In this document: positions 1-41,602 of the stretch, one piece after another
Layout: each line of letters begins with the position of its first letter
Numbering within the stretch: position 1 is the stretch's first letter
UHGV virus genome: UHGV-0205140
Source of the DNA: a virus
Strand: one strand, 5' to 3'
Length of the DNA: 41,602 bases
Made by a program: the position numbers and the translations under genes
Notes under the pieces: generated by a model
What the model saw: the letters and a program-made list of their open reading frames with translations, nothing else
Told to the model about the DNA's origin: nothing
The model's database searches: none

Positions 1-21
1 ATTGTGACGACAGGAGGAAAA

Positions 22-291
22 ATGGATAATAAAACTATATCAGATATCTTCGTGGATGTCTATAACCGGTTCTGGATGAAATGGCGCGACCGTGTGCCGC
101 CAGAAGATTCAGGGGAATGGGATGTACTGAGAGCGGAAGCAGATGCAATCAAGGAAAAGTACGGGAACCATATGGTTCGGAAGTGGGAAGGTACATCCCC
201 TACAACGGAGGAAGAGCCGGTAGCGTCTCCACTTGTTAATTTTGTTATGGATGAACTGGAGGCCAGAAACAGAAAGGGGCAGAAGAAATGA
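22..291 (+). CDS. hypothetical phage protein
   Basis: ORF with AGGAGG 4-5 nt upstream of the ATG at position 22. The six-frame track starts at a GTG at position 4. Confidence 0.45.
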   Translation: MDNKTISDIFVDVYNRFWMKWRDRVPPEDSGEWDVLRAEADAIKEKYGNHMVRKWEGTSPTTEEEPVASPLVNFVMDELEARNRKGQKK

Positions 292-431
292 AACAGCCAA
301 AGAGTGAACCGGTCTATATCTGCAGCATATGCGGGAAGGATATAGCCGGGGATCATGTATATATCAAAACAAGGAGAGGAACAGTGTTGCATATCCATTA
401 TGGGTGTATGCCGGTAAGGAAAGGGAAATAG
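288..431 (+). CDS. small Cys/His-rich (zinc-ribbon-like) protein, 47 aa
   Basis: The ATG overlaps the upstream stop (ATGA coupling). Contains CxxC ... H..H..GC. Confidence 0.3.
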   Translation: MKQPKSEPVYICSICGKDIAGDHVYIKTRRGTVLHIHYGCMPVRKGK

Positions 432-433
432 AT

Positions 434-589
434 ATGGCTAAGATATGGATACAGGGCAAGGAGAGATTTATGTGCCCGGCATGTGAGAATGAGAGGATTG
501 AGCCGGGGCAGAATTACTGCCAGATATGCGGCGAGGCACTTGAGTGGGAGGAGGAAGGCGGGAATGAAGAGATTAACGCAGAAAGATGA
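434..589 (+). CDS. small zinc-ribbon protein (CPAC...CQIC), 51 aa
   Basis: ATG preceded by an AAGGGAA RBS. Two CxxC pairs. It is the internal start of the 329..589 ORF. Confidence 0.4.
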   Translation: MAKIWIQGKERFMCPACENERIEPGQNYCQICGEALEWEEEGGNEEINAER

Positions 590-992
590 GCAGGGAAATT
601 GGTGCTTGGAGGGAGTGCCATGGGAACAGCTGCATGAAGGACAGGTAATCACCAAGCCTTTACGGGAACGGCTGTATGGAGCTCTCTGGAAGTTGATGGA
701 GTATGAGGATACCGGTCTGGCGCCGGAAGAAATCAAGGCGTTAAACGCGAACAGAAAAACATCGGAGCACCGCTGGATCCCGGTGGAGGAGAGGTTGCCG
801 GAAGATGATAATTATATTCTACTATCGTTCAGCAATTTCTCTCTACCACTGATCGGAAGATATGAGGCTGATAATGATGGTGGAGGAGCGTTCTATCTGG
901 GTGACAATGATGAGGGAGATACCTGTCTATCAGAGGATCTGTATGTTAATGCCTGGATGCCGCTGCCGGAGCCATACCGGCCAGAGGAGTGA
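564..992 (+). CDS. DUF551-like phage protein
   Basis: C-terminal RWIPVEERLPE ... GRYEADNDGG ... NAWMPLPEPY is typical of DUF551. GGAGGAAGG sits 6 nt upstream of the ATG at 564. Confidence 0.55.
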   Translation: MKRLTQKDEQGNWCLEGVPWEQLHEGQVITKPLRERLYGALWKLMEYEDTGLAPEEIKALNANRKTSEHRWIPVEERLPEDDNYILLSFSNFSLPLIGRYEADNDGGGAFYLGDNDEGDTCLSEDLYVNAWMPLPEPYRPEE

Positions 993-1294
993 GTTTCTCC
1001 CAAGGAATTACTTGGTATCCTTGGGAGCACAGAGGGCCTGATGTGCAGCCATAGTGGCCAGAGAGTCACCAAGCTGCATAAAGATGGAACTGATCAGGGC
1101 GATCTCTTCTGGAGACTTGCCATCGGCAATACAACAGGCCAGAGCAGAAATCGTTACTGTAAGTTCACAAGAATCCATGATATCACCTCAGGATAGTATA
1201 TGTGTTGATATCATGGATAGAACAGAATCAAGATCTAAGAAAGGAGCTGGAACCTCCGGCCGGGGTAATGCTATAGCAGGTTCCTTTCAGAAAA

Positions 1295-2422
1295 ATGGAA
1301 AAGAAAGAATTAACTACAGAAGAGTGGAAGACCGAAAAGAAGAAAAAGAAAGCGCAGATGACCGCCATGCAGGCCCTGCCTTACGAGGTAAAGGTGAGAA
1401 GAGCAGAGCTGCGGGCCCGAGAGTACATAGACAAGCTGGATGAAATGGGGCTGAATGCCCATGTCAGTGTGGGTGGGCTGGACAGCATTGTGCTCCTGAT
1501 GTTCCTCCGGAAGATTGGGATTGATGTGCCAGCTATATCCGTGTCAGCTCTAGAAGACAGGAGCATTCAAAAGGTACATAAGGATTTAGGCGTAATATCT
1601 ATCATGCCGGGGAAGCCCAAAGTACAGATTTTGCAGGAATACGGTTTTCCAGTAATCTCCAAGAAGATTGCAGGCCGGATTGATACGCTACAGCATCCCA
1701 CAGAGAAGAATAAGACGGTCCGCCATGCAATTATTACAGGCGAGTGTGGAGCTCAGGGACATTATGCCAAGAAGAGTCGAATGAAAATGCCGCAGAAGTG
1801 GCTGGAGCTGTTTGCAGGTTATGAGAATGATAATGAGGGAGTGAACTACCAGATAGCCCCATTTTTGGTATCGAATAAGTGTTGCCTGTACATGAAAGAA
1901 CAACCGTGTGAGAAGTGGGCAAAGAAACATAGCAGCCGGCCATTTTTGGGACTGATGGCATCGGAAGGTGGCCAGAGGGAAGAAGCATTGGTTGAGCATG
2001 GATGCAACTATTTTGGCAAAACCACGATTCGATCAGCACCATTCGCGCCCTTTCTTCGCCGGGATCTGTTACAGTTGGCTCTTGATTTGAATGCACCAAT
2101 ACCGGAGATTTATGGAGAGATCGCCAGAAAACCGGATGGAACCTTATACACCACAGGTGCCCAGAGAACGGGATGCAGTATGTGCGGATTTGGAGTCCAT
2201 ATGGAGACAAGGCCACATCGATTCGATCAGCTGAGGATGCGAAACCCCAAGGAATGGGAGTTCTGGATGTACCGCTGCTGTACAGATCCGAAGACTGGCG
2301 AAAAGTTTGGTTGGGGCCGAGTGCTGGATTACATCGGGGTTGAATGGGAGAACATACCGGACGGTGTAGATTTACCTGGACAGATGGACTTTTTTACAGA
2401 TGGGTTTATTTCAGAAAATTAA
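1295..2422 (+). CDS. PAPS reductase-family (PP-loop ATP pyrophosphatase) protein with a DUF3440-like C-terminal region, IbrA/YbdN-like
   Basis: SVGGLDS matches the SGGxDS PP-loop motif. The 375-aa length fits PAPS_reduct plus DUF3440. The start is uncertain (ATG 1295 or ATG 1358). Confidence 0.55.
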   Translation: MEKKELTTEEWKTEKKKKKAQMTAMQALPYEVKVRRAELRAREYIDKLDEMGLNAHVSVGGLDSIVLLMFLRKIGIDVPAISVSALEDRSIQKVHKDLGVISIMPGKPKVQILQEYGFPVISKKIAGRIDTLQHPTEKNKTVRHAIITGECGAQGHYAKKSRMKMPQKWLELFAGYENDNEGVNYQIAPFLVSNKCCLYMKEQPCEKWAKKHSSRPFLGLMASEGGQREEALVEHGCNYFGKTTIRSAPFAPFLRRDLLQLALDLNAPIPEIYGEIARKPDGTLYTTGAQRTGCSMCGFGVHMETRPHRFDQLRMRNPKEWEFWMYRCCTDPKTGEKFGWGRVLDYIGVEWENIPDGVDLPGQMDFFTDGFISEN

Positions 2423-2449
2423 GATTTCCAAAGGAGGAATATTTATAAA

Positions 2450-2647
2450 ATGGGATTAGATATAATAAGTGTTTTCAATCCACCAAAAGAAAAAAATGAT
2501 TATAAACCAACAAATGCAGATAAAATTCGCAGCATGAGTAATGATGAATTGGCGAAATTTATCACTCAGCAGTTTTGTCATGGAATTGGGATAGAACTGA
2601 TTTCAGACTGGCTTCAGCAACCAATATCAGAGCAAAGTGAGGAATAA
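2450..2647 (+). CDS. hypothetical protein
   Basis: AAAGGAGGAA RBS and tight packing with neighbours. Confidence 0.45.
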   Translation: MGLDIISVFNPPKEKNDYKPTNADKIRSMSNDELAKFITQQFCHGIGIELISDWLQQPISEQSEE

Positions 2648-2719
2648 AAAATGAAGTATTTATATGCATTTGCTGTAATTTTATTATCCGTATATCTATC
2701 AATAAATTAGGAGGACTAA

Positions 2720-3049
2720 ATGGAATATAGACCCAGAATTATCAAGGGAACCGTAAAGAATACGGGATATCCGATTGATGGTCATGTGCTCTATTTCTCT
2801 CAGTGGGACTATGACAACTATGAATATTATCATCTCTATGGTTGGTTAGGAGAAACAACAGAGGAGGCTGTCATGCGGACGATGTATCAGACAGAAACAG
2901 AGGCTGGTCTTTGTTTGTATGATACGCCGGAGGAATTTGTGAAGGCGTGGAAAGAGAAAGAATGGGAAGCGCAGGGGTCATTTTGCCTCGCTTTGGAACA
3001 GGTGGAAGTTCTGGAGGTGCTTCAAAAGGAGTATATAGAAGAAAATTAA
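2720..3049 (+). CDS. hypothetical protein
   Basis: TTAGGAGGA RBS upstream of the ATG. Confidence 0.5.
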   Translation: MEYRPRIIKGTVKNTGYPIDGHVLYFSQWDYDNYEYYHLYGWLGETTEEAVMRTMYQTETEAGLCLYDTPEEFVKAWKEKEWEAQGSFCLALEQVEVLEVLQKEYIEEN

Positions 3050-3109
3050 GTCCTGGTTTGGAGAAGCCATACCTATTGCACCACTCATTCTAACAGCTTA
3101 AGCAACAAG

Positions 3110-3355
3110 ATGGATAATTCCTTACTGGCTGTAAGGGATATTAACCATAAACATATTGTAGTAGGTTTGGAGGAGGAATTGACCCTGAGCGAAGAAGTGA
3201 TAGGAATAAAGGAATGCAGAGATTTACGGATGTATATTCATGAGTTTACAAAAGGCTGTGTTCTGACAAAAGGTGAATATCGGGACATTATGATTGTCCT
3301 GGGAAGGGCGGCCGACCGATTGGAGAAGTCAGGACAGGTAATTCCTGAAAACTGA
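3110..3355 (+). CDS. hypothetical protein
   Basis: ORF with a weak RBS. The call rests on context only. Confidence 0.35.
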   Translation: MDNSLLAVRDINHKHIVVGLEEELTLSEEVIGIKECRDLRMYIHEFTKGCVLTKGEYRDIMIVLGRAADRLEKSGQVIPEN

Positions 3356-3374
3356 CATTTGGTGGAGATGTGAA

Positions 3375-3557
3375 ATGAAGGTACTTGTTACTTGGTTAAA
3401 AAAGAATGGTAATTGTCGATATTGGACGAGTGCCAATGAAACTGAACAGATAGCGATGTCTCTGGTGGGATTAAAAGGAGCTATTCAGAGAATAGCAGAT
3501 AAAAGTAACATTTCTTTTGAGGAAGCCTGGGAAAAAGTATTCCAAAAAGATTTATAA
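3375..3557 (+). CDS. hypothetical protein
   Basis: GGTGGAGATG RBS-like sequence upstream. Confidence 0.4.
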   Translation: MKVLVTWLKKNGNCRYWTSANETEQIAMSLVGLKGAIQRIADKSNISFEEAWEKVFQKDL

Positions 3558-3584
3558 AACCTGACATTTGAGAGGCGAGAAATA

Positions 3585-3806
3585 ATGCATGATTTTATAA
3601 GATATTCAGAGATAGATGAAAACAAAATATTGCCATGTCCATTCTGTGGAGGCCACGCTGTCTTAATAAAAACGTATTGTAAAGATACAAAATACATAGG
3701 GTATCACATATTTCACGGGAATTGCTCTCTGGCGGGTGCCCTGAGGACGAGCAGTTTTAATACACCGGAAGAGGCAATTAAAAAGTGGAATAAAAGGATG
3801 GGATAG
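3585..3806 (+). CDS. Lar-family restriction alleviation-like protein
   Basis: PCPFCGGHAV near the N-terminus and EEAIKKWNKR near the C-terminus match the Lar-family layout. GAGGCGAGAAATAATG RBS. Confidence 0.5.
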   Translation: MHDFIRYSEIDENKILPCPFCGGHAVLIKTYCKDTKYIGYHIFHGNCSLAGALRTSSFNTPEEAIKKWNKRMG

Positions 3807-3808
3807 TC

Positions 3809-3955
3809 ATGTGGCAGAAGAAAAATCCATACCTGGAATACGCCATAGCCCTGCTGCGGGGCCAGAAAGAAGGGATACATAATGGGGATTGTAAAAACGG
3901 AGGCCCAGAGGAAGGCGAACCGGCTGCGGAGAGAGCGGGCAGTAGCGGCCAGTGA
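3809..3955 (+). CDS. small hypothetical protein, 48 aa
   Basis: The ATG sits 2 nt after the Lar stop, with AAGGATGGGA upstream. Confidence 0.25.
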   Translation: MWQKKNPYLEYAIALLRGQKEGIHNGDCKNGGPEEGEPAAERAGSSGQ

Positions 3956-4066
3956 CGCAGAGGCGATCCGGGGGCCTAAGCTGGATGAGTGGTCAGCCCG
4001 GATGCCGGCCTATGCGTATACGTCATTATGCCCGGATGAGAGATACAGGAGGTGATACCGTTGGAA

Positions 4067-4468
4067 ATGACAATAAAGCGCTTGGAAAGCTACAAGAGAC
4101 TGATGCAGGAAATTGCGATCCTGAGGTGGGAACTGAATGAAATGAATACAACAGATGCAGGGCTGGGGAGCAGCGTCATAAAAGACTATAGTAAGGGCTT
4201 TGAACGTCCGCAGGCAGTGGTGGGCTTTGATGGTGAACGATATAGAAGAAAGCGCCGGCTTCTGGATCAGAAAGAGGCAGAAGCAGAAGAAATTAGAAAG
4301 TGGGTTGAGGCAATCGAGGATACGGCTACCAGGAAAGTATTTGAATATTTCTATCTGGATGGGCTGCCATGGAAAGAGGTTGCAAAAAGACTGGGGTATC
4401 GGGATAACCCAGACTATCCGAGGATAATGATTCGGGATACATATTTGAAAAAAGTTGGAATGAAGTAA
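4067..4468 (+). CDS. late-gene transcriptional activator (ArpU/RinA/sigma-70 region-4-like)
   Basis: C-terminal YFYLDGLPWKEVAKRLGY resembles sigma-70 region-4 HTH. It lies immediately upstream of the terminase, as late activators do. AGGAGG upstream; the start may be TTG 4061 or ATG 4067. Confidence 0.55.
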   Translation: MTIKRLESYKRLMQEIAILRWELNEMNTTDAGLGSSVIKDYSKGFERPQAVVGFDGERYRRKRRLLDQKEAEAEEIRKWVEAIEDTATRKVFEYFYLDGLPWKEVAKRLGYRDNPDYPRIMIRDTYLKKVGMK

Positions 4469-4605
4469 AAATAATTCGTTTTATTCGTTAAATTCGTTTT
4501 ATAATAAAATCCGAAGCCAAAGGCATACAGCCGACGGCTTTCGACCAATACCTCTTCATTGAGTACATGGCCCGGCGTAACAGCTGGGCCGCCCCCCATT
4601 TTATT

Positions 4606-4678
4606 GGATCCTTAGCTCAGCTGGCAGAGCAGGTGGTTGTTAACCACCATGTCACAGGTTCGATTCCTGTAGGATCCG
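4606..4678 (+). tRNA. tRNA-Asn (anticodon GTT)
   Basis: Hand-folded cloverleaf: acceptor GGATCCT/AGGATCC, D arm GCTC-AGCTGGCA-GAGC, anticodon stem GGTGG/CCACC with loop TTGTTAA (GTT), T arm ACAGG-TTCGATT-CCTGT, discriminator G. Confidence 0.8.
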
Positions 4679-4759
4679 TTTGGATGGATACAACATTTTG
4701 TAATTTCTCCTTTGTATGGGTCCCTGCTTTGGCGGGGGCTCTCTTTTTTGTCAACATAT

Positions 4760-4779
4760 TGTGGATAATGTGTGGATAA
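4760..4779 (-). promoter_or_regulatory. two tandem perfect DnaA boxes (TTATCCACA; TGTGGATAA on the + strand), 2 bp apart
   Basis: TGTGGATAA at 4760-4768 and 4771-4779. Each reverse-complements to the 9-mer DnaA box consensus. Confidence 0.6.
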
Positions 4780-4892
4780 ATACAAGATATTGATTGGAGG
4801 TAGCCCCGGCTATCTCTTTTCTTTTACCAAAAACGACGAATCGAGACGGCTCTGGCTGCCTCTTTTTGATTGAAGAAAGCGAGGTGAGCCTG

Positions 4893-5414
4893 ATGGCAGC
4901 AAAAAAGACGGTCGGAAGGCCGCCTAAATACGAAAGCAAAGAACAGATTGAAGGCTTAATTGAGCAGTATTTTATGGATTGTGAGGGAGAAATATTGAAA
5001 GATGCAGAAGGGAATCCGATTTTGAATAAATGGGGGAACCCAGTTATCGTCAATCAGAGGCCTCCAACCATCACAGGGTTGGCACTTGCTCTGGGGTTCG
5101 CAAGTAGGCAGGCACTGCTTAACTATCAGGGCAAAAAAGAATTTAATGACACGATAACGCGTGCGAAGTCTCGTATTGAGCAATACGCAGAAGAACGGCT
5201 GTTTGACCGCGACGGATCCAACGGGGCAAAGTTCAGTCTGAGCAATAACTTCTCTGGATGGGGTGAGAAGCCTCCATCTGATCTTGATGAGGAAGAGCAG
5301 AGAGCCCGCATCGCTCAGATCAAAGCCCAGACGGATAAGCTGAAAGGCACTGACAACGGTGCAGAGCTGAGCCGCCTGGATGAGGTTCTGAGTGAGATCA
5401 AAGGGGTTGTGTGA
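4893..5414 (+). CDS. terS: terminase small subunit
   Basis: MAAKKTVGRPPKYESKEQIEGLIEQYF is a typical TerS N-terminal HTH. GAGGTGA RBS. It lies immediately upstream of TerL. Confidence 0.7.
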   Translation: MAAKKTVGRPPKYESKEQIEGLIEQYFMDCEGEILKDAEGNPILNKWGNPVIVNQRPPTITGLALALGFASRQALLNYQGKKEFNDTITRAKSRIEQYAEERLFDRDGSNGAKFSLSNNFSGWGEKPPSDLDEEEQRARIAQIKAQTDKLKGTDNGAELSRLDEVLSEIKGVV

Positions 5415-5415
5415 T

Positions 5416-6672
5416 ATGCCATTTTCCGATAAGCAGCAGGAGTTTTTCCAGAACGCGAACCACCGCTGGAATATCAAGGTAGGCGCTACACGTTCTGGAA
5501 AGACTTATATGGACTATTATGTAATTCCCAAGAGAATCCGTGCCAGAGCCGGAAAAGAGGGCCTGGTGGCAATTCTGGGCGTGTCTAAGGGCACGATCCA
5601 GCGTAACATCATCGAACCATTACAACGAATCTGGGGTACAAATCTTGTGGGAGATATCAATTCCCAGAACATTTGCCCGATGTTTGGCGAGGATGTTTAC
5701 TGCCTCGGGGCCGAAAAGGTCAGTCAGGTATCTAAGATCCGGGGATCTTCACTGAAATACTGCTATGGTGATGAGGTGGTGGATTGGAACCAGGACGTAT
5801 TTAATATGCTTAAATCCCGTCTTGATAAGCCATATTCCTGTTTTGATGGGGCGTGCAACCCGGATGCCCCGCAGCACTGGTTTAAGCAGTTTCTGGATTC
5901 AGACGCTGATATTTACTGCCAGAAGTATGAACTTTTTGACAATCCATTTGTAAGCCCTGTATTTGTGGATGAGCTTTGTAAGGAGTACAAAGGGACGGTC
6001 CTATATGACCGGTACATCCGTGGGCTGTGGGTTGCGGCAGAAGGATCTGTGTATAAGCTGATGTGCGACGCAGTATCCAGTGGAGGGGTTAATCCCTTTG
6101 CAATCTATGAAAAGCCTAAGAGTATCATGCAGATCAATATCGGCGTCGACTTTGGCGGTTCCGGCTCCGGCCACGCATTTGTGGCTACAGCATATTCCAG
6201 GGCTTACCACAGTATTACCGCCCTTGCCAGTGAGCGCCATATGAGCAAAAACGGAAGCATTGACCCGGATAAGCTGGGGAATCTGTTCGTAGACTTCTGT
6301 CTGAAGATCATTAACCTATACGGCTTCATTACTGCTGTTTACTGCGACAATGCAGAGCAGACGCTGATTGCAGGACTGAGGACGGCTGTCAGGAAGTCGG
6401 GGTTTGGATGGATCCGGATCGAGAACGCACTTAAGACAACAATCAATGACCGAATACGTTTTACGCAGCGGATGCTCAGCCAGCACCGCTTTTCTTACAC
6501 GAAAGATCAGTGCCAGACGCTGGAGGATGCCCTTACTACTGCACTGTGGGATGAGGAAAAGAGTCTTGTGGAAGATGTGAGGCTGGATGATGGTACCAGT
6601 GATATAGATACACTGGACGCGTTTGAGTACACATTTGAGCGGGATATCAGCCGGTTTATCCGGTACGAATAG
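5416..6672 (+). CDS. terL: terminase large subunit (PBSX/XtmB-like)
   Basis: Walker A GATRSGKT near the N-terminus. About 420 aa. The start overlaps the TerS stop. Confidence 0.8.
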   Translation: MPFSDKQQEFFQNANHRWNIKVGATRSGKTYMDYYVIPKRIRARAGKEGLVAILGVSKGTIQRNIIEPLQRIWGTNLVGDINSQNICPMFGEDVYCLGAEKVSQVSKIRGSSLKYCYGDEVVDWNQDVFNMLKSRLDKPYSCFDGACNPDAPQHWFKQFLDSDADIYCQKYELFDNPFVSPVFVDELCKEYKGTVLYDRYIRGLWVAAEGSVYKLMCDAVSSGGVNPFAIYEKPKSIMQINIGVDFGGSGSGHAFVATAYSRAYHSITALASERHMSKNGSIDPDKLGNLFVDFCLKIINLYGFITAVYCDNAEQTLIAGLRTAVRKSGFGWIRIENALKTTINDRIRFTQRMLSQHRFSYTKDQCQTLEDALTTALWDEEKSLVEDVRLDDGTSDIDTLDAFEYTFERDISRFIRYE

Positions 6673-6683
6673 AGGTGATGAGG

Positions 6684-8063
6684 ATGAAATTTTCAAAAAT
6701 GCTGACAGCGATCACAGAGATATTGAATCAGAATTCCGACACGCAGATAGATGTATGCCTGACTTCTCAGATGGCCTCTGCGATTGAGTTATGGACAGCC
6801 ATGTACGAGAATCATGCTCCCTGGGTAGACCGGGAAACAGTCAAGAGCGCACAGATACCGGCAGCTATCGCCTCAGAGATTGCAAGATTGGTGACATTGG
6901 AGATGCAGTCGGAGATAACCGGCGGCGCGGCGGCTGAATATCTGAACCAGGAGTACCAGAAAAAGGTGCTGGCTGATCTGCGGCGCTATGTGGAATACGG
7001 GTGCGCAAAGGGCGGTCTGATTCTTAAACCGTATATGACGAAAACAGGGCTTGCAATCCAGTATGTGCAGGCAGACAGCTTTTTCCCGCTGTCGTTCGAT
7101 GATTCGGGCCGGATCATGCAATGCGTGTTTACGGAACAGTTCCGAAAAGGAAAGAAGATATATACCCGGCTGGAAGTACATACGCTGCAGAATGATGTAA
7201 TCCACATCACAAACAGGGCTTTCGTGGCTACCAACGATTACAGCCTGGGAACAGAGCTCGAGGTCAGCAGCGTGGACCGCTGGTCTGAATTGGTGCCGGA
7301 GATATCACTTGCGGGATCGGACAGGCTCCTGTTTGGGTATTTCAAGGTACCTATGGCAAATGCGGAGGACACAGACAGCCCGTTGGGGGTATCGGTATAT
7401 TCCAGAGCAGACGAGCTGGTAGCGGAAGCGGACCGGAGGTACTCAAATATCTGCTGGGAGTATGAGGGCACGCAGCTTGCGGTTCATATTGCTGAGAGTA
7501 TGCTGAAATACAACAAGGACAGGGATAAGTTTGAATATCCGGGAGGAAAAAAACGATTATATCGGGAGTTGAACTACGAGATAGGAGCCACAGACAAGCC
7601 GCTTATTGATACATTTTCTCCCGGAATTCGAGATACCGCCCTGTTTAACGGATTTAATGCCCAGCTACGGCTGATTGAGTTTGCCTGCAATCTGGCATAT
7701 GGCACCCTGTCAGATCCCCAGAATGTGGATAAGACGGCCACAGAGATCAAGGTCAGCAAGCAGAGGTCTTACACGTTTGTTTCCGACACGCAGATGGCTT
7801 TACAGCGAGCTCTGGAAGATCTGGTATACGCTATGAACTTCTGGGCGGTGCTGTATGGCCTGATCCCTCCGGGGAATGATTATCAGGTATCCTTTGTTTG
7901 GGATGACAGTATCATCGTGGATGCGGAAACGGAGCGGCAGACAGACCGGCAGGATGTGACTATGGGCGTAATGTCATTGGCTGAGTACCGCAGTAAGTGG
8001 TACGGGGAGACGCTGGAAGAGGCGGCAAAAAATCTGCCGGAACCAGCATTGACAGAGGAGTGA
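6684..8063 (+). CDS. portal protein
   Basis: About 460 aa ORF directly after TerL. AGAGGTGA RBS. Size and position fit SPP1 gp6-like portals. Confidence 0.7.
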   Translation: MKFSKMLTAITEILNQNSDTQIDVCLTSQMASAIELWTAMYENHAPWVDRETVKSAQIPAAIASEIARLVTLEMQSEITGGAAAEYLNQEYQKKVLADLRRYVEYGCAKGGLILKPYMTKTGLAIQYVQADSFFPLSFDDSGRIMQCVFTEQFRKGKKIYTRLEVHTLQNDVIHITNRAFVATNDYSLGTELEVSSVDRWSELVPEISLAGSDRLLFGYFKVPMANAEDTDSPLGVSVYSRADELVAEADRRYSNICWEYEGTQLAVHIAESMLKYNKDRDKFEYPGGKKRLYRELNYEIGATDKPLIDTFSPGIRDTALFNGFNAQLRLIEFACNLAYGTLSDPQNVDKTATEIKVSKQRSYTFVSDTQMALQRALEDLVYAMNFWAVLYGLIPPGNDYQVSFVWDDSIIVDAETERQTDRQDVTMGVMSLAEYRSKWYGETLEEAAKNLPEPALTEE

Positions 8064-8138
8064 GGATATGAAAAAAATCAATTACAGTGAGTGTCATTTT
8101 GAGTTTACCGTGTCGGATGGCACGGATAGGATGGTCGT

Positions 8139-9932
8139 ATGACACCTGAGGAACTGGAGAAGCTGCCAAAGCCATTAGAGCGTACCATGACGGCATTGGA
8201 ATTATCGGTTATGTCTGAGATCATACAGCGGATCCGGGAAGTGGCTCAGATCACCCCAGTCGCTGATTGGCTGTTGATCCGTATGGATGCTATTGGTAAA
8301 AGCAGGAAAGAAATTAAGCGCCTGCTCCGGGATGGCGTTGGATCGGCGGGGCTTGAGATCGACCAGATCTATGATCAGGCAATCCAGTCCGATTACATCC
8401 GCAACAAGGAGATATACGAGGCTGCCGGACAGGACTATGTGCCTTATGGGGATAATCAGTGGCTCCAGCAGGTAGCGGAGGCTGTCAGGGAACAGACCAA
8501 GGACACCCTAAGGCCCATGGAAAATATCACAAAAACCACAGGTTTTAATGTGCATATGGGAGGCAGGAAAGTGTTTACCCCGCTTTCTGAGTATCTGGAG
8601 CGCAGTTTGGACAAGGCTATGCTGGGAATTACCACAGGCACAAGGACATACAGTCAGGCGGTAGGAGAGGTTATTGACGAGATGACAGCCAGCGGCATAC
8701 GAACGGTTGATTATGCATCCGGCAAATCTGATCGGATCGAAGTAGCCGCCCGCCGTGCAGTTATGACAGGAATCGCCCAGATGACGGACAAAGTAAACGA
8801 AAAGAACGCAAAAGAACTGGGGACAGATTACTGGGAAGTGGACTGGCACATGGGGGCCAGAAACACAGGAACCGGGTATCTGAATCATCAGAGCTGGCAG
8901 GGAAGGGTTTATTCTTCTGAGGAGATGAGAACCGTCTGTGGACTGGGTGAAATGCTGGGATTTGCCGGGATTAACTGCTACCATATCCGTTTTCCCTTCC
9001 TTCCCGGTATCAGCAAACGGAGGTATACAGATGAGTGGCTGGAAGAACAGAACCGGAAAGAAAATGAAAAAAAGCTGTTTAAAGGGCGCGAATACGATAC
9101 ATATGGAGCCTTGCAGTATCAGAGACGCTTGGAGCGTACAATCCGAAAGCAGAAACAGGATATTAAGCTTTTAGTGGCGGCTAAGGCTGACCCGGATGAT
9201 ATTACAGCGGCTAAGGGCAGGCTGAGGCTGACGGATAAGACCTATGTGGAGTTTTCAAAGGAAATGGGGCTTAGGCAGCAGCGGGAACGGCTGAAAATTG
9301 GAAAAGATGTATCTGAGAGGGAAAAATCTTCTATTCAGATTGAAACAGAAAGTGCGAATATTGAAAATCTTCGTAAGGGTAGCAATATTGTTGATCTGAA
9401 AAAGATTGAATCCGATTTGTTCAGAAGTAAATTTACGCAACTTACTGGAAATTCAGCAGTAAATGACGCTTTGCGGAAATATGCAAGAGCCATGCTTGTG
9501 CATAGAAACGGAAGCGATGGAGAAGATCTGTATATTATTAGTGCCAAAAGCGGAAAAAGACTTTTTTCAAAAACAAATGGATCGAATAATTTGGGAGTAG
9601 AATTATCCAAAGAAGAAATTGAGGAAATCCAGAATTATGCCAGAACAGAGGGAATTATAGGGATGCATAACCATCCAACAAATGTATATCCTACAGGAGG
9701 GGATTTTGTTTCCGCTGGAGCAAGAGGATATGATTTTGGAGTGATAGTTACCCATGATGGAAGAGTGTTTCAGTATAAAGCTGGAGACAAACCATTCCGC
9801 AGTGAATATTTTAATAAGACTGTTGACAAATATGTTTCGAGGCCATACACTTATGACATAGAAGAGGCGCAGTTGACAGCATTGAAAGAATTTGAGAAGG
9901 AGTTTGGAATCGAATGGAGGGAATTGAAATAA
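8139..9932 (+). CDS. minor head / head-morphogenesis protein (MuF / SPP1 gp7 family) fused to a low-GC C-terminal cargo domain with a RadC/JAB-like HNHP motif
   Basis: The N-terminal roughly 390 aa look MuF-like and sit after the portal. Base composition drops sharply from about position 9300. The C-terminal region contains IIGMHNHPTNVYPTGGD (compare RadC ILAHNHPSGDPTPSxxD). Confidence 0.6.
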   Translation: MTPEELEKLPKPLERTMTALELSVMSEIIQRIREVAQITPVADWLLIRMDAIGKSRKEIKRLLRDGVGSAGLEIDQIYDQAIQSDYIRNKEIYEAAGQDYVPYGDNQWLQQVAEAVREQTKDTLRPMENITKTTGFNVHMGGRKVFTPLSEYLERSLDKAMLGITTGTRTYSQAVGEVIDEMTASGIRTVDYASGKSDRIEVAARRAVMTGIAQMTDKVNEKNAKELGTDYWEVDWHMGARNTGTGYLNHQSWQGRVYSSEEMRTVCGLGEMLGFAGINCYHIRFPFLPGISKRRYTDEWLEEQNRKENEKKLFKGREYDTYGALQYQRRLERTIRKQKQDIKLLVAAKADPDDITAAKGRLRLTDKTYVEFSKEMGLRQQRERLKIGKDVSEREKSSIQIETESANIENLRKGSNIVDLKKIESDLFRSKFTQLTGNSAVNDALRKYARAMLVHRNGSDGEDLYIISAKSGKRLFSKTNGSNNLGVELSKEEIEEIQNYARTEGIIGMHNHPTNVYPTGGDFVSAGARGYDFGVIVTHDGRVFQYKAGDKPFRSEYFNKTVDKYVSRPYTYDIEEAQLTALKEFEKEFGIEWRELK

Positions 9933-9961
9933 GAGGTAAGGATGTCATAGTCCATGAGGAA

Positions 9962-10042
9962 ATGACGGAAGAGGAAAGAAATGCAGAATTAGAACGATTA
10001 AAAAAAGAAAGCGAAGCTTTAACCGAATGGGAAGAAGAGTAG
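9962..10042 (+). CDS. 26-aa acidic peptide (speculative)
   Basis: Short ORF MTEEERNAELERLKKESEALTEWEEE between the MuF cargo domain and the terminator, with no strong RBS. Confidence 0.1.
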   Translation: MTEEERNAELERLKKESEALTEWEEE

Positions 10043-10044
10043 AT

Positions 10045-10076
10045 ACCACCAGTCAGTAATGGCCGGTGGTTTTTTG
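10045..10076 (+). terminator. rho-independent terminator
   Basis: Stem ACCACCaG / CCGGTGGT followed by TTTTTT. Confidence 0.55.
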
Positions 10077-10091
10077 TATGCATTTTTAGGT

Positions 10092-10107
10092 TGTGCGACG
10101 TCGCAAC
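10092..10107. promoter_or_regulatory. 16-bp element TGTGCGACGTCGCAAC with a 12-bp perfect palindrome core, copy 1
   Basis: Identical 16-mer at 27623-27638. It lies 15 bp upstream of the fibre-gene ATG, between the terminator and the RBS. Confidence 0.45.
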
Positions 10108-10122
10108 AGGGAGGTGAAACCG

Positions 10123-12303
10123 ATGATTGCAGCAGTATTTACAGAGAATAACGATTACGCCCAGGTTTACGGCGTGTGGCAGTGGGATTACGGGCAGGAG
10201 CTGCGGATCCAGGGCCTAAATCTTCCGGCGGCGGTTGAGATTCACTTTGCACTACAGGAAACCGGCGGCGAAGCTGTGACCCGTGTAGGTGTAACGCAGG
10301 ACGGGATAACAACCGTTCCGATCCCGGACAGTATGTTAGAAGGAGCCGGAAACTCTAAGGACTATCAGATCTATGCGTGGGTGTACCTGGCAGATCAGGT
10401 ATCTGGTGAAACGATCAAGCGGATCAAGATGCAGGTCAGGGCAAGACCCATGCCAGAGGCTTTTGAGGCTCCAGAAGATGGGGAGATCTTCCGTCAGGCC
10501 ATCGAGGCCGTCAATGAGGCCGCCAAGAGGGCAGAGGACGCGGGAAAGGAGGCAGTATCCTCCGCGGGTGAGGCCAGGGAGGCGGCCACACAGGCGGGGA
10601 AACATCTGGAAACCGTCCGGGGGTTGGCAGATCAGGCAGAGATTAACGCTGATACCGTGGCACAGGACAAACAGGCAGTAGCCGGTATGCTCTCTCAGGT
10701 GCAGCAGGCGGCCTCAGAAGCGGCCCTGTCGGCAGAGGCAGCCAAGTTATCAGAGACAGCCGCAGGACAGGCCCAAACGGGCGCAGAGGCGGCAGAGGAT
10801 GGGGCAAGGCAGTATGCCGCAGACACGGAGGCAGACCGGCAGGAGGTTGCAAGCGCCAGGCAGGCAGTACAGCAGATGCGTGAGACCGTGGCAGCGGACA
10901 AATCAGAAGTTGAGCAGACAGCAGCAGGTTTTGTAGATACAGCCCGGCAGGCAGTATCAGATGTTAATGCTGCGGGCAAGGCCCAGGTAGATGCTATTAA
11001 GACAGCCGGGCAGGGTGCGTCAAATGCGGTAGAGACAGCCAAAACAACAGCAGTACAGGCAGTCACTGCGGAAGGCGATAAGCAAGTACAGCGAGTGCAG
11101 GAAGCGGCGGCAGGTGTTGAGGCCGATCGGGAGCAGATCAACCAGAATAAGGCCGACATAGCTGGTTTGGCAGAAGGCATAACTGATCTGGCACCGGGGA
11201 TCAAGATTACCACCACCGGCACAGACATCACCATCAAGGACGCCGCCGAGGGCCGGGCGTTTAAGGGGCTGCGGGTGTTTGGGCGGACGGATCAGAAGGG
11301 AACGCCAAGCCCGGAAACTCCGCAGGAGATGGAGACGGCGGGGGAGAGCGGTAGTATTGAGGTATTGGTAGCTGGCAGTAATCTGTTAAAACCCAACAAT
11401 TACAATGTTTTTTGCGAATCTCCGTTGGAAGCAAACACGGTAGTTACTCTTATGACGAATGGAAAAGCATCAAATGGTGGCAATATTAAATTTATCGGAA
11501 CCGATGATTCAAATGTCTGGTTTAGTATTGATAAAGGACAAACCAGGGTTTGCAAATCTATAGGAAGTAAGCCTGTTAAAGGTTTTTATGATTTACTCAC
11601 ACAGACGTCTGGACTAGAATATATGCTTGCCGTTGGTGATGTAAAAACCTATGAATCCTACCGCACCTCCCAGTCCCTTACGCTATCCACCCCAAACGGC
11701 CTTCCAGGGATCCCAGTATCATCCGGCGGCAACTATACAGATGCCAAGGGCCAGCAGTGGGTATGCGACGAGATCGATCTTGGACGCGGGAAGTATGTGC
11801 AGCGGGTAGCAGCCGAAAGCATAAGCGGCGGCTGGAAGTTGGTGGATACTTCAGACGTACCAGGAAGATTTATCCAAAATAACCGTGTGTCCAATGCATA
11901 TGCAAATGGAGGGAAAACCGCACTATGTACTATTGCAGCGTGGACAAATTATGGTGTAAGTAAAGGGGATAATAGATATGTGTTCGTGGTAAGTGGTACT
12001 GCGTTTTATATATCTCCACCATCGGATGTATCCATGACAGCGGACGAACTTAATGCAAAGCTTAATGCATTAAAAGATCCTGTGGTTATACTGGGGCAGC
12101 TTGCCGCCCCCATCGAACGCGGCCTCACCCCGGAAGAGATCGCCGCCTACAAGGCCCTTCGGACGTACAGCCCGACTACGGTTGTGAGCAATGACGCGGG
12201 GTGCCATATGGAGACAACCTATATCGCTGATACCAAGACCTATATCGACAACAAATTTGCGGCCCTTAATAAGACCATATTAGATGCAGTAGGAGGTACA
12301 TAA
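10123..12303 (+). CDS. fibre-like structural protein: BppU-N-like N-terminal domain, about 250-aa Ala/Gln/Glu-rich coiled coil, beta-rich C-terminal receptor-binding-like domain
   Basis: ATG 10123 with a GGGAGGTG RBS (the track ORF starts at an upstream GTG). Architecture and composition as described. Located between MuF and scaffold. Confidence 0.55.
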   Translation: MIAAVFTENNDYAQVYGVWQWDYGQELRIQGLNLPAAVEIHFALQETGGEAVTRVGVTQDGITTVPIPDSMLEGAGNSKDYQIYAWVYLADQVSGETIKRIKMQVRARPMPEAFEAPEDGEIFRQAIEAVNEAAKRAEDAGKEAVSSAGEAREAATQAGKHLETVRGLADQAEINADTVAQDKQAVAGMLSQVQQAASEAALSAEAAKLSETAAGQAQTGAEAAEDGARQYAADTEADRQEVASARQAVQQMRETVAADKSEVEQTAAGFVDTARQAVSDVNAAGKAQVDAIKTAGQGASNAVETAKTTAVQAVTAEGDKQVQRVQEAAAGVEADREQINQNKADIAGLAEGITDLAPGIKITTTGTDITIKDAAEGRAFKGLRVFGRTDQKGTPSPETPQEMETAGESGSIEVLVAGSNLLKPNNYNVFCESPLEANTVVTLMTNGKASNGGNIKFIGTDDSNVWFSIDKGQTRVCKSIGSKPVKGFYDLLTQTSGLEYMLAVGDVKTYESYRTSQSLTLSTPNGLPGIPVSSGGNYTDAKGQQWVCDEIDLGRGKYVQRVAAESISGGWKLVDTSDVPGRFIQNNRVSNAYANGGKTALCTIAAWTNYGVSKGDNRYVFVVSGTAFYISPPSDVSMTADELNAKLNALKDPVVILGQLAAPIERGLTPEEIAAYKALRTYSPTTVVSNDAGCHMETTYIADTKTYIDNKFAALNKTILDAVGGT

Positions 12304-12746
12304 TGCATGAGATTATAAGAAACGTAATCCAGTCGGGCAGCTATGAACTGACGGATATTCTGAAAAAGATCGATACCATCTGGCTCCAAGGCGCCCTCAC
12401 GGATGAGGAGCGCACGGAGCTGGTTGATCTGGCCCGTACCCGCGCCGACCCGGAAAACAGTTATGCCCCATTGCAGAAACAGGTCGACACCCTGTACACC
12501 AACATGACTGAGATGGGAAAGACAATCCTCAGCCTGACGGGCCGGATCGCCAAGCTGGAAGGCGGCAGCGTCACCCCGCCAGAGACGGAGGAGTACCCCG
12601 CATGGGTACAGCCCACCGGGGCACATGACGCTTATAACACCGGCGATAAGATGACTTACACGGACGGCAAGCGGTATATCTGCCAGATGGACGGCTGCGT
12701 ATGGGGGCCGGATGCGTACCCATCAGGCTGGAAACTGGTTGAGTGA
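12303..12746 (+). CDS. small protein with a C-terminal CBM5/12 (chitin-binding type 3-like) carbohydrate-binding domain
   Basis: C-terminal AWVQPTGAHDAYNTGDKMTYTDGKRYICQMDGCVWGPDAYPSGWKLV matches the CBM5/12 W..Y..GD.V...G..Y...W pattern. The ATG overlaps the upstream stop. Confidence 0.5.
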   Translation: MHEIIRNVIQSGSYELTDILKKIDTIWLQGALTDEERTELVDLARTRADPENSYAPLQKQVDTLYTNMTEMGKTILSLTGRIAKLEGGSVTPPETEEYPAWVQPTGAHDAYNTGDKMTYTDGKRYICQMDGCVWGPDAYPSGWKLVE

Positions 12747-12760
12747 GGGGAGGTGAGCTC

Positions 12761-12883
12761 ATGGGACTGATTACATGGTGGAGACAGCGCAGATGCAGGC
12801 ACAGGTACCGTAAGCATTGGAGCCGGGAGGCTGGCGGGTATGTGCGGCGGTGCGTTAAGTGCGGAAAGGAGATTAAGAGATGA
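12761..12883 (+). CDS. 40-aa basic Cys-rich peptide
   Basis: GGGAGGTGAG RBS. Its stop overlaps the next ATG (ATGA). Confidence 0.3.
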   Translation: MGLITWWRQRRCRHRYRKHWSREAGGYVRRCVKCGKEIKR

Positions 12884-13146
12884 GTGAGTGCAAGAGAGAA
12901 ATGAGATTAGATGATACAGCTGAGATGATGAGCAGTCCAGATTACAAGGAACGCTTTAGGGCCGAGTATTATCAGATTGTGATTCGATACCGCAAACTGA
13001 AAGCTATGCTGGATAAGTGGGATCAGGATATGCTGGACTTTGAGCCGACCTGCCCCAGAAGTACCTACAATATGCAGGTAAAGGCTATGACGGATTATAT
13101 CGCTGTGTTGGAAGCACGGGCAGTAATGGAAAGCGTAAAATTGTAG
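12880..13146 (+). CDS. hypothetical helical protein
   Basis: ORF coupled to the upstream peptide. Confidence 0.4.
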   Translation: MSECKREMRLDDTAEMMSSPDYKERFRAEYYQIVIRYRKLKAMLDKWDQDMLDFEPTCPRSTYNMQVKAMTDYIAVLEARAVMESVKL

Positions 13147-13178
13147 TCATAGCAAGTCATAGAATTAGTCATAAGCAC

Positions 13179-13216
13179 GCAGGCGGGGCCTGGGTGTTAT
13201 TTTTATGTTTTTTTTC
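13179..13216 (+). terminator. putative intrinsic terminator
   Basis: CAGGC-GGG-GCCTG hairpin followed by a T-rich tract TTATTTTTATGTTTTTTTT. Confidence 0.35.
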
Positions 13217-13314
13217 GGTCAGATGATGAGACCTAAAACAGTCATTCGTTTGGTGGATGGTTACACACCTATAAATAACCTAACGGCGAATCATGGAAAG
13301 AAAGGAAGTATGAA

Positions 13315-13848
13315 ATGAAAACAGAAGATTTACAGGCAAAAGGTCTGACACAGGAGCAGATCGATTATGTTATGGCCGAGTATGGCAGAGAGCTGAATGG
13401 AGTTAAGCAGGACCGCGACAATTATAAGGCGCAGCTTGCAGCAGCTCAGGCTACACTTAAAAGTTTTGAGGGCGTAAATGTGCAGGAACTTCAGGGAAAG
13501 ATTACCCAGCTGACTTCTGATCTGGCGGTAAAAGAAACTGAGTACCAGAAACAGATTGCAGACAGGGATTTCAATGACCTTCTGAAGACAACAGCAGAGG
13601 GCTTTAAGCCGCGTGATCTGAAGGCTGTCATGCCGTTCCTGGATGTCGAAAAGCTGAAGGCCAGCAAGAACCAGGAGGCAGATATTAAGGCAGCTCTGGA
13701 TGTTGTAAAGAAGGATAATGCTTATCTGTTTCAGGATATCAATATCCCCAGGGTGGTTTCCACTACGCCTGGTCCGGGCGGTGCGGCAGCAGAGGACACA
13801 AAAGCCAGAGCGAATGCAGCATTAAGAAACATTTTAGGAAGAGAATAA
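13315..13848 (+). CDS. scaffolding protein (GP20-like)
   Basis: Helical, coiled-coil-like 177-aa protein immediately upstream of the major capsid gene. Confidence 0.55.
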   Translation: MKTEDLQAKGLTQEQIDYVMAEYGRELNGVKQDRDNYKAQLAAAQATLKSFEGVNVQELQGKITQLTSDLAVKETEYQKQIADRDFNDLLKTTAEGFKPRDLKAVMPFLDVEKLKASKNQEADIKAALDVVKKDNAYLFQDINIPRVVSTTPGPGGAAAEDTKARANAALRNILGRE

Positions 13849-13860
13849 GGAGGAAACAAT

Positions 13861-15054
13861 ATGGCAGTACATATTACAAGCAGGGCCGATGCAGAGGCCA
13901 TTATCCGTGAACAGGTGGTATCCACTATTTTTCAGGATGCGCCCAAACAGTCTGTATTCATGTCTTTGGCACGCAAGCTGCCGAACATGACAAGCAATCA
14001 GACCCGTATCCGTGTACTGGATTTCCTGCCGACTGCTTACTGGGTAAACGGTGACACTGGTATGAAGCAGACCAGCAAGCAGGCATGGGATAACGTGTAT
14101 ATCAATGCGGCAGAACTGGCAGTCATCGTTCCGATTCCGGAGGCAGTCCTGGACGACGCAGAGTTTGACATTTTTGGAGAAATCACTCCAAGAGTGAATG
14201 AGGCAATCGGCCAGAGAGTAGACAGTGCCGCTATCTTCGGTGTGAACCGTCCGGCAGAATGGCAGAACGATATCGTTACACTGGCCCGTCAGGCGGGCAA
14301 TAACGTAGCACCTGGAGGAAGTCCTGATTATTATGACCTGATTCTTGGAGAAGGCGGCGTGATTTCCAAGGTAGAGGAAGATGGTTATATGTCCACAGGT
14401 GCTCTGGCTTCTATGGGAATGAGGGCAAAACTGAGAGGGGTTAAATCTACTGACGGAACCCCTATCTTTAAATCCGATATGCAGGGCTCTACAAACTATG
14501 CACTGGATGGTGCGCCGATGTACTTCCCTCAGAACGGGGCATTTGACAATACGATTGCGCAGCTGATCATTGGCGACTTTAAGCAGGCTGTATATGCAAT
14601 CCGTCAGGATATCACTGTAAAGATTCTGGATCAGGGTATTATTCAGGATCCTGCTACAAAGGAGATCGTCTACAACCTGGCCCAGCAGGACATGGTAGCG
14701 CTGCGAATCGTGTTCCGTATGGGCTGGGCGCTGCCGAACCCTGCAACCCGTATGGATGAGGACCGCGTGGGCTGCCCGTTTGCATATCTGGAGCCTGCAA
14801 CTGCAGTAACCACCCAGAAGGTTACTTTTACAGTCAAGGATAACAACAGCGAGCCTAAGGCCGTTGAAGGCGCTATTGTGGATGTGAATGGTTCCCGACT
14901 GAAAACCAACGCCGCCGGCGTGGTAGAGTTCTATTTGCGTCCAGGTACTTATCCGGCAAAGATCAAAAAGAATGGGTATGGTACGATCACGGAGACCGTA
15001 ACTGTAGACAAGGCTGCGGTACCTAAGGCGATCACTCTGATCCCCAATGCGTAG
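13861..15054 (+). CDS. major capsid protein (HK97 fold) with a C-terminal CarboxypepD_reg/Ig-like beta-sandwich extension
   Basis: About 400 aa following the scaffold. The C-terminal VTFTVKDNNSEPKAVEGAIVDVNG...GVVEFYLRPGTYPAKIKKNGY resembles carboxypeptidase-regulatory-like domains. Confidence 0.65.
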   Translation: MAVHITSRADAEAIIREQVVSTIFQDAPKQSVFMSLARKLPNMTSNQTRIRVLDFLPTAYWVNGDTGMKQTSKQAWDNVYINAAELAVIVPIPEAVLDDAEFDIFGEITPRVNEAIGQRVDSAAIFGVNRPAEWQNDIVTLARQAGNNVAPGGSPDYYDLILGEGGVISKVEEDGYMSTGALASMGMRAKLRGVKSTDGTPIFKSDMQGSTNYALDGAPMYFPQNGAFDNTIAQLIIGDFKQAVYAIRQDITVKILDQGIIQDPATKEIVYNLAQQDMVALRIVFRMGWALPNPATRMDEDRVGCPFAYLEPATAVTTQKVTFTVKDNNSEPKAVEGAIVDVNGSRLKTNAAGVVEFYLRPGTYPAKIKKNGYGTITETVTVDKAAVPKAITLIPNA

Positions 15055-15063
15055 AAAGGAGCC

Positions 15064-15441
15064 ATGGTGCTGATGAGTTATGCAGATGAAGGATTTTATA
15101 CGGACCGATACCTGCTGGGGCGTAAGCCGGCCATCAGCGCCGGTTTTGACTTTTATGCCCGTCAGGCCAGCCAGATCATTGACCACTATACGTTCGGCCG
15201 TCTGGAGAATGCGGCCAAGATTCCAGAGGCAGCGCGTCTGTGCTGCTGCGAACTGGCAGAAACAGAGTATGCCAGGGAAAAGCAGAGGAAAGATGCTGGA
15301 GGGAAAACGTCAGAGAAGATAGGAACTTATTCTGTCAGCTTCGGAACTACTGGAGAAAGCAATTCTGCGTTTACCAGAGAACAGAGGGCCATCGTGATGA
15401 AATGGCTTGGAAATACCGGCCTGTGTTATCAGGGGGTGTGA
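15064..15441 (+). CDS. head-tail connector (gp6-like) protein
   Basis: Position and size fit. An alternative ATG lies at 15073. Confidence 0.45.
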   Translation: MVLMSYADEGFYTDRYLLGRKPAISAGFDFYARQASQIIDHYTFGRLENAAKIPEAARLCCCELAETEYAREKQRKDAGGKTSEKIGTYSVSFGTTGESNSAFTREQRAIVMKWLGNTGLCYQGV

Positions 15442-15442
15442 T

Positions 15443-15823
15443 ATGTATACCAACGCAGACGTAACGCTGTATCTGTACAGCAAAGAGGGCAAGGATGTGC
15501 ATTATACCCGTGTTCCCATTGAGGGAGTGTATTGGGAGGATGTGCAGCAGTCCACATTTCTTAAGACAGGGCAGAGGGATGCAGCCTCTGTCCTGTTGGT
15601 AATCCCCTATGAGAATCTGGACAGCTCTCTGCGATTTACCAGAGGCAAGGATCTGGCTGTTAAAGGTGTTGTCTTGGATGAGATTGACTGCGACAGCCAA
15701 GAGACCTTGTCGAAATCATTGGCAGCCTTAAAGGCTGCTTATAACTATGTGACGGTTACTACTGTGGATGAAAGGCTGTATGGCAGCGAATCCGTATGGC
15801 ATTATGAACTGTCCTGCAAGTAA
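15443..15823 (+). CDS. head closure / head-tail joining protein
   Basis: AGGGGGTG RBS. Follows the connector in gene order. Confidence 0.4.
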   Translation: MYTNADVTLYLYSKEGKDVHYTRVPIEGVYWEDVQQSTFLKTGQRDAASVLLVIPYENLDSSLRFTRGKDLAVKGVVLDEIDCDSQETLSKSLAALKAAYNYVTVTTVDERLYGSESVWHYELSCK

Positions 15824-15833
15824 GGAGGCAGAT

Positions 15834-16256
15834 ATGGAAATTAAATTTGAAATGAAGCCTCCGAAGGATCTTCTGGGAGCCCGTGGGTTACAGGAAGGAG
15901 GGCCAGTGCAAAAGCTGGTAGACAGCGAGTGCATGAGGTACATGGCCCCATATATGCCCCGCAGGCAGGCGGGAGAGCTGGAACACATGATGGTTATGGC
16001 AACAGTGATCGGATCCGGGCAGATTGATATCCCTGGGCCATATGCCCATTACCTCTATGAGGGCGTTCTGTATGTGTCTCCCAGTACAGGCAGCGCCTGG
16101 GCAAAAAAGAATGAGATTAAAGTGCCTACAGGTAAAGAACTGACCTACGCCGGGGCCCCTATGAGGGGGAAGAAGTGGTTTGAGCGGATGAAAGCAGACC
16201 ACAAGGATGATATCCTCCGGGCGGCACAGGCTCTGGCAGACAGGAGGGGAAACTAA
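15834..16256 (+). CDS. HK97 gp10-like tail component
   Basis: AAGGAGG RBS. The PYAHYLYEG motif is reminiscent of the gp10-family YAxxVEFG motif. Confidence 0.4.
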   Translation: MEIKFEMKPPKDLLGARGLQEGGPVQKLVDSECMRYMAPYMPRRQAGELEHMMVMATVIGSGQIDIPGPYAHYLYEGVLYVSPSTGSAWAKKNEIKVPTGKELTYAGAPMRGKKWFERMKADHKDDILRAAQALADRRGN

Positions 16257-16711
16257 TGACAATCATAGATTATATGCGCCAGACATTGACGGAGTACCCA
16301 AAGATATCTGAGTTTCTGGCCGGGGATGAGATCCATATTGATTTTACGGAGCCGGAGCCGGTTAACTATGGGTTGTCCAGCAACGGGGACAGCCTGGTAA
16401 AAGAGGATGTGCTGGGGAACCAGATCCGGCAGCATAATTTTGTTATGTATGCGGTCGGTCAGTCTTTTACGGATTATAACCGGCTGGCGAACAGCAACTT
16501 CCTTCTGGAGCTGTCGATCTGGCTGGAGCGGTTGCCTTCCGGGGATGGGTTGACATTTCAGGCTGGAGATCAGGAGTTAAAAGGAACTTTTTTGAAGGCA
16601 ACTACAGCCAATGCAATGAGCATGGGGCTGATGGGAGACACCATTGACAGCGGCGTAATGTATCAGTTACAGATCTACGCCCAGTACAAAATAGAAAGCG
16701 AGGAATTTTAA
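16256..16711 (+). CDS. tail completion / tail terminator-like protein
   Basis: Call from gene order only. Confidence 0.3.
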   Translation: MTIIDYMRQTLTEYPKISEFLAGDEIHIDFTEPEPVNYGLSSNGDSLVKEDVLGNQIRQHNFVMYAVGQSFTDYNRLANSNFLLELSIWLERLPSGDGLTFQAGDQELKGTFLKATTANAMSMGLMGDTIDSGVMYQLQIYAQYKIESEEF

Positions 16712-17230
16712 ATGCCAGGAACAGTAACAGGGAAAATCAAGCGTAAATTCATGGCACACTATATTGATGCGGCAGCGCCGGCAGCTTCCGGGGGTACAGC
16801 GAAATATGTCCGCTTAGGCAAGGACCTGGAAGAGTTTAACGTGGAAATGAATGCCAATGTAGACACCAAAAGTAATATCTGGGGGGAAACATCCGTAAAT
16901 CTGGATAGCTATCAGCCCCAGGCATCCGCCGAGCCGTATTATGCAGAGATTGGGGATCCTTTGTTTGGGCGTTTGCAGACCATTATTGACGAGCGTCAGA
17001 CGCTGGATGATCTGAAAACCTCTGTAGTAGAGGTGCATCTTTGGGAAGAGCATGAGACAAAGACAGGTTCTTATGTTGCGTATAAGGAAGATGCTATTAT
17101 TGAGGTTTCCAGCTATGGAGGTGATACAACCGGATACCAGATTCCATTTAATGTACATCATACCGGGAATCGGGTCAAGGGACTGTTTGCATTAGCAACT
17201 AAGACGTTTACAGAGGATGGAAAGGAATGA
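16712..17230 (+). CDS. major tail protein
   Basis: 172 aa, immediately upstream of the chaperone pair and the tape measure. No sheath gene is present, consistent with a siphovirus tail. Confidence 0.5.
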   Translation: MPGTVTGKIKRKFMAHYIDAAAPAASGGTAKYVRLGKDLEEFNVEMNANVDTKSNIWGETSVNLDSYQPQASAEPYYAEIGDPLFGRLQTIIDERQTLDDLKTSVVEVHLWEEHETKTGSYVAYKEDAIIEVSSYGGDTTGYQIPFNVHHTGNRVKGLFALATKTFTEDGKE

Positions 17231-17247
17231 AGGGGAGAAGGTAAAGG

Positions 17248-17694
17248 ATGCAAAGTATCAATTTTGATGAGGGAATAAAAACATTTTCTATCAATGGGGA
17301 CGAGGCAAGGGTGATTCGTATCAATCCAGGAGATCTGAACTTGCTCATCCGATCAGAAGAGGCGCAGAAACATATAGCAGAATATCAGGAGCAAATTAAA
17401 AGAATCCCATTAAATCCAGACGGAACGCCTGTAGATGGATCAGAAGAATCGTCAGACGCTTTACGATCATTTAATTCCATGATGCGGAAGGAACTGAACT
17501 ATATATTTAATGCAGACGTTTATGACACTGTGTTTGCTGGACAGTCCCCTTTATGTACTGTGGGGAAGGAAAAGATGTTCCTTTTTGAAGCCTTTATGCT
17601 CTCCATGATGTCGATTATCAAAAACGAGATTGCTGAATTTAATGCCGCCAGTCAGGCGCGTGTGAAAAAATATACTGGAGGATATTCAAAATGA
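17248..17694 (+). CDS. tail assembly chaperone
   Basis: Position upstream of the tape measure. Acidic protein. Confidence 0.5.
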   Translation: MQSINFDEGIKTFSINGDEARVIRINPGDLNLLIRSEEAQKHIAEYQEQIKRIPLNPDGTPVDGSEESSDALRSFNSMMRKELNYIFNADVYDTVFAGQSPLCTVGKEKMFLFEAFMLSMMSIIKNEIAEFNAASQARVKKYTGGYSK

Positions 17695-18251
17695 TAGGCA
17701 GGCTGCCGACGTCCTTAACTGTGTCAGGCAGTGTTCTTGATATCAGAACCGATTTCCGTGATATCCTCGTTATCATGCAGGCGTTTAATGATCCAGAATT
17801 ATATTTGGATGAACAGTATGAAGTGATGCTGACCATACTGTATGGGGACTTAAACTGTATCCCCCCAGACGCTTTTCCAGAAGCTATCAAGCAGGCGCTG
17901 TGGTTTCTGGACTGTGGACAGCAGGAAGAGGATAAAAAAAGTCCGGTAAAAGTAATGGATTGGGAGCAAGATGAGGCGATCATATTTCCGGCAGTAAACA
18001 AAGTTGCCGGATGTGAGGTAAGGGGGAAAGAATACGTCCATTGGTGGACATTTATGGGATATTTTATGGAAATAGAAGAAGGAACGTTTTCTACGGTTCT
18101 TGGCATTCGCCAGAAAAGAGCAAAGGGAAAGAAACTGGAAAAATGGGAGCAGGAATTTTACCGGAATAATAAAAGACAGTGTGATTTGAAACGTAAACAC
18201 ACAAAAGAGGAACAGGCAGAAATTGACTATTGGAATAGGCTATTGGGGTAG
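17691..18251 (+). CDS. Gp15-like tail assembly protein
   Basis: Position between the chaperone and the tape measure. Overlaps the upstream gene by 4 nt. Confidence 0.4.
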   Translation: MIGRLPTSLTVSGSVLDIRTDFRDILVIMQAFNDPELYLDEQYEVMLTILYGDLNCIPPDAFPEAIKQALWFLDCGQQEEDKKSPVKVMDWEQDEAIIFPAVNKVAGCEVRGKEYVHWWTFMGYFMEIEEGTFSTVLGIRQKRAKGKKLEKWEQEFYRNNKRQCDLKRKHTKEEQAEIDYWNRLLG

Positions 18252-18297
18252 GCGTCGAAAGGCGTCTTATTTTTATACCCGGAAATGAGGTGAGAGC

Positions 18298-21093
18298 ATG
18301 GCATCAGATGGCAGCTTAATATTTGACACGAAGATTGATACCTCTGGTTTTGAAACTTCCAGTCTGGAAAAGGCGGTAGATAGGCTTTCTGCGTTGGTAG
18401 ACAGTTTATCTGCAAAATTGGACAAAACGTTTTCAGATTCAGGGACTGCAGTGTCTGCAACCTCCCGTAAAGTAGACGGCATGGCAGAAGCTGCCAAAAA
18501 GGCAGCAGACGAGATGGAGCGGCTCAGGAAAGAGAAAGCGTCAGTATTTTCAGGAACCATCACGAACAACAATGCGTCTGTATTGGCAACACCAGACAAT
18601 GGAAAACGGTATGATATCTATGGAAATGATGTAGATGTTATGATTGCTAAAAATAAGGAACTGGAAGAGGCAGCGCGGCAGGCATCAACTGCGGTCACTG
18701 CCGAAACACAGAAGGAAGAAAAAAGTGTGTCCAGTTTTAAGGATACTGTGTTTTTGGCGGTTAATGCTTTCAAACATTTTCCCGGAAATATTTCTGCGCT
18801 TTTTAACCGCGTTGGAGAATCTATTGGCAGTACAGATTTTAAGTTCCGTACACTGCAGGATGAGTTAGACCACTATCAAGAAAAACTGTATTATGCAGAG
18901 CGAAAAGGGCTTGGTCTGGGAGATGCAGAGTATGATAAGGCATACAGGGGACTGATGTTGGCTAAAAAAGCGGCAGAGAAATATAAAAGTTCTCTTTTGA
19001 ACGCAGATCAGGGGCAGAAACGGGTCGACAAATCCGCAAATCAAATGAGAAATTCCCTAAATAAAGCGGGGAAGTCCGCAAAAAGCACTGGGAAAGGATT
19101 AAATACCCTGGGGCGTTCCATTATTTTTTCACTGGTTTTTCGTTCTATAAGCATGATTGAGAATCAGATAAAAGAAGGTTTCCAGAATCTGGCCCGGTAC
19201 TCAGACGAGACCAATAAAAGCGCATCCCTGCTTATGTCAGCTAATACGAGGCTTAAAAACAGCTTTGCAACGGCATTTGCGCCGGCATTACAGGTGGCAG
19301 CCCCCGCATTAAAGCAGATTATTGATCTGTTATCTATGGGGGCGACCTATGCAGGGCAGTTTATCGCTGCCCTGACAGGAAAAAGTACCTTTGTAAAGGC
19401 TGTGGATGTGGAGGAAGATTATGCAGCCTCTTTAAAAGAATCCAATGATGAATTAAAAGAGAAGGAAAAGGCAACTAAAAAACTGACATTTGCATTTGAT
19501 GATCTGATACAGGCACAGGGAAGTGATGCTCAGTCAGCAGAAACATACAAACCTCCAACACCGGATCAGATGTTTGAAACTGTAGAGATTGAAACGGATA
19601 TCGTAAAATTTGCGGATAGGGTAAAGGAAATCCTTTCCGGGCTTTTTGACCCTATGCAGCAGTCCTGGGATGAAAACGGATCTGCAGTTATGGACGCAGC
19701 AGAATTTGCCCTTAACCAGCTAAAAAAGTTGGGCAGCGATGTAGGCAGTACATTTATGACTGTGTGGGAAAAAGAGGGCTACGGGAAGGCTGTAACGGAT
19801 GACGTTCTGATTTCTATTTCCAATCTCTTATATACAGTTGGGAACTTGGCACAGGGATTTGATGAGGCATGGACAAGTGGGAATACAGGCCTGCTTATCA
19901 TGCGCCATCTGGGCGATCTTTTGCTGGAGGTAACTGGATTTTTTCGTGATGCAACAGGGGAAATTAGAACATGGTCGGCGACCCTTGATTTTTCTCCGCT
20001 CCTTGTGTCCTTTGATGGGGTATTAGTGAATATGCGCCCCATAGTGAATGCAATAGGTGAGTTGCTTTTGTGGTTTCTCAGTGACGTGCTTCTCCCGCTG
20101 GCAAAGTGGGGATTGGAGAATGCCGTGCCCGCCGCTTTTGATTTGATATCGGCAGCTTTAAAGGTACTGTCCTCAATTTTGAATGCACTGAAACCATTGG
20201 CATTATGGTTATGGGATGAATTCCTGCAGCCGCTTGGACAGTGGACGGGGCAGCTTATCATAGCAGCCCTTGAAAAACTGGTAGAATGGCTTACAAGATT
20301 CTCTGATTGGATTTCACAGAATCAGACCTTGGTAGCCAATATAACGTTGGCGGTGTTGGCGTTTTTTGCGGCATGGAAAATCACGGAATTTGTTACAGGG
20401 ATAGCTAAACTCATAAGTGGACTGGGCGGTTTCATAACAATTGGCGAACAGGTGATCGTTATGTTATCTCGGACTGTATCAAGTATAAGCCCTTTGACAC
20501 TTGCTATATCCAGTATTATTTCTTTAATTTCTGTATTGGCTTTGAATTGGGACTCTATGACTCCAACAGAGAAAGTTATTACCGGTGTACTGGCGCTGGC
20601 ATCCGCCGCGGGAATTCTGGCAGTTGCTCTGGGAGCGTTATCTGGCCCAGCTGGAGCAGCCGTGATGGCAGCCTCTATCGCAGCTGGAGTTGCTGCCGCT
20701 GTAATAGCTATCAACGCAGGTAAGCGTGCCGCGTCGTCTGGATATTCCAATAGTGGGTCCAGAGGCAGAAACGGCTATCCTGTATCAGCTTATGAACTGT
20801 CACTACACGGAATCCCCCGTTTGGCTACAGGCACGGTAGTACCTCCGCGTGCGGGAGAATTTGCGGCTATATTGGGAGATAATAACCGTGATACAGAGAT
20901 TGTCAGTCCGATCCCTGCCATGAAACAGGCTTTTAAAGAAGCAATCGAGGAAATGGGTGGAGTCGGTGGAAATAATACACTGCGGGCAGACTTGATTATA
21001 GATGGGACAAAGTTTGGACAGTTGGTTTATAAATTTAATAATCAGGAGAAACAACGCGTTGGTGTGAGAATGGTGGTGGAAGGGCAAGCATGA
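18298..21093 (+). CDS. tail tape measure protein
   Basis: 931 aa. N-terminal coiled coil, central hydrophobic segments and Gly/Ala-rich TM-like segments. Canonical position. Confidence 0.8.
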   Translation: MASDGSLIFDTKIDTSGFETSSLEKAVDRLSALVDSLSAKLDKTFSDSGTAVSATSRKVDGMAEAAKKAADEMERLRKEKASVFSGTITNNNASVLATPDNGKRYDIYGNDVDVMIAKNKELEEAARQASTAVTAETQKEEKSVSSFKDTVFLAVNAFKHFPGNISALFNRVGESIGSTDFKFRTLQDELDHYQEKLYYAERKGLGLGDAEYDKAYRGLMLAKKAAEKYKSSLLNADQGQKRVDKSANQMRNSLNKAGKSAKSTGKGLNTLGRSIIFSLVFRSISMIENQIKEGFQNLARYSDETNKSASLLMSANTRLKNSFATAFAPALQVAAPALKQIIDLLSMGATYAGQFIAALTGKSTFVKAVDVEEDYAASLKESNDELKEKEKATKKLTFAFDDLIQAQGSDAQSAETYKPPTPDQMFETVEIETDIVKFADRVKEILSGLFDPMQQSWDENGSAVMDAAEFALNQLKKLGSDVGSTFMTVWEKEGYGKAVTDDVLISISNLLYTVGNLAQGFDEAWTSGNTGLLIMRHLGDLLLEVTGFFRDATGEIRTWSATLDFSPLLVSFDGVLVNMRPIVNAIGELLLWFLSDVLLPLAKWGLENAVPAAFDLISAALKVLSSILNALKPLALWLWDEFLQPLGQWTGQLIIAALEKLVEWLTRFSDWISQNQTLVANITLAVLAFFAAWKITEFVTGIAKLISGLGGFITIGEQVIVMLSRTVSSISPLTLAISSIISLISVLALNWDSMTPTEKVITGVLALASAAGILAVALGALSGPAGAAVMAASIAAGVAAAVIAINAGKRAASSGYSNSGSRGRNGYPVSAYELSLHGIPRLATGTVVPPRAGEFAAILGDNNRDTEIVSPIPAMKQAFKEAIEEMGGVGGNNTLRADLIIDGTKFGQLVYKFNNQEKQRVGVRMVVEGQA

Positions 21094-21476
21094 CCGAAAC
21101 GATATTTTCTATAGATGGCGTAGAACTTAGGGTGAATGTAATGAGTCTCGAAAGGGGATTCTCGGTAACGGATACGAAGAACTCAGGACGACTTCAAAAC
21201 TACGGTATGTATCGGGAAGTGGCCGGTACTTTTTATAATTACACGCTGGAGATTGAACCTTATCCGGGATATAGGGATGACTATGATACATTTTATGAAA
21301 TCATATCCGCTCCTGTCAGATCCCATCAGATGACATTTCCTTACGCGCAGAGGAATCTAACATTTGAAGCCTATGTGACACAGGGGAAAGATAAAATGAA
21401 ACGGATCAAAGGGAAAAACCTGTGGAGCGGGTTGTCCATATATTTTGTAGCCATGGAACCACAGAGGAGGCCATGA
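21090..21476 (+). CDS. tail component (short distal-tail-like protein)
   Basis: Overlaps the tape-measure stop. Call from gene order. Confidence 0.3.
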   Translation: MTETIFSIDGVELRVNVMSLERGFSVTDTKNSGRLQNYGMYREVAGTFYNYTLEIEPYPGYRDDYDTFYEIISAPVRSHQMTFPYAQRNLTFEAYVTQGKDKMKRIKGKNLWSGLSIYFVAMEPQRRP

Positions 21477-21479
21477 GAG

Positions 21480-23273
21480 ATGTTCCTGAAAGAGTCAATC
21501 CGCTCAGACGCGGCAGAAAATACAGAAGGGTTAAAGATTGTATATGACGATGTGGCGCCATACGCAAAAGAGCACAGCAGCCCTCAGGTGATCCAGTCCG
21601 GCCTGCGCCCGCGGAAGGTGCTGTATCCAGGCAATGGGCTGGTGCCGCAAAAGACAGTCGTCCAGAAGGCATTTCCAGAACTTAAAAGAGATGACCTGAT
21701 CTATCCAGGGTACTCCTTGTGCCTTCCGAGATTTGCGTTGATGAATGGTAAGTATGTCAATTTTCCTGATGATGCAGAAAATTACGGGTATATATCGGAT
21801 GAGGTGTCAGATGAAAACGGCCGTCTGGCAAAGATAATAAATTCTGCAGGCGTGCGCCCAAGCAAAAAGCTCAAACCAGGCCTGTTTGTATTTCCATCCA
21901 GTACATTGCGACAGGTGACCAAATCCCCAGAACTTACCGTAATGTTTAGCCAAAAATTTACAAGTGTTGGCCTTCTGTTGACGTTTAATATGATGTCAGG
22001 CGATTACTGTACAAAGCTGAGGGTTAAATGGTATTCGGAAGGCAAACTGCTGTCCGACATGGAATTTATGCCGGATGCAGTACGGTACTTTTGCAGTAAT
22101 TATGTGCAGCTGTACGATAAAATTGTGATTACGTTTTACGAAACATCACAACCATTTCGTCCGGTATTTATTACAAGGATTGATTATGGGATATACCGTG
22201 ATTTCTTTTCCGATGAACTTTTAACAACCTCCTGCTTACAGGAAGTCAACGCAATCAGCGAAAATATCAGTGTCAATACACTGAATTTTACGGTACGGAC
22301 AGAAACCAATATACCGTTTGACTTTCAAAAGAAACAGAAACTTGCGGTGTATTTTAACGGGCAGAGGATCGGAAACTTTTATCTGAAAAACGGTGCCAGA
22401 AAAAACCGGACAGACTACCAGATGGACAGTCATGATGCTATTGGCGTGCTGGATGGAAATGAATTTACTGGAGGGATTTACACCGGACAGACAGCGGCAG
22501 TGGTGATCGGGCAGATATTTGACGGGGAAGATTTTGGCTATCTTCTGGATGATACGTTGTCAGATATTCCATTGTTCGGACACATCCCATATACAACGAA
22601 ACGAAACGCTCTGGTACAGGTTGCCTTTGCGATTGGGGCAGTGGTAGATACGAGTAATTATGATGGGGTCATGATTTATTCGCAGCAAACGGAATTGTCA
22701 GGGACATTTACCCAGGCAGATGCATTTGATGGTTTGACGCTGGAACACAGCGATGTAGTTACAGGTATAAGGATTTCTGTGCATACATACCAGCCATCAG
22801 AGGAGATAGAAGAACTTTATAATGATGTGTTAAATGGTACAGCGGAAGTTATTTTTTCAGAACCGCATTATGATTTGTCGGTTACTGGCGGAGAACTGGT
22901 TAAACATGGCGATAACTATGCCGTGATTAAAGGCACAGGGGAGACAGTGATTCTTAGGGGCAAAAAATATACGCACTTGACGACATCGCTTTTAAAAGAG
23001 AACCCTGCTATTGTGTTCAATAAAAATGTAAAAGAGGTGTCAAGTGCTACTCTGGTACATACAGGCAATGCAAAAGAAGTTCTGAACCGTGTGTATGAAT
23101 ATTACCAGCGTGCTGAAAACGTAAGGGGTGACGTACTTTTGTCAAGTAAGATGCTGGGACAAGTAGTAGGTGTTGATACTGCATATGATGGACAGAGGGA
23201 AGGAACGATCGAAAGCATATCATATCAGTTTGGAATAAAAGAAATCCGGGCGGAGGTGGTAATACATGAGTAA
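21480..23273 (+). CDS. tail tip / baseplate protein (Tal-like position)
   Basis: 597 aa in the position of the tail-associated lysin/tip protein. No recognisable catalytic motif. Confidence 0.35.
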   Translation: MFLKESIRSDAAENTEGLKIVYDDVAPYAKEHSSPQVIQSGLRPRKVLYPGNGLVPQKTVVQKAFPELKRDDLIYPGYSLCLPRFALMNGKYVNFPDDAENYGYISDEVSDENGRLAKIINSAGVRPSKKLKPGLFVFPSSTLRQVTKSPELTVMFSQKFTSVGLLLTFNMMSGDYCTKLRVKWYSEGKLLSDMEFMPDAVRYFCSNYVQLYDKIVITFYETSQPFRPVFITRIDYGIYRDFFSDELLTTSCLQEVNAISENISVNTLNFTVRTETNIPFDFQKKQKLAVYFNGQRIGNFYLKNGARKNRTDYQMDSHDAIGVLDGNEFTGGIYTGQTAAVVIGQIFDGEDFGYLLDDTLSDIPLFGHIPYTTKRNALVQVAFAIGAVVDTSNYDGVMIYSQQTELSGTFTQADAFDGLTLEHSDVVTGIRISVHTYQPSEEIEELYNDVLNGTAEVIFSEPHYDLSVTGGELVKHGDNYAVIKGTGETVILRGKKYTHLTTSLLKENPAIVFNKNVKEVSSATLVHTGNAKEVLNRVYEYYQRAENVRGDVLLSSKMLGQVVGVDTAYDGQREGTIESISYQFGIKEIRAEVVIHE

Positions 23274-23706
23274 ATATCTGGATGCGCTGATTTTTGACCG
23301 TGTGGCGGCAGATGTACAGGAACTGACAGACAAAGCGTATATTGATTACAGGGATTTAAATCGTATTGAGTCAGCGATCAAATGGGTTTCTTATGTGTTA
23401 AACAAATATGGATACAGGAATGTTACAGATAACAAACTTAACTGGAAACCCGAAGACCGACGAACAGATAGGGAAATGGATCGGCTGCGAACTAATCTTA
23501 TAACAATTCGGGAGGCTTACTATACGCTTCCCAGTACCCCGCAGACCCCAGAGAAAATCACGTTTGCGTCTGTTTATCAGGCGAATTTTATTGAAAAGAT
23601 TATATTTGATATAGGAGATTTGATTGAAAAATCATTTCCTGGTCCATATAGATTATCCTTTCATTTGGGAAAACGTACATTTGGAAACAGGAGCATAAAC
23701 ATATGA
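23266..23706 (+). CDS. hypothetical tail-associated protein
   Basis: GGAGGTGG RBS. Overlapping starts and stops within the tail operon. Confidence 0.4.
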   Translation: MSKYLDALIFDRVAADVQELTDKAYIDYRDLNRIESAIKWVSYVLNKYGYRNVTDNKLNWKPEDRRTDREMDRLRTNLITIREAYYTLPSTPQTPEKITFASVYQANFIEKIIFDIGDLIEKSFPGPYRLSFHLGKRTFGNRSINI

Positions 23707-24203
23707 GTTTAAAGACTACTTACAGAGATGATAAATTTTCAGGACGCCGCAAATACCGGATGATCGAGAATGAAGATGGTACTATCAGCTTTGACGATGT
23801 AACGGACTATGCAGAGGAAGGGGATATATTTTCTTCTAACGATATCAATGTAACAAACAAAGCGATCAATGATGCAAATGAGAAAATAAAAACAACAAAA
23901 AAACAGATCGAAGATCTGGATGCAGAACTAAAGGGGCAGAGTGTGGTAAATGTACCTGCCAATAATTGGAGTCAATCTGTTCCATATTCGCAAAAAATAT
24001 CTGTTCCAGGGATTACGGCAGAGGATAGCCCGTCGGTCGGGGGGCCCTGGCTTGGGGATTCTCCGTCTGTAGATGTGGCCAAAAACAGAAAAAAGGCGTT
24101 TGGGTATGTGGATCGTGCTGTGAGTGGAGAAGGAACTATAATGCTGTATTGCTATGGTTCAAGGCCCACTGTAGATTTTTCAATCATGATAAAGGGGGTA
24201 TAA
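23703..24203 (+). CDS. hypothetical tail fibre-associated protein
   Basis: Coupled within the operon. Confidence 0.4.
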   Translation: MSLKTTYRDDKFSGRRKYRMIENEDGTISFDDVTDYAEEGDIFSSNDINVTNKAINDANEKIKTTKKQIEDLDAELKGQSVVNVPANNWSQSVPYSQKISVPGITAEDSPSVGGPWLGDSPSVDVAKNRKKAFGYVDRAVSGEGTIMLYCYGSRPTVDFSIMIKGV

Positions 24204-24206
24204 ATT

Positions 24207-24611
24207 ATGGCAGAGTGCCGGGTATATAACGGAAGTGCTTTTAACAATGAAATCTTAACTGCAAAAAGGGAAGATGTTCTGCCTCCGTATATTTTTGTAG
24301 GAAATGAAAGTGAGAATGCAGCGGTTGGCAGTATGGTAGAAAATGGTACAGTTCAAGCAGAACTTCCCATCAATGGGACCTATATGATCCCGGAAGGCCA
24401 CGCCAACTCTGTGAAAGTGACGCAGGAAATTCCGGTAATTGGACCACAATATATAGTTCCAACAATCAATGGACTAAAGGCAGGAGTGAAAGGGGCATAT
24501 ATGACTGGAAATGTGGTCATAGCTGCTATACAGGGAATATCGGAAGATGTAATAAAAAAAGGTGTGCAGATAGGTTCGTATACGGGAAAATTTGAAGGCT
24601 TCGTAGATTAG
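24207..24611 (+). CDS. fibre-like protein, paralogue A (shared N-terminal module)
   Basis: N-terminal roughly 100 aa align by eye with the N-terminus of the 24625 gene. AAAGGGGG RBS. Confidence 0.45.
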   Translation: MAECRVYNGSAFNNEILTAKREDVLPPYIFVGNESENAAVGSMVENGTVQAELPINGTYMIPEGHANSVKVTQEIPVIGPQYIVPTINGLKAGVKGAYMTGNVVIAAIQGISEDVIKKGVQIGSYTGKFEGFVD

Positions 24612-24624
24612 GTGGTGAAAACTG

Positions 24625-25557
24625 GTGGAGTGTATAGTAAAGAATACAGGTGCGGCTTTAGACATCCGTGGATTGACGGCTAAGCCAGGGTATGTAAAAA
24701 AGGGCAAAACTTTTATTGGACAGGGCAGCGATGAAGAACAGATAGGTACCATGCCGATCATTGATGCCGCTGATCATGTCTTGACAATTAACGGGGAGTA
24801 TCAGTCGGCAGCAGGCTACTATGCCGCAGGCAGCAGGATTGTGCAAAACATTCCGACCATGGAACAGCAATATATAATTCCTAGTGGCGAGCAGCAGACA
24901 GTAGAGACAAAGGATAAATATATGATAGAAGATGTAGTCATAGCAGGGCTACCAAATCTAAATGCCTTTAATATAAAAAAGGGGACAGTTATAAAACTTG
25001 GTGACTACACAATTATCGGAGTTTATGAAGGGTATGAGAACAACGATCCTATGGTGCCATATTATAACGGCGTATTTGCTCCTGGCCAATCGATAAACTC
25101 TTTTCCTGCATTTGGAAGAAAAGCCGGAGAATATTATGTGGGAGATGTGACGTTCGGACGCGATAATCTGCATCTTGAAAATCCGCTGGATACACGTTAT
25201 GTAACAACGGCGATCGTTTTTAACAGGCCATTGAATTTTGACGAAATCAATGAGATTGAATTGCGGTATTCTCTGGATAATGCAACAGGTGGATGTTCGG
25301 TTCTGGCAGCGACAGGATATGAAACGGAGTATATTTATAGAAGGGCTGATAGTGGCTCTGGAAAAACTTATCACGAAGGACTTGGAACTTACTGGCAGCG
25401 TGAAATACCAGACACAAATGGCAATGTCAGCAACCGTACGCTTAATGTGGCATCAGTTACAGGAAGCAGGTACCTATACATATCGCTTAGTATGCGTACT
25501 ACGTCAAGTATAGCGATTGCCAATCTGACATTACGAGAGTTGAAGTGTAAAAAGTAA
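24625..25557 (+). CDS. fibre-like protein, paralogue B, with a longer distinct C-terminal domain
   Basis: GTG start with an AGGTGGTGA RBS. N-terminus paralogous to the 24207 gene. Confidence 0.45.
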   Translation: MECIVKNTGAALDIRGLTAKPGYVKKGKTFIGQGSDEEQIGTMPIIDAADHVLTINGEYQSAAGYYAAGSRIVQNIPTMEQQYIIPSGEQQTVETKDKYMIEDVVIAGLPNLNAFNIKKGTVIKLGDYTIIGVYEGYENNDPMVPYYNGVFAPGQSINSFPAFGRKAGEYYVGDVTFGRDNLHLENPLDTRYVTTAIVFNRPLNFDEINEIELRYSLDNATGGCSVLAATGYETEYIYRRADSGSGKTYHEGLGTYWQREIPDTNGNVSNRTLNVASVTGSRYLYISLSMRTTSSIAIANLTLRELKCKK

Positions 25558-25568
25558 GGAGAGAAAAC

Positions 25569-26252
25569 ATGGCAGAGAAGGAATATATACCTACACATTG
25601 GGTGAATGATTCAGAACCAGATATTGATGCGGAACATTTGAACAATATGGAAGAAGGAATTCAAGGTCTGTATAAACCGGAATTTGACGATAGTGGAACG
25701 GTAGAAGGGATTACCAGCTTTCCAGCATTCCTTGAGAAGGTAGTCAGTAAAATGAATCCTATTACATTTTACAAGAACTTTAAAGCTGGAATGTCATTTA
25801 TCCTTCATGCTGGCCAGCTTGTAAATAATGGCTTGTGCAACGAACCGGGAAAGTATCCACTTGATGCTGCTTTTGGAAAGAATCTCCAGGATCAGATCAC
25901 TCAACAAAATAGCAATTTAGGAGATACAGGAAGCCGACTAGAATCGCTGTCCAGTGACCTTAATACAGTCAAAACAAATGTGGATCCGGTTAAGTCATCA
26001 TACATTGACAATGCAGACACTAACATTCTCAACCGGATTAACCTTGTTGTTTGGGACCCAGATACAGCCAGTACCCCATATAAAACCGGAAACACTGTAT
26101 ATGGTAATGGTTTCTGCATCACCTACAGCACCGGTGATCAATGGCTGTGCCAGCTTGCAATGGCAGTTGGTGATCCTAATCTGTTCACTCGATACAAGCG
26201 CCTCGGGACATGGTCCGGCTGGACCACAATAGGCACATCATCCAGTGTATAA
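25569..26252 (+). CDS. tail fibre protein (XkdV-like conserved N-terminus)
   Basis: N-terminal YIPTHWVNDSEPDIDAEHLNNMEEGI matches the Firmicutes phage tail-fibre N-terminal motif W..G..I.A..LNN.E.GI. AAGGAGAG RBS. Confidence 0.6.
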   Translation: MAEKEYIPTHWVNDSEPDIDAEHLNNMEEGIQGLYKPEFDDSGTVEGITSFPAFLEKVVSKMNPITFYKNFKAGMSFILHAGQLVNNGLCNEPGKYPLDAAFGKNLQDQITQQNSNLGDTGSRLESLSSDLNTVKTNVDPVKSSYIDNADTNILNRINLVVWDPDTASTPYKTGNTVYGNGFCITYSTGDQWLCQLAMAVGDPNLFTRYKRLGTWSGWTTIGTSSSV

Positions 26253-26253
26253 T

Positions 26254-26532
26254 TTATGATTTTTCTGTCCAGTCAGTCCAGGGCGATTCGTTGACCTTTG
26301 TTCGTATTCCACCAGAAAATGAACCTGACCGAAATACACGTTGCCAACGCCAGGATGAGTTATCTCCTGGCCCCATTCCTTGGCCAAAGCAAAACAAAAT
26401 TCCGTATCCGCTTTCTATTCCAGCTGTTCCCATATTGGTCTGATGATCAATGATATAAATCCCATTTACATCAGCATCGTCGGCGTTATTGTTAGGAGGA
26501 AGTTGATTTTTATAAAAAATAGCCCCAGACAT
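26254..26532 (-). pseudogene. inverted, promoterless, RBS-less paralogue of the tail-fibre C-terminal tip (silent cassette or remnant)
   Basis: The minus-strand ORF product ...GYGILFCFGQG...PGDNSSWRWQRVF...IRTKVNESPWTDWTEKS aligns with the fibre C-terminus ...GNGFCITYSTGDQW...TRYKRLGTWSGWTTI. Its stop is 1 nt from the fibre stop. There is no SD before its ATG and an in-frame stop 3 codons upstream. Confidence 0.4.
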
Positions 26533-26640
26533 ATTGCTATATCATTTAGTCTACAGCGTCAAAAGTTGAAAATTAGGGTCTATTAAGGCCCTTTTTGTAT
26601 ATTTATCCATAACAAAAAGTAAAGAAAGAGAGGAAAAGAA

Positions 26641-27021
26641 ATGAAAGACACAATGATTTTAAAGGATGGAACCACAGTGGAATTGGAGGTGGGTGCATCT
26701 CTTGCAGCGATCCAAGTAGCAGCAGCTGACAGAACAGCAATGCTGCAGATCTGGCAGAAACTGACCGAGGAGAACCTGGCAGAGGTACAGATCAAGAACG
26801 GAAGCGGGCTGACGGTCGGAACGTATACAGATCTTATGCTGGTATCTGAAACGTCCACAGTGGATGCGGATGGAGCCGTAACCACCACCTACAATCTGCG
26901 GGAAAAAAGCGCGATAGAAAAACGCCTGGACAGCGTTGAAACTGGTCAGAAGATTCAGGACGGCGCTATCGGAGATCTGGGAGAAACGGTTGGGGCGCTT
27001 GCAGAGGGAGGTGAGGTATAA
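26641..27021 (+). CDS. hypothetical protein
   Basis: AGAGAGGAAAAGAA RBS. Confidence 0.45.
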   Translation: MKDTMILKDGTTVELEVGASLAAIQVAAADRTAMLQIWQKLTEENLAEVQIKNGSGLTVGTYTDLMLVSETSTVDADGAVTTTYNLREKSAIEKRLDSVETGQKIQDGAIGDLGETVGALAEGGEV

Positions 27022-27134
27022 TGGGGGCTTTTTATGGAACACAGATTCGGGCAGGAGAGATCACGCTGGAAGATGTACCTAAATTCTGGCGTAAGAAAAC
27101 AGAAAAATGGCTGAAAGAAAATCCTGAAAAATAA
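27021..27134 (+). CDS. XkdX-family-like small protein, 37 aa
   Basis: MGAFYGTQIRAGEITLEDVPKFW... The ATG overlaps the upstream stop. Fits the roughly 40-aa XkdX pattern with a central G.IT motif. Confidence 0.35.
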   Translation: MGAFYGTQIRAGEITLEDVPKFWRKKTEKWLKENPEK

Positions 27135-27150
27135 GAATGAGAGGTATAAG

Positions 27151-27615
27151 ATGAAAGCTAAAGCAATCGAATACACAATAAGTGCAGCTATCGGAGCGTT
27201 TTTCAGTTTCTTTGGAGTGCTGGCAATCCCGTTAGCTTTGCTGATCCCCTGCAATATCATTGACTACTTTACAGGAATGGCAGCATCAAAGGTGAATGGG
27301 GAAAAGATTACAAGCGAAAAGTCATTTGCGGGTATTGTGAAAAAAGTAATGATGTACATACTGATTTTTGTGGGATACGGAATAGACTGTATGATTTCCT
27401 ACGTAGCAGCCAACTTACATATTGAAATGGCGTTTCCGCTGCTGTTCTCCGCGATGGTGGCGTCCTGGCTGGTAATCAATGAGTTGATCAGTATTACGGA
27501 GAATTGTGAGGCGACAGGAGTGGCAATTCCTGTATTAAGTCCGGTATTACGTTTTATAAAGAAAAAGATTGAAACGGTAGTGGATACCCCAGAAGAGGGA
27601 ATAAAGAAAGAATAA
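27151..27615 (+). CDS. holin (TcdE / phage_holin_4_1-like)
   Basis: Three or four TM segments. The KSFAGIVKKVMMYILIFVGYGID motif resembles TcdE/phi-LC3 holins. Located upstream of the endolysin. Confidence 0.65.
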   Translation: MKAKAIEYTISAAIGAFFSFFGVLAIPLALLIPCNIIDYFTGMAASKVNGEKITSEKSFAGIVKKVMMYILIFVGYGIDCMISYVAANLHIEMAFPLLFSAMVASWLVINELISITENCEATGVAIPVLSPVLRFIKKKIETVVDTPEEGIKKE

Positions 27616-27622
27616 GTAGAGC

Positions 27623-27638
27623 TGTGCGACGTCGCAAC
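27623..27638. promoter_or_regulatory. 16-bp element TGTGCGACGTCGCAAC, copy 2
   Basis: Identical to 10092-10107. It sits 8 bp after the holin stop and upstream of the toxin-cassette promoter. Confidence 0.45.
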
Positions 27639-27677
27639 GCAGACAGGCCCAGGGGATTCCTGAGGTCTATATTTTGA

Positions 27678-27706
27678 TTGCGGCATAATTGCTGCTGTGC
27701 TATAAT
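27678..27706 (+). promoter_or_regulatory. promoter with an extended -10 (TGcTATAAT) and a weak -35 (TTGCGG)
   Basis: TATAAT at 27701-27706 preceded by TGc. -35-like TTGCGG at 17-bp spacing. Confidence 0.5.
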
Positions 27707-27754
27707 GCTAACGTTACCGCCTCCGAATCTGGTGACAGAAGGGAGGTGTTTCAT

Positions 27755-27841
27755 TTGGATCACATTCTATCGTTTATCGTCGCTGTTGCGGCTGGTGTAG
27801 CCTGCCACTACATCATCAAATGGTTGGACGGCGACAAGTAA
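27755..27841 (+). CDS. 28-aa hydrophobic peptide MDHILSFIVAVAAGVACHYIIKWLDGDK (Fst/TxpA-like type I toxin candidate)
   Basis: TTG start 8 nt after GGGAGG. A single TM helix followed by a charged tail. An upstream CGCCTCC could pair with the SD. Confidence 0.45.
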   Translation: MDHILSFIVAVAAGVACHYIIKWLDGDK

Positions 27842-27879
27842 TCGGTAACCAGCCTACAGATGCCTGACTGTATAAAATC

Positions 27880-27950
27880 GGAAGAACCCCCAGAAGGTGT
27901 GAGCTTCTGGGGGTTCGTTTGTTTCATTTGGAAACATCCTATCGTTTGCC
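27880..27950 (-). ncRNA. candidate antitoxin small RNA (convergent with the toxin mRNA)
   Basis: Minus-strand near-consensus promoter: TTGCAT (27986-27981), 17 bp, tgcTATAAT (27966-27958). The transcript would run into the shared terminator. It would contain the reverse complement of repeat copy 2 (27921-27947), about 24/28 complementary to copy 1 (27748-27775), which spans the toxin TTG start. Confidence 0.35.
27884..27924. terminator. bidirectional intrinsic terminator
   Basis: Perfect 13-bp stem GAACCCCCAGAAG / CTTCTGGGGGTTC with loop GTGTGAG. T-rich flanks on both strands. Confidence 0.7.
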
Positions 27951-28049
27951 TACTGGCATTATAGCATATGCAGATTTTAAATGCAAGATACCTGAAAATG
28001 ATTTTTGTCCGGTTTTGTACCGGGCTTTTTTATTTGGAGGCAAAGACAT

Positions 28050-28916
28050 ATGGAAAACGCAGTAAAGAAACTCATTGATCAGGCCGCCCATTGGGACGGC
28101 TATCTGGAAAAGAAAAGCAACGCCCAGCTGGATGATTTTACGGCCAATGCCGGCAGCGGCAATTTCACCTGCTTTGCCAGGGACTATAAGACACACACCG
28201 GTCAGAATCTGCAGGCCCAGCCCTGGTGTGCCATGTTCGTATCAGAGGTATTTGTGCAGGCATTTGGTCTGGAGGTTGCTAAGAAACTTCTGGGCGGCAG
28301 CCTGTACCATTATTGCCCCACAGGGGTCAAACAGTTTAAAAAGGCAGGCCGGTGGGCCGCGGTGCCGGAGCCTGGGGCAGTGATCTTCTTTACCAACGGC
28401 CAGAGAGCCTATCATACAGGGATCGTTACAGAGGTGACGGCAACGCGGATCAAGACCATTGAGGGTAATACGTCCGGTGCATCCGGCGTGATTGAAAACG
28501 GCGGCGGGGTGTGCCGGAAGGCTTACAGCCGGTCTTATGGGAAAATTCTTGGCTACGGGCTGCCGGACTGGTCGATTGTCCAGGCCAAGGAAAAGAAAGC
28601 CGGCTGGCAGCAGGAAGATGGCGGCTGGCGGTACTATCTGGGTAATACAGGGGAACCAGTAAAAAATGACTGGTATCAGGATGATGGAAAGTGGTACTGG
28701 TTTGACGGAGCAGGAATGATGGTGTATGATACCTGGTATAAGTATCAGGATCACTGGTATTATCTGGGCGCTGACGGGGCTATGGTCAAAGGTCAGCAGA
28801 CCATAGGCGGCAAGTGGTACATCATGGACGATCGGGGGCGGATGATTATGGAGCCGGTTGTCCTTACTCCGGGTCAGGACGGGGCGCTGCGGTGGCGGGG
28901 GCTGGCGGAAGAGTAA
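28050..28916 (+). CDS. endolysin: N-terminal CHAP domain plus C-terminal cell-wall-binding (choline-binding-like) repeats
   Basis: CHAP Cys motif QPWCAMFVS and His motif PEPGAVIFFTNGQRAYHTGIV. GW..DGGWYY-type repeats at the C-terminus. GGAGG 9 nt upstream of ATG 28050. Confidence 0.75.
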   Translation: MENAVKKLIDQAAHWDGYLEKKSNAQLDDFTANAGSGNFTCFARDYKTHTGQNLQAQPWCAMFVSEVFVQAFGLEVAKKLLGGSLYHYCPTGVKQFKKAGRWAAVPEPGAVIFFTNGQRAYHTGIVTEVTATRIKTIEGNTSGASGVIENGGGVCRKAYSRSYGKILGYGLPDWSIVQAKEKKAGWQQEDGGWRYYLGNTGEPVKNDWYQDDGKWYWFDGAGMMVYDTWYKYQDHWYYLGADGAMVKGQQTIGGKWYIMDDRGRMIMEPVVLTPGQDGALRWRGLAEE

Positions 28917-28949
28917 AATTTAGAGAGGCGTTTTTGTGCCTCCCTAATA

Positions 28950-29190
28950 ATTTTTCGTGTTGCATTTTCGTGTTGCATAGTAGTTAAAATACTGCCATAA
29001 ATTGCATTATTAACCACAAAAATTGCATATATTACAATAAGGAAACAATGCATTTGTAAGGATTCTTGGTTTTAAGCAGTTTGTGACTGTATAAACTCAT
29101 AGGTTCGAATCCCGTCTCGCGCTTTTTTATTTGCCCGGTTTTACCGGGCTTTTTTCGTGTCGTGTTGCATTTCGTGTTGCATAGCATTTT
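28950..29190. other. attP region: tRNA 3-prime-end core (29102-29123, GGTTCGAATCCCGTCTCGCGCT) flanked by tandem direct arm-type repeats TTCGTGTTGCAT (28954-28980 and 29154-29184)
   Basis: A partial T-arm plus acceptor 3-prime strand with no matching 5-prime half. Arm repeats lie on both sides, and the right-hand pair lies inside the 3-prime end of int. Confidence 0.55.
29133..29155 (+). terminator. rho-independent terminator closing the lysis operon, overlapping the int stop
   Basis: GCCCGG-TTTTA-CCGGGC followed by TTTTTT. Confidence 0.6.
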
Positions 29191-30400
29191 CCAAAACCTT
29201 ATACCAGCCATCCGGATTGCGTTCTTTAAGGAGTTTTATGAGCTCTTCCGGCGATAGATTTTCTTTGTCACTTGGAGAGGATTTCTCTGGATTGACAATG
29301 CTTTCAAAGTAGTTATCTATGGTATTATCAACACGCACACGCTCATCGGGGAATGTCTGCGTATAGACCTTTTTCATTACCTGATCGGTTTTCCATCCAC
29401 CACGTTCCTGGGCGTACTTGTCTGGGATCCGAAGAAGGGCCATAACAGAAGCGTTGAGATGCCGGAGATCATGGAAGGTAATAGGGGATAGCCCATTATC
29501 ATGCTGCAGCTTAATCCAACGATGATACAGTGCTCGGCCGCTCATCGGTACAAGCACATCACCATCTACCTGATCAATCAGATTCTGTATGTATGGCGGG
29601 ATCTGTAAGCGCCGGTTGCGGGTTGGGTTCTTAGCTAACTCTTTGCGTACCGGTTTATTGTTAATGTCCACGATTACCTCATGGATTGTGATATAGTTTC
29701 CTGAGATGGATTTGGATTTTGTCAAGCCACGGACCTCAGACATGGAGAATGAAAGCCAGGTAGCTAATAACACCGGTAATTCAATATCAGTTCCCTTGAT
29801 GAGGTTTAGGACGGTTTTTGCCGGTGGAAGTTCCACCAATCTGGGAGTAACAGTAGGAAGTTCTATTTGTTCAAAGTCAATCTTATTTACACCGTATTTA
29901 TGCAGCACAGGGCGGATTAGCCCCCATTCATTACGTACGCGCTTGGCAGATATGGGTTTTCCCTTCTTGGCAGGGCTGTTGGTCGGTCTGCGGGCTTCTG
30001 CACTCAGAGCTTCCTGAAGGATCGTTATATCTATGTCTTTGATAGGGGTATCCATCAGATCCGGAAATGCATTCTTCTGGATACAGCGGTAGTCCTGGAG
30101 TGTAGTGGGAGACCGGTTCAGGTTCTCCCTGGATTCAATATATTTGTCAATTGCCTGGGATAAGGTGAGTTTTCCATAATCCTGCCGTTTCCGGATCCTG
30201 TCAGGTGTCTTGGTTGCCTGAAACTGTGCGGCAGCCAGCTCGGCCCGTTTTCGGCCTGCTGGGCTGGGGTCGTCATCGGTAAAGGATTCATAGATCCGTT
30301 TATTTTTCCACTTTTTAGTCTTTTCATCGTATATTCGTTCCGTGTGACTGTAGGCCAGACAGCGCCATGAGCCGGATGGGAGTTTCTTTGCGGTTGCCAT
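29141..30400 (-). CDS. int: tyrosine-type site-specific integrase
   Basis: Catalytic R (SEVRGL), HDLRH box, C-terminal catalytic Y (KKVYTQT). AAGGAGG RBS. Adjacent to attP. Confidence 0.85.
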   Translation of the reverse strand: MATAKKLPSGSWRCLAYSHTERIYDEKTKKWKNKRIYESFTDDDPSPAGRKRAELAAAQFQATKTPDRIRKRQDYGKLTLSQAIDKYIESRENLNRSPTTLQDYRCIQKNAFPDLMDTPIKDIDITILQEALSAEARRPTNSPAKKGKPISAKRVRNEWGLIRPVLHKYGVNKIDFEQIELPTVTPRLVELPPAKTVLNLIKGTDIELPVLLATWLSFSMSEVRGLTKSKSISGNYITIHEVIVDINNKPVRKELAKNPTRNRRLQIPPYIQNLIDQVDGDVLVPMSGRALYHRWIKLQHDNGLSPITFHDLRHLNASVMALLRIPDKYAQERGGWKTDQVMKKVYTQTFPDERVRVDNTIDNYFESIVNPEKSSPSDKENLSPEELIKLLKERNPDGWYKVLENAMQHEMQHDTKKAR

Positions 30401-30434
30401 ATATCATTCCTCCTTAAAAATGGGTAAAAAAATA

Positions 30435-30448
30435 CACCTGTACAGGTG
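30435..30448. promoter_or_regulatory. 14-bp perfect palindrome CACCTGTACAGGTG upstream of int; a second CCTGTACAG half at 30503-30511
   Basis: Perfect dyad in the int leader region. Confidence 0.4.
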
Positions 30449-30556
30449 CACGGAGGTATGGTACAATATGGGTGTTGAGATTATATTGTATCGGCCTCCG
30501 GGCCTGTACAGAAATTTATTTAAAGCCGTTCGGTGCTGGTAACACCGGGCGGTTTT

Positions 30557-31093
30557 TTAGTACAAAGATCTAATTTGATTTAAATATGTATTTATTTCGT
30601 CAAATGCGCTCTGAGTTATCACAAATGCATTCCAATAAGCGACACAAAGAATAGCAATATGGATTCCTAAAATTCCTACAGTAAAGAGTATCCTTTCTGC
30701 CAGAGTTCTTTTACCAGTGCACCAATACAGGATTAACCCAACGGGCCACAAAAAGAAAAGCGATATTATTACAATAAAAATATTTTTAGAGTAAAAAGGG
30801 TCACTTGATAAGTCATGTTTTTCAATGGGGAGGTCAGGGTAATGCTCTGATATAAAATCAACAGCACGTTGTATGGCAGCATTGGATTTTTGAGGAAAGA
30901 AAAAGCGCTCAAAATGTCCATAGCTATCGTGAAAATCCATATACCCGCCTTCCGTCATAGTACGGAAACAATACTCTATATGGGAGATAGTTTCATATGG
31001 CATTTTTTTTAATTTATACCCCCACTGAAAATCCTGTATATTGATCTCTGTCTTTCCTATAAACAGTTCTTGGGATTTACCTTTAATACTCAT
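30557..31093 (-). CDS. membrane-anchored lysogeny-module protein (candidate superinfection-exclusion / abortive-infection moron)
   Basis: GAGGGAG RBS. A roughly 105-aa soluble N-terminal domain plus two C-terminal TM helices. AT-rich. Sits between int and the repressor module. Confidence 0.5.
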   Translation of the reverse strand: MSIKGKSQELFIGKTEINIQDFQWGYKLKKMPYETISHIEYCFRTMTEGGYMDFHDSYGHFERFFFPQKSNAAIQRAVDFISEHYPDLPIEKHDLSSDPFYSKNIFIVIISLFFLWPVGLILYWCTGKRTLAERILFTVGILGIHIAILCVAYWNAFVITQSAFDEINTYLNQIRSLY

Positions 31094-31119
31094 TTGACTC
31101 CCTCGTTTCATTATGAATG

Positions 31120-31560
31120 CTATTTTAATCTTAATTCAATTAATTCTTTTGGGTATCCAGTACAATTACAAAATTGTTCCTTGGTATAACCCTTATATTC
31201 TACCAGCATTTCATCATCAATTAAAAGATAAGCTGCAAATAAATTTGCTCGTCGCTCTAACTTTGAATTAAGCAACAGAGTTTTGTTACGAATAAAATAG
31301 CAGTTTGCTTTTCGATCTAATAATGCATGACCTAATTCATGAGCCATTACAAGTTTTAGATCGAAGTTATTTAGGCGATTACTCAAGAAGATATATCTAT
31401 GATTTTTGAGAAACATATAACATCCTTCATGCGTGCAGTTTCCGATTTGATATAGTATTCCCAAACGGTCAGCGATTTCAAAAGGATCTGATGTGTTATA
31501 TAATCGCTTACAATAAGCAACTAATCGTTTTATGCGTTCTATTTCCCCCAAGAGTATCAC
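31120..31560 (-). CDS. ImmA/IrrE-family zinc metallopeptidase (anti-repressor protease)
   Basis: HELGHALLD HExxH motif. Adjacent to and co-directional with the XRE repressor. Confidence 0.7.
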   Translation of the reverse strand: MILLGEIERIKRLVAYCKRLYNTSDPFEIADRLGILYQIGNCTHEGCYMFLKNHRYIFLSNRLNNFDLKLVMAHELGHALLDRKANCYFIRNKTLLLNSKLERRANLFAAYLLIDDEMLVEYKGYTKEQFCNCTGYPKELIELRLK

Positions 31561-31995
31561 CTACTTTTTATATTTTTTGGGAGTATATTTCTCCTTATTT
31601 ATAATTTTAAGACGTCGAAGTGCAATTTCTAACTCATCTCTAAATAATTCGGCTGCTTCTGGATCAAGCTCTTCTCCATTATAACTTGCCGGGCCAGATT
31701 CACCAGCAGAAAGTTTTTCCATGATACTATCAAGATCCTTGGCAATATCACGTTCATCTCTGGAATTTAGTTCTGATGATTTTTCTTTTTTTTGTTCGAT
31801 CGTGTCCTTTCCGGTTGTCAAGTAGTCGAGGGAAACGCCAAAGTAGTCAGCAATTTTTTTCATATTATCTGTTTTGGGAGTGCTACGACCACGTTTCCAG
31901 TCGCTTAATGTTGATTGAGTAATTCCGGTCTCTTTAGACACCTTATAAGAGGTTATCCCATGCTTTTGTAGTAGTTGTTCAAAAATCTCATACAT
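31561..31995 (-). CDS. XRE-family HTH repressor (ImmR/CI-like)
   Basis: N-terminal HTH (GITQSTLSDWKRGRSTPK). Divergent from the cro-like gene. AAAGGTGA RBS. The track ORF starts 6 codons further upstream. Confidence 0.7.
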   Translation of the reverse strand: MYEIFEQLLQKHGITSYKVSKETGITQSTLSDWKRGRSTPKTDNMKKIADYFGVSLDYLTTGKDTIEQKKEKSSELNSRDERDIAKDLDSIMEKLSAGESGPASYNGEELDPEAAELFRDELEIALRRLKIINKEKYTPKKYKK

Positions 31996-32052
31996 AAATT
32001 GTTCACCTTTCATAAAACCGTAGGCAATACTAAGAAAAACCGAAAAAATCTA

Positions 32053-32081
32053 TTGACATTATCGGAAATGCATAGTATAGT
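32053..32081 (+). promoter_or_regulatory. early rightward promoter (TTGACA, 17 bp, TATAGT) embedded in CGGAAATG / CTACGG operator half-sites
   Basis: Consensus -35 with 17-bp spacing. Half-sites at 32018-32024, 32063-32070 and 32120-32130. An inverted copy at 32164-32174 forms a dyad with the 32120 site. Confidence 0.55.
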
Positions 32082-32206
32082 ATGAGCATACAAAGGAAAA
32101 TCGATAAAAACCTTTGTAGCTACGGAAATGTTATTTACTTCGTTCGACAAACTAAGCATATCACATTTCCGTAGTAATTGCAATATAGTTTTTGGGAAAG
32201 GAGAGT

Positions 32207-32413
32207 ATGATTATGTACAAAAAATTTGCTAATTTGTTGGTAAAAAATAACAAAACAGCATATCAGGTATCTAAAGATACAGGAATTGCTCAGTCTGTTT
32301 TATCTGATTGGAAAACTGGGCGTAGTACCCCCAAGTTCGATAAGCTGTTAATTCTCGCCAAGTATTTTGATGTTCCGGTGGAGTATTTCGCAGAGACTGA
32401 GGAAGGGAGGTGA
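32207..32413 (+). CDS. Cro-like XRE-family HTH regulator
   Basis: HTH (GIAQSVLSDWKTGRSTPK). Divergent from the repressor. GGAAAGGAGAG RBS. ATG at 32207 or 32213. Confidence 0.65.
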   Translation: MIMYKKFANLLVKNNKTAYQVSKDTGIAQSVLSDWKTGRSTPKFDKLLILAKYFDVPVEYFAETEEGR

Positions 32414-32479
32414 GAGAGGTAGAAGAAAAAAATAAACCGCATATCACTATGGTCTGGATAGCAATAGTGGTTATATCAA

Positions 32480-33304
32480 TTAATCAGGCTGTTGGGGCAT
32501 ATCAAGATTTTCGGATTCACCAGCAGTTGCGGAATCAGATTCAGCTGCTACAGGAACAGCATTTGAACTTGTTGCAACAGTTGAACATGAATCTGGAGAC
32601 AACTTTGACTGAGATACTAAATAATCGTTGAGTGCAGACACAGAGTCATTAAGGCGATTCAACGATTCAGTGTAACTTTCGAACATAGCGGCTTCAGCTT
32701 GTGCGGCGGTATTTTGAGAAGATGCATCTATGTTGTGATAGTAGATGGTCAGCCACACGCCGAATAAAGCAATTATATTTGGTAATATACAACTTAAAAA
32801 GAATTCCAGCGTTATGCGTCGCTTTGGAAGCGGGGTCTCAACGGTAAGAGGAATTTCTTGTGGATTTTCATTCTCATGGGCAACAAAAGAGTATAGGTAT
32901 TCAGGTACTTCCACATATTCTTGCTGAAACGAAATATTTTCCAATATCGAAGAAAAGACAGTTGAAATATGGGAACTAAAATCAACAAGGTTGTTTTGAA
33001 TATCTTTTGCCAAATCTTGGATAACAGAGTTGTTAGCGGCTAGAGAATTAGCAATTTCTTTTGTAATTGACGCACTCATAGAACACTGCATTTCATGAAT
33101 AGGTGCCAACAAAGTATCCAGCATATCTTGCATTTGAGTGGCTAAGATTGCCTGTGGATACATGGCAGAAGCAAGTATACTTTGTATTTGTGAAGTAGAT
33201 TGAATAATGGGAGAGTAGGCGGCGGTCAAATCTGCATTCATCTTTTCTAAAGAACTTTGAAATGCAGATATTGCGGCTATGAAAGATTGGTGATTAGTGT
33301 TCAT
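32480..33304 (-). CDS. hypothetical 274-aa protein with one TM segment (leftward gene inside the early region)
   Basis: A long ORF in AT-rich DNA is unlikely by chance. AAAGAAAGGA RBS. Flanking dyad TGTACTC...GAGTACA at 33318-33351. Confidence 0.4.
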   Translation of the reverse strand: MNTNHQSFIAAISAFQSSLEKMNADLTAAYSPIIQSTSQIQSILASAMYPQAILATQMQDMLDTLLAPIHEMQCSMSASITKEIANSLAANNSVIQDLAKDIQNNLVDFSSHISTVFSSILENISFQQEYVEVPEYLYSFVAHENENPQEIPLTVETPLPKRRITLEFFLSCILPNIIALFGVWLTIYYHNIDASSQNTAAQAEAAMFESYTESLNRLNDSVSALNDYLVSQSKLSPDSCSTVATSSNAVPVAAESDSATAGESENLDMPQQPD

Positions 33305-33415
33305 AATAATGTCCTTTCTTTTGTACTCGGCGCTGGCACGCCTGTGAGTACAGTATAGGACAGAGGAGAAGGAAAGACAAGCTTGGTTTAAAATTTAGGA
33401 AGGAGGATACATAAA

Positions 33416-34144
33416 ATGCACGAGTTACAGATTTTTAACAATGAGGAGTTCGGTCAGATCAGAACGGTCGAGATTGATGGAAAGCCATACTTTATGGCAA
33501 GTGATGTAGCAAAGGCATTGGGATATGCAAGACCAAATGATGCAATTCAGCAGCATTGTAGGGCTACGGTAAAACACCGCACCCCTATCAGCGGGAAAAT
33601 GCAGGATGTGAATTTTATTGGAGAGGGTGATATGTACCGCCTTATTACACACAGCAAGTTAGAATCAGCAGAACGTTTTGAAAGCTGGGTGTTTGATGAG
33701 GTTCTTCCGGCTATCCGGCAGAACGGATATTACGAGAATCCTAATATGTCCACCGAAATGAAAGCCATTCTGATGATCGACCAGAAGCAGGTTAAGATGG
33801 AGCAGCGTATGGATAAGCTGGAATATGACATTCCTCTGTATGGTTCCGAAGCGGACGAGCTGTCCAGTCATGTTAAGCGCAAAGGCGTGTCTGTATTAGG
33901 AGGAAAGCAGTCAGAAGCTTATAAGGATACAGAAATTCGTTCCAAGGTGTACCGGGATATTTACGATCAGATCAAGAGGGAGTTCGGTATTTATGATGAT
34001 AGCGGACGGCCGAAGTCTTATAAGGCGCTGAAACGGAAGTACATAGCGGATGCCCATGAGCTGATTGACTGCTATGAGGTGCCTACTTATTTGGAAGAGC
34101 TGATCGGCGAGGCAAACTCGCAGATTGATTTGGGAATAGTATAA
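33416..34144 (+). CDS. antirepressor (Bro-N domain plus KilA-C/ORF6C-like C-terminus)
   Basis: FGQIRTVEIDGKPYFMASDVAKALGY is a typical Bro-N motif. GGAAGGAGGA RBS. Confidence 0.65.
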   Translation: MHELQIFNNEEFGQIRTVEIDGKPYFMASDVAKALGYARPNDAIQQHCRATVKHRTPISGKMQDVNFIGEGDMYRLITHSKLESAERFESWVFDEVLPAIRQNGYYENPNMSTEMKAILMIDQKQVKMEQRMDKLEYDIPLYGSEADELSSHVKRKGVSVLGGKQSEAYKDTEIRSKVYRDIYDQIKREFGIYDDSGRPKSYKALKRKYIADAHELIDCYEVPTYLEELIGEANSQIDLGIV

Positions 34145-34190
34145 GGACGAGGAACTAATGAGGGAGACTGAGGAAGGGAGGTGAAAAAAG

Positions 34191-34349
34191 ATGGGTTTGG
34201 CATTTTTAATAGCCGTTTGGATTATTGGTGCTGTATGCGTGTGTTTGATGAAAAAAATAGAACCCAATAACAAGAGCTATCCTGTCTGGGTTCTGTTTGT
34301 AGCATTGATGTTTACAGTGTATTCATTTTATAGGTGGCTTCGTGGCTGA
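34191..34349 (+). CDS. 52-aa two-TM small membrane protein
   Basis: GAAGGGAGGTG RBS 8 nt upstream. Two hydrophobic helices. Confidence 0.4.
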   Translation: MGLAFLIAVWIIGAVCVCLMKKIEPNNKSYPVWVLFVALMFTVYSFYRWLRG

Positions 34350-34850
34350 CAATTCGTCATTTAGAGATGAGGCAATAGATGTGATGAGAGATGTATATTC
34401 TCTACGCTGTGTTCTTGAAGCATTTACACCATAAAATTCTTCGTCTACACGTTTAAGAAAATCAATGATAAAGTCTCGGTTATATTCATTGCAGAATAGA
34501 AGCGCTCTATCGGCAGATGAGTGCAATGCCTCATACACAGATGAGGATTGCGTTGTTAAAGAAAAATGTCCTGCTGCTTGTAGAAAATCACTAAATGCCG
34601 CCCTTTTATCAGCGTAATAAATAGAGAATTGCTTTTCTATTAATGTAGCATCGGACTCCATTTTTTTAATAGTTTCTTGATGCGCTAAATCCATTTGACG
34701 CATTATACGTGAGTGGTGATTGTTTATGATAGCAACAACAATCGGAGACAAAAATGCAACAACAGCAATAGTGGCTGTTATGGCCCAAGATAGATCTAAT
34801 GGAGGCAAAGTGCTGATGGTGTTTGCAGCGGAAGCAGTAGCAAGTAACAT
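34323..34850 (-). CDS. hypothetical N-terminally membrane-anchored protein (moron-like, leftward)
   Basis: An internal ATG at 34850 with an AAAGGAG RBS gives a 175-aa product that avoids overlap with the Rha gene. N-terminal TM helix. Confidence 0.4.
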   Translation of the reverse strand: MLLATASAANTISTLPPLDLSWAITATIAVVAFLSPIVVAIINNHHSRIMRQMDLAHQETIKKMESDATLIEKQFSIYYADKRAAFSDFLQAAGHFSLTTQSSSVYEALHSSADRALLFCNEYNRDFIIDFLKRVDEEFYGVNASRTQRREYTSLITSIASSLNDELSATKPPIK

Positions 34851-34962
34851 GATTATTTCTCCTTTGCATTTGATAAAAGAATTGTAACACAGAAATTTAG
34901 AGACTACCAGAGAGCGAAAGGGAAAGCAAGATAATTTATAGTTTAGGAAGGAGGCACATAAA

Positions 34963-35484
34963 ATGCATGATTTAACAAGAACCACCATTACATCAATGGA
35001 AGCAGCTGAGTGGTGTGGAAAAGAACATTCTAAGTTACTTCGGGATATTCGCAATTACATATCTCAGTTAGGAGAAGCCAAAATTGGATTCTCCGATTTT
35101 TTCAAGGAATCTACATATGTTACAGAGCAAAACAAGGCGCTCCCCTGTTTTCTTGTCACAAAGAAAGGCTGTGAGTTCATCGCCCACAAGATGACTGGAC
35201 AGAAGGGAACGGAATTTACTGCAAGGTACATCAACCGATTCCACGAAATGGAGAATCCGAAAAAACAGATTCCTCCAACGGAGCATCCGGGAGAGGTGGA
35301 GAATCTGCTCAAAGTTCTTTCAAACCGTATGGATAAGCAGGGTATTGCTCCATATAAATCCGCTGAAATGGTAAAGATGGTTTGCGAACAGTATGGAATC
35401 CAGCTTCCAGCTGATTTTGTGAAGATTCCAAAATATGAGCAGATGAGCATAGTGAAGTTTTTGGAAGGCTCTGGCAAAGCTTAA
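34963..35484 (+). CDS. phage regulatory protein Rha-like (antirepressor family)
   Basis: N-terminal ITSMEAAEWCGKEHSKLLRDI is typical of Rha. The leader and RBS are near-identical to those of the Bro-N gene. Confidence 0.55.
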   Translation: MHDLTRTTITSMEAAEWCGKEHSKLLRDIRNYISQLGEAKIGFSDFFKESTYVTEQNKALPCFLVTKKGCEFIAHKMTGQKGTEFTARYINRFHEMENPKKQIPPTEHPGEVENLLKVLSNRMDKQGIAPYKSAEMVKMVCEQYGIQLPADFVKIPKYEQMSIVKFLEGSGKA

Positions 35485-35501
35485 GAAGGGAGGCAGACCA
35501 C

Positions 35502-35741
35502 ATGACAGCAAGAGAGTACATGACCTACAGCAGGCAGAGAAGCGAGAACATTAAGGCCATCATCGCAGAACATAAACAGCGTAAGGGCATGACCGATGCG
35601 ATGATTGCCAAGGCGGCAGGCATCAAACCAGGAACCTTCGTCCAGCGTAAGCGGAATCCCGGAACGTTCCGGCTGAATGATCTCTGGGCAATTTGCAACG
35701 TGTTGGATGTGCCACAGGAACAGCGAAATACATTTTTATAG
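35502..35741 (+). CDS. small HTH DNA-binding protein
   Basis: GAAGGGAGG RBS. MTDAMIAKAAGIKPGTF HTH-like segment. Confidence 0.45.
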   Translation: MTAREYMTYSRQRSENIKAIIAEHKQRKGMTDAMIAKAAGIKPGTFVQRKRNPGTFRLNDLWAICNVLDVPQEQRNTFL

Positions 35742-35750
35742 GAGGTAACA

Positions 35751-35978
35751 ATGCAAGCAGAAGTAATCAAACATAACCCCCAGCCAGAGGCCCCCGTCAC
35801 CATCACCCCGGAGGAATATGACGACATCCTGGCACTGGGCAGCCTGGTAGGGGATGAGCTTCAGAGATACCGCCAGGACAACCGCTGGGCGTGGAACCTG
35901 GCCGCGGCGATGGCGTTTCTGCTGGGAGCGGAATCAGTGGTGCTGTTTCTGGTGGCATATGGCGTGATCGCGCTGTGA
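35751..35978 (+). CDS. hypothetical protein with a C-terminal TM segment
   Basis: GGAGGTAACA RBS. Confidence 0.4.
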   Translation: MQAEVIKHNPQPEAPVTITPEEYDDILALGSLVGDELQRYRQDNRWAWNLAAAMAFLLGAESVVLFLVAYGVIAL

Positions 35979-35994
35979 AGGGAGGTGAGGAAGG

Positions 35995-36318
35995 ATGAAT
36001 CAGAGATTGAAGCGTAAGGCGGAGAAACGCAGGAGACAGCAGATCTGCGAGGCCCTGGATCTGTGCTTGCAGATCAACGGGCTGCAGGAAAGTAAGCGGG
36101 AGCTTACAGGGGATCACCCTACAGCGTTCTTTCTTTTTAACGGTCATGTCGCAGGGGTGACGGTGGAAACTTATGCGACTGGCTGGGAGCCTGGTATGGA
36201 TGTAGGTAAGTACCTTGATGCATATCTGGACAGCCCAGGCCAGATGGACAAGCTGTTCAAGGATCTTAAGCAACTGAAAAAGGACCTGCACAGCGGCAAC
36301 TGTGACGGGTCCAGATAA
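35995..36318 (+). CDS. hypothetical protein
   Basis: GGGAGGTGAGGAAGG RBS. Confidence 0.45.
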   Translation: MNQRLKRKAEKRRRQQICEALDLCLQINGLQESKRELTGDHPTAFFLFNGHVAGVTVETYATGWEPGMDVGKYLDAYLDSPGQMDKLFKDLKQLKKDLHSGNCDGSR

Positions 36319-36364
36319 CAAATAGTACACCCTTATTATAAGGGAGAATGAGCGAGGAAACAAG

Positions 36365-36562
36365 ATGGCAAATCGAAAAAATGATGTATTTTGCGCTGAA
36401 AATCAGTATGAGGAGGCCCTGATGCTTATGGGCCGGGTCAATGCGCTGGCAGGGATTATCCAGGCAAGCAAGTATTCCGTCGACCGTGAAGTGGTTGCGG
36501 CGGCGCTGGGCTTTGAACTGGCTGAGAATAAAGACAACGAACAGGGAGGAAAAGCAGAATGA
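36365..36562 (+). CDS. hypothetical protein
   Basis: GAGCGAGGAAACAAG RBS. Confidence 0.4.
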   Translation: MANRKNDVFCAENQYEEALMLMGRVNALAGIIQASKYSVDREVVAAALGFELAENKDNEQGGKAE

Positions 36563-36759
36563 AAGTAAAGGCAAAAGAACTGATCTCAGGGCAGACGATC
36601 CGGGTGGAGTATGGTGATTACGGGAACTGGGTTAAGTTCCAGGTAGATGCGGTAAAACCGGATGGAAGATATATCAATGTGGACTGCCACGCAGGCAGCA
36701 TATATACAACCCTGGCGTTGGAGCCGGAAGAGATTGTGGAGGTAGTGGAAAATGCCTAA
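36559..36759 (+). CDS. hypothetical protein
   Basis: GGAGGAAAAGCAGA RBS. Overlapping start and stop with the upstream gene. Confidence 0.4.
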   Translation: MKVKAKELISGQTIRVEYGDYGNWVKFQVDAVKPDGRYINVDCHAGSIYTTLALEPEEIVEVVENA

Positions 36760-36967
36760 CGTGATTATGGTCAGGAAGCCCAAGGGCGTGAAAATCAATC
36801 GGGATGTACACGGGGATGCAGTGATAAAGATCAACTCAGAAGCGGCGGATACCCTGGAGCGGCTCCTCCGTGAAGCGCGGGGAAGCCTGTCAGTAAAGGA
36901 ACTGGCATCCAGCATGATTAAATATGCGTCCAATGACACGATTATTAAGATTGAGGAGGAAGAATAA
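36752..36967 (+). CDS. hypothetical protein
   Basis: Coupled to the upstream gene. Confidence 0.35.
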   Translation: MPNVIMVRKPKGVKINRDVHGDAVIKINSEAADTLERLLREARGSLSVKELASSMIKYASNDTIIKIEEEE

Positions 36968-37609
36968 ATGGCAAAAGTAATCTGTATAGCTGGAGAATCC
37001 GGATCCGGAAAGACAACATCCATGAGAAACCTGGATCCACAGAGTACATACTATATAGACGCAGATAAAAAGGGTCTGTCATGGAAAGGGTGGAGGAATC
37101 AATACTGCGAAAAGAATAAAAATTACCTGAAGTGTGATGATGCCAATATTGTCAGGACGTATATTAAAAAGCTTGCAGCGGACTGCCCGCGTATCAGGAC
37201 GATTGTTGTGGATACCATAAATGGGCTTATGGTTGCCGATGAAATGCGGCGAAGCAAAGAAAAAGGGTATGACAAATGGGTGGATTTGGCAACCTGCGTA
37301 TGGGATCTGATTGTGGAATGCTATGATTACCGGGATGACCTGACAATCGTATTTACAGCCCATACCCAGACGGAGACAGATGATGCCGGGTACCGGTTTA
37401 CCCGTATCCAGACATCCGGAAAAAAACTGAATAAGATTGTCCTGGAAAGCAAGTTTACAACCGTACTTCTGTCAAAGTGTGTGGATGGGAAGTATCTGTT
37501 TGAAACGAGGGCCAATAACAGCACGGCGAAATCCCCTATGGGTGCATTTGAGGATTTCGAGATCGAAAATGATATTGTAAAAGTGATTCAGGCTCTGGAG
37601 GAATTTTAA
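36968..37609 (+). CDS. Sak4-like RecA-fold ATPase (AAA_24 family)
   Basis: Walker A GESGSGKTT at the N-terminus. About 210 aa. GAGGAGGAAGAA RBS. Confidence 0.6.
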   Translation: MAKVICIAGESGSGKTTSMRNLDPQSTYYIDADKKGLSWKGWRNQYCEKNKNYLKCDDANIVRTYIKKLAADCPRIRTIVVDTINGLMVADEMRRSKEKGYDKWVDLATCVWDLIVECYDYRDDLTIVFTAHTQTETDDAGYRFTRIQTSGKKLNKIVLESKFTTVLLSKCVDGKYLFETRANNSTAKSPMGAFEDFEIENDIVKVIQALEEF

Positions 37610-37611
37610 CC

Positions 37612-37788
37612 ATGGCCGGCAGCAGGACGAAAAAGAAATGCTATCTTGTTATGCGCGGCAGGGAACCTGAAGCAAAGACATGGGCCGTGTCAGAGGAGAA
37701 GGCGATCAATAATGTAAGGTATAACCGCTATATCAGCCAGGGGATCTATGAATATGCCATGGATGATTTTGATGCGATAGAAATGTGA
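37612..37788 (+). CDS. small hypothetical protein, 58 aa
   Basis: GGAGGAATTTTAACC RBS. Fills the gap between the ATPase and the DUF669 gene. Confidence 0.3.
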   Translation: MAGSRTKKKCYLVMRGREPEAKTWAVSEEKAINNVRYNRYISQGIYEYAMDDFDAIEM

Positions 37789-37799
37789 GGAGATGCGAT

Positions 37800-38402
37800 A
37801 TGAAAAGATTAAATGGATACGAAAAGGCACAGGCATATACAGAGAGCGAACGTCTGCCAGCTGGGGGATATGTTCTCCGCATACTGGACGTGAAGTACCA
37901 GTCCAATGACTGGGGGGATGTAATTGTCCTTTATTTTGACATAGATGAAGGGGAGCAGAAGGGATTCTTTGAAAGAAATTATAAGAACCAGACAGGGGAA
38001 GATAAGAAATGGAAAGGTACATACCGGCTCCGGGTGCCGAAGGATGATGGAAGTGAGGAGGACGAGCCCAGACAGCGGAGATTCAAGACAACAGTGATGC
38101 ATTTTGAAGCGTCCAACCAGGGATACCATTGGAACTGGGACGAACAGACCCTGAAAGGGAAACGGATCGGCGCCCTGTTTAACAACAAGGAATATGATTT
38201 TGAAGGACGCCATGGATTCTTTACAAACTGCCATTCTTTAGTGACTGCAGAGAAGATCCGTTCGGGCAAGTTTGAGATACCGGCGGATACCCTGCTGAAG
38301 AAGAACAGCGGACAGCCCTCCGGATCGTGTGCGTCTTCCGTGGGAGATGGGTTTATGAATATACCGGACGGGGTGGATGATGAAGCCCTTCCGTTCAATT
38401 AA
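37800..38402 (+). CDS. DUF669-family protein (phage ssDNA-binding/annealing partner of Sak4)
   Basis: About 200 aa with an acidic C-terminal tail. Directly follows the Sak4-like ATPase. GAGGAG RBS. Start at an internal ATG. Confidence 0.45.
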   Translation: MKRLNGYEKAQAYTESERLPAGGYVLRILDVKYQSNDWGDVIVLYFDIDEGEQKGFFERNYKNQTGEDKKWKGTYRLRVPKDDGSEEDEPRQRRFKTTVMHFEASNQGYHWNWDEQTLKGKRIGALFNNKEYDFEGRHGFFTNCHSLVTAEKIRSGKFEIPADTLLKKNSGQPSGSCASSVGDGFMNIPDGVDDEALPFN

Positions 38403-38413
38403 GGGGTCCCTGT

Positions 38414-38935
38414 ATGCCGTATACAAATTTTGAGATCGACCAATGCCTGGAATCGATGGTTCTGCTGGTAGATACACGGGAGCAGCCTACAAAACGCCTG
38501 AAGGAACGCCTGGAAACTGTAGGATTGCCTTATGAGAGAACAAAGCTGGATGTAGGGGATTATTCCTGCAAATGCACACTTCCTGCCGGAGAAATTCTTG
38601 ACTTTTCCGGCAGGGCGGTCATTGAACGCAAGATGAATCTGGATGAACTGTGTATGTGTTTTGGAAGAGAACGGAAACGGTTTGAGAGGGAATTTGAGCG
38701 TGCCAGAGAAGCTGGAATAAGGGTATACCTGCTTGTGGAAGGAGAGAACTGGGAGAAAGCCTACAATGGCAAGTACCGCAGCCTCCTTAAGCCGCAGGCC
38801 CTAATTGCAAGCATTGATGCGTTCCGGGCACGGTATGGGATGCAGCTGGATTTCTGCAAGCCGGAAACATCCGGAAGGCTGATCCGTGACATTCTGTATC
38901 GTGAGCTTAAAGAATATCTGCAGGGATGTGAGTGA
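38414..38935 (+). CDS. ERCC4-type (Hef/Mus81-like) nuclease-domain protein, putative resolvase
   Basis: LLVDTREQ ... VGDY ... ERK..LDEL matches the ERCC4 nuclease motifs (D.RE, GDY, ERK). Confidence 0.55.
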   Translation: MPYTNFEIDQCLESMVLLVDTREQPTKRLKERLETVGLPYERTKLDVGDYSCKCTLPAGEILDFSGRAVIERKMNLDELCMCFGRERKRFEREFERAREAGIRVYLLVEGENWEKAYNGKYRSLLKPQALIASIDAFRARYGMQLDFCKPETSGRLIRDILYRELKEYLQGCE

Positions 38936-38936
38936 T

Positions 38937-39470
38937 TTGACAGCAGATGAGATTAAGAATACATACAGTATGCGCGATATCGTGGAGCGTTATGGGTTCC
39001 ATCCGAACCGGGCCGGCTTTATCAGCTGCCCATTCCACCAGGGGGACAGAACCCCGTCCTTGAAGGTGTATGAAAAAGACTACCACTGCCATGCCTGCGG
39101 GGCAAACGGGGATATTTTTACGTTTGTTCAGGAAATAGAGGGCGTTTCATTCAAAGAAGCATTCCTGAGCCTGGGAGGAACATACCGGCCCTGCAGCCGG
39201 ATTGCATCCCAGAGGCGGAGGGAACAGATAAAAAGGGAACGGGAAGAGCAGCGTGAGGCGGAGCGGGAAAAAACCGCCTGGAAATGGAGCCGTCTGGGCG
39301 AAGTCTGCCGGACCCTCCGGATGCTGGACAGGCTGATCCCTGGCATGGAGCCGTATTCGGAGGTCTGGGAGGCAGCAGTCAGCTTGAGGGAGAGGAACCG
39401 CTATTATTACGAGATACTGGCATTTGGAACGAAACAGGAACAGGAGGAAATGAGAAACAGGGATGGATGA
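38937..39470 (+). CDS. CHC2 zinc-finger (primase zinc-binding domain) protein
   Basis: CPFHQGDRTPSLKVY...HCHACGANGD is a canonical zf-CHC2 motif. The start is TTG 38937 or ATG 38973. Confidence 0.55.
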   Translation: MTADEIKNTYSMRDIVERYGFHPNRAGFISCPFHQGDRTPSLKVYEKDYHCHACGANGDIFTFVQEIEGVSFKEAFLSLGGTYRPCSRIASQRRREQIKREREEQREAEREKTAWKWSRLGEVCRTLRMLDRLIPGMEPYSEVWEAAVSLRERNRYYYEILAFGTKQEQEEMRNRDG

Positions 39471-41304
39471 GATCAGGAAGGAGTACAGCAGGGAAGAATT
39501 TAATACAGAAGAGCCATACCGTCTCCTGTTTGAACATAAGGACAATGGGTTTGCATACCTGCAGCTTTATAATGACCTGAATGCAAACGCAGAACGTGTC
39601 GGGTTCAGGCGTTTCGGGACCATGGTAAAGGCATATATGAAACAGCACGAAGAACGCAGGAGCGGGCTGAGCAGCGTGGTAAATAACCTGACGGATTTTA
39701 AGGACCAGCCCATTGAACTGCTGACCGGAGACTGGATTGCCAATGATGACGGGATCCTCCGGAGGAACGGCGAACAGGGGATGGATGTTGCCTGTGTGCA
39801 CCCGATCCTGCCCGTGCAGCGCCTGGTAAATATTGATGACGGGACCGTGCGGCTGCGGATTATGTTTCGGAGGGATTTCCGCGGCTGGCGGGAGGTGATT
39901 GCCAATAAAAGCACCCTTTTCAGTTCCAGGGAGATCAAGAAACTGGCAGATAAGGACATTTCGGTTTCGGACAAGAATGCAGCCTTCCTGGTGGAATACC
40001 TTCAGGACTTGGAGGATCTGAACCATAACACCATCCCGGAGGCCCAGTCCGTGAGCCATCTGGGATGGACATCCAACGGGCTGTTCAGTCCGTATATGGA
40101 AAACCTGGAGTTTGACGGCCTGGAGAACTTTCGGAAAGTGTTTGAATCGGTGCACCCTTATGGAGATTATGAGAAATGGCTCGGCATGGCAAGAAAAGTC
40201 AGGCAGGCAGGATCGGCGGCGAGGATCGCTCTGGCAGCAGCCTTTGCATCTATCGTCATTAAAGCCATTGGAAAGCTGAATTTCCTCCTGCATTTGTGGG
40301 GCGGATCTGGAACAGGAAAGACAGTGGCACAGCTTCTGGCAGTTTCTGTATGGGCTGACCCAAATGACGGGGCCGGGTATCTCCAGACATTTAACGGCAC
40401 CCTTGTAGGCCTGGAGCAGCTGGCCGGTTTTGTGAACAACCTGCCCCTGATACTGGATGAATTCCAGCTTGTGAAAGATAAAAAATCCTTTGAACAAACC
40501 GTATATATGCTGTGTGAAGGAATTGGGAAGACAAGAGGGGCAAAAGCCGGAGGCTTACAGAAGACCCCTACATGGAAGAACTGCACTATTACATCAGGAG
40601 AATCCCCCATTACCCATGCTGCATCCGGTGCGGGTGCGGTAAACCGTATCATAGAAATTGAGTGCAGGGAGATGCTGTTTGAGGATGCAGTTGAGGTATT
40701 GGATGTGATCCGGTCTAACTATGGGTATGCCGGGAAACTGTTCATGGCATTTATATCCACCGATCAGGCAAAAGAAAAGGCGGCCGGCCTCTATAAGCAG
40801 TTTTACCGTGATATAGGGACATCCAGCACGGAAAAACAGACCATGGCAGCTGCAATCCTGCTGACAGCCGATGCGCTGGCTACGGAATGGATCTTCTGCG
40901 ATGGCAGGGGTTTGACGGTTGGGGATATAGAACCATACCTCCATTCCAGGGAGGCGGTAGATATCGGTGCCCGCGGATATGAATATATCCAGGATTTTTA
41001 TGTCAGCAATGCTGCCAGGTTTGACCCCAGCGCAGATCCCTGCTACGGCTCTGTATCCGGTGATGAGGTGCGTATAATCAAGAGCGTGTTTGAGCGCATC
41101 TGTGAAGAAGGGGGATACAATCCCAGAGCGTTGCTGTCATGGCTGGATCAGGCGGGAAGGCTGTCAAAAGGGAAGGATAACCTGTATAAATCTGCCAAGG
41201 TCAACGGAAAGGCAGCCCGGTGTGCGTGTATCAACATGGCTGAGAAGATTTACCCGCAGGAAGAATTTATCCCTGTGGAGGACGGCGAACTGCCGTTTAA
41301 ATGA
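39463..41304 (+). CDS. primase/helicase-type P-loop NTPase (D5/P4-like replication initiator)
   Basis: 613 aa with Walker A WGGSGTGKT mid-protein. Follows the CHC2 gene and precedes the iteron origin. Confidence 0.55.
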   Translation: MDEIRKEYSREEFNTEEPYRLLFEHKDNGFAYLQLYNDLNANAERVGFRRFGTMVKAYMKQHEERRSGLSSVVNNLTDFKDQPIELLTGDWIANDDGILRRNGEQGMDVACVHPILPVQRLVNIDDGTVRLRIMFRRDFRGWREVIANKSTLFSSREIKKLADKDISVSDKNAAFLVEYLQDLEDLNHNTIPEAQSVSHLGWTSNGLFSPYMENLEFDGLENFRKVFESVHPYGDYEKWLGMARKVRQAGSAARIALAAAFASIVIKAIGKLNFLLHLWGGSGTGKTVAQLLAVSVWADPNDGAGYLQTFNGTLVGLEQLAGFVNNLPLILDEFQLVKDKKSFEQTVYMLCEGIGKTRGAKAGGLQKTPTWKNCTITSGESPITHAASGAGAVNRIIEIECREMLFEDAVEVLDVIRSNYGYAGKLFMAFISTDQAKEKAAGLYKQFYRDIGTSSTEKQTMAAAILLTADALATEWIFCDGRGLTVGDIEPYLHSREAVDIGARGYEYIQDFYVSNAARFDPSADPCYGSVSGDEVRIIKSVFERICEEGGYNPRALLSWLDQAGRLSKGKDNLYKSAKVNGKAARCACINMAEKIYPQEEFIPVEDGELPFK

Positions 41305-41602
41305 AGCCGTTACAGAATCCTGAGGCAGGGTTACAATTTAAAAAGCGTATTTTGTAACCGAAAAATCCAGTGTTTATGCGGGTTTGAGGGGTGCGGTTAC
41401 AAAGTTACAAAAGTTACAGGTTTTTTATAAGCTTATAGGAAGGCATATGTATGTGAAAGAAGTCAGACAATTTAATCATCTATGTGCCTCGCGCGTATAG
41501 GGAAAAAAGTGTTGTAACCTTGTAACTTTGTAACCGGTCATAAAAAAACCAGTATTTATGCGGGTTTGAGGCCTATCATTTGGTTACATGAAGCTGTAAC
41601 GC
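41305..41602. repeat. iteron-rich replication origin
   Basis: More than 10 copies of GTTACA(A) in direct (41394-41419) and inverted (41510-41536) arrays around an AT-rich core. 23-bp direct repeats CCAGTrTTTATGCGGGTTTGAGG at 41367 and 41549. Confidence 0.55.

What the first reader, a model, noticed from the sequence alone, without database searches (positions are those of the whole stretch)
9300..10042. MuF head-morphogenesis protein carries a low-GC C-terminal cargo domain with a RadC/JAB-like HNHP motif
The 597-aa MuF/gp7-like protein has a roughly 200-aa C-terminal extension whose base composition is markedly AT-richer than the rest of the gene, which suggests acquisition by recombination. 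It contains EEI...IIGMHNHPTNVYPTGGD, closely resembling the RadC-type JAB/MPN metal-binding core (E ... ILAHNHPSGDPTPSxxD). The spacer is one residue shorter, and T/G replaces the usual S. MuF C-terminal fusions are the signature of MuF polymorphic toxin or effector proteins, which are packaged in the capsid and injected with the DNA. A JAB-type isopeptidase delivered this way could be an anti-defence effector, for example against ubiquitin-like conjugation defences, or a toxin. A 26-aa acidic ORF and a terminator follow.
Basis: partly seen in the sequence, partly recalled or inferred. Interest (0 to 1): 0.75.

Follow-up and report, generated by a model that had tools for sequence, protein, structure and literature searches.

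The report
Phage capsid protein with swappable enzyme
The minor capsid (MuF) protein of a gut-bacterium prophage ends in an exchangeable, unannotated JAB/RadC-like metal-enzyme domain that always travels with its own tiny partner gene, which fits the known pattern of phage-packaged toxins or effectors, but the enzyme's target is still unknown.

Summary
ORF 8139-9932 (597 aa) is a MuF2-type minor capsid protein (PF06152, residues 1-372) next to the portal gene. From about nt 9300 its GC falls from 0.50 to 0.37 (GC3 0.56 to 0.29).

Residues about 415-597 give a confident AlphaFold model. Its closest solved relatives are JAB/MPN proteins (PfJAMM1, RadC 2qlc, BRCC36). E462, H510, H512 and D522 are invariant or nearly so in 138 family representatives.

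The low-GC stretch is a recombination cassette. Sister phages with MuF cores 58-98% identical carry no extension or unrelated ones after a shared QRERL junction. These include HExxH, CdiA_C toxin, an unknown domain and two other JAB-like subfamilies. DNA similarity stops at 9286-9301 and resumes at 10042-10065.

The cassette includes a conserved 42-aa acidic ORF (9914-10042, not 26 aa) that overlaps the stop codon. Each allele class except CdiA_C has its own small ORF; short MuFs have none.

Best reading: a MuF polymorphic toxin/effector with a new JAB/RadC-like cargo and a cognate small immunity-like partner. Substrate, toxicity and any anti-defence role are untested. It is a new member of a known kind, of moderate interest.

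The parts
6675..8063 (+). Portal protein gene (context). MuF genes characteristically follow it.
   Evidence: phrog_533 portal, E=2.9e-132; PF05133 SPP1_portal.
8139..9305 (+). MuF2 core of the minor capsid protein (residues 1-389). It ends at the conserved junction '...MGLRQQRERLKIGK'.
   Evidence: PF06152 over residues 1-372, E=4.9e-109. Short MuF alleles in sister phages end right after QRERLRIPK. GC 0.502.
9286..9301 (.). Left recombination breakpoint of the cargo cassette.
   Evidence: BLASTN similarity to phages carrying other C-terminal alleles (L107, L115, L119, L121, L133, L134) ends at window 9286-9301.
9306..9380 (+). Linker (residues about 390-414) between the MuF core and the cargo domain.
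   Evidence: pLDDT is below 50 for residues 388-406 of the protein in the model. Sequence is not conserved.
9381..9932 (+). JAB/RadC-like metalloenzyme cargo domain (residues 415-597 plus stop codon).
9522..9524 (+). Codon of E462, the candidate catalytic glutamate.
   Evidence: 138/138 conserved. Lies immediately before the first core beta-strand.
9666..9704 (+). HNHPTNVYPTGGD (H510, H512, T519, D522): the metal-binding motif, with x6 spacing.
   Evidence: H510 and H512 138/138, D522 137/138, T/S519 131/138. Total motif length is 13 in 121 of 121 motif-bearing sequences. HxH sits at a strand end and T..D at a helix start.
9914..10042 (+). Cognate small acidic partner gene (42 aa; 16 acidic and 6 basic residues). 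It overlaps the MuF stop codon by 19 nt.
   Evidence: Found in nearly all of the 56 unique JAB loci with a 15-21 nt overlap. D10 and W39 are invariant and E20/E21 invariant or nearly so. Three of three look-ups starting from the small protein found a MuF-JAB gene upstream. It is absent after short MuF alleles. The model on its own is a single helix, residues 19-35.
10045..10076 (+). Hairpin plus U-run: a terminator-like element and the conserved right flank of the cassette.
   Evidence: dG -14.7 kcal/mol, z -2.3. DNA similarity to other-allele phages resumes at 10042-10065. The element is present, with at most 5 substitutions, in 17 of 80 sister loci.

Best explanation
The segment 9300-10042 is a two-gene cargo cassette recombined onto the 3' end of the minor capsid gene of a temperate siphophage. 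The prophage is one of Enterocloster, family Lachnospiraceae.

The MuF core (residues 1-389) is the vehicle. By analogy with SPP1 gp7 and Mu gpF, it is built into the capsid at the portal, so whatever is fused to it is packaged and can leave the capsid with the DNA (inferred, not shown here).

The cargo (residues 415-597) is a catalytically intact zinc-type hydrolase of the JAB/MPN superfamily. It is closest to the minimal prokaryotic JAMM and RadC clade, with a shortened HxH-x6-[ST]-xx-D site.

The overlapping 42-aa acidic ORF is its cognate partner. It is most likely an inhibitor or immunity protein that binds the enzyme in the cell producing the phage (inferred from position, allele specificity and co-inheritance).

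The system therefore works like a MuF polymorphic toxin/effector module. Different phages with nearly the same capsid protein carry different enzyme-plus-partner cassettes, exchanged by recombination between the conserved QRERL junction and the conserved terminator hairpin.

The target is unknown. I lean towards a nucleic-acid or nucleotide-linked substrate, as proposed for RadC and Tox-JAB domains, rather than a ubiquitin-like conjugate, but with low confidence.
For: Shown:
- MuF2 domain next to the portal gene.
- Confident model with a JAB/MPN fold.
- Homology to RadC at profile level: 90% probability, E=1.6e-6. Distant family members give sub-threshold RadC and Prok-JAB Pfam hits.
- E462, H510 and H512 are 138/138, and D522 is 137/138, in 138 representatives at the 50% identity level. 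They sit on the canonical secondary-structure elements.
- The domain is always C-terminal (135 of 137).
- Of 80 loci with cores 58-98% identical, 16 have no extension. The rest fall into at least 5 unrelated extension classes, including CdiA_C (PF18451, E=3.5e-19) and an HExxH class at 91% core identity.
- Two further classes are JAB-like (hhalign 94.7% and 93.5%).
- DNA breakpoints at 9286-9301 and 10042-10065 coincide with the GC drop.
- The same JAB-plus-small-ORF pair (60-74% identity) is fused to MuF cores only 17-19% identical, of both PF04233 and PF06152 types.
- Every extension class except CdiA_C has its own overlapping small ORF, and short MuFs have none.
- Identity of the small ORFs tracks identity of the JAB domains (Spearman 0.60).

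Precedent from the literature:
- MuF toxins with immunity genes immediately downstream (PMC5576092; Apk2/IapK in PMC12226406).
- JAB toxin domains in other polymorphic toxins, predicted to be nucleases (PMC3482391).
- RadC in polyvalent proteins of phages and plasmids (PMC5512222).
Against: - No activity, toxicity, packaging or partner binding was tested.
- The partner is much smaller (40-69 aa) than typical immunity proteins and matches no known immunity family.
- The CdiA_C allele in sister phages has no overlapping small ORF, so the rule is not absolute.
- The family is very common (hundreds of 50% clusters). Its catalytic site is strictly conserved across many phage lineages. This could equally mean a function useful to the phage at every infection rather than a toxin used in competition.
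Confidence: 0.6

Rival explanations
1. Anti-defence deconjugase. The packaged JAB domain is an isopeptidase like Cap3 or BilC. Injected with the DNA, it strips ubiquitin-like conjugates made by host defences (type II CBASS Cap2 priming, or Bil tagging of virion proteins).
Against: No PADLOC model matches. The only sequence-level affinities are to RadC and Prok-JAB, not to the deubiquitinase clades. The allele-specific small partner, and a genuine CdiA_C toxin in the same slot, fit a toxin/immunity logic better. The tail-binding groove could not be examined because no coordinates were available.
Confidence: 0.15
2. Phage-beneficial RadC-like DNA- or nucleotide-processing factor. The domain acts on the incoming phage DNA or on host nucleic acid at entry (for example anti-restriction or end processing), as RadC-like genes in plasmid leading regions and polyvalent proteins are thought to do. 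It is not toxic, and the small ORF is a chaperone or assembly partner.
For: RadC is the nearest family by sequence. After MuF proteins, BFVD hits include phage RadC proteins. The family is very widespread with an invariant active site. RadC domains occur in polyvalent proteins of invading elements (PMC5512222).
Against: Closely related phages do without any extension (16 of 80) or carry unrelated ones, so the function is dispensable and replaceable. RadC's own activity is unproven. An allele-specific partner is not explained.
Confidence: 0.2
3. Structural or maturation role. The JAB-like domain is a capsid-assembly protease or an ordinary structural part of this MuF protein.
For: This head module has a scaffold protein but no recognised prohead protease. 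PHROG phrog_581 'minor head protein' aligns across residues 1-560.
Against: Sister phages with 76-81% identical cores and the same head genes end right after QRERLRIPK. The domain moves between unrelated MuF backbones together with its small ORF.
Confidence: 0.05

Closest known systems
MuF polymorphic toxins of temperate phages (Zhang et al. 2012, PMC3482391; Jamet et al. 2017, PMC5576092; for example Apk2 with IapK/Aph1, PMC12226406)
   Same: N-terminal MuF domain (here MuF2, PF06152) encoded just after the portal gene. The C-terminal domain varies between close relatives. A small ORF lies immediately downstream. Known toxin domains (CdiA_C) occupy the same slot in relatives.
   Different: The cargo is an unannotated JAB/RadC-like domain that is not among the MuF-linked toxin domains listed in those papers; it would fall into Jamet's 'C-terminal extension, unknown domain' class. 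The partner is only 40-69 aa. Toxicity is untested.
RadC family JAB domains (PF04002; PDB 2qlc)
   Same: HNHP...[ST]xxD core, an upstream Glu, JAB fold, and occurrence on mobile elements. hhalign gives 90% probability and 2qlc is 20% identical in the structural alignment.
   Different: There is no Pfam hit for the window protein. The loop between HxH and S/T is one residue shorter. The usual RadC N-terminal region is absent. Extra N- and C-terminal helices make a domain of about 180 aa, and it is fused to a capsid protein.
[quoted passage not shown] 2012)
   Same: Divergent JAB domains used as C-terminal cargo with dedicated immunity proteins. They are predicted to act on nucleic acids rather than on ubiquitin-like proteins.
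   Different: Those are attached to RHS, T6SS or T7SS trafficking modules and pair with Imm65 or Imm-NTF2. No Pfam model of them matched here.
Cap3 (CBASS) and BilC (Bil) JAB deconjugases; archaeal JAMM1
   Different: Those work beside E1/E2/Ubl genes. Here there are none, there is no PADLOC match, and the context is a virion protein.
SPP1 gp7 / Mu gpF minor head proteins
   Same: Homologous vehicle domain and the same gene position after the portal gene.
   Different: Those are single-domain proteins with no enzymatic C-terminal cargo of this type.

Membership tests
JAB/MPN (JAMM) metalloenzyme superfamily | Characteristic alpha/beta JAB fold | tested here: met
JAB/MPN (JAMM) metalloenzyme superfamily | E ... 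HxH-x7-S-xx-D catalytic/metal motif | tested here: met
   E462, H510, H512, T519 and D522 are present, and invariant or nearly so in 138 relatives. Deviations: x6 instead of x7 throughout the family, and T or S at the serine position.
JAB/MPN (JAMM) metalloenzyme superfamily | Motif residues on the canonical elements (Glu before a core strand, HxH at a strand end, S..D at a helix start) | tested here: met
   Mapping of the residues onto the DSSP string of the model.
JAB/MPN (JAMM) metalloenzyme superfamily | Zinc binding and hydrolytic activity | not testable with these tools
   Needs purified protein.
RadC (Pfam PF04002) | Score above the Pfam gathering threshold (22.1 bits) | tested here: not met
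   No hit for the window protein even at E<=10. Distant family members reach 14.6-18.5 bits.
RadC (Pfam PF04002) | Profile-level homology to RadC | tested here: inconclusive
   hhalign of A2 against 24 RadC proteins gives 90% probability and E=1.6e-6, but only 42 columns around the motif align with confidence.
RadC (Pfam PF04002) | HNHPSG-x3-PS-xx-D spacing | tested here: not met
   One residue shorter in all family members.
MuF polymorphic toxins | N-terminal MuF-superfamily domain encoded just downstream of the portal gene | tested here: met
   PF06152, E=4.9e-109. Portal gene at 6675-8063.
MuF polymorphic toxins | C-terminal region polymorphic among proteins with closely related N-termini | tested here: met
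   80 loci with 58-98% core identity: 16 without an extension and at least 5 unrelated extension classes. Breakpoints mapped.
MuF polymorphic toxins | Recognised toxin domains in the variable position | tested here: met
   CdiA_C (PF18451), E=3.5e-19, in the L175 class. The window's own cargo matches no curated toxin model.
MuF polymorphic toxins | Small ORF immediately downstream that is specific to the toxin domain (immunity candidate) | tested here: met
   42-aa ORF overlapping the stop codon, conserved together with the JAB domain. Other classes have other small ORFs; short MuFs have none. An immunity function itself was not tested.
MuF polymorphic toxins | Toxicity of the C-terminal domain and neutralisation by the partner | not testable with these tools
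   Needs expression experiments.
[quoted passage not shown] | Match to the family models | tested here: not met
   The Pfam scan at E<=10 returned nothing for residues 388-597. That these families have Pfam models is from memory and from PMC3482391.
Defence-system JAB deconjugases (Cap3, BilC) | Match to defence-system protein models, or neighbouring E1/E2/Ubl genes | tested here: not met

The most novel reading that the evidence does not exclude
The cargo is not a competition toxin. It is a virion-delivered enzyme that acts at the instant of DNA entry, either deconjugating ubiquitin-like defence tags or processing nucleic acid, and a dedicated acidic peptide of about 45 aa keeps it silent until ejection. 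With hundreds of sequence clusters, three JAB-like subfamilies alternating in one slot and cultured phages that carry it, this would be a large unrecognised class of packaged counter-defence enzymes. It would also give a tractable route to the long-unknown biochemistry of RadC-like JAB domains.
Probability: 0.25. Interest if true: 0.75.

Novelty: new member of a known kind. Interest (0 to 1): 0.5.

Why it matters
MuF proteins with 'unknown' C-terminal extensions were left unexplained in the main survey, where 66% of extended MuFs had no recognised toxin domain. This work assigns a large share of those in Firmicutes gut phages to a distinct JAB/RadC-like enzyme family with an intact active site. 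It maps the cassette boundaries to within about 20 bases. It also identifies an unannotated 40-69 aa partner protein family.

RadC-like JAB domains are common on mobile elements, yet their activity has never been established. A packaged version with a probable specific inhibitor, present in cultured phages (MissF, AC844P1-3), is a practical system for finding out.

Tried and rejected
- **Sequence-only searches of the C-terminal domain.** Pfam, NCBIfam, PADLOC, PHROGs and PDB sequences gave nothing significant. Even the broad family profile reached RadC 2qlc only at E=0.083.
- **Nucleotide search of deposited phages.** No match.
- **'Standalone' JAB genes.** Apparent free-standing versions (P0006, P0007, P0012) looked like free cassettes. 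In L003-L005 they are products of a scaffold gap, a frameshift and an in-frame stop within a MuF fusion, so I dropped that idea.
- **The 'THNHPSS' extension class (L164).** It looked like a fourth JAB variant, but hhalign gave only 7.8% probability, so I do not count it.
Rejected in favour of E462.
- **The 26-aa reading of the small ORF.** Rejected in favour of 42 aa.
- **Terminator.** The simple scanner missed the bulged hairpin; folding shows it.
- **Literature.** Searches found no paper describing a MuF-JAB fusion or its small partner.

Full report
**What is in the sequence.** The window is a temperate siphophage or prophage. Its genes run in this order:
- small terminase, 4794-5414
- large terminase, 5392-6672
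- SPP1-type portal, 6675-8063
- the 597-aa ORF, 8139-9932
- a 42-aa ORF, 9914-10042
- a 736-aa ORF of unknown function
- scaffold, 13315-13848
- HK97-fold major capsid protein, 13861-15054
- tail genes, a CHAP/choline-binding endolysin and an integrase

Its head module is about 98% identical at DNA level to a prophage of Enterocloster alcoholdehydrogenati C5-48.

Residues 1-372 of the 597-aa protein match PF06152 (Phage_min_cap2) at E=4.9e-109. Jamet et al. call this domain MuF2 and place it in the MuF superfamily (PMC5576092).

GC falls from 0.50 to 0.35-0.39 between about 9300 and 10050. The stretch 9306-10042 has GC 0.373 against 0.502 for the core. GC3 is 0.29 against 0.56, so amino-acid composition alone does not explain the drop. 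The stretch lies in the 4th percentile of all windows of the same length, although this phage is a GC mosaic overall.

**The C-terminal domain is a JAB/MPN-type enzyme.** No curated library recognises residues 388-597. An AlphaFold model built on 13 relatives is confident (pLDDT 87, pTM 0.82), with the first 19 residues (388-406) disordered.
- Foldseek ranks JAMM1 and RadC first.
- Among viral models, the best matches are C-termini of other 'minor capsid proteins', followed by phage RadC proteins.
- A profile of 32 diverse family members aligns to a profile of 24 RadC proteins with 90% probability (E=1.6e-6). The aligned region is the helix-strand-HNHP...S..D core, with a one-residue gap.
- Distant family members in Streptococcus phage MissF and Anaerostipes phage AC844P2 give sub-threshold Pfam hits to RadC and Prok-JAB.

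**The active site is conserved.** An exhaustive profile search found 1063 representatives of 50%-identity clusters at E<=0.001, of which 701 are at E<=1e-10. The query profile included some linker columns, so the weakest hits are less certain. In the 137 hits that contain a full domain, the domain is C-terminal in 135.

Conservation across 138 aligned domains:

| Residue | Conserved in |
|---|---|
| E462 | 138 |
| H510 | 138 |
| H512 | 138 |
| D522 | 137 |
| P518 | 137 |
| Y546 | 137 |
| H539 | 133 |
| Y531 | 133 |
| T or S at 519 | 131 |

The HxH-x6-[ST]-xx-D spacing is constant. E462 sits just before a core strand, HxH at a strand end, and T519/D522 at the start of the next helix. This is the canonical JAMM arrangement.

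**The low-GC stretch is an exchangeable cassette.** I fetched 80 viral loci whose MuF core is 58-98% identical to the window's. All share the junction QRERL[KR][IV] and then diverge:
- 16 stop within 3-28 residues.
- 17 carry the window-type domain.
- 11 carry two other JAB-like subfamilies, with the motifs VHNHADNRGFSYSD and VHNHNTDSSFSEAD. hhalign to the window family gives 94.7% and 93.5%.
- 11 carry an HExxH-motif domain, including loci at 90-91% core identity.
- 16 carry an unknown domain of about 135 aa, or truncations of it.
- 6 carry a 'THNHPSS' domain that I could not link to JAB.
- 3 carry a CdiA_C toxin domain (PF18451, E=3.5e-19).

At DNA level, similarity to phages with other alleles ends at window 9286-9301. 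It resumes at 10042-10065, on a hairpin-plus-U6 element (dG -14.7 kcal/mol) shared by phages with different cassettes.

Conversely, window-type domains of 60-74% identity are fused to MuF cores only 17-19% identical, of both PF04233 and PF06152 types. In all 56 unique loci the JAB part has lower GC than its own MuF core.

**The small ORF belongs to the cassette.** The ORF after the stop codon is 42 aa, not 26. Homologues of 40-69 aa start 15-21 nt before the MuF stop in nearly every locus. They share the pattern ..D.I.H..(M)TPEEREKEL..LKEES.KLT[DE]W(P)E, with D10 and W39 invariant and E20/E21 invariant or nearly so.

A search starting from the small protein found only small unannotated proteins. 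In three of three contexts examined, the overlapping upstream gene was a MuF protein with this JAB-like domain.

Short MuF alleles have no such ORF. The HExxH, 135-aa, JAB-variant and THNHPSS classes each have their own unrelated small ORF in the same overlapping position. The CdiA_C class has none of at least 25 aa. None of these small ORFs matches a Pfam family. Modelled alone, the 42-aa protein forms one helix (residues 19-35) with an unstructured N-terminal half. That would suit a peptide that folds on its partner, but this is an inference.

**Interpretation.** The anatomy matches MuF polymorphic toxins or effectors in four respects: a capsid-incorporated vehicle, an exchangeable enzymatic C-terminus, a cognate small ORF downstream, and known toxins in the same slot in relatives. 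In that family the immunity gene lies immediately downstream (PMC5576092; Apk2/IapK, PMC12226406).

JAB domains have been described as cargo of other polymorphic toxins (Tox-JAB-1/2), and RadC domains in polyvalent proteins of phages and plasmids. In both cases the authors predicted action on nucleic acids rather than on ubiquitin-like proteins (PMC3482391; PMC5512222). I found no description of a MuF-JAB fusion or of its partner.

*Shown here:* the fold, conservation of the active site, the polymorphism, the breakpoints, and co-inheritance with the small ORF.

*Inferred:* packaging and ejection (by analogy with SPP1 gp7, from established knowledge), the inhibitor role of the small protein, and any toxicity.

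*Open:* the substrate, and whether the enzyme serves competition, counter-defence or DNA entry.

**Verdict.** Its functional suggestion (isopeptidase or anti-defence) remains one of several possibilities. This is a new, unannotated cargo-and-partner family within a known kind of system.

Noticed in passing
window 10093-12303: A 736-aa ORF (phrog_16164, no Pfam hit, GC 0.57-0.64, Ala/Gln-rich) lies between the MuF cassette and the scaffold gene. DNA similarity to sister phages L107 and L108 is lost from about 10110 to about 12830, so this is a second variable slot in the head module.
   Followed up: partly
L019 4087-6537: An 816-aa MuF2 protein carries two cargo modules in tandem: an HExxH ('THELGHH') domain followed by the JAB-like domain. 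This is a small 'polyvalent' arrangement.
   Followed up: partly
L004 4122-4646; L005 4048-4554: Two independent assemblies have a frame disruption (a frameshift in an A-run, and an in-frame TGA) in the linker just upstream of the JAB-like domain. This produces apparent standalone 153-aa JAB genes. Whether it is a sequencing artefact or real decoupling was not resolved.
   Followed up: partly
L175, L181 (downstream of the MuF gene): The CdiA_C-type allele has no overlapping small ORF of at least 25 aa before the scaffold gene, unlike every other extension class. Where its immunity gene lies, if one exists, is unknown.
   Followed up: no
L188/L189 2021-3171: A 331-aa MuF1-JAB gene with its small ORF sits directly beside a host ychF-like GTPase gene. 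There is no portal or terminase gene upstream, but head genes follow downstream. The contig is seen in 11 samples. It may be a truncated prophage that retains the cassette.
   Followed up: no
L146, about 35 nt after the MuF stop codon: A truncated 54-aa extension is followed by a 139-aa ORF that resembles an IS200/IS605 TnpA. The resemblance is from memory and was not tested. It may be an insertion that disrupted the cargo.
   Followed up: no
all 56 unique JAB loci (L001-L103): The JAB-like part always has lower GC and GC3 than the MuF core of the same gene, whatever the phage's own GC. Spread from a low-GC source explains the direction of the difference but not why it persists.
   Followed up: partly
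window 13861-15054; 28005-28916; 30381-32000: The major capsid protein has a C-terminal PEGA/CarboxypepD_reg-like domain. The endolysin combines CHAP with choline-binding repeats. The lowest-GC region of the window (0.34) lies beside the integrase gene.
   Followed up: no

What the first reader, a model, noticed from the sequence alone, without database searches (positions are those of the whole stretch)
10045..13216. Insulated fibre-like cassette with a CBM5/12 partner inserted in the head-morphogenesis module
An autonomous unit sits between MuF and the scaffold gene. It is bounded by terminators at 10045-10076 and 13179-13216 and preceded by a 16-bp palindromic element. It encodes a 726-aa protein with a BppU-N-like N-terminal domain, a roughly 250-aa Ala/Gln/Glu-rich coiled coil and a beta-rich C-terminal domain. 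A 147-aa protein ending in a CBM5/12 carbohydrate-binding domain follows, then two tiny coupled ORFs. Fibres are not expected in the head module of SPP1-like gene orders. The architecture (anchor, coiled-coil stalk, tip) parallels the phi29 gp8.5 head fibre, so this may be a capsid-displayed adhesin or glycan-binding fibre, or a translocated accessory receptor-binding protein. The C-terminal domain shows alternating GC-rich and AT-rich DNA blocks (about 11340-11640 and 11860-12070 are AT-rich), which suggests domain shuffling.
Basis: partly seen in the sequence, partly recalled or inferred. Interest (0 to 1): 0.7.

Follow-up and report, generated by a model that had tools for sequence, protein, structure and literature searches.

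The report
Relocated tail-fibre cassette in accessory slot
A gut-bacterium phage carries a tail-fibre-type gene and its sugar-binding partner inside a terminator-bounded accessory slot in its head genes, a slot that holds anti-defence genes in related phages, so this is most likely a portable host-recognition module and not a head fibre.

Summary
Two hairpin terminators, a palindrome, a 726-aa three-part protein, an overlapping 147-aa partner and two small ORFs lie between MuF and the scaffold gene.

The reading changes in four ways.
2. The terminators and palindrome belong to a slot, not to the fibre. About 70 related phages have hairpin, palindrome, variable cargo, hairpin, GP20-b RNA, scaffold. 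Cargo includes a Zn-ribbon ORF, Sequestin, Tad2, DUF4406 and DUF6275. Only 2 loci carry the fibre.
3. Fibre plus partner is the mobile unit. It also occurs between holin and lysin, next to the same palindrome, whose second copy lies after this phage's holin. Nearly identical copies occur in siphoviruses and a myovirus.
4. The AT-rich tip blocks are a swapped segment, 100% identical to one in a myovirus.

ORF88 is a Sequestin-family anti-Thoeris sponge. Where the fibre docks on the virion is unresolved.

The parts
10045..10075 (+). Hairpin 1 plus T6 run. It is an intrinsic-terminator-like left boundary of the MuF-scaffold accessory slot.
   Evidence: The fold is -14.7 kcal/mol, z -2.65. The 95-98% identical DNA block shared with L003, L007 and L016 starts exactly here, after the stop codons of unrelated ORFs. 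Relatives carry hairpins of different sequence plus a T-run at the same place.
10090..10107 (.). Palindromic element GTTGTGCGACGTCGCAAC with a 12-bp perfect core at 10094-10105. It marks the 5' end of the slot.
   Evidence: There are two exact copies in the window, and no shuffle of 100 reached that count. It lies 24-69 bp upstream of the fibre gene in nearly all relocated cassettes and is absent from classical tail-module copies. It is also present in slots that lack the fibre. The variants GACGTC, GACATC and GATATC keep the TTGCG/CGCAA arms.
10123..10452 (+). ORF726 N-terminal domain (residues 1-110), a BppU/FibL-type Ig-like beta-sandwich anchor.
10465..11256 (+). ORF726 Ala/Glu/Gln-rich alpha-helical stalk (residues about 115-378), a presumed trimeric coiled coil.
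   Evidence: Composition and a 3.5-3.6-residue hydrophobic periodicity. A helix begins at residue 119 in the model. GC is 0.60.
11308..12081 (+). ORF726 tip: two beta-sandwich/jelly-roll modules joined by an invariant linker (residues 396-653). The exchangeable segment is 11336-12106.
12082..12303 (+). ORF726 conserved C-terminal module (residues 654-726), ending in a helix.
   Evidence: It is conserved in all length variants and in R. gnavus phage gp16. It lies in the 98%-identical block 12107-12867.
12303..12746 (+). ORF147 partner: N-terminal helical domain, short coiled coil and a C-terminal CBM5/12-like module (residues about 98-147).
   Evidence: More than 3000 homologues were found, and many at 60-70% identity carry PF02839. 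9 of 33 aligned members hit PF02839, best E 1e-7. The family profile hits the ChiA1 chitin-binding domain 1ED7 at E 0.0065. It follows the fibre gene in most loci. Two proteins fuse the anchor to this CBM.
12761..12883 (+). ORF46, a small basic Cys-rich (zinc-ribbon-like) protein. It is a resident of the slot, not of the fibre cassette.
   Evidence: It is present directly after the palindrome in relatives that lack the fibre, such as L009 and L096. It was not detected after the partner in holin-site cassettes. It matches phrog_4188 and phrog_7696, both of unknown function.
12880..13146 (+). ORF88, a Sequestin-family (PF21825) putative anti-Thoeris 3'cADPR sponge. It is a separate insertion.
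   Evidence: Pfam E 1.8e-19, 69.8 bits against a cut-off of 24.8. The family function is from bioRxiv 10.1101/2025.07.12.664507. The gene is absent in siblings L017, L003 and L007, where 12867 joins to about 13145-13154.
13146..13173 (+). Three direct GTCATA(G/A) repeats before hairpin 2.
   Evidence: Read from the sequence. They are conserved in L003, L007 and L096. Their function is unknown.
13174..13216 (+). Hairpin 2 plus U-rich tract. It is the terminator-like right boundary of the slot.
   Evidence: The fold is -15.6 kcal/mol, z -2.3. It is conserved in position in empty and filled slots.
13217..13282 (+). GP20-b RNA motif (Rfam RF03003) in the leader of the scaffold gene.
   Evidence: 44.1 bits against a gathering score of 36.2, E 1.5e-7.
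27624..27668 (+). Second copy of the palindrome (27624-27638) plus a hairpin, directly after the holin stop. It is an unoccupied counterpart of the slot that holds the fibre cassette in other phages.
   Evidence: The homologous palindrome plus hairpin precedes the fibre gene in about 28 holin-to-fibre-to-lysin loci.

Best explanation
ORF726 is a BppU/FibL-type phage tail (baseplate) fibre. Its N-terminal Ig-like domain is the virion anchor. An Ala-rich stalk of about 260 residues, presumed to be a trimeric coiled coil, projects a tip made of two jelly-roll modules. The tip most likely binds a host surface glycan. ORF147 is translationally coupled to ORF726 and is its cognate partner. I infer that it is a small oligomeric protein that assists fibre assembly, rides on the fibre as a CBM5/12 glycan-binding adhesin, or both.

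The two genes form a portable host-recognition cassette. In this Enterocloster-type temperate siphovirus the cassette is not in the tail module. It sits as cargo in a pre-existing accessory slot between MuF and the scaffold gene. The slot is bounded by two terminator-like hairpins and opened by a conserved palindrome. In related phages it holds anti-defence genes and other small genes. In this window it also holds a Zn-ribbon ORF and a Sequestin anti-Thoeris sponge.

Host range is re-tuned by recombination. The tip segment (11336-12106) has been swapped recently, and the whole cassette moves between phage backbones and between two palindrome-marked slots.

Shown: anchor fold, architecture, slot structure, cassette mobility, tip swap, and family assignments for the CBM and Sequestin. 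Inferred: trimer formation, baseplate docking, glycan binding, the partner's role, and recombination as the means of movement.

For: Full-length relative. A divergent homologue is gp16 of R. gnavus phage phiRg519T2. It is encoded right after Dit and Tal and before a small 'chaperone' and the holin.

Context survey of 80 loci carrying the anchor. About 15-20 are at the classical tail end, after Tal or BaseplateJ/Gp48. About 28 are holin-fibre-partner-lysin. About 20 are MuF-fibre-partner-scaffold.

Partner. It follows the fibre in most loci. Its CBM5/12 is supported. Two proteins fuse the same anchor directly to this CBM.

Slot. Of about 70 phages with related scaffold and MuF genes, 2 loci carry the fibre. 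The rest have hairpin 1, palindrome, 0 to several small ORFs, hairpin 2 and the scaffold leader. One slot is empty (L114). Others hold Sequestin, Tad2-like, DUF4406 or DUF6275 genes.

Mobility. The cassette DNA is 95-98% identical in four different backbones, including a sheath-bearing myovirus. Identity starts exactly at hairpin 1.

Tip swap. Sibling L017 is 97.6% identical up to 11335 and from 12107 onward, but differs in between. Window segments 11336-11666 and 11813-12106 are 100% identical to L035, a myovirus whose cassette sits at the holin site.
Against: - No virion data exist, so docking on the baseplate is an inference from fold and from homologues.
- An anchor about 97-98% identical occurs on phages with unrelated heads, different distal tails (the sibling's TMP is only 29% identical) and a contractile tail. 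A specific docking partner is therefore not evident.
- Pfam BppU_N does not match any of 31 family members.
- The tip fold has no specific match, so glycan binding is unproven.
- Anchor-less relatives of the tip domain are systematically encoded between portal and MuF or between TerL and portal in other phages. This recurrent head-module link is unexplained.
- No sigma-70-type promoter was found inside the slot, so how slot genes are expressed between two terminators is unknown.
Confidence: 0.6

Rival explanations
1. It is a head or neck fibre. The protein is displayed on the capsid or at the head-tail junction as a collar or whisker, as in phi29 gp8.5 or the lactococcal neck passage structure. 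It would be co-expressed with head genes and act as an auxiliary adhesin.
For: - The gene lies between MuF and the scaffold gene.
- Anchor-less proteins with the same tip domain are recurrently encoded in packaging and head modules of other phages: portal-X-MuF in at least 36 loci and TerL-X-portal in 4.
- The anchor is shared by phages with different tails, which is hard to square with a specific tail docking site.
Against: - The anchor fold matches baseplate anchors.
- Distant homologues sit at the tail end.
- The heads of the backbones that share the cassette differ just as much as the tails: Phage_capsid, SU10_MCP and an unassigned MCP.
- The same cassette sits between holin and lysin in about 28 loci, so position does not track function.
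- The gene is absent from the head module of nearly all relatives.
- No sequence similarity to any solved head fibre was found.
Confidence: 0.12
2. The pair is not a virion component. It would act as free or cell-associated proteins, for example a receptor-masking or superinfection-exclusion lectin, or a lysis or cell-wall-targeting accessory. This would fit its place among anti-defence cargo and inside lysis cassettes.
For: - The slot otherwise carries anti-defence genes: Sequestin, and Tad2-like in L106.
- About a third of cassettes lie between holin and endolysin.
- Near-identical cassettes work in unrelated backbones, as expected for a backbone-independent function.
- The slot is bounded by terminators, like a moron.
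Against: - Neither protein has an evident signal peptide or transmembrane segment. This is my reading of the sequences and was not tested with a predictor.
- The conserved N-terminal anchor, stalk and exchangeable-tip plan is the hallmark of virion fibres.
- Homologues occupy the main fibre position after BaseplateJ/Gp48 or Tal.
- There are anchor-to-CBM fusions.
Confidence: 0.13
3. It is decaying or hitch-hiking cargo with no current function.
For: The cassette is rare in this slot, being found in 2 of about 70 relatives.
Against: - All ORFs are intact, with good ribosome-binding sites and translational coupling.
- More than 1500 homologues were found, with conserved domains.
- A recent 100%-identical tip exchange kept the reading frame.
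Confidence: 0.05

Closest known systems
Staphylococcus phage 80alpha FibL (gp62; phi11 gp54) and FibU (gp68); Lactococcus phage TP901-1 BppU (ORF48)
   Different: There is no detectable sequence similarity: Pfam BppU_N is not matched and PDB sequence searches give nothing. The tip domains are different, being two uncharacterised jelly rolls. The gene lies outside the tail module, in a terminator-bounded slot. The same anchor is also used in myoviruses.
Ruminococcus phage phiRg519T2 gp16 ('tail fiber protein') plus gp17 ('putative chaperone')
   Same: It is the closest annotated relative. The anchor is 54% identical, the overall plan is the same, and the C-terminal module is conserved. A small downstream gene resembles the N-terminus of ORF147 (26% identity, E 0.001).
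   Different: gp16 is in the classical position after Dit and Tal and before the holin. Its stalk is much shorter. gp17 lacks the coiled coil and the CBM5/12. The annotation is positional, and I found no experimental data on gp16 in the paper describing these phages.
Morons and accessory or anti-defence hot spots of temperate phages (Hendrix-type morons; anti-defence islands)
   Same: A discrete slot lies between two genes that are adjacent in relatives. It is terminator-bounded and has variable cargo, including the anti-Thoeris sponges Sequestin and Tad2-like.
   Different: No promoter was identified in the slot. The cargo here includes a large structural-type fibre gene. The slot is marked by a conserved palindrome that recurs at a second slot after the holin.
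phi29 gp8.5 head fibre
   Same: It has a three-part plan of base, helical shaft and tip, and its gene lies among head genes.
   Different: No sequence or fold link was found. The anchor here is of the baseplate type. The gene is not a constant part of the head module in relatives.
Tail-fibre adhesin and chaperone partners (T4 gp38; P2/Mu Tfa)
   Same: A small protein is encoded immediately downstream of the fibre gene, is translationally coupled to it, and travels with it.
   Different: There is no homology. ORF147 carries a CBM5/12-like module and a coiled coil. Its role as chaperone or tip adhesin is untested.

Membership tests
BppU/FibL-type baseplate fibre | N-terminal Ig-like beta-sandwich with the BppU N-domain fold | tested here: met
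BppU/FibL-type baseplate fibre | Sequence match to Pfam BppU_N or to solved BppU-like chains | tested here: not met
   The window protein has no Pfam hit. None of 31 family members hit it at E<=1. A profile search against PDB sequences gave nothing.
BppU/FibL-type baseplate fibre | Helical coiled-coil shaft directly after the anchor | tested here: inconclusive
   The region is Ala/Glu/Gln-rich, has 2 Pro in 264 residues and shows 3.5-3.6-residue periodicity. A helix starts at residue 119 in the model. No oligomer prediction was possible.
BppU/FibL-type baseplate fibre | Gene located after Dit/Tal (or baseplate wedge genes) in the tail module | tested here: not met
   In the window the gene lies between MuF and the scaffold gene. 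The feature is met only by more distant homologues.
BppU/FibL-type baseplate fibre | Physical presence as a ring of trimers on the baseplate | not testable with these tools
   This needs virion proteomics or cryo-EM.
phi29 gp8.5-type head fibre | Sequence or fold similarity to gp8.5, or to any solved head fibre | tested here: not met
phi29 gp8.5-type head fibre | Constant component of the head module in related phages | tested here: not met
   It is present in the MuF-scaffold gap in 2 of about 70 related loci.
CBM5/12 (PF02839), for ORF147 | Match to the family model | tested here: inconclusive
   The window copy has no hit at E<0.1. 9 of 33 homologues hit, best E 1e-7, and many carry precomputed PF02839. 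The family profile hits ChiA1 ChBD 1ED7 at E 0.0065.
CBM5/12 (PF02839), for ORF147 | Conserved aromatic residues of the binding face | tested here: met
   Y111, Y119, Y125, W134, Y139 and W143 are invariant across 33 homologues, and the stretch containing them aligns with 1ED7. Their assignment to a binding face is my inference.
CBM5/12 (PF02839), for ORF147 | Binding to chitin, GlcNAc polymers or cell wall | not testable with these tools
   This needs a binding assay.
Sequestin (PF21825), for ORF88 | Match above the curated cut-off | tested here: met
   69.8 bits against a cut-off of 24.8, E 1.8e-19, covering 60 of 61 model positions.
Sequestin (PF21825), for ORF88 | 3'cADPR sequestration and Thoeris inhibition | not testable with these tools
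   The family property is from bioRxiv 10.1101/2025.07.12.664507, where 10 of 13 tested members were active. The pocket residues of ORF88 were not checked.
Moron / accessory slot | Inserted between genes that are adjacent in related phages | tested here: met
   In L152 MuF and the scaffold gene are 148 bp apart, and in L114 the slot is empty.
Moron / accessory slot | Own promoter and downstream terminator | tested here: inconclusive
   The downstream terminator-like hairpin is present. No sigma-70-type site was found between 10045 and 10123. Other promoter types are not covered by the scan.
GP20-b RNA (RF03003) | Covariance-model score above the gathering score, upstream of a GP20/scaffold gene | tested here: met
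   44.1 bits against 36.2 at 13217-13282, 33 nt before the PF06810 scaffold gene.

The most novel reading that the evidence does not exclude
The fibre-plus-partner pair is a backbone-independent adsorption module. It needs no phage-specific docking partner, either because it self-assembles as a collar on any tail or because it is not tail-anchored at all. It is moved between two palindrome-marked, terminator-bounded slots (after MuF and after the holin) by a dedicated site-directed mechanism that recognises the TTGCG-N4-CGCAA element. That would amount to an integron-like cargo system for phage accessory and host-range genes.
Probability: 0.12. Interest if true: 0.75.

Novelty: new variant of a known kind. 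Interest (0 to 1): 0.5.

Why it matters
Host range of gut Lachnospiraceae phages is poorly understood. This locus shows a complete fibre-plus-adhesin module being traded almost unchanged between siphoviruses and myoviruses, and between two marked genomic slots. The receptor-binding tip has been replaced by a segment 100% identical to one in another phage.

The finding also warns against annotating function by position. A 'head-module' fibre here is a baseplate-type fibre sitting in an anti-defence hot spot.

The portable anchor and the swappable tip could serve as a scaffold for engineering phage host range in the gut. The slot between MuF and the scaffold gene is a place to look for new anti-defence genes. 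The tip domain (more than 5000 proteins, no Pfam family) and the palindrome both remain uncharacterised.

Tried and rejected
1. Pfam and PDB sequence searches on ORF726 and on its N-terminal family gave nothing. Only fold comparison identified the anchor.
3. I recalled that the N-terminus of ORF147 might be XkdX-like. No Pfam hit supported this in 33 members, so I dropped it. What remains is a weak similarity to phiRg519T2 gp17 and phrog_2310, of unknown function.
4. I tested whether the palindrome acts as an RNA hairpin. In the window it is weak (-5.6 kcal/mol, z -0.8). It lies before the terminator at holin sites and after it at MuF sites. A role in the 5'-UTR is therefore unlikely, and a DNA-level role is favoured but unproven.
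5. I considered the palindrome as an operator for the Zn-ribbon ORF46. The two are not strictly coupled: palindromes occur without ORF46 (L113, L114, L152) and at holin sites.
6. I tried to cross-tabulate slot occupancy per genome using the window's holin. Only 7 loci were found, because relatives use another holin. Whether every genome carries exactly one fibre copy is therefore untested.
7. Papers on R. gnavus phages contain no virion or host-range data for gp16-type proteins.
8. Pfam on the MuF C-terminal extension, ORF42, ORF46 and the small post-holin ORF gave only chance-level hits.


Full report
**What is in the sequence.**

The window is a temperate siphovirus-type genome with gene order TerL, portal, MuF, scaffold, MCP, connectors, tail tube, TMP, tail tip, holin, CHAP-type endolysin and integrase. 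The closest named homologues of the central protein come from Enterocloster.

The region between the MuF stop (9932) and the scaffold start (13315) contains the following:
- ORF42 (9914-10042), a small ORF.
- Hairpin 1 (10045-10070) with a T6 run.
- The palindromic element GTTGTGCGACGTCGCAAC (10090-10107).
- A strong ribosome-binding site.
- ORF726 (10123-12303).
- ORF147 (12303-12746), overlapping ORF726 by 1 nt.
- ORF46 (most likely 12761-12883).
- ORF88 (12880-13146), joined to ORF46 by an ATGA overlap.
- Three GTCATA repeats.
- Hairpin 2 (13174-13198) with a U-rich tract.

The GC mosaic is also real: the stalk is 0.60 GC, 11336-11666 is 0.40, 11667-11812 is 0.59 and 11813-12106 is 0.44.

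**The large protein.**

ORF726 has no Pfam match and matches only one PHROG of unknown function. More than 1500 homologues exist. Their lengths range from 563 to 1252 aa. They share the N-terminal half, and their C-terminal modules are deleted, swapped or tandemly duplicated.

The first 125 residues define a very large family of 3169 representatives at 50% identity. In all listed representatives the domain is N-terminal, on proteins of 130-1215 aa. A conserved N-terminal domain on otherwise variable proteins is the signature of a virion anchor.

80alpha FibL has the same overall plan. It has a BppU-like Ig domain, a coiled coil and beta domains, and forms six trimers on the baseplate (PMC7048315).

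The stalk is Ala/Glu/Gln-rich with heptad-like periodicity.

The tip (residues 396-726) models as two confident beta-sandwich domains joined by an invariant but poorly modelled linker. It resembles only generic jelly rolls such as CBMs and viral spikes. I do not assign the tip to any family.

**The partner.**

ORF147 has more than 3000 homologues. Many at 60-70% identity carry PF02839. 9 of 33 aligned members hit CBM_5_12, and the family profile finds the ChiA1 chitin-binding domain. The aromatic residues are invariant. The window copy itself is below threshold.

The partner follows the fibre gene in most loci examined. Two proteins fuse the same anchor directly to this CBM. I take this as evidence that the CBM works on the same structure as the fibre.

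**Where the family normally lives.**

The closest annotated relative is gp16 of R. gnavus phage phiRg519T2. It is encoded after Dit and Tal and before a small 'chaperone' and the holin.

I surveyed 80 IMG/VR loci that carry the anchor:
- About 15-20 are at the classical tail end, after Tal or after BaseplateJ/Gp48.
- About 28 lie between holin and endolysin.
- About 20 lie between MuF and the scaffold gene.

The more distant relatives are the classical ones. So this is a tail-fibre lineage whose gene pair has been relocated.

**The terminators and the palindrome belong to a slot.**

I anchored a second survey on the scaffold gene. Of about 70 phages with related MuF and scaffold genes, only 2 loci have the fibre. 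Both are on contigs of one sibling phage. The others have the following order:
- MuF, in some phages followed by a small ORF.
- Hairpin 1.
- The palindrome.
- Zero to several small ORFs.
- Hairpin 2.
- A conserved leader, then the scaffold gene.

L114 is an empty slot made of three consecutive hairpins (z -5.8). In L152 only the palindrome lies between MuF and the scaffold gene.

Cargo in other phages includes the Zn-ribbon ORF46 (almost always present), Sequestin, a Tad2-like double domain (PF11195, E 6e-25), DUF4406 and DUF6275. One slot (L149) also holds two ORFs that look IS-like, which I did not check.

The leader after hairpin 2 is the Rfam GP20-b motif.

ORF88 in the window is a Sequestin (PF21825, 69.8 bits). 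This family was shown to sequester 3'cADPR and block type I Thoeris (bioRxiv 10.1101/2025.07.12.664507). ORF88 is a separate insertion, absent in the siblings.

The 'insulated cassette' is therefore an accessory and anti-defence hot spot in which the fibre pair is one rare cargo.

**Mobility.**

Cassette DNA from 10045 to about 11340 and from 12107 to 12867 is 95-98% identical in four different backbones:
- The window phage.
- A sibling that shares head-to-tube genes at 94-100% but has a TMP only 29% identical.
- A siphovirus with an unrelated head.
- A sheath-bearing myovirus with an SU10-type capsid.

Identity begins exactly at hairpin 1, after the stop codons of unrelated ORFs.

The palindrome lies 24-69 bp upstream of the fibre gene in nearly all relocated cassettes and is absent from the classical ones. 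Its variants are TGCGACGTCGCA, TGCGACATCGCA and TGCGATATCGCA.

A second exact copy sits just after this window's holin, followed by a hairpin. That spot holds the cassette in about 28 other phages, several of which have heads about 90% identical to this one.

I could not determine what the palindrome does. As RNA it is weak, and its order relative to the terminator flips between the two slots. This favours a role at the DNA level, as a protein-binding site or a recombination joint.

**Tip exchange.**

The sibling L017 is 97.6% identical up to 11335 and from 12107 onward, but has a different tip. The two AT-rich window segments are 100% identical to L035, a myovirus whose cassette is at the holin site, while the rest of that gene is more diverged (91% over the whole alignment).

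**What remains open.**

The same anchor occurs on unrelated heads, on different distal tails and on a contractile tail, so no docking partner can be named. A generic, largely self-assembling collar is plausible. The 80alpha paper notes that the FibL and FibU N-terminal rings make few contacts with Dit or the tube. This is an inference for the present protein.

Anchor-less proteins with the same tip domain are systematically encoded between portal and MuF, or between TerL and portal, in other phage lineages. Some have N-terminal PVTRxEYY repeats. I cannot explain this recurrent link to the head module, and it keeps a head or neck location alive as a minority reading.

**Verdict.**

The finding is a real and well-bounded feature. 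It is best read as a relocated BppU/FibL-type tail-fibre and CBM-partner host-range cassette, parked in a terminator-bounded, palindrome-marked accessory and anti-defence slot of the head module. It is a new variant of known kinds. The head-fibre reading is not supported.

Noticed in passing
window 13217-13282 (+): The Rfam GP20-b cis-regulatory RNA motif (RF03003; 44.1 bits against a gathering score of 36.2) lies directly after hairpin 2 and 33 nt before the scaffold gene. The same leader is conserved in relatives (L096, L114).
   Followed up: partly
window 27624-27668 (+): A second exact copy of the palindrome plus a hairpin lies right after the holin stop. The homologous spot carries the fibre cassette in about 28 other phages, and here it is empty. 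A small hydrophobic ORF (27689-27841) follows.
   Followed up: yes
L009-L013, L183-L258; Dulem virus 35 (L002 3503-4996): Anchor-less proteins (about 290-625 aa) with the same jelly-roll tip domain are encoded between portal and MuF (at least 36 loci) or between TerL and portal (4 loci). They have no 147-aa partner. Some start with 4-5 repeats of PVTRxEYY(L/M)AKxAG. The function is unknown, and there is no Pfam or PHROG annotation.
   Followed up: partly
L106 5322-5831; L097, L098, L104, L107 slots: The MuF-scaffold slot of related phages carries a Tad2-like double domain (PF11195, E 6e-25), Sequestin, DUF4406 and DUF6275. It is an anti-defence and accessory hot spot. L149 has an insertion of two ORFs (134 aa and 367 aa) that look IS200/IS605-like, which I did not check.
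   Followed up: partly
window 9257-9932 (MuF residues 373-597); L007 5572-7263; L009 11579-13078: MuF carries a variable C-terminal extension. Relatives have ADP-ribosyl exotoxin or Ntox50 domains there. The window's extension contains an HNHP...GGD motif that looks JAB/RadC-like to me, but Pfam gives no hit.
   Followed up: partly
window 14797-15030 (MCP residues about 313-390): The major capsid protein has a C-terminal PEGA/carboxypeptidase-regulatory-like beta-sandwich domain. The Pfam hits are weak (PF08308 just above its cut-off, PF13620 below). It is a possible capsid-surface Ig-like decoration fused to the MCP.
   Followed up: no
window 4606-4678 (+): A tRNA gene (68 bits) lies in a 1-kb block (3809-4805) that is 92-96% identical in the otherwise unrelated phages L003 and L007. 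It is another shared mobile block upstream of the terminase genes.
   Followed up: no
window 13146-13173: Three direct GTCATA(G/A) repeats, with starts spaced 10 and 12 bp apart, lie between the last slot ORF and hairpin 2. They are conserved in L003, L007 and L096. Their function is unknown.
   Followed up: no
L017/L018/L094/L095 versus window 17248-21093: The sibling phage shares head, connector and tail-tube genes at 94-100% amino-acid identity, but its TMP is only 29% identical. There is a sharp mosaic boundary just after the tail-tube gene.
   Followed up: partly
L005 1-8000: One locus has the same cassette preceded by a DGR-type reverse transcriptase, a holin, a lysin, a methyltransferase and an HTH gene, and not by terminase, portal and MuF. 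It is either a rearranged prophage or an assembly chimera.
   Followed up: no

Follow-up and report, generated by a model that had tools for sequence, protein, structure and literature searches.

Between the holin and the endolysin genes of the UHGV virus genome UHGV-0205140 lies a gap of 434 bp (27616–28049), which raises the question of what is encoded between two genes of a lysis module. In the window (the whole stretch of DNA that was analysed, 41,602 nucleotides), the upstream gene is a holin of the Phage_holin_4_1 type which ends at 27615, and the downstream gene, whose ATG is at 28050, encodes an endolysin with CHAP plus choline-binding repeats. The gap contains two convergent extended −10 promoters, a 28-aa ORF, a bidirectional terminator and a two-part direct repeat. 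An earlier note on this DNA had described a 430-bp cassette here and read it as a type I toxin-antitoxin-like locus. All the features which it listed are found in the window, a few of the coordinates being moved by 1–2 nt.

The cassette is likely a par/Fst-type type I toxin-antitoxin module of a temperate Lachnospiraceae phage. It is an unannotated new relative with a largely familiar design, in which a small membrane-toxin gene is probably silenced by an antisense RNA.

Family and genomic context

The relatives were gathered with a 50-aa extended ORF as the query and with degenerate DNA patterns. There are 161 distinct homologous cassettes, with 139 distinct peptides and the same arrangement. 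Their sources are 72 viral contigs (IMG/VR) and at least 120 species of bacteria, almost all of them Lachnospiraceae.

Roughly two thirds of the copies in viruses lie beside lysis genes, and every one of these has the same orientation as its lysis genes. The holin is upstream and the endolysin downstream in 17 viral loci, the holin is upstream and the sequence ends downstream in 8 more, and the endolysin is upstream in 22. The lysis genes found beside the cassettes represent four families of holins and no fewer than five kinds of endolysin. A type I module inside a lysis cassette was expected to be unusual, which does not hold for this family.

About 91 of the 122 genomic copies are located away from recognised lysis genes. 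Complete cassettes are also present on a 6.9-kb M. gnavus plasmid (from the cultured strain NBRC 114413; NZ_CP084015.1, with the cassette near positions 3375–3675) and on a 7-kb inovirus-like replicon, and other copies occur on small plasmids and chromosomes.

The putative toxin peptide

27755–27841, plus strand: toxin ORF, 28 aa, MDHILSFIVAVAAGVACHYIIKWLDGDK, with TTG at 27755 and TAA at 27839–27841

The ORF encodes the 28-aa peptide with a TTG start that had been proposed, and the single transmembrane helix with a charged tail is also seen: there is one hydrophobic stretch, of 18 residues, and ILSFIVAVAAGVACHYII is followed by K-W-LDGDK. The peptide therefore bears the signature of the Fst/Ldr toxins, in which a transmembrane helix leads to a conserved Trp and on to a charged C-terminus. 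The start register is kept across the family, in which the start codon alternates between ATG, GTG and TTG. The 139 peptides have the common core AGVxCHYIIKWLD. K22, W23, L24 and D25 are invariant in the family alignment, an invariance which is partly built in because the search pattern demanded KWLD. Gly14 is almost invariant and is in register with Gly14 of PepA1. Most members of the Fst family, but not all, have a P/D/S/T-xxx-G(C) motif in the transmembrane helix. The window peptide has Ala at position 10, where a few of its relatives, a minority, have Ser or Thr.

The C-terminal half of the peptide is far better conserved than is usual for type I toxins, synonymous sites included, which hints at constraints beyond a simple addiction model.

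The window peptide has no significant match in Pfam (including PF13955, Fst_toxin), NCBIfam (including NF033608, type_I_tox_Fst) or PHROGs. PF13955 and NF033608 each match one of the 24 family members tested, and the NCBIfam model CD_typeI_toxin gives four of the 24 an E value of only 0.034. A PDB profile search with the family alignment recovered neither Fst nor PepA1, and the peptide motif was found in no paper in a literature search. The comparison with type I toxin models, which the earlier note had suggested as a check, is negative for the window peptide with Pfam and NCBIfam; hhalign places the peptide on PepA1 in a gapless alignment (probability 53%, E 1.3e-4), and the alignment to Fst itself is weak (probability 6%).

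The identification of the peptide as a holin or antiholin was rejected: the PHROGs holin match of its relatives is at chance level (E 0.17–0.22), the window peptide has none, and a genuine holin is encoded directly upstream of the cassette.

Promoters, terminators and predicted RNAs

27678–27706, plus strand: toxin promoter, with −35 TTGCGG (27678–27683), a 17-nt spacer, TG (27698–27699) and TATAAT (27701–27706), which give the extended −10 TGcTATAAT (27698–27706)
27958–27986, minus strand: antitoxin promoter, with −35 TTGCAT (27986 to 27981), 17 nt, and the extended −10 TGCTATAAT (27966 to 27958)
27713–27922, plus strand: predicted toxin mRNA (RNA I equivalent), about 210 nt, supported by a full-length RF02442 match and by its fold
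27876–27951, minus strand: predicted antitoxin sRNA (RNA II equivalent), about 76 nt, with ends deduced from the promoter and the terminator
27884–27916, both strands: common bidirectional intrinsic terminator, arms 27884–27896 and 27904–27916, with a 7-nt loop and flanks rich in A (5′) and in T (3′)
28007–28025, plus strand: second terminator, immediately 5′ of the endolysin ribosome-binding site and kept in the close relatives L015 and L034

The extended −10 toxin promoter described before can be read in the sequence, and a −10 of the form TGnTAnA(A/C)T is present at the equivalent position in 130 of the 161 cassettes. Transcription is predicted to start at about 27713, where the match to Rfam RF02442 also begins. 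The antitoxin promoter is kept in 136 of the 161 cassettes (TTGNNN, a spacer of 17 nt, or 16 nt in one locus, and TGCTATAAT), and its −10 region is an 11-nt inverted repeat of the toxin −10. This minus-strand promoter had been called near-consensus. Its extended −10 is perfect, but the term is too generous for the whole, because the −35 matches TTG only. A generic promoter scan of the window reported neither the toxin nor the antitoxin promoter, because the −35 boxes of both match TTG only.

The predicted toxin mRNA, whose median length in the family is 218 nt, has a minimum free energy (MFE) of −77.9 kcal/mol (z −3.95). The minus-strand small RNA, claimed to be about 70 nt long and to end in the common terminator, comes out at about 76 nt from the positions of the promoter and the terminator. 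Its 5′ region, which bears anti-DRb and anti-DRa, is predicted to be mostly unstructured, with only a small weak hairpin, and is followed by the terminator hairpin at the 3′ end (fold −29.3 kcal/mol, z −4.5). The arms of the terminator are 100% complementary, as expected from the perfect 13-bp stem that had been reported, and 82 of 88 relatives have a strong hairpin here, in 67 sequence versions. The second terminator, at 28007–28025, may insulate the endolysin from the toxin promoter.

Predicted antisense pairing between the two copies of the repeat

27747–27775, plus strand: repeat copy 1 (DRa 27747–27759, DRb 27762–27775), which covers the end of the Shine-Dalgarno (SD) sequence, the TTG start and codons 2–7
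27920–27947, plus strand: repeat copy 2 (DRa′ 27920–27932, DRb′ 27934–27947), inside the predicted sRNA, in antisense

The repeat over the toxin ribosome-binding site and start, said to recur in antisense in the small RNA (27748–27775 and 27921–27947), is present at 27747–27775 and 27920–27947. The first halves are identical (13/13) and the second halves match at 13 of 14 positions; copy 2 is short of one nucleotide between its halves relative to copy 1. Copy 2 would be transcribed from the minus strand only, and therefore the sRNA would bear its complement. The predicted duplex between the 5′ part of the sRNA and the toxin start region, which had been proposed as a check of copy 1 against anti-copy 2, has an energy of −38.7 kcal/mol (z −7.4), compared to −17.9 ± 2.8 kcal/mol for shuffled controls, none of which reaches the observed value (0/1000).

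The comparison between loci supports this pairing. Any two loci differ in copy 1 at a mean of 14.9 of 36 nt. The score of copy 1 is 33.1 against its own copy 2 and 15.3 against foreign copies, and the own copy 2 is the best match of copy 1 in 127 of 134 loci. Similarly, the duplex is predicted at −35.6 kcal/mol for the own sRNA and at −16.6 kcal/mol for foreign ones, and in 93% of the loci no sRNA pairs better than the own one. The bipartite form of the repeat, with a gap of 1–2 nt between the halves of copy 2, is kept in 110 of 111 loci. This co-variation supports the core of the earlier reading, that a small membrane peptide gene would be under the control of a convergent, cis-encoded sRNA which would pair with the translation-initiation region of the toxin and have the terminator in common with its mRNA. 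The type I toxin-antitoxin reading, as judged by comparison across loci, is strongly supported.

Two further elements around copy 2 and the endolysin were considered and rejected. A 48-aa ORF which starts in copy 2 (27919–28065) has no SD, and the downstream sequence is not conserved. A third DRa "copy" at the endolysin ribosome-binding site (28026–28038, 85% identity) was not retained as an sRNA target on the endolysin, because the relatives L015 and L034 show no co-variation there.

Predicted folding of the toxin mRNA

27713–27719, plus strand: 5′ arm GUUACCG of a long-range helix (analogue of the par 5′-UH), which pairs with 27843–27849 in the fold
27843–27849, plus strand: 3′ arm CGGUAAC of the long-range 5′–3′ helix, which begins 2 nt past the stop codon
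27718–27724, plus strand: anti-SD CGCCUCC (analogue of the par 5′-SL), which pairs with GGAGGUG (27742–27748) in the MFE and centroid structures
27741–27748, plus strand: Shine-Dalgarno sequence GGGAGGUG, 8 nt 5′ of the start codon
27779–27835, plus strand: coding-region hairpin, in which GUCGCUGUU (27779–27787) pairs with GACGGCGAC (27827–27835) and encloses an inner stem
27855–27872, plus strand: small 3′-UTR hairpin with a conserved GCCU in the loop, present in the MFE, whose stem variation is compensated in the alignment

The extreme 5′ end of the toxin mRNA is predicted to be hidden in a helix with the sequence that follows the stop codon. Four arm pairs are fully compensated (GUUACCG:CGGUAAC, GUUGUCC:GGACAAC, GUUGCUC:GAGCAAC and GUUGUCA:UGACAAC) and a fifth, GCUACCA:UGGUAGC, is found on the M. 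gnavus plasmid. The score of the helix is at least 6.5 of 7 in 93% of the loci, compared to 5% of cross-locus controls; the pairing of the 5′ end with the 3′ arm is present in the MFE of only 50 of the 88 relatives.

The pairing of CGCCTCC with the SD in the 5′ UTR, which had been noticed before, appears in the MFE fold of the predicted mRNA as a 5′ stem-loop which would hide the SD. In 63 of the 88 relatives, the MFE structure also has a paired SD. GGAGG or GGGGG is kept at the same spacing from the start codon in 53 cassettes, and the anti-SD/SD variants in the alignment are CCUCC/GGAGG and CCCC/GGGG.

RNAalifold, applied to a MAFFT alignment, recovered the coding-region hairpin alone, with double-sided changes in 7 of 18 pairs; this shortfall arises because the subfamilies are out of register at the 5′–3′ helix and at the terminator. 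The long-range helix was instead assessed by helix searches in each locus and by the cross-locus controls given above. Synonymous sites are almost invariant in the stretch of the coding-region hairpin. The anatomy of the cassette, its conservation and the co-variation of the RNA–RNA and intramolecular pairings are direct observations.

Comparison with known systems

The closest known system is par/Fst-RNAII from the Enterococcus faecalis plasmid pAD1, and the window cassette has all the architectural features given for par loci (PMC7472228). The par loci have convergent promoters, a common bidirectional terminator, direct repeats, a stem that hides the SD and a helix at the 5′ end (PMC7472228; PMC8594479). 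The window cassette has the same convergent promoters (as far as transcription can be predicted) and the same common, factor-independent bidirectional terminator with complementary stem-loops as par/Fst and its homologue SprA1/PepA1 from S. aureus. Its direct repeats (27747–27759/27920–27932 and 27762–27775/27934–27947, with own-versus-foreign co-variation) are read in opposite directions, as in par, and the sRNA would therefore cover the SD and the start codon. The antisense RNA of par/Fst is also about 65–80 nt long and located outside the ORF, as predicted here, and both the SD-hiding intramolecular stem and the helix over the extreme 5′ end are found in the predicted mRNA. The toxins are alike in length (about 30 aa), in the transmembrane helix, in the conserved Trp and in the charged tail, and the gapless alignment to PepA1 has Gly14, Trp23 and Leu24 in register.

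Among the differences from par/Fst are those of the peptide, which is unmatched by the Pfam and NCBIfam Fst models, has Ala, Ser or Thr in the family in place of the Pro of PxxxG, and has an almost invariant core, CHYIIKWLD. Unlike par, the family is hosted by Lachnospiraceae and its phage copies are in or beside the lysis module. No YUNR U-turn is evident on reading the sequence of the terminator loop of the window.

The earlier note had proposed txpA/ratA and bsrG/SR4, from prophage-like elements of B. subtilis, as the matching analogues. Like the cassette, these are set in prophages and pair a small hydrophobic toxin with a cis-encoded antisense RNA which converges on it from the 3′ side, but they are not the closest, the layout being that of par/Fst-RNAII and SprA1 (PMC7472228; PMC8594479). 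The antisense RNAs of the TxpA/RatA and BsrG/SR4 families extend into the 3′ portion of their toxin mRNAs as far as the ORF, and it is in this overlap that they pair (PMC8594479). In contrast, the overlap in the window would be limited to the terminator and the main contact would be the distant repeat at the start codon; indeed, the predicted sRNA (27951 to 27876) stops 35 nt past the stop codon (27839–27841). No sequence similarity of the window cassette to txpA/ratA or bsrG/SR4 was detected.

The Rfam family RF02442 (SpF66 sRNA) matches the window mRNA from end to end, with 40.9 bits (E 2.8e-8) for a gathering threshold of 42 bits, and four of 20 relatives score above this threshold (47–52 bits). 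Its consensus encodes ...CKWLDGKE, which resembles ...IKWLDGDK in the window. Rfam files it as a non-coding sRNA, whereas the match in the window is the predicted toxin mRNA. This indicates that the "SpF66 sRNA" is a putative toxin mRNA. A literature search on SpF66 returned malaria-vaccine papers only. The S. pneumoniae Fst homologue Fst-B is toxic in E. coli and has an antisense RNA of 65–75 nt (PMC2887945). Fst-A and Fst-B from S. pneumoniae (R6, 1,965,747–1,965,842), which may be the SpF66 locus, are chromosomal tandem copies, not phage-borne, with a peptide about 36% identical to that of the window. Fozo et al. also noted Fst-like matches in Clostridium bolteae (PMC2887945).

The type I modules of the C. 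difficile prophage phiCD630-1, whose role in prophage maintenance was measured (PMC7699646), and hokW-sokW from the E. coli prophage Sp5 are type I systems borne by prophages, like the window cassette, but their peptides are unrelated in sequence and their RNA layout is different.

Proposed mechanism and role

The transcription, relative RNA stability, toxicity and biological role that we infer are as follows. A moderately strong promoter would give the mRNA of about 210 nt for the single-helix membrane peptide. The full-length mRNA would be translationally closed, with its 5′ end held in the helix with the post-stop sequence and the anti-SD placed over the ribosome-binding site. The stronger, highly conserved convergent promoter would produce the RNA of about 76 nt. 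The two RNAs would first make contact through their complementary terminator hairpins, and the sRNA would then zip onto the two adjacent blocks (SD end, start codon, codons 2–7) and block ribosome entry. If the element is lost, or if antitoxin transcription is switched off, the shorter-lived RNA would decay, the peptide would be made and the membrane would be damaged. The payoff would most likely be the stabilisation of the prophage or episome, by analogy with par on pAD1 and the modules of phiCD630-1. Cassettes on the M. gnavus plasmid and on the inovirus-like replicon are expected for a stabilisation module.

The strict co-orientation of the phage copies with the lysis genes is unexplained by a pure addiction role.

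An unlikely alternative, but the one to be taken most seriously, is that the peptide is a lysis accessory, instead of or besides being part of an addiction module, and that the cassette was recruited into the late lysis operon. The antisense RNA would keep the peptide off in the lysogen. After induction, late read-through would put the toxin ORF on the late mRNA, late transcription would collide with the convergent antitoxin promoter and silence it, and the peptide would depolarise the membrane and help to trigger or synchronise holin-dependent lysis. The position of about two thirds of the viral copies next to lysis genes of such diverse types, always in the same orientation, is consistent with this idea. 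In L005-type loci, the antitoxin −35 directly adjoins the ribosome-binding site of the endolysin, and therefore the endolysin mRNA must cross the cassette. There is also a precedent: hokW-sokW of Sp5 increases phage release about twofold, and HokW precedes the endolysin (PMC8621323).

On the other side, the many genomic copies that are not beside recognised lysis genes and the complete cassettes on plasmids imply that the module works outside lysis operons. Temperate phages often have accessory genes in the interval from the lysis genes to the integrase, and the adjacency could merely mark where insertions are tolerated. Viral loci are often related by descent, and the counts therefore overstate the number of independent events. 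In the window, two plus-strand terminators precede the endolysin, and read-through is hypothetical. It is doubtful that an Fst-like module was co-opted in temperate Lachnospiraceae phages as an RNA-gated lysis trigger which would fire the holin. If true, a type I toxin-antitoxin pair would be an integral timing device of the lysis cassette.

A still less probable view is that the small membrane protein, under antisense control, serves mainly in defence or exclusion (for example abortive infection or superinfection exclusion against other phages). The antitoxin RNA would decay once an incoming phage had stopped transcription in the host, and the infected cell would then be killed by the peptide. 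The architecture would be the same, and hence the same co-variation speaks for it; three roles are commonly put forward for toxin-antitoxin systems, and abortive infection is among them (PMC7699646). However, nothing specific to defence was found, no defence-island context is evident among the neighbours, and a review lists no Fst-family type I module with an experimentally verified role in defence (PMC7472228).

It is highly improbable, and already disfavoured, that a protein binds the repeat or that the repeat is what is left of a partial duplication of the toxin 5′ end in decay, with a fortuitous minus-strand promoter and no RNA antitoxin. A bare repeat in a single sequence is compatible with any of these readings, and the antitoxin −35 matches TTG only and escaped the generic promoter scan. 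However, a protein site would be conserved between loci, whereas the repeat is highly variable between loci and matched within them. A decaying copy would neither follow the changes of its partner through 130 diverged loci nor keep the gap of 1–2 nt, and the minus-strand promoter is among the best-conserved parts of the cassette.

Significance

On the par/Fst-type reading, the Fst/par family gains a large clade that had not been annotated, with members in at least 120 species of Lachnospiraceae and on 72 viral contigs, as well as on small plasmids and on an inovirus-like replicon. The hosts are abundant bacteria of the human gut, where such a type I clade had no characterised example. The peptide is undetected by Pfam, NCBIfam and PHROGs, and is therefore missed in routine annotation. 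The natural variation of the family amounts to a large compensatory-mutation experiment, which supports the par model (bipartite antisense pairing, 5′-end helix and SD masking). The recurrent, co-oriented placement in lysis modules connects type I toxins to phage lysis in a concrete way that can be tested.

The cassette in the phage genome

The genome looks like that of a complete temperate phage, and the 434-bp gap between its holin and endolysin genes holds the cassette. All the elements listed in the earlier note were found again by sequence reading and by repeat and terminator scans, with coordinate shifts of at most 1–2 nt.

Features of the window (coordinates, strand where assigned, description)
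to about 26 kb, plus: large ORFs, presumably structural genes
27151-27615: holin (Phage_holin_4_1)
27678-27706, plus: toxin promoter (TTGCGG, 17 nt, TGcTATAAT)
27741-27748, plus: Shine-Dalgarno (SD) sequence GGGAGGUG
27755 (TTG start) to 27841, plus: putative toxin ORF, 28 aa, MDHILSFIVAVAAGVACHYIIKWLDGDK
27747-27759 = 27920-27932: direct repeat, first block (13/13)
27762-27775 and 27934-27947: direct repeat, second block (13/14)
27884-27896 / 27904-27916: terminator, perfect 13-bp stem
27986 to 27958, minus: antitoxin promoter (TTGCAT, 17 nt, TGCTATAAT)
28007-28025, plus: second intrinsic terminator (GTCCGGTTTTGTACCGGGC and T-run), directly 5' of the endolysin ribosome-binding site
from 28050: endolysin (CHAP and choline-binding repeats)
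29141-30400, minus: tyrosine integrase

The downstream copy of the repeat (copy 2) is one nucleotide shorter between its halves than the copy over the toxin start (copy 1), and the −10 regions of the toxin and antitoxin promoters are an 11-nt inverted repeat of each other. A generic promoter scan of the window listed neither promoter, because their −35 boxes agree with the consensus at TTG alone. Since two terminators precede the endolysin, transcription of this gene from upstream would have to cross both.

The block of large plus-strand ORFs is preceded by a tRNA-Asn (GTT) gene (4605-4679, plus strand).

Homologous cassettes

Comparison between loci gave stronger evidence than the tests on the single sequence. 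When the ORF, extended to 50 aa, was used as a protein query, it returned 162 relatives, whose core VAVAAGVACHYIIKWLD is almost invariant. A fully degenerate DNA pattern for this core matched 72 IMG/VR contigs and at least 120 species-representative genomes, nearly all from Lachnospiraceae (including Dorea, Blautia, Mediterraneibacter, Enterocloster and Acetatifactor). The collected set comprises 161 distinct cassettes and 139 distinct peptides, in which the conservation of CHYIIKWLD is partly built in, since the search pattern demanded it; more distant peptides have YYICKWLD (on a Mediterraneibacter gnavus plasmid) and HYIIRWLD (on an inovirus-like genome). Many loci are related by descent, so that locus counts do not equal independent events, and cross-locus controls were limited to divergent pairs to lessen this effect. 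The start register of the ORF is constant across loci while ATG, GTG and TTG interchange, and the SD stays at a fixed distance, which marks the ORF as a real coding sequence.

The window has two copies of the 16-nt palindrome TGTGCGACGTCGCAAC: at 10092-10107, 3' of a terminator and 5' of an RBS/ATG at 10124, and at 27622-27637, just past the holin stop. With at most one mismatch, TGCGACGTCGCA precedes the toxin promoter in 18 of the 161 cassettes, and it overlaps the toxin −35 in two loci (L051 and L070). These sequences may serve the late operon as an operator or as an RNA hairpin signal.

Co-variation of the repeat copies

Loci differ from each other at a mean of 14.9 of the 36 nt around the start codon. 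Copy 1 scores a mean of 33.1 in alignments to the region downstream in its own locus, versus 15.3 for the downstream regions of other loci (99th percentile 24), and in 127 of 134 loci no divergent copy scores as well as the own copy 2. Similarly, the predicted duplex between the own putative minus-strand antitoxin RNA (sRNA) and the own start region averages −35.6 kcal/mol, compared to −16.6 for foreign pairs, the own sRNA being the best partner in 93% of loci. The pairing that the earlier note had suggested for the window is supported by prediction: the first 33 nt of the sRNA against 27747-27775 give a predicted −38.7 kcal/mol, a value reached by 0 of 1000 shuffled controls (−17.9 ± 2.8). 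An indel separates copy 2 from copy 1 in 110 of 111 loci, mostly as 1–2 nt missing at +4 to +8; the sRNA contact thus always consists of two blocks with a bulge between them. The simplest explanation for these sequence patterns is selection for RNA–RNA complementarity between the copies.

Two other readings of the repeat are disfavoured. If a protein bound the repeat, its sequence should be conserved from locus to locus, whereas the actual repeat varies and own copies match; a decaying duplicate would not track its partner, and copy 2 does track copy 1.

The antisense promoter (TTGNNN and TGCTATAAT with a spacer of 17 nt, or of 16 nt in a single locus) is present in 136 of the 161 cassettes and is among their best-conserved parts. 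Type I systems usually show the asymmetry seen here, in that the promoter of the toxin is weaker and more variable.

Predicted RNA structures

The RNA ends were deduced from promoter and terminator positions. The predicted toxin mRNA (27713-27922) folds with −77.9 kcal/mol (z −3.95); CGCCUCC and the SD are paired, as are nucleotides 1–5 and a GUAAC just past the stop codon. Among 88 relatives, 63 have a paired SD in their minimum-energy fold. Across loci, the 5'-terminal heptamer base-pairs with another one at the stop codon or immediately before it; four versions of this helix show full compensation (GUUACCG:CGGUAAC, GUUGUCC:GGACAAC, GUUGCUC:GAGCAAC and GUUGUCA:UGACAAC), and a fifth (GCUACCA:UGGUAGC) is found on the M. 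gnavus plasmid. This helix scores at least 6.5 of 7 in 93% of loci, versus 5% when arms are exchanged between classes.

RNAalifold places a hairpin within the ORF, with double-sided changes in 7 of its 18 pairs. Its inner stem corresponds to codons 14-22 (27794-27823), whose third positions hardly vary among 53 diverse cassettes, although any synonymous codon would have matched the search pattern. This points to a constraint at the RNA level.

A strong terminator hairpin occurs in 82 of 88 relatives, in 67 different sequences. The predicted sRNA (~78 nt) has, ahead of the terminator hairpin, a mostly unstructured 5' region with one small weak hairpin. GCCU is conserved 5' of a small 3'-UTR hairpin and in its loop (27853-27856 and 27863-27866), and is complementary to a conserved AGGC at the predicted sRNA 5' end (27948-27951). 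This short match may be a third mRNA–sRNA contact site.

Relationship to par/Fst

The type I toxin–antitoxin reading of the earlier note is supported by the co-variation of the copies, the conserved antisense promoter and an architecture like that of par, the Fst/RNAII module of Enterococcus plasmid pAD1. Par-like loci have convergent promoters with a shared bidirectional terminator, DRa/DRb repeats that cover the initiation region and are read in opposing directions, an SD masked by a 5' stem-loop and a 5' end masked by an upstream helix (Weaver review, PMC7472228); every one of these features is also found in the window cassette. The note had named txpA/ratA and bsrG/SR4 as analogues, but the main predicted pairing in the cassette lies outside the overlap region. 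T1TAdb singles out Fst/RNAII and SprA1 as the families that pair in this way, whereas the antisense RNAs of TxpA/RatA and BsrG/SR4 overlap the ORF (PMC8594479), which makes par the closest analogue. The comparison supports the view that the cassette is a par/Fst-type module, an unannotated and widespread addition to a known class.

The window peptide was recognized by no curated protein model in Pfam, NCBIfam and PHROGs scans. It has the Fst/Ldr signature (transmembrane helix, conserved Trp, charged tail) and aligns without gaps to PepA1, the toxin of S. aureus SprA1 (hhalign E 1.3e-4, probability 53%; Gly14, Trp23 and Leu24 in register), while Fst itself matches weakly. Homology to Fst-family toxins is plausible.

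As an independent link, the Rfam family RF02442 ("SpF66 sRNA", Streptococcus) gives a full-length match to the toxin mRNA (27713-27927) with 40.9 bits for a threshold of 42, which 4 of 20 relatives pass. Its consensus has an SD and an ORF for MSLILELVLTIIADVIAGIILYFVCKWLDGKE, and encodes ...CKWLDGKE. RF02442 therefore appears, from its consensus, to be an Fst-like toxin mRNA and not a non-coding sRNA. Fozo et al. demonstrated toxicity and a 65–75-nt antisense RNA for an Fst homologue of S. pneumoniae, and saw an Fst-like sequence in Clostridium bolteae, a member of the Lachnospiraceae (PMC2887945; PMC6563280).

Genomic settings and possible role

The earlier note considered a site within a lysis cassette unusual, but this placement is recurrent. 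A blastx comparison of the viral flanks, within 1.5 kb, to seed holins and endolysins placed 17 loci between an upstream holin and a downstream endolysin. A further 8 loci follow a holin and lack any downstream sequence, and 22 follow an endolysin. All these cassettes are co-oriented with the lysis genes, which represent four holin families and several endolysin types.

Most copies in species-representative genomes lie away from recognized lysis genes; Rep_trans and Rep3 replication proteins are among their neighbours, as are ordinary chromosomal genes. Complete unannotated cassettes with slightly divergent peptides are carried by a 6.9-kb MobQ/Rep plasmid of the cultured strain M. gnavus NBRC 114413 (NZ_CP084015.1, about 3270-3570; YYICKWLDKNDW) and by a 7-kb circular inovirus-like genome from rodent faeces (PQ006100.1, about 1960-2250; HYIIRWLDRDHHDN). 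The plasmid, inovirus-like, chromosomal and phage copies suggest that the module works in many settings.

The best-supported role would be the stabilization of the carrier element, proposed by analogy with par and with the prophage-stabilizing type I modules of phiCD630-1 (PMC7699646), for which it has been demonstrated. A second role, in lysis timing, seems unlikely. In its favour are the co-orientation with lysis genes and the precedent of hokW-sokW, a type I module that raises phage release (PMC8621323). Moreover, in loci of the L005 type the endolysin ribosome-binding site abuts the antitoxin −35, which leaves no space for a separate endolysin promoter. The association with lysis modules and the quality of the natural co-variation somewhat raise the interest of the cassette.
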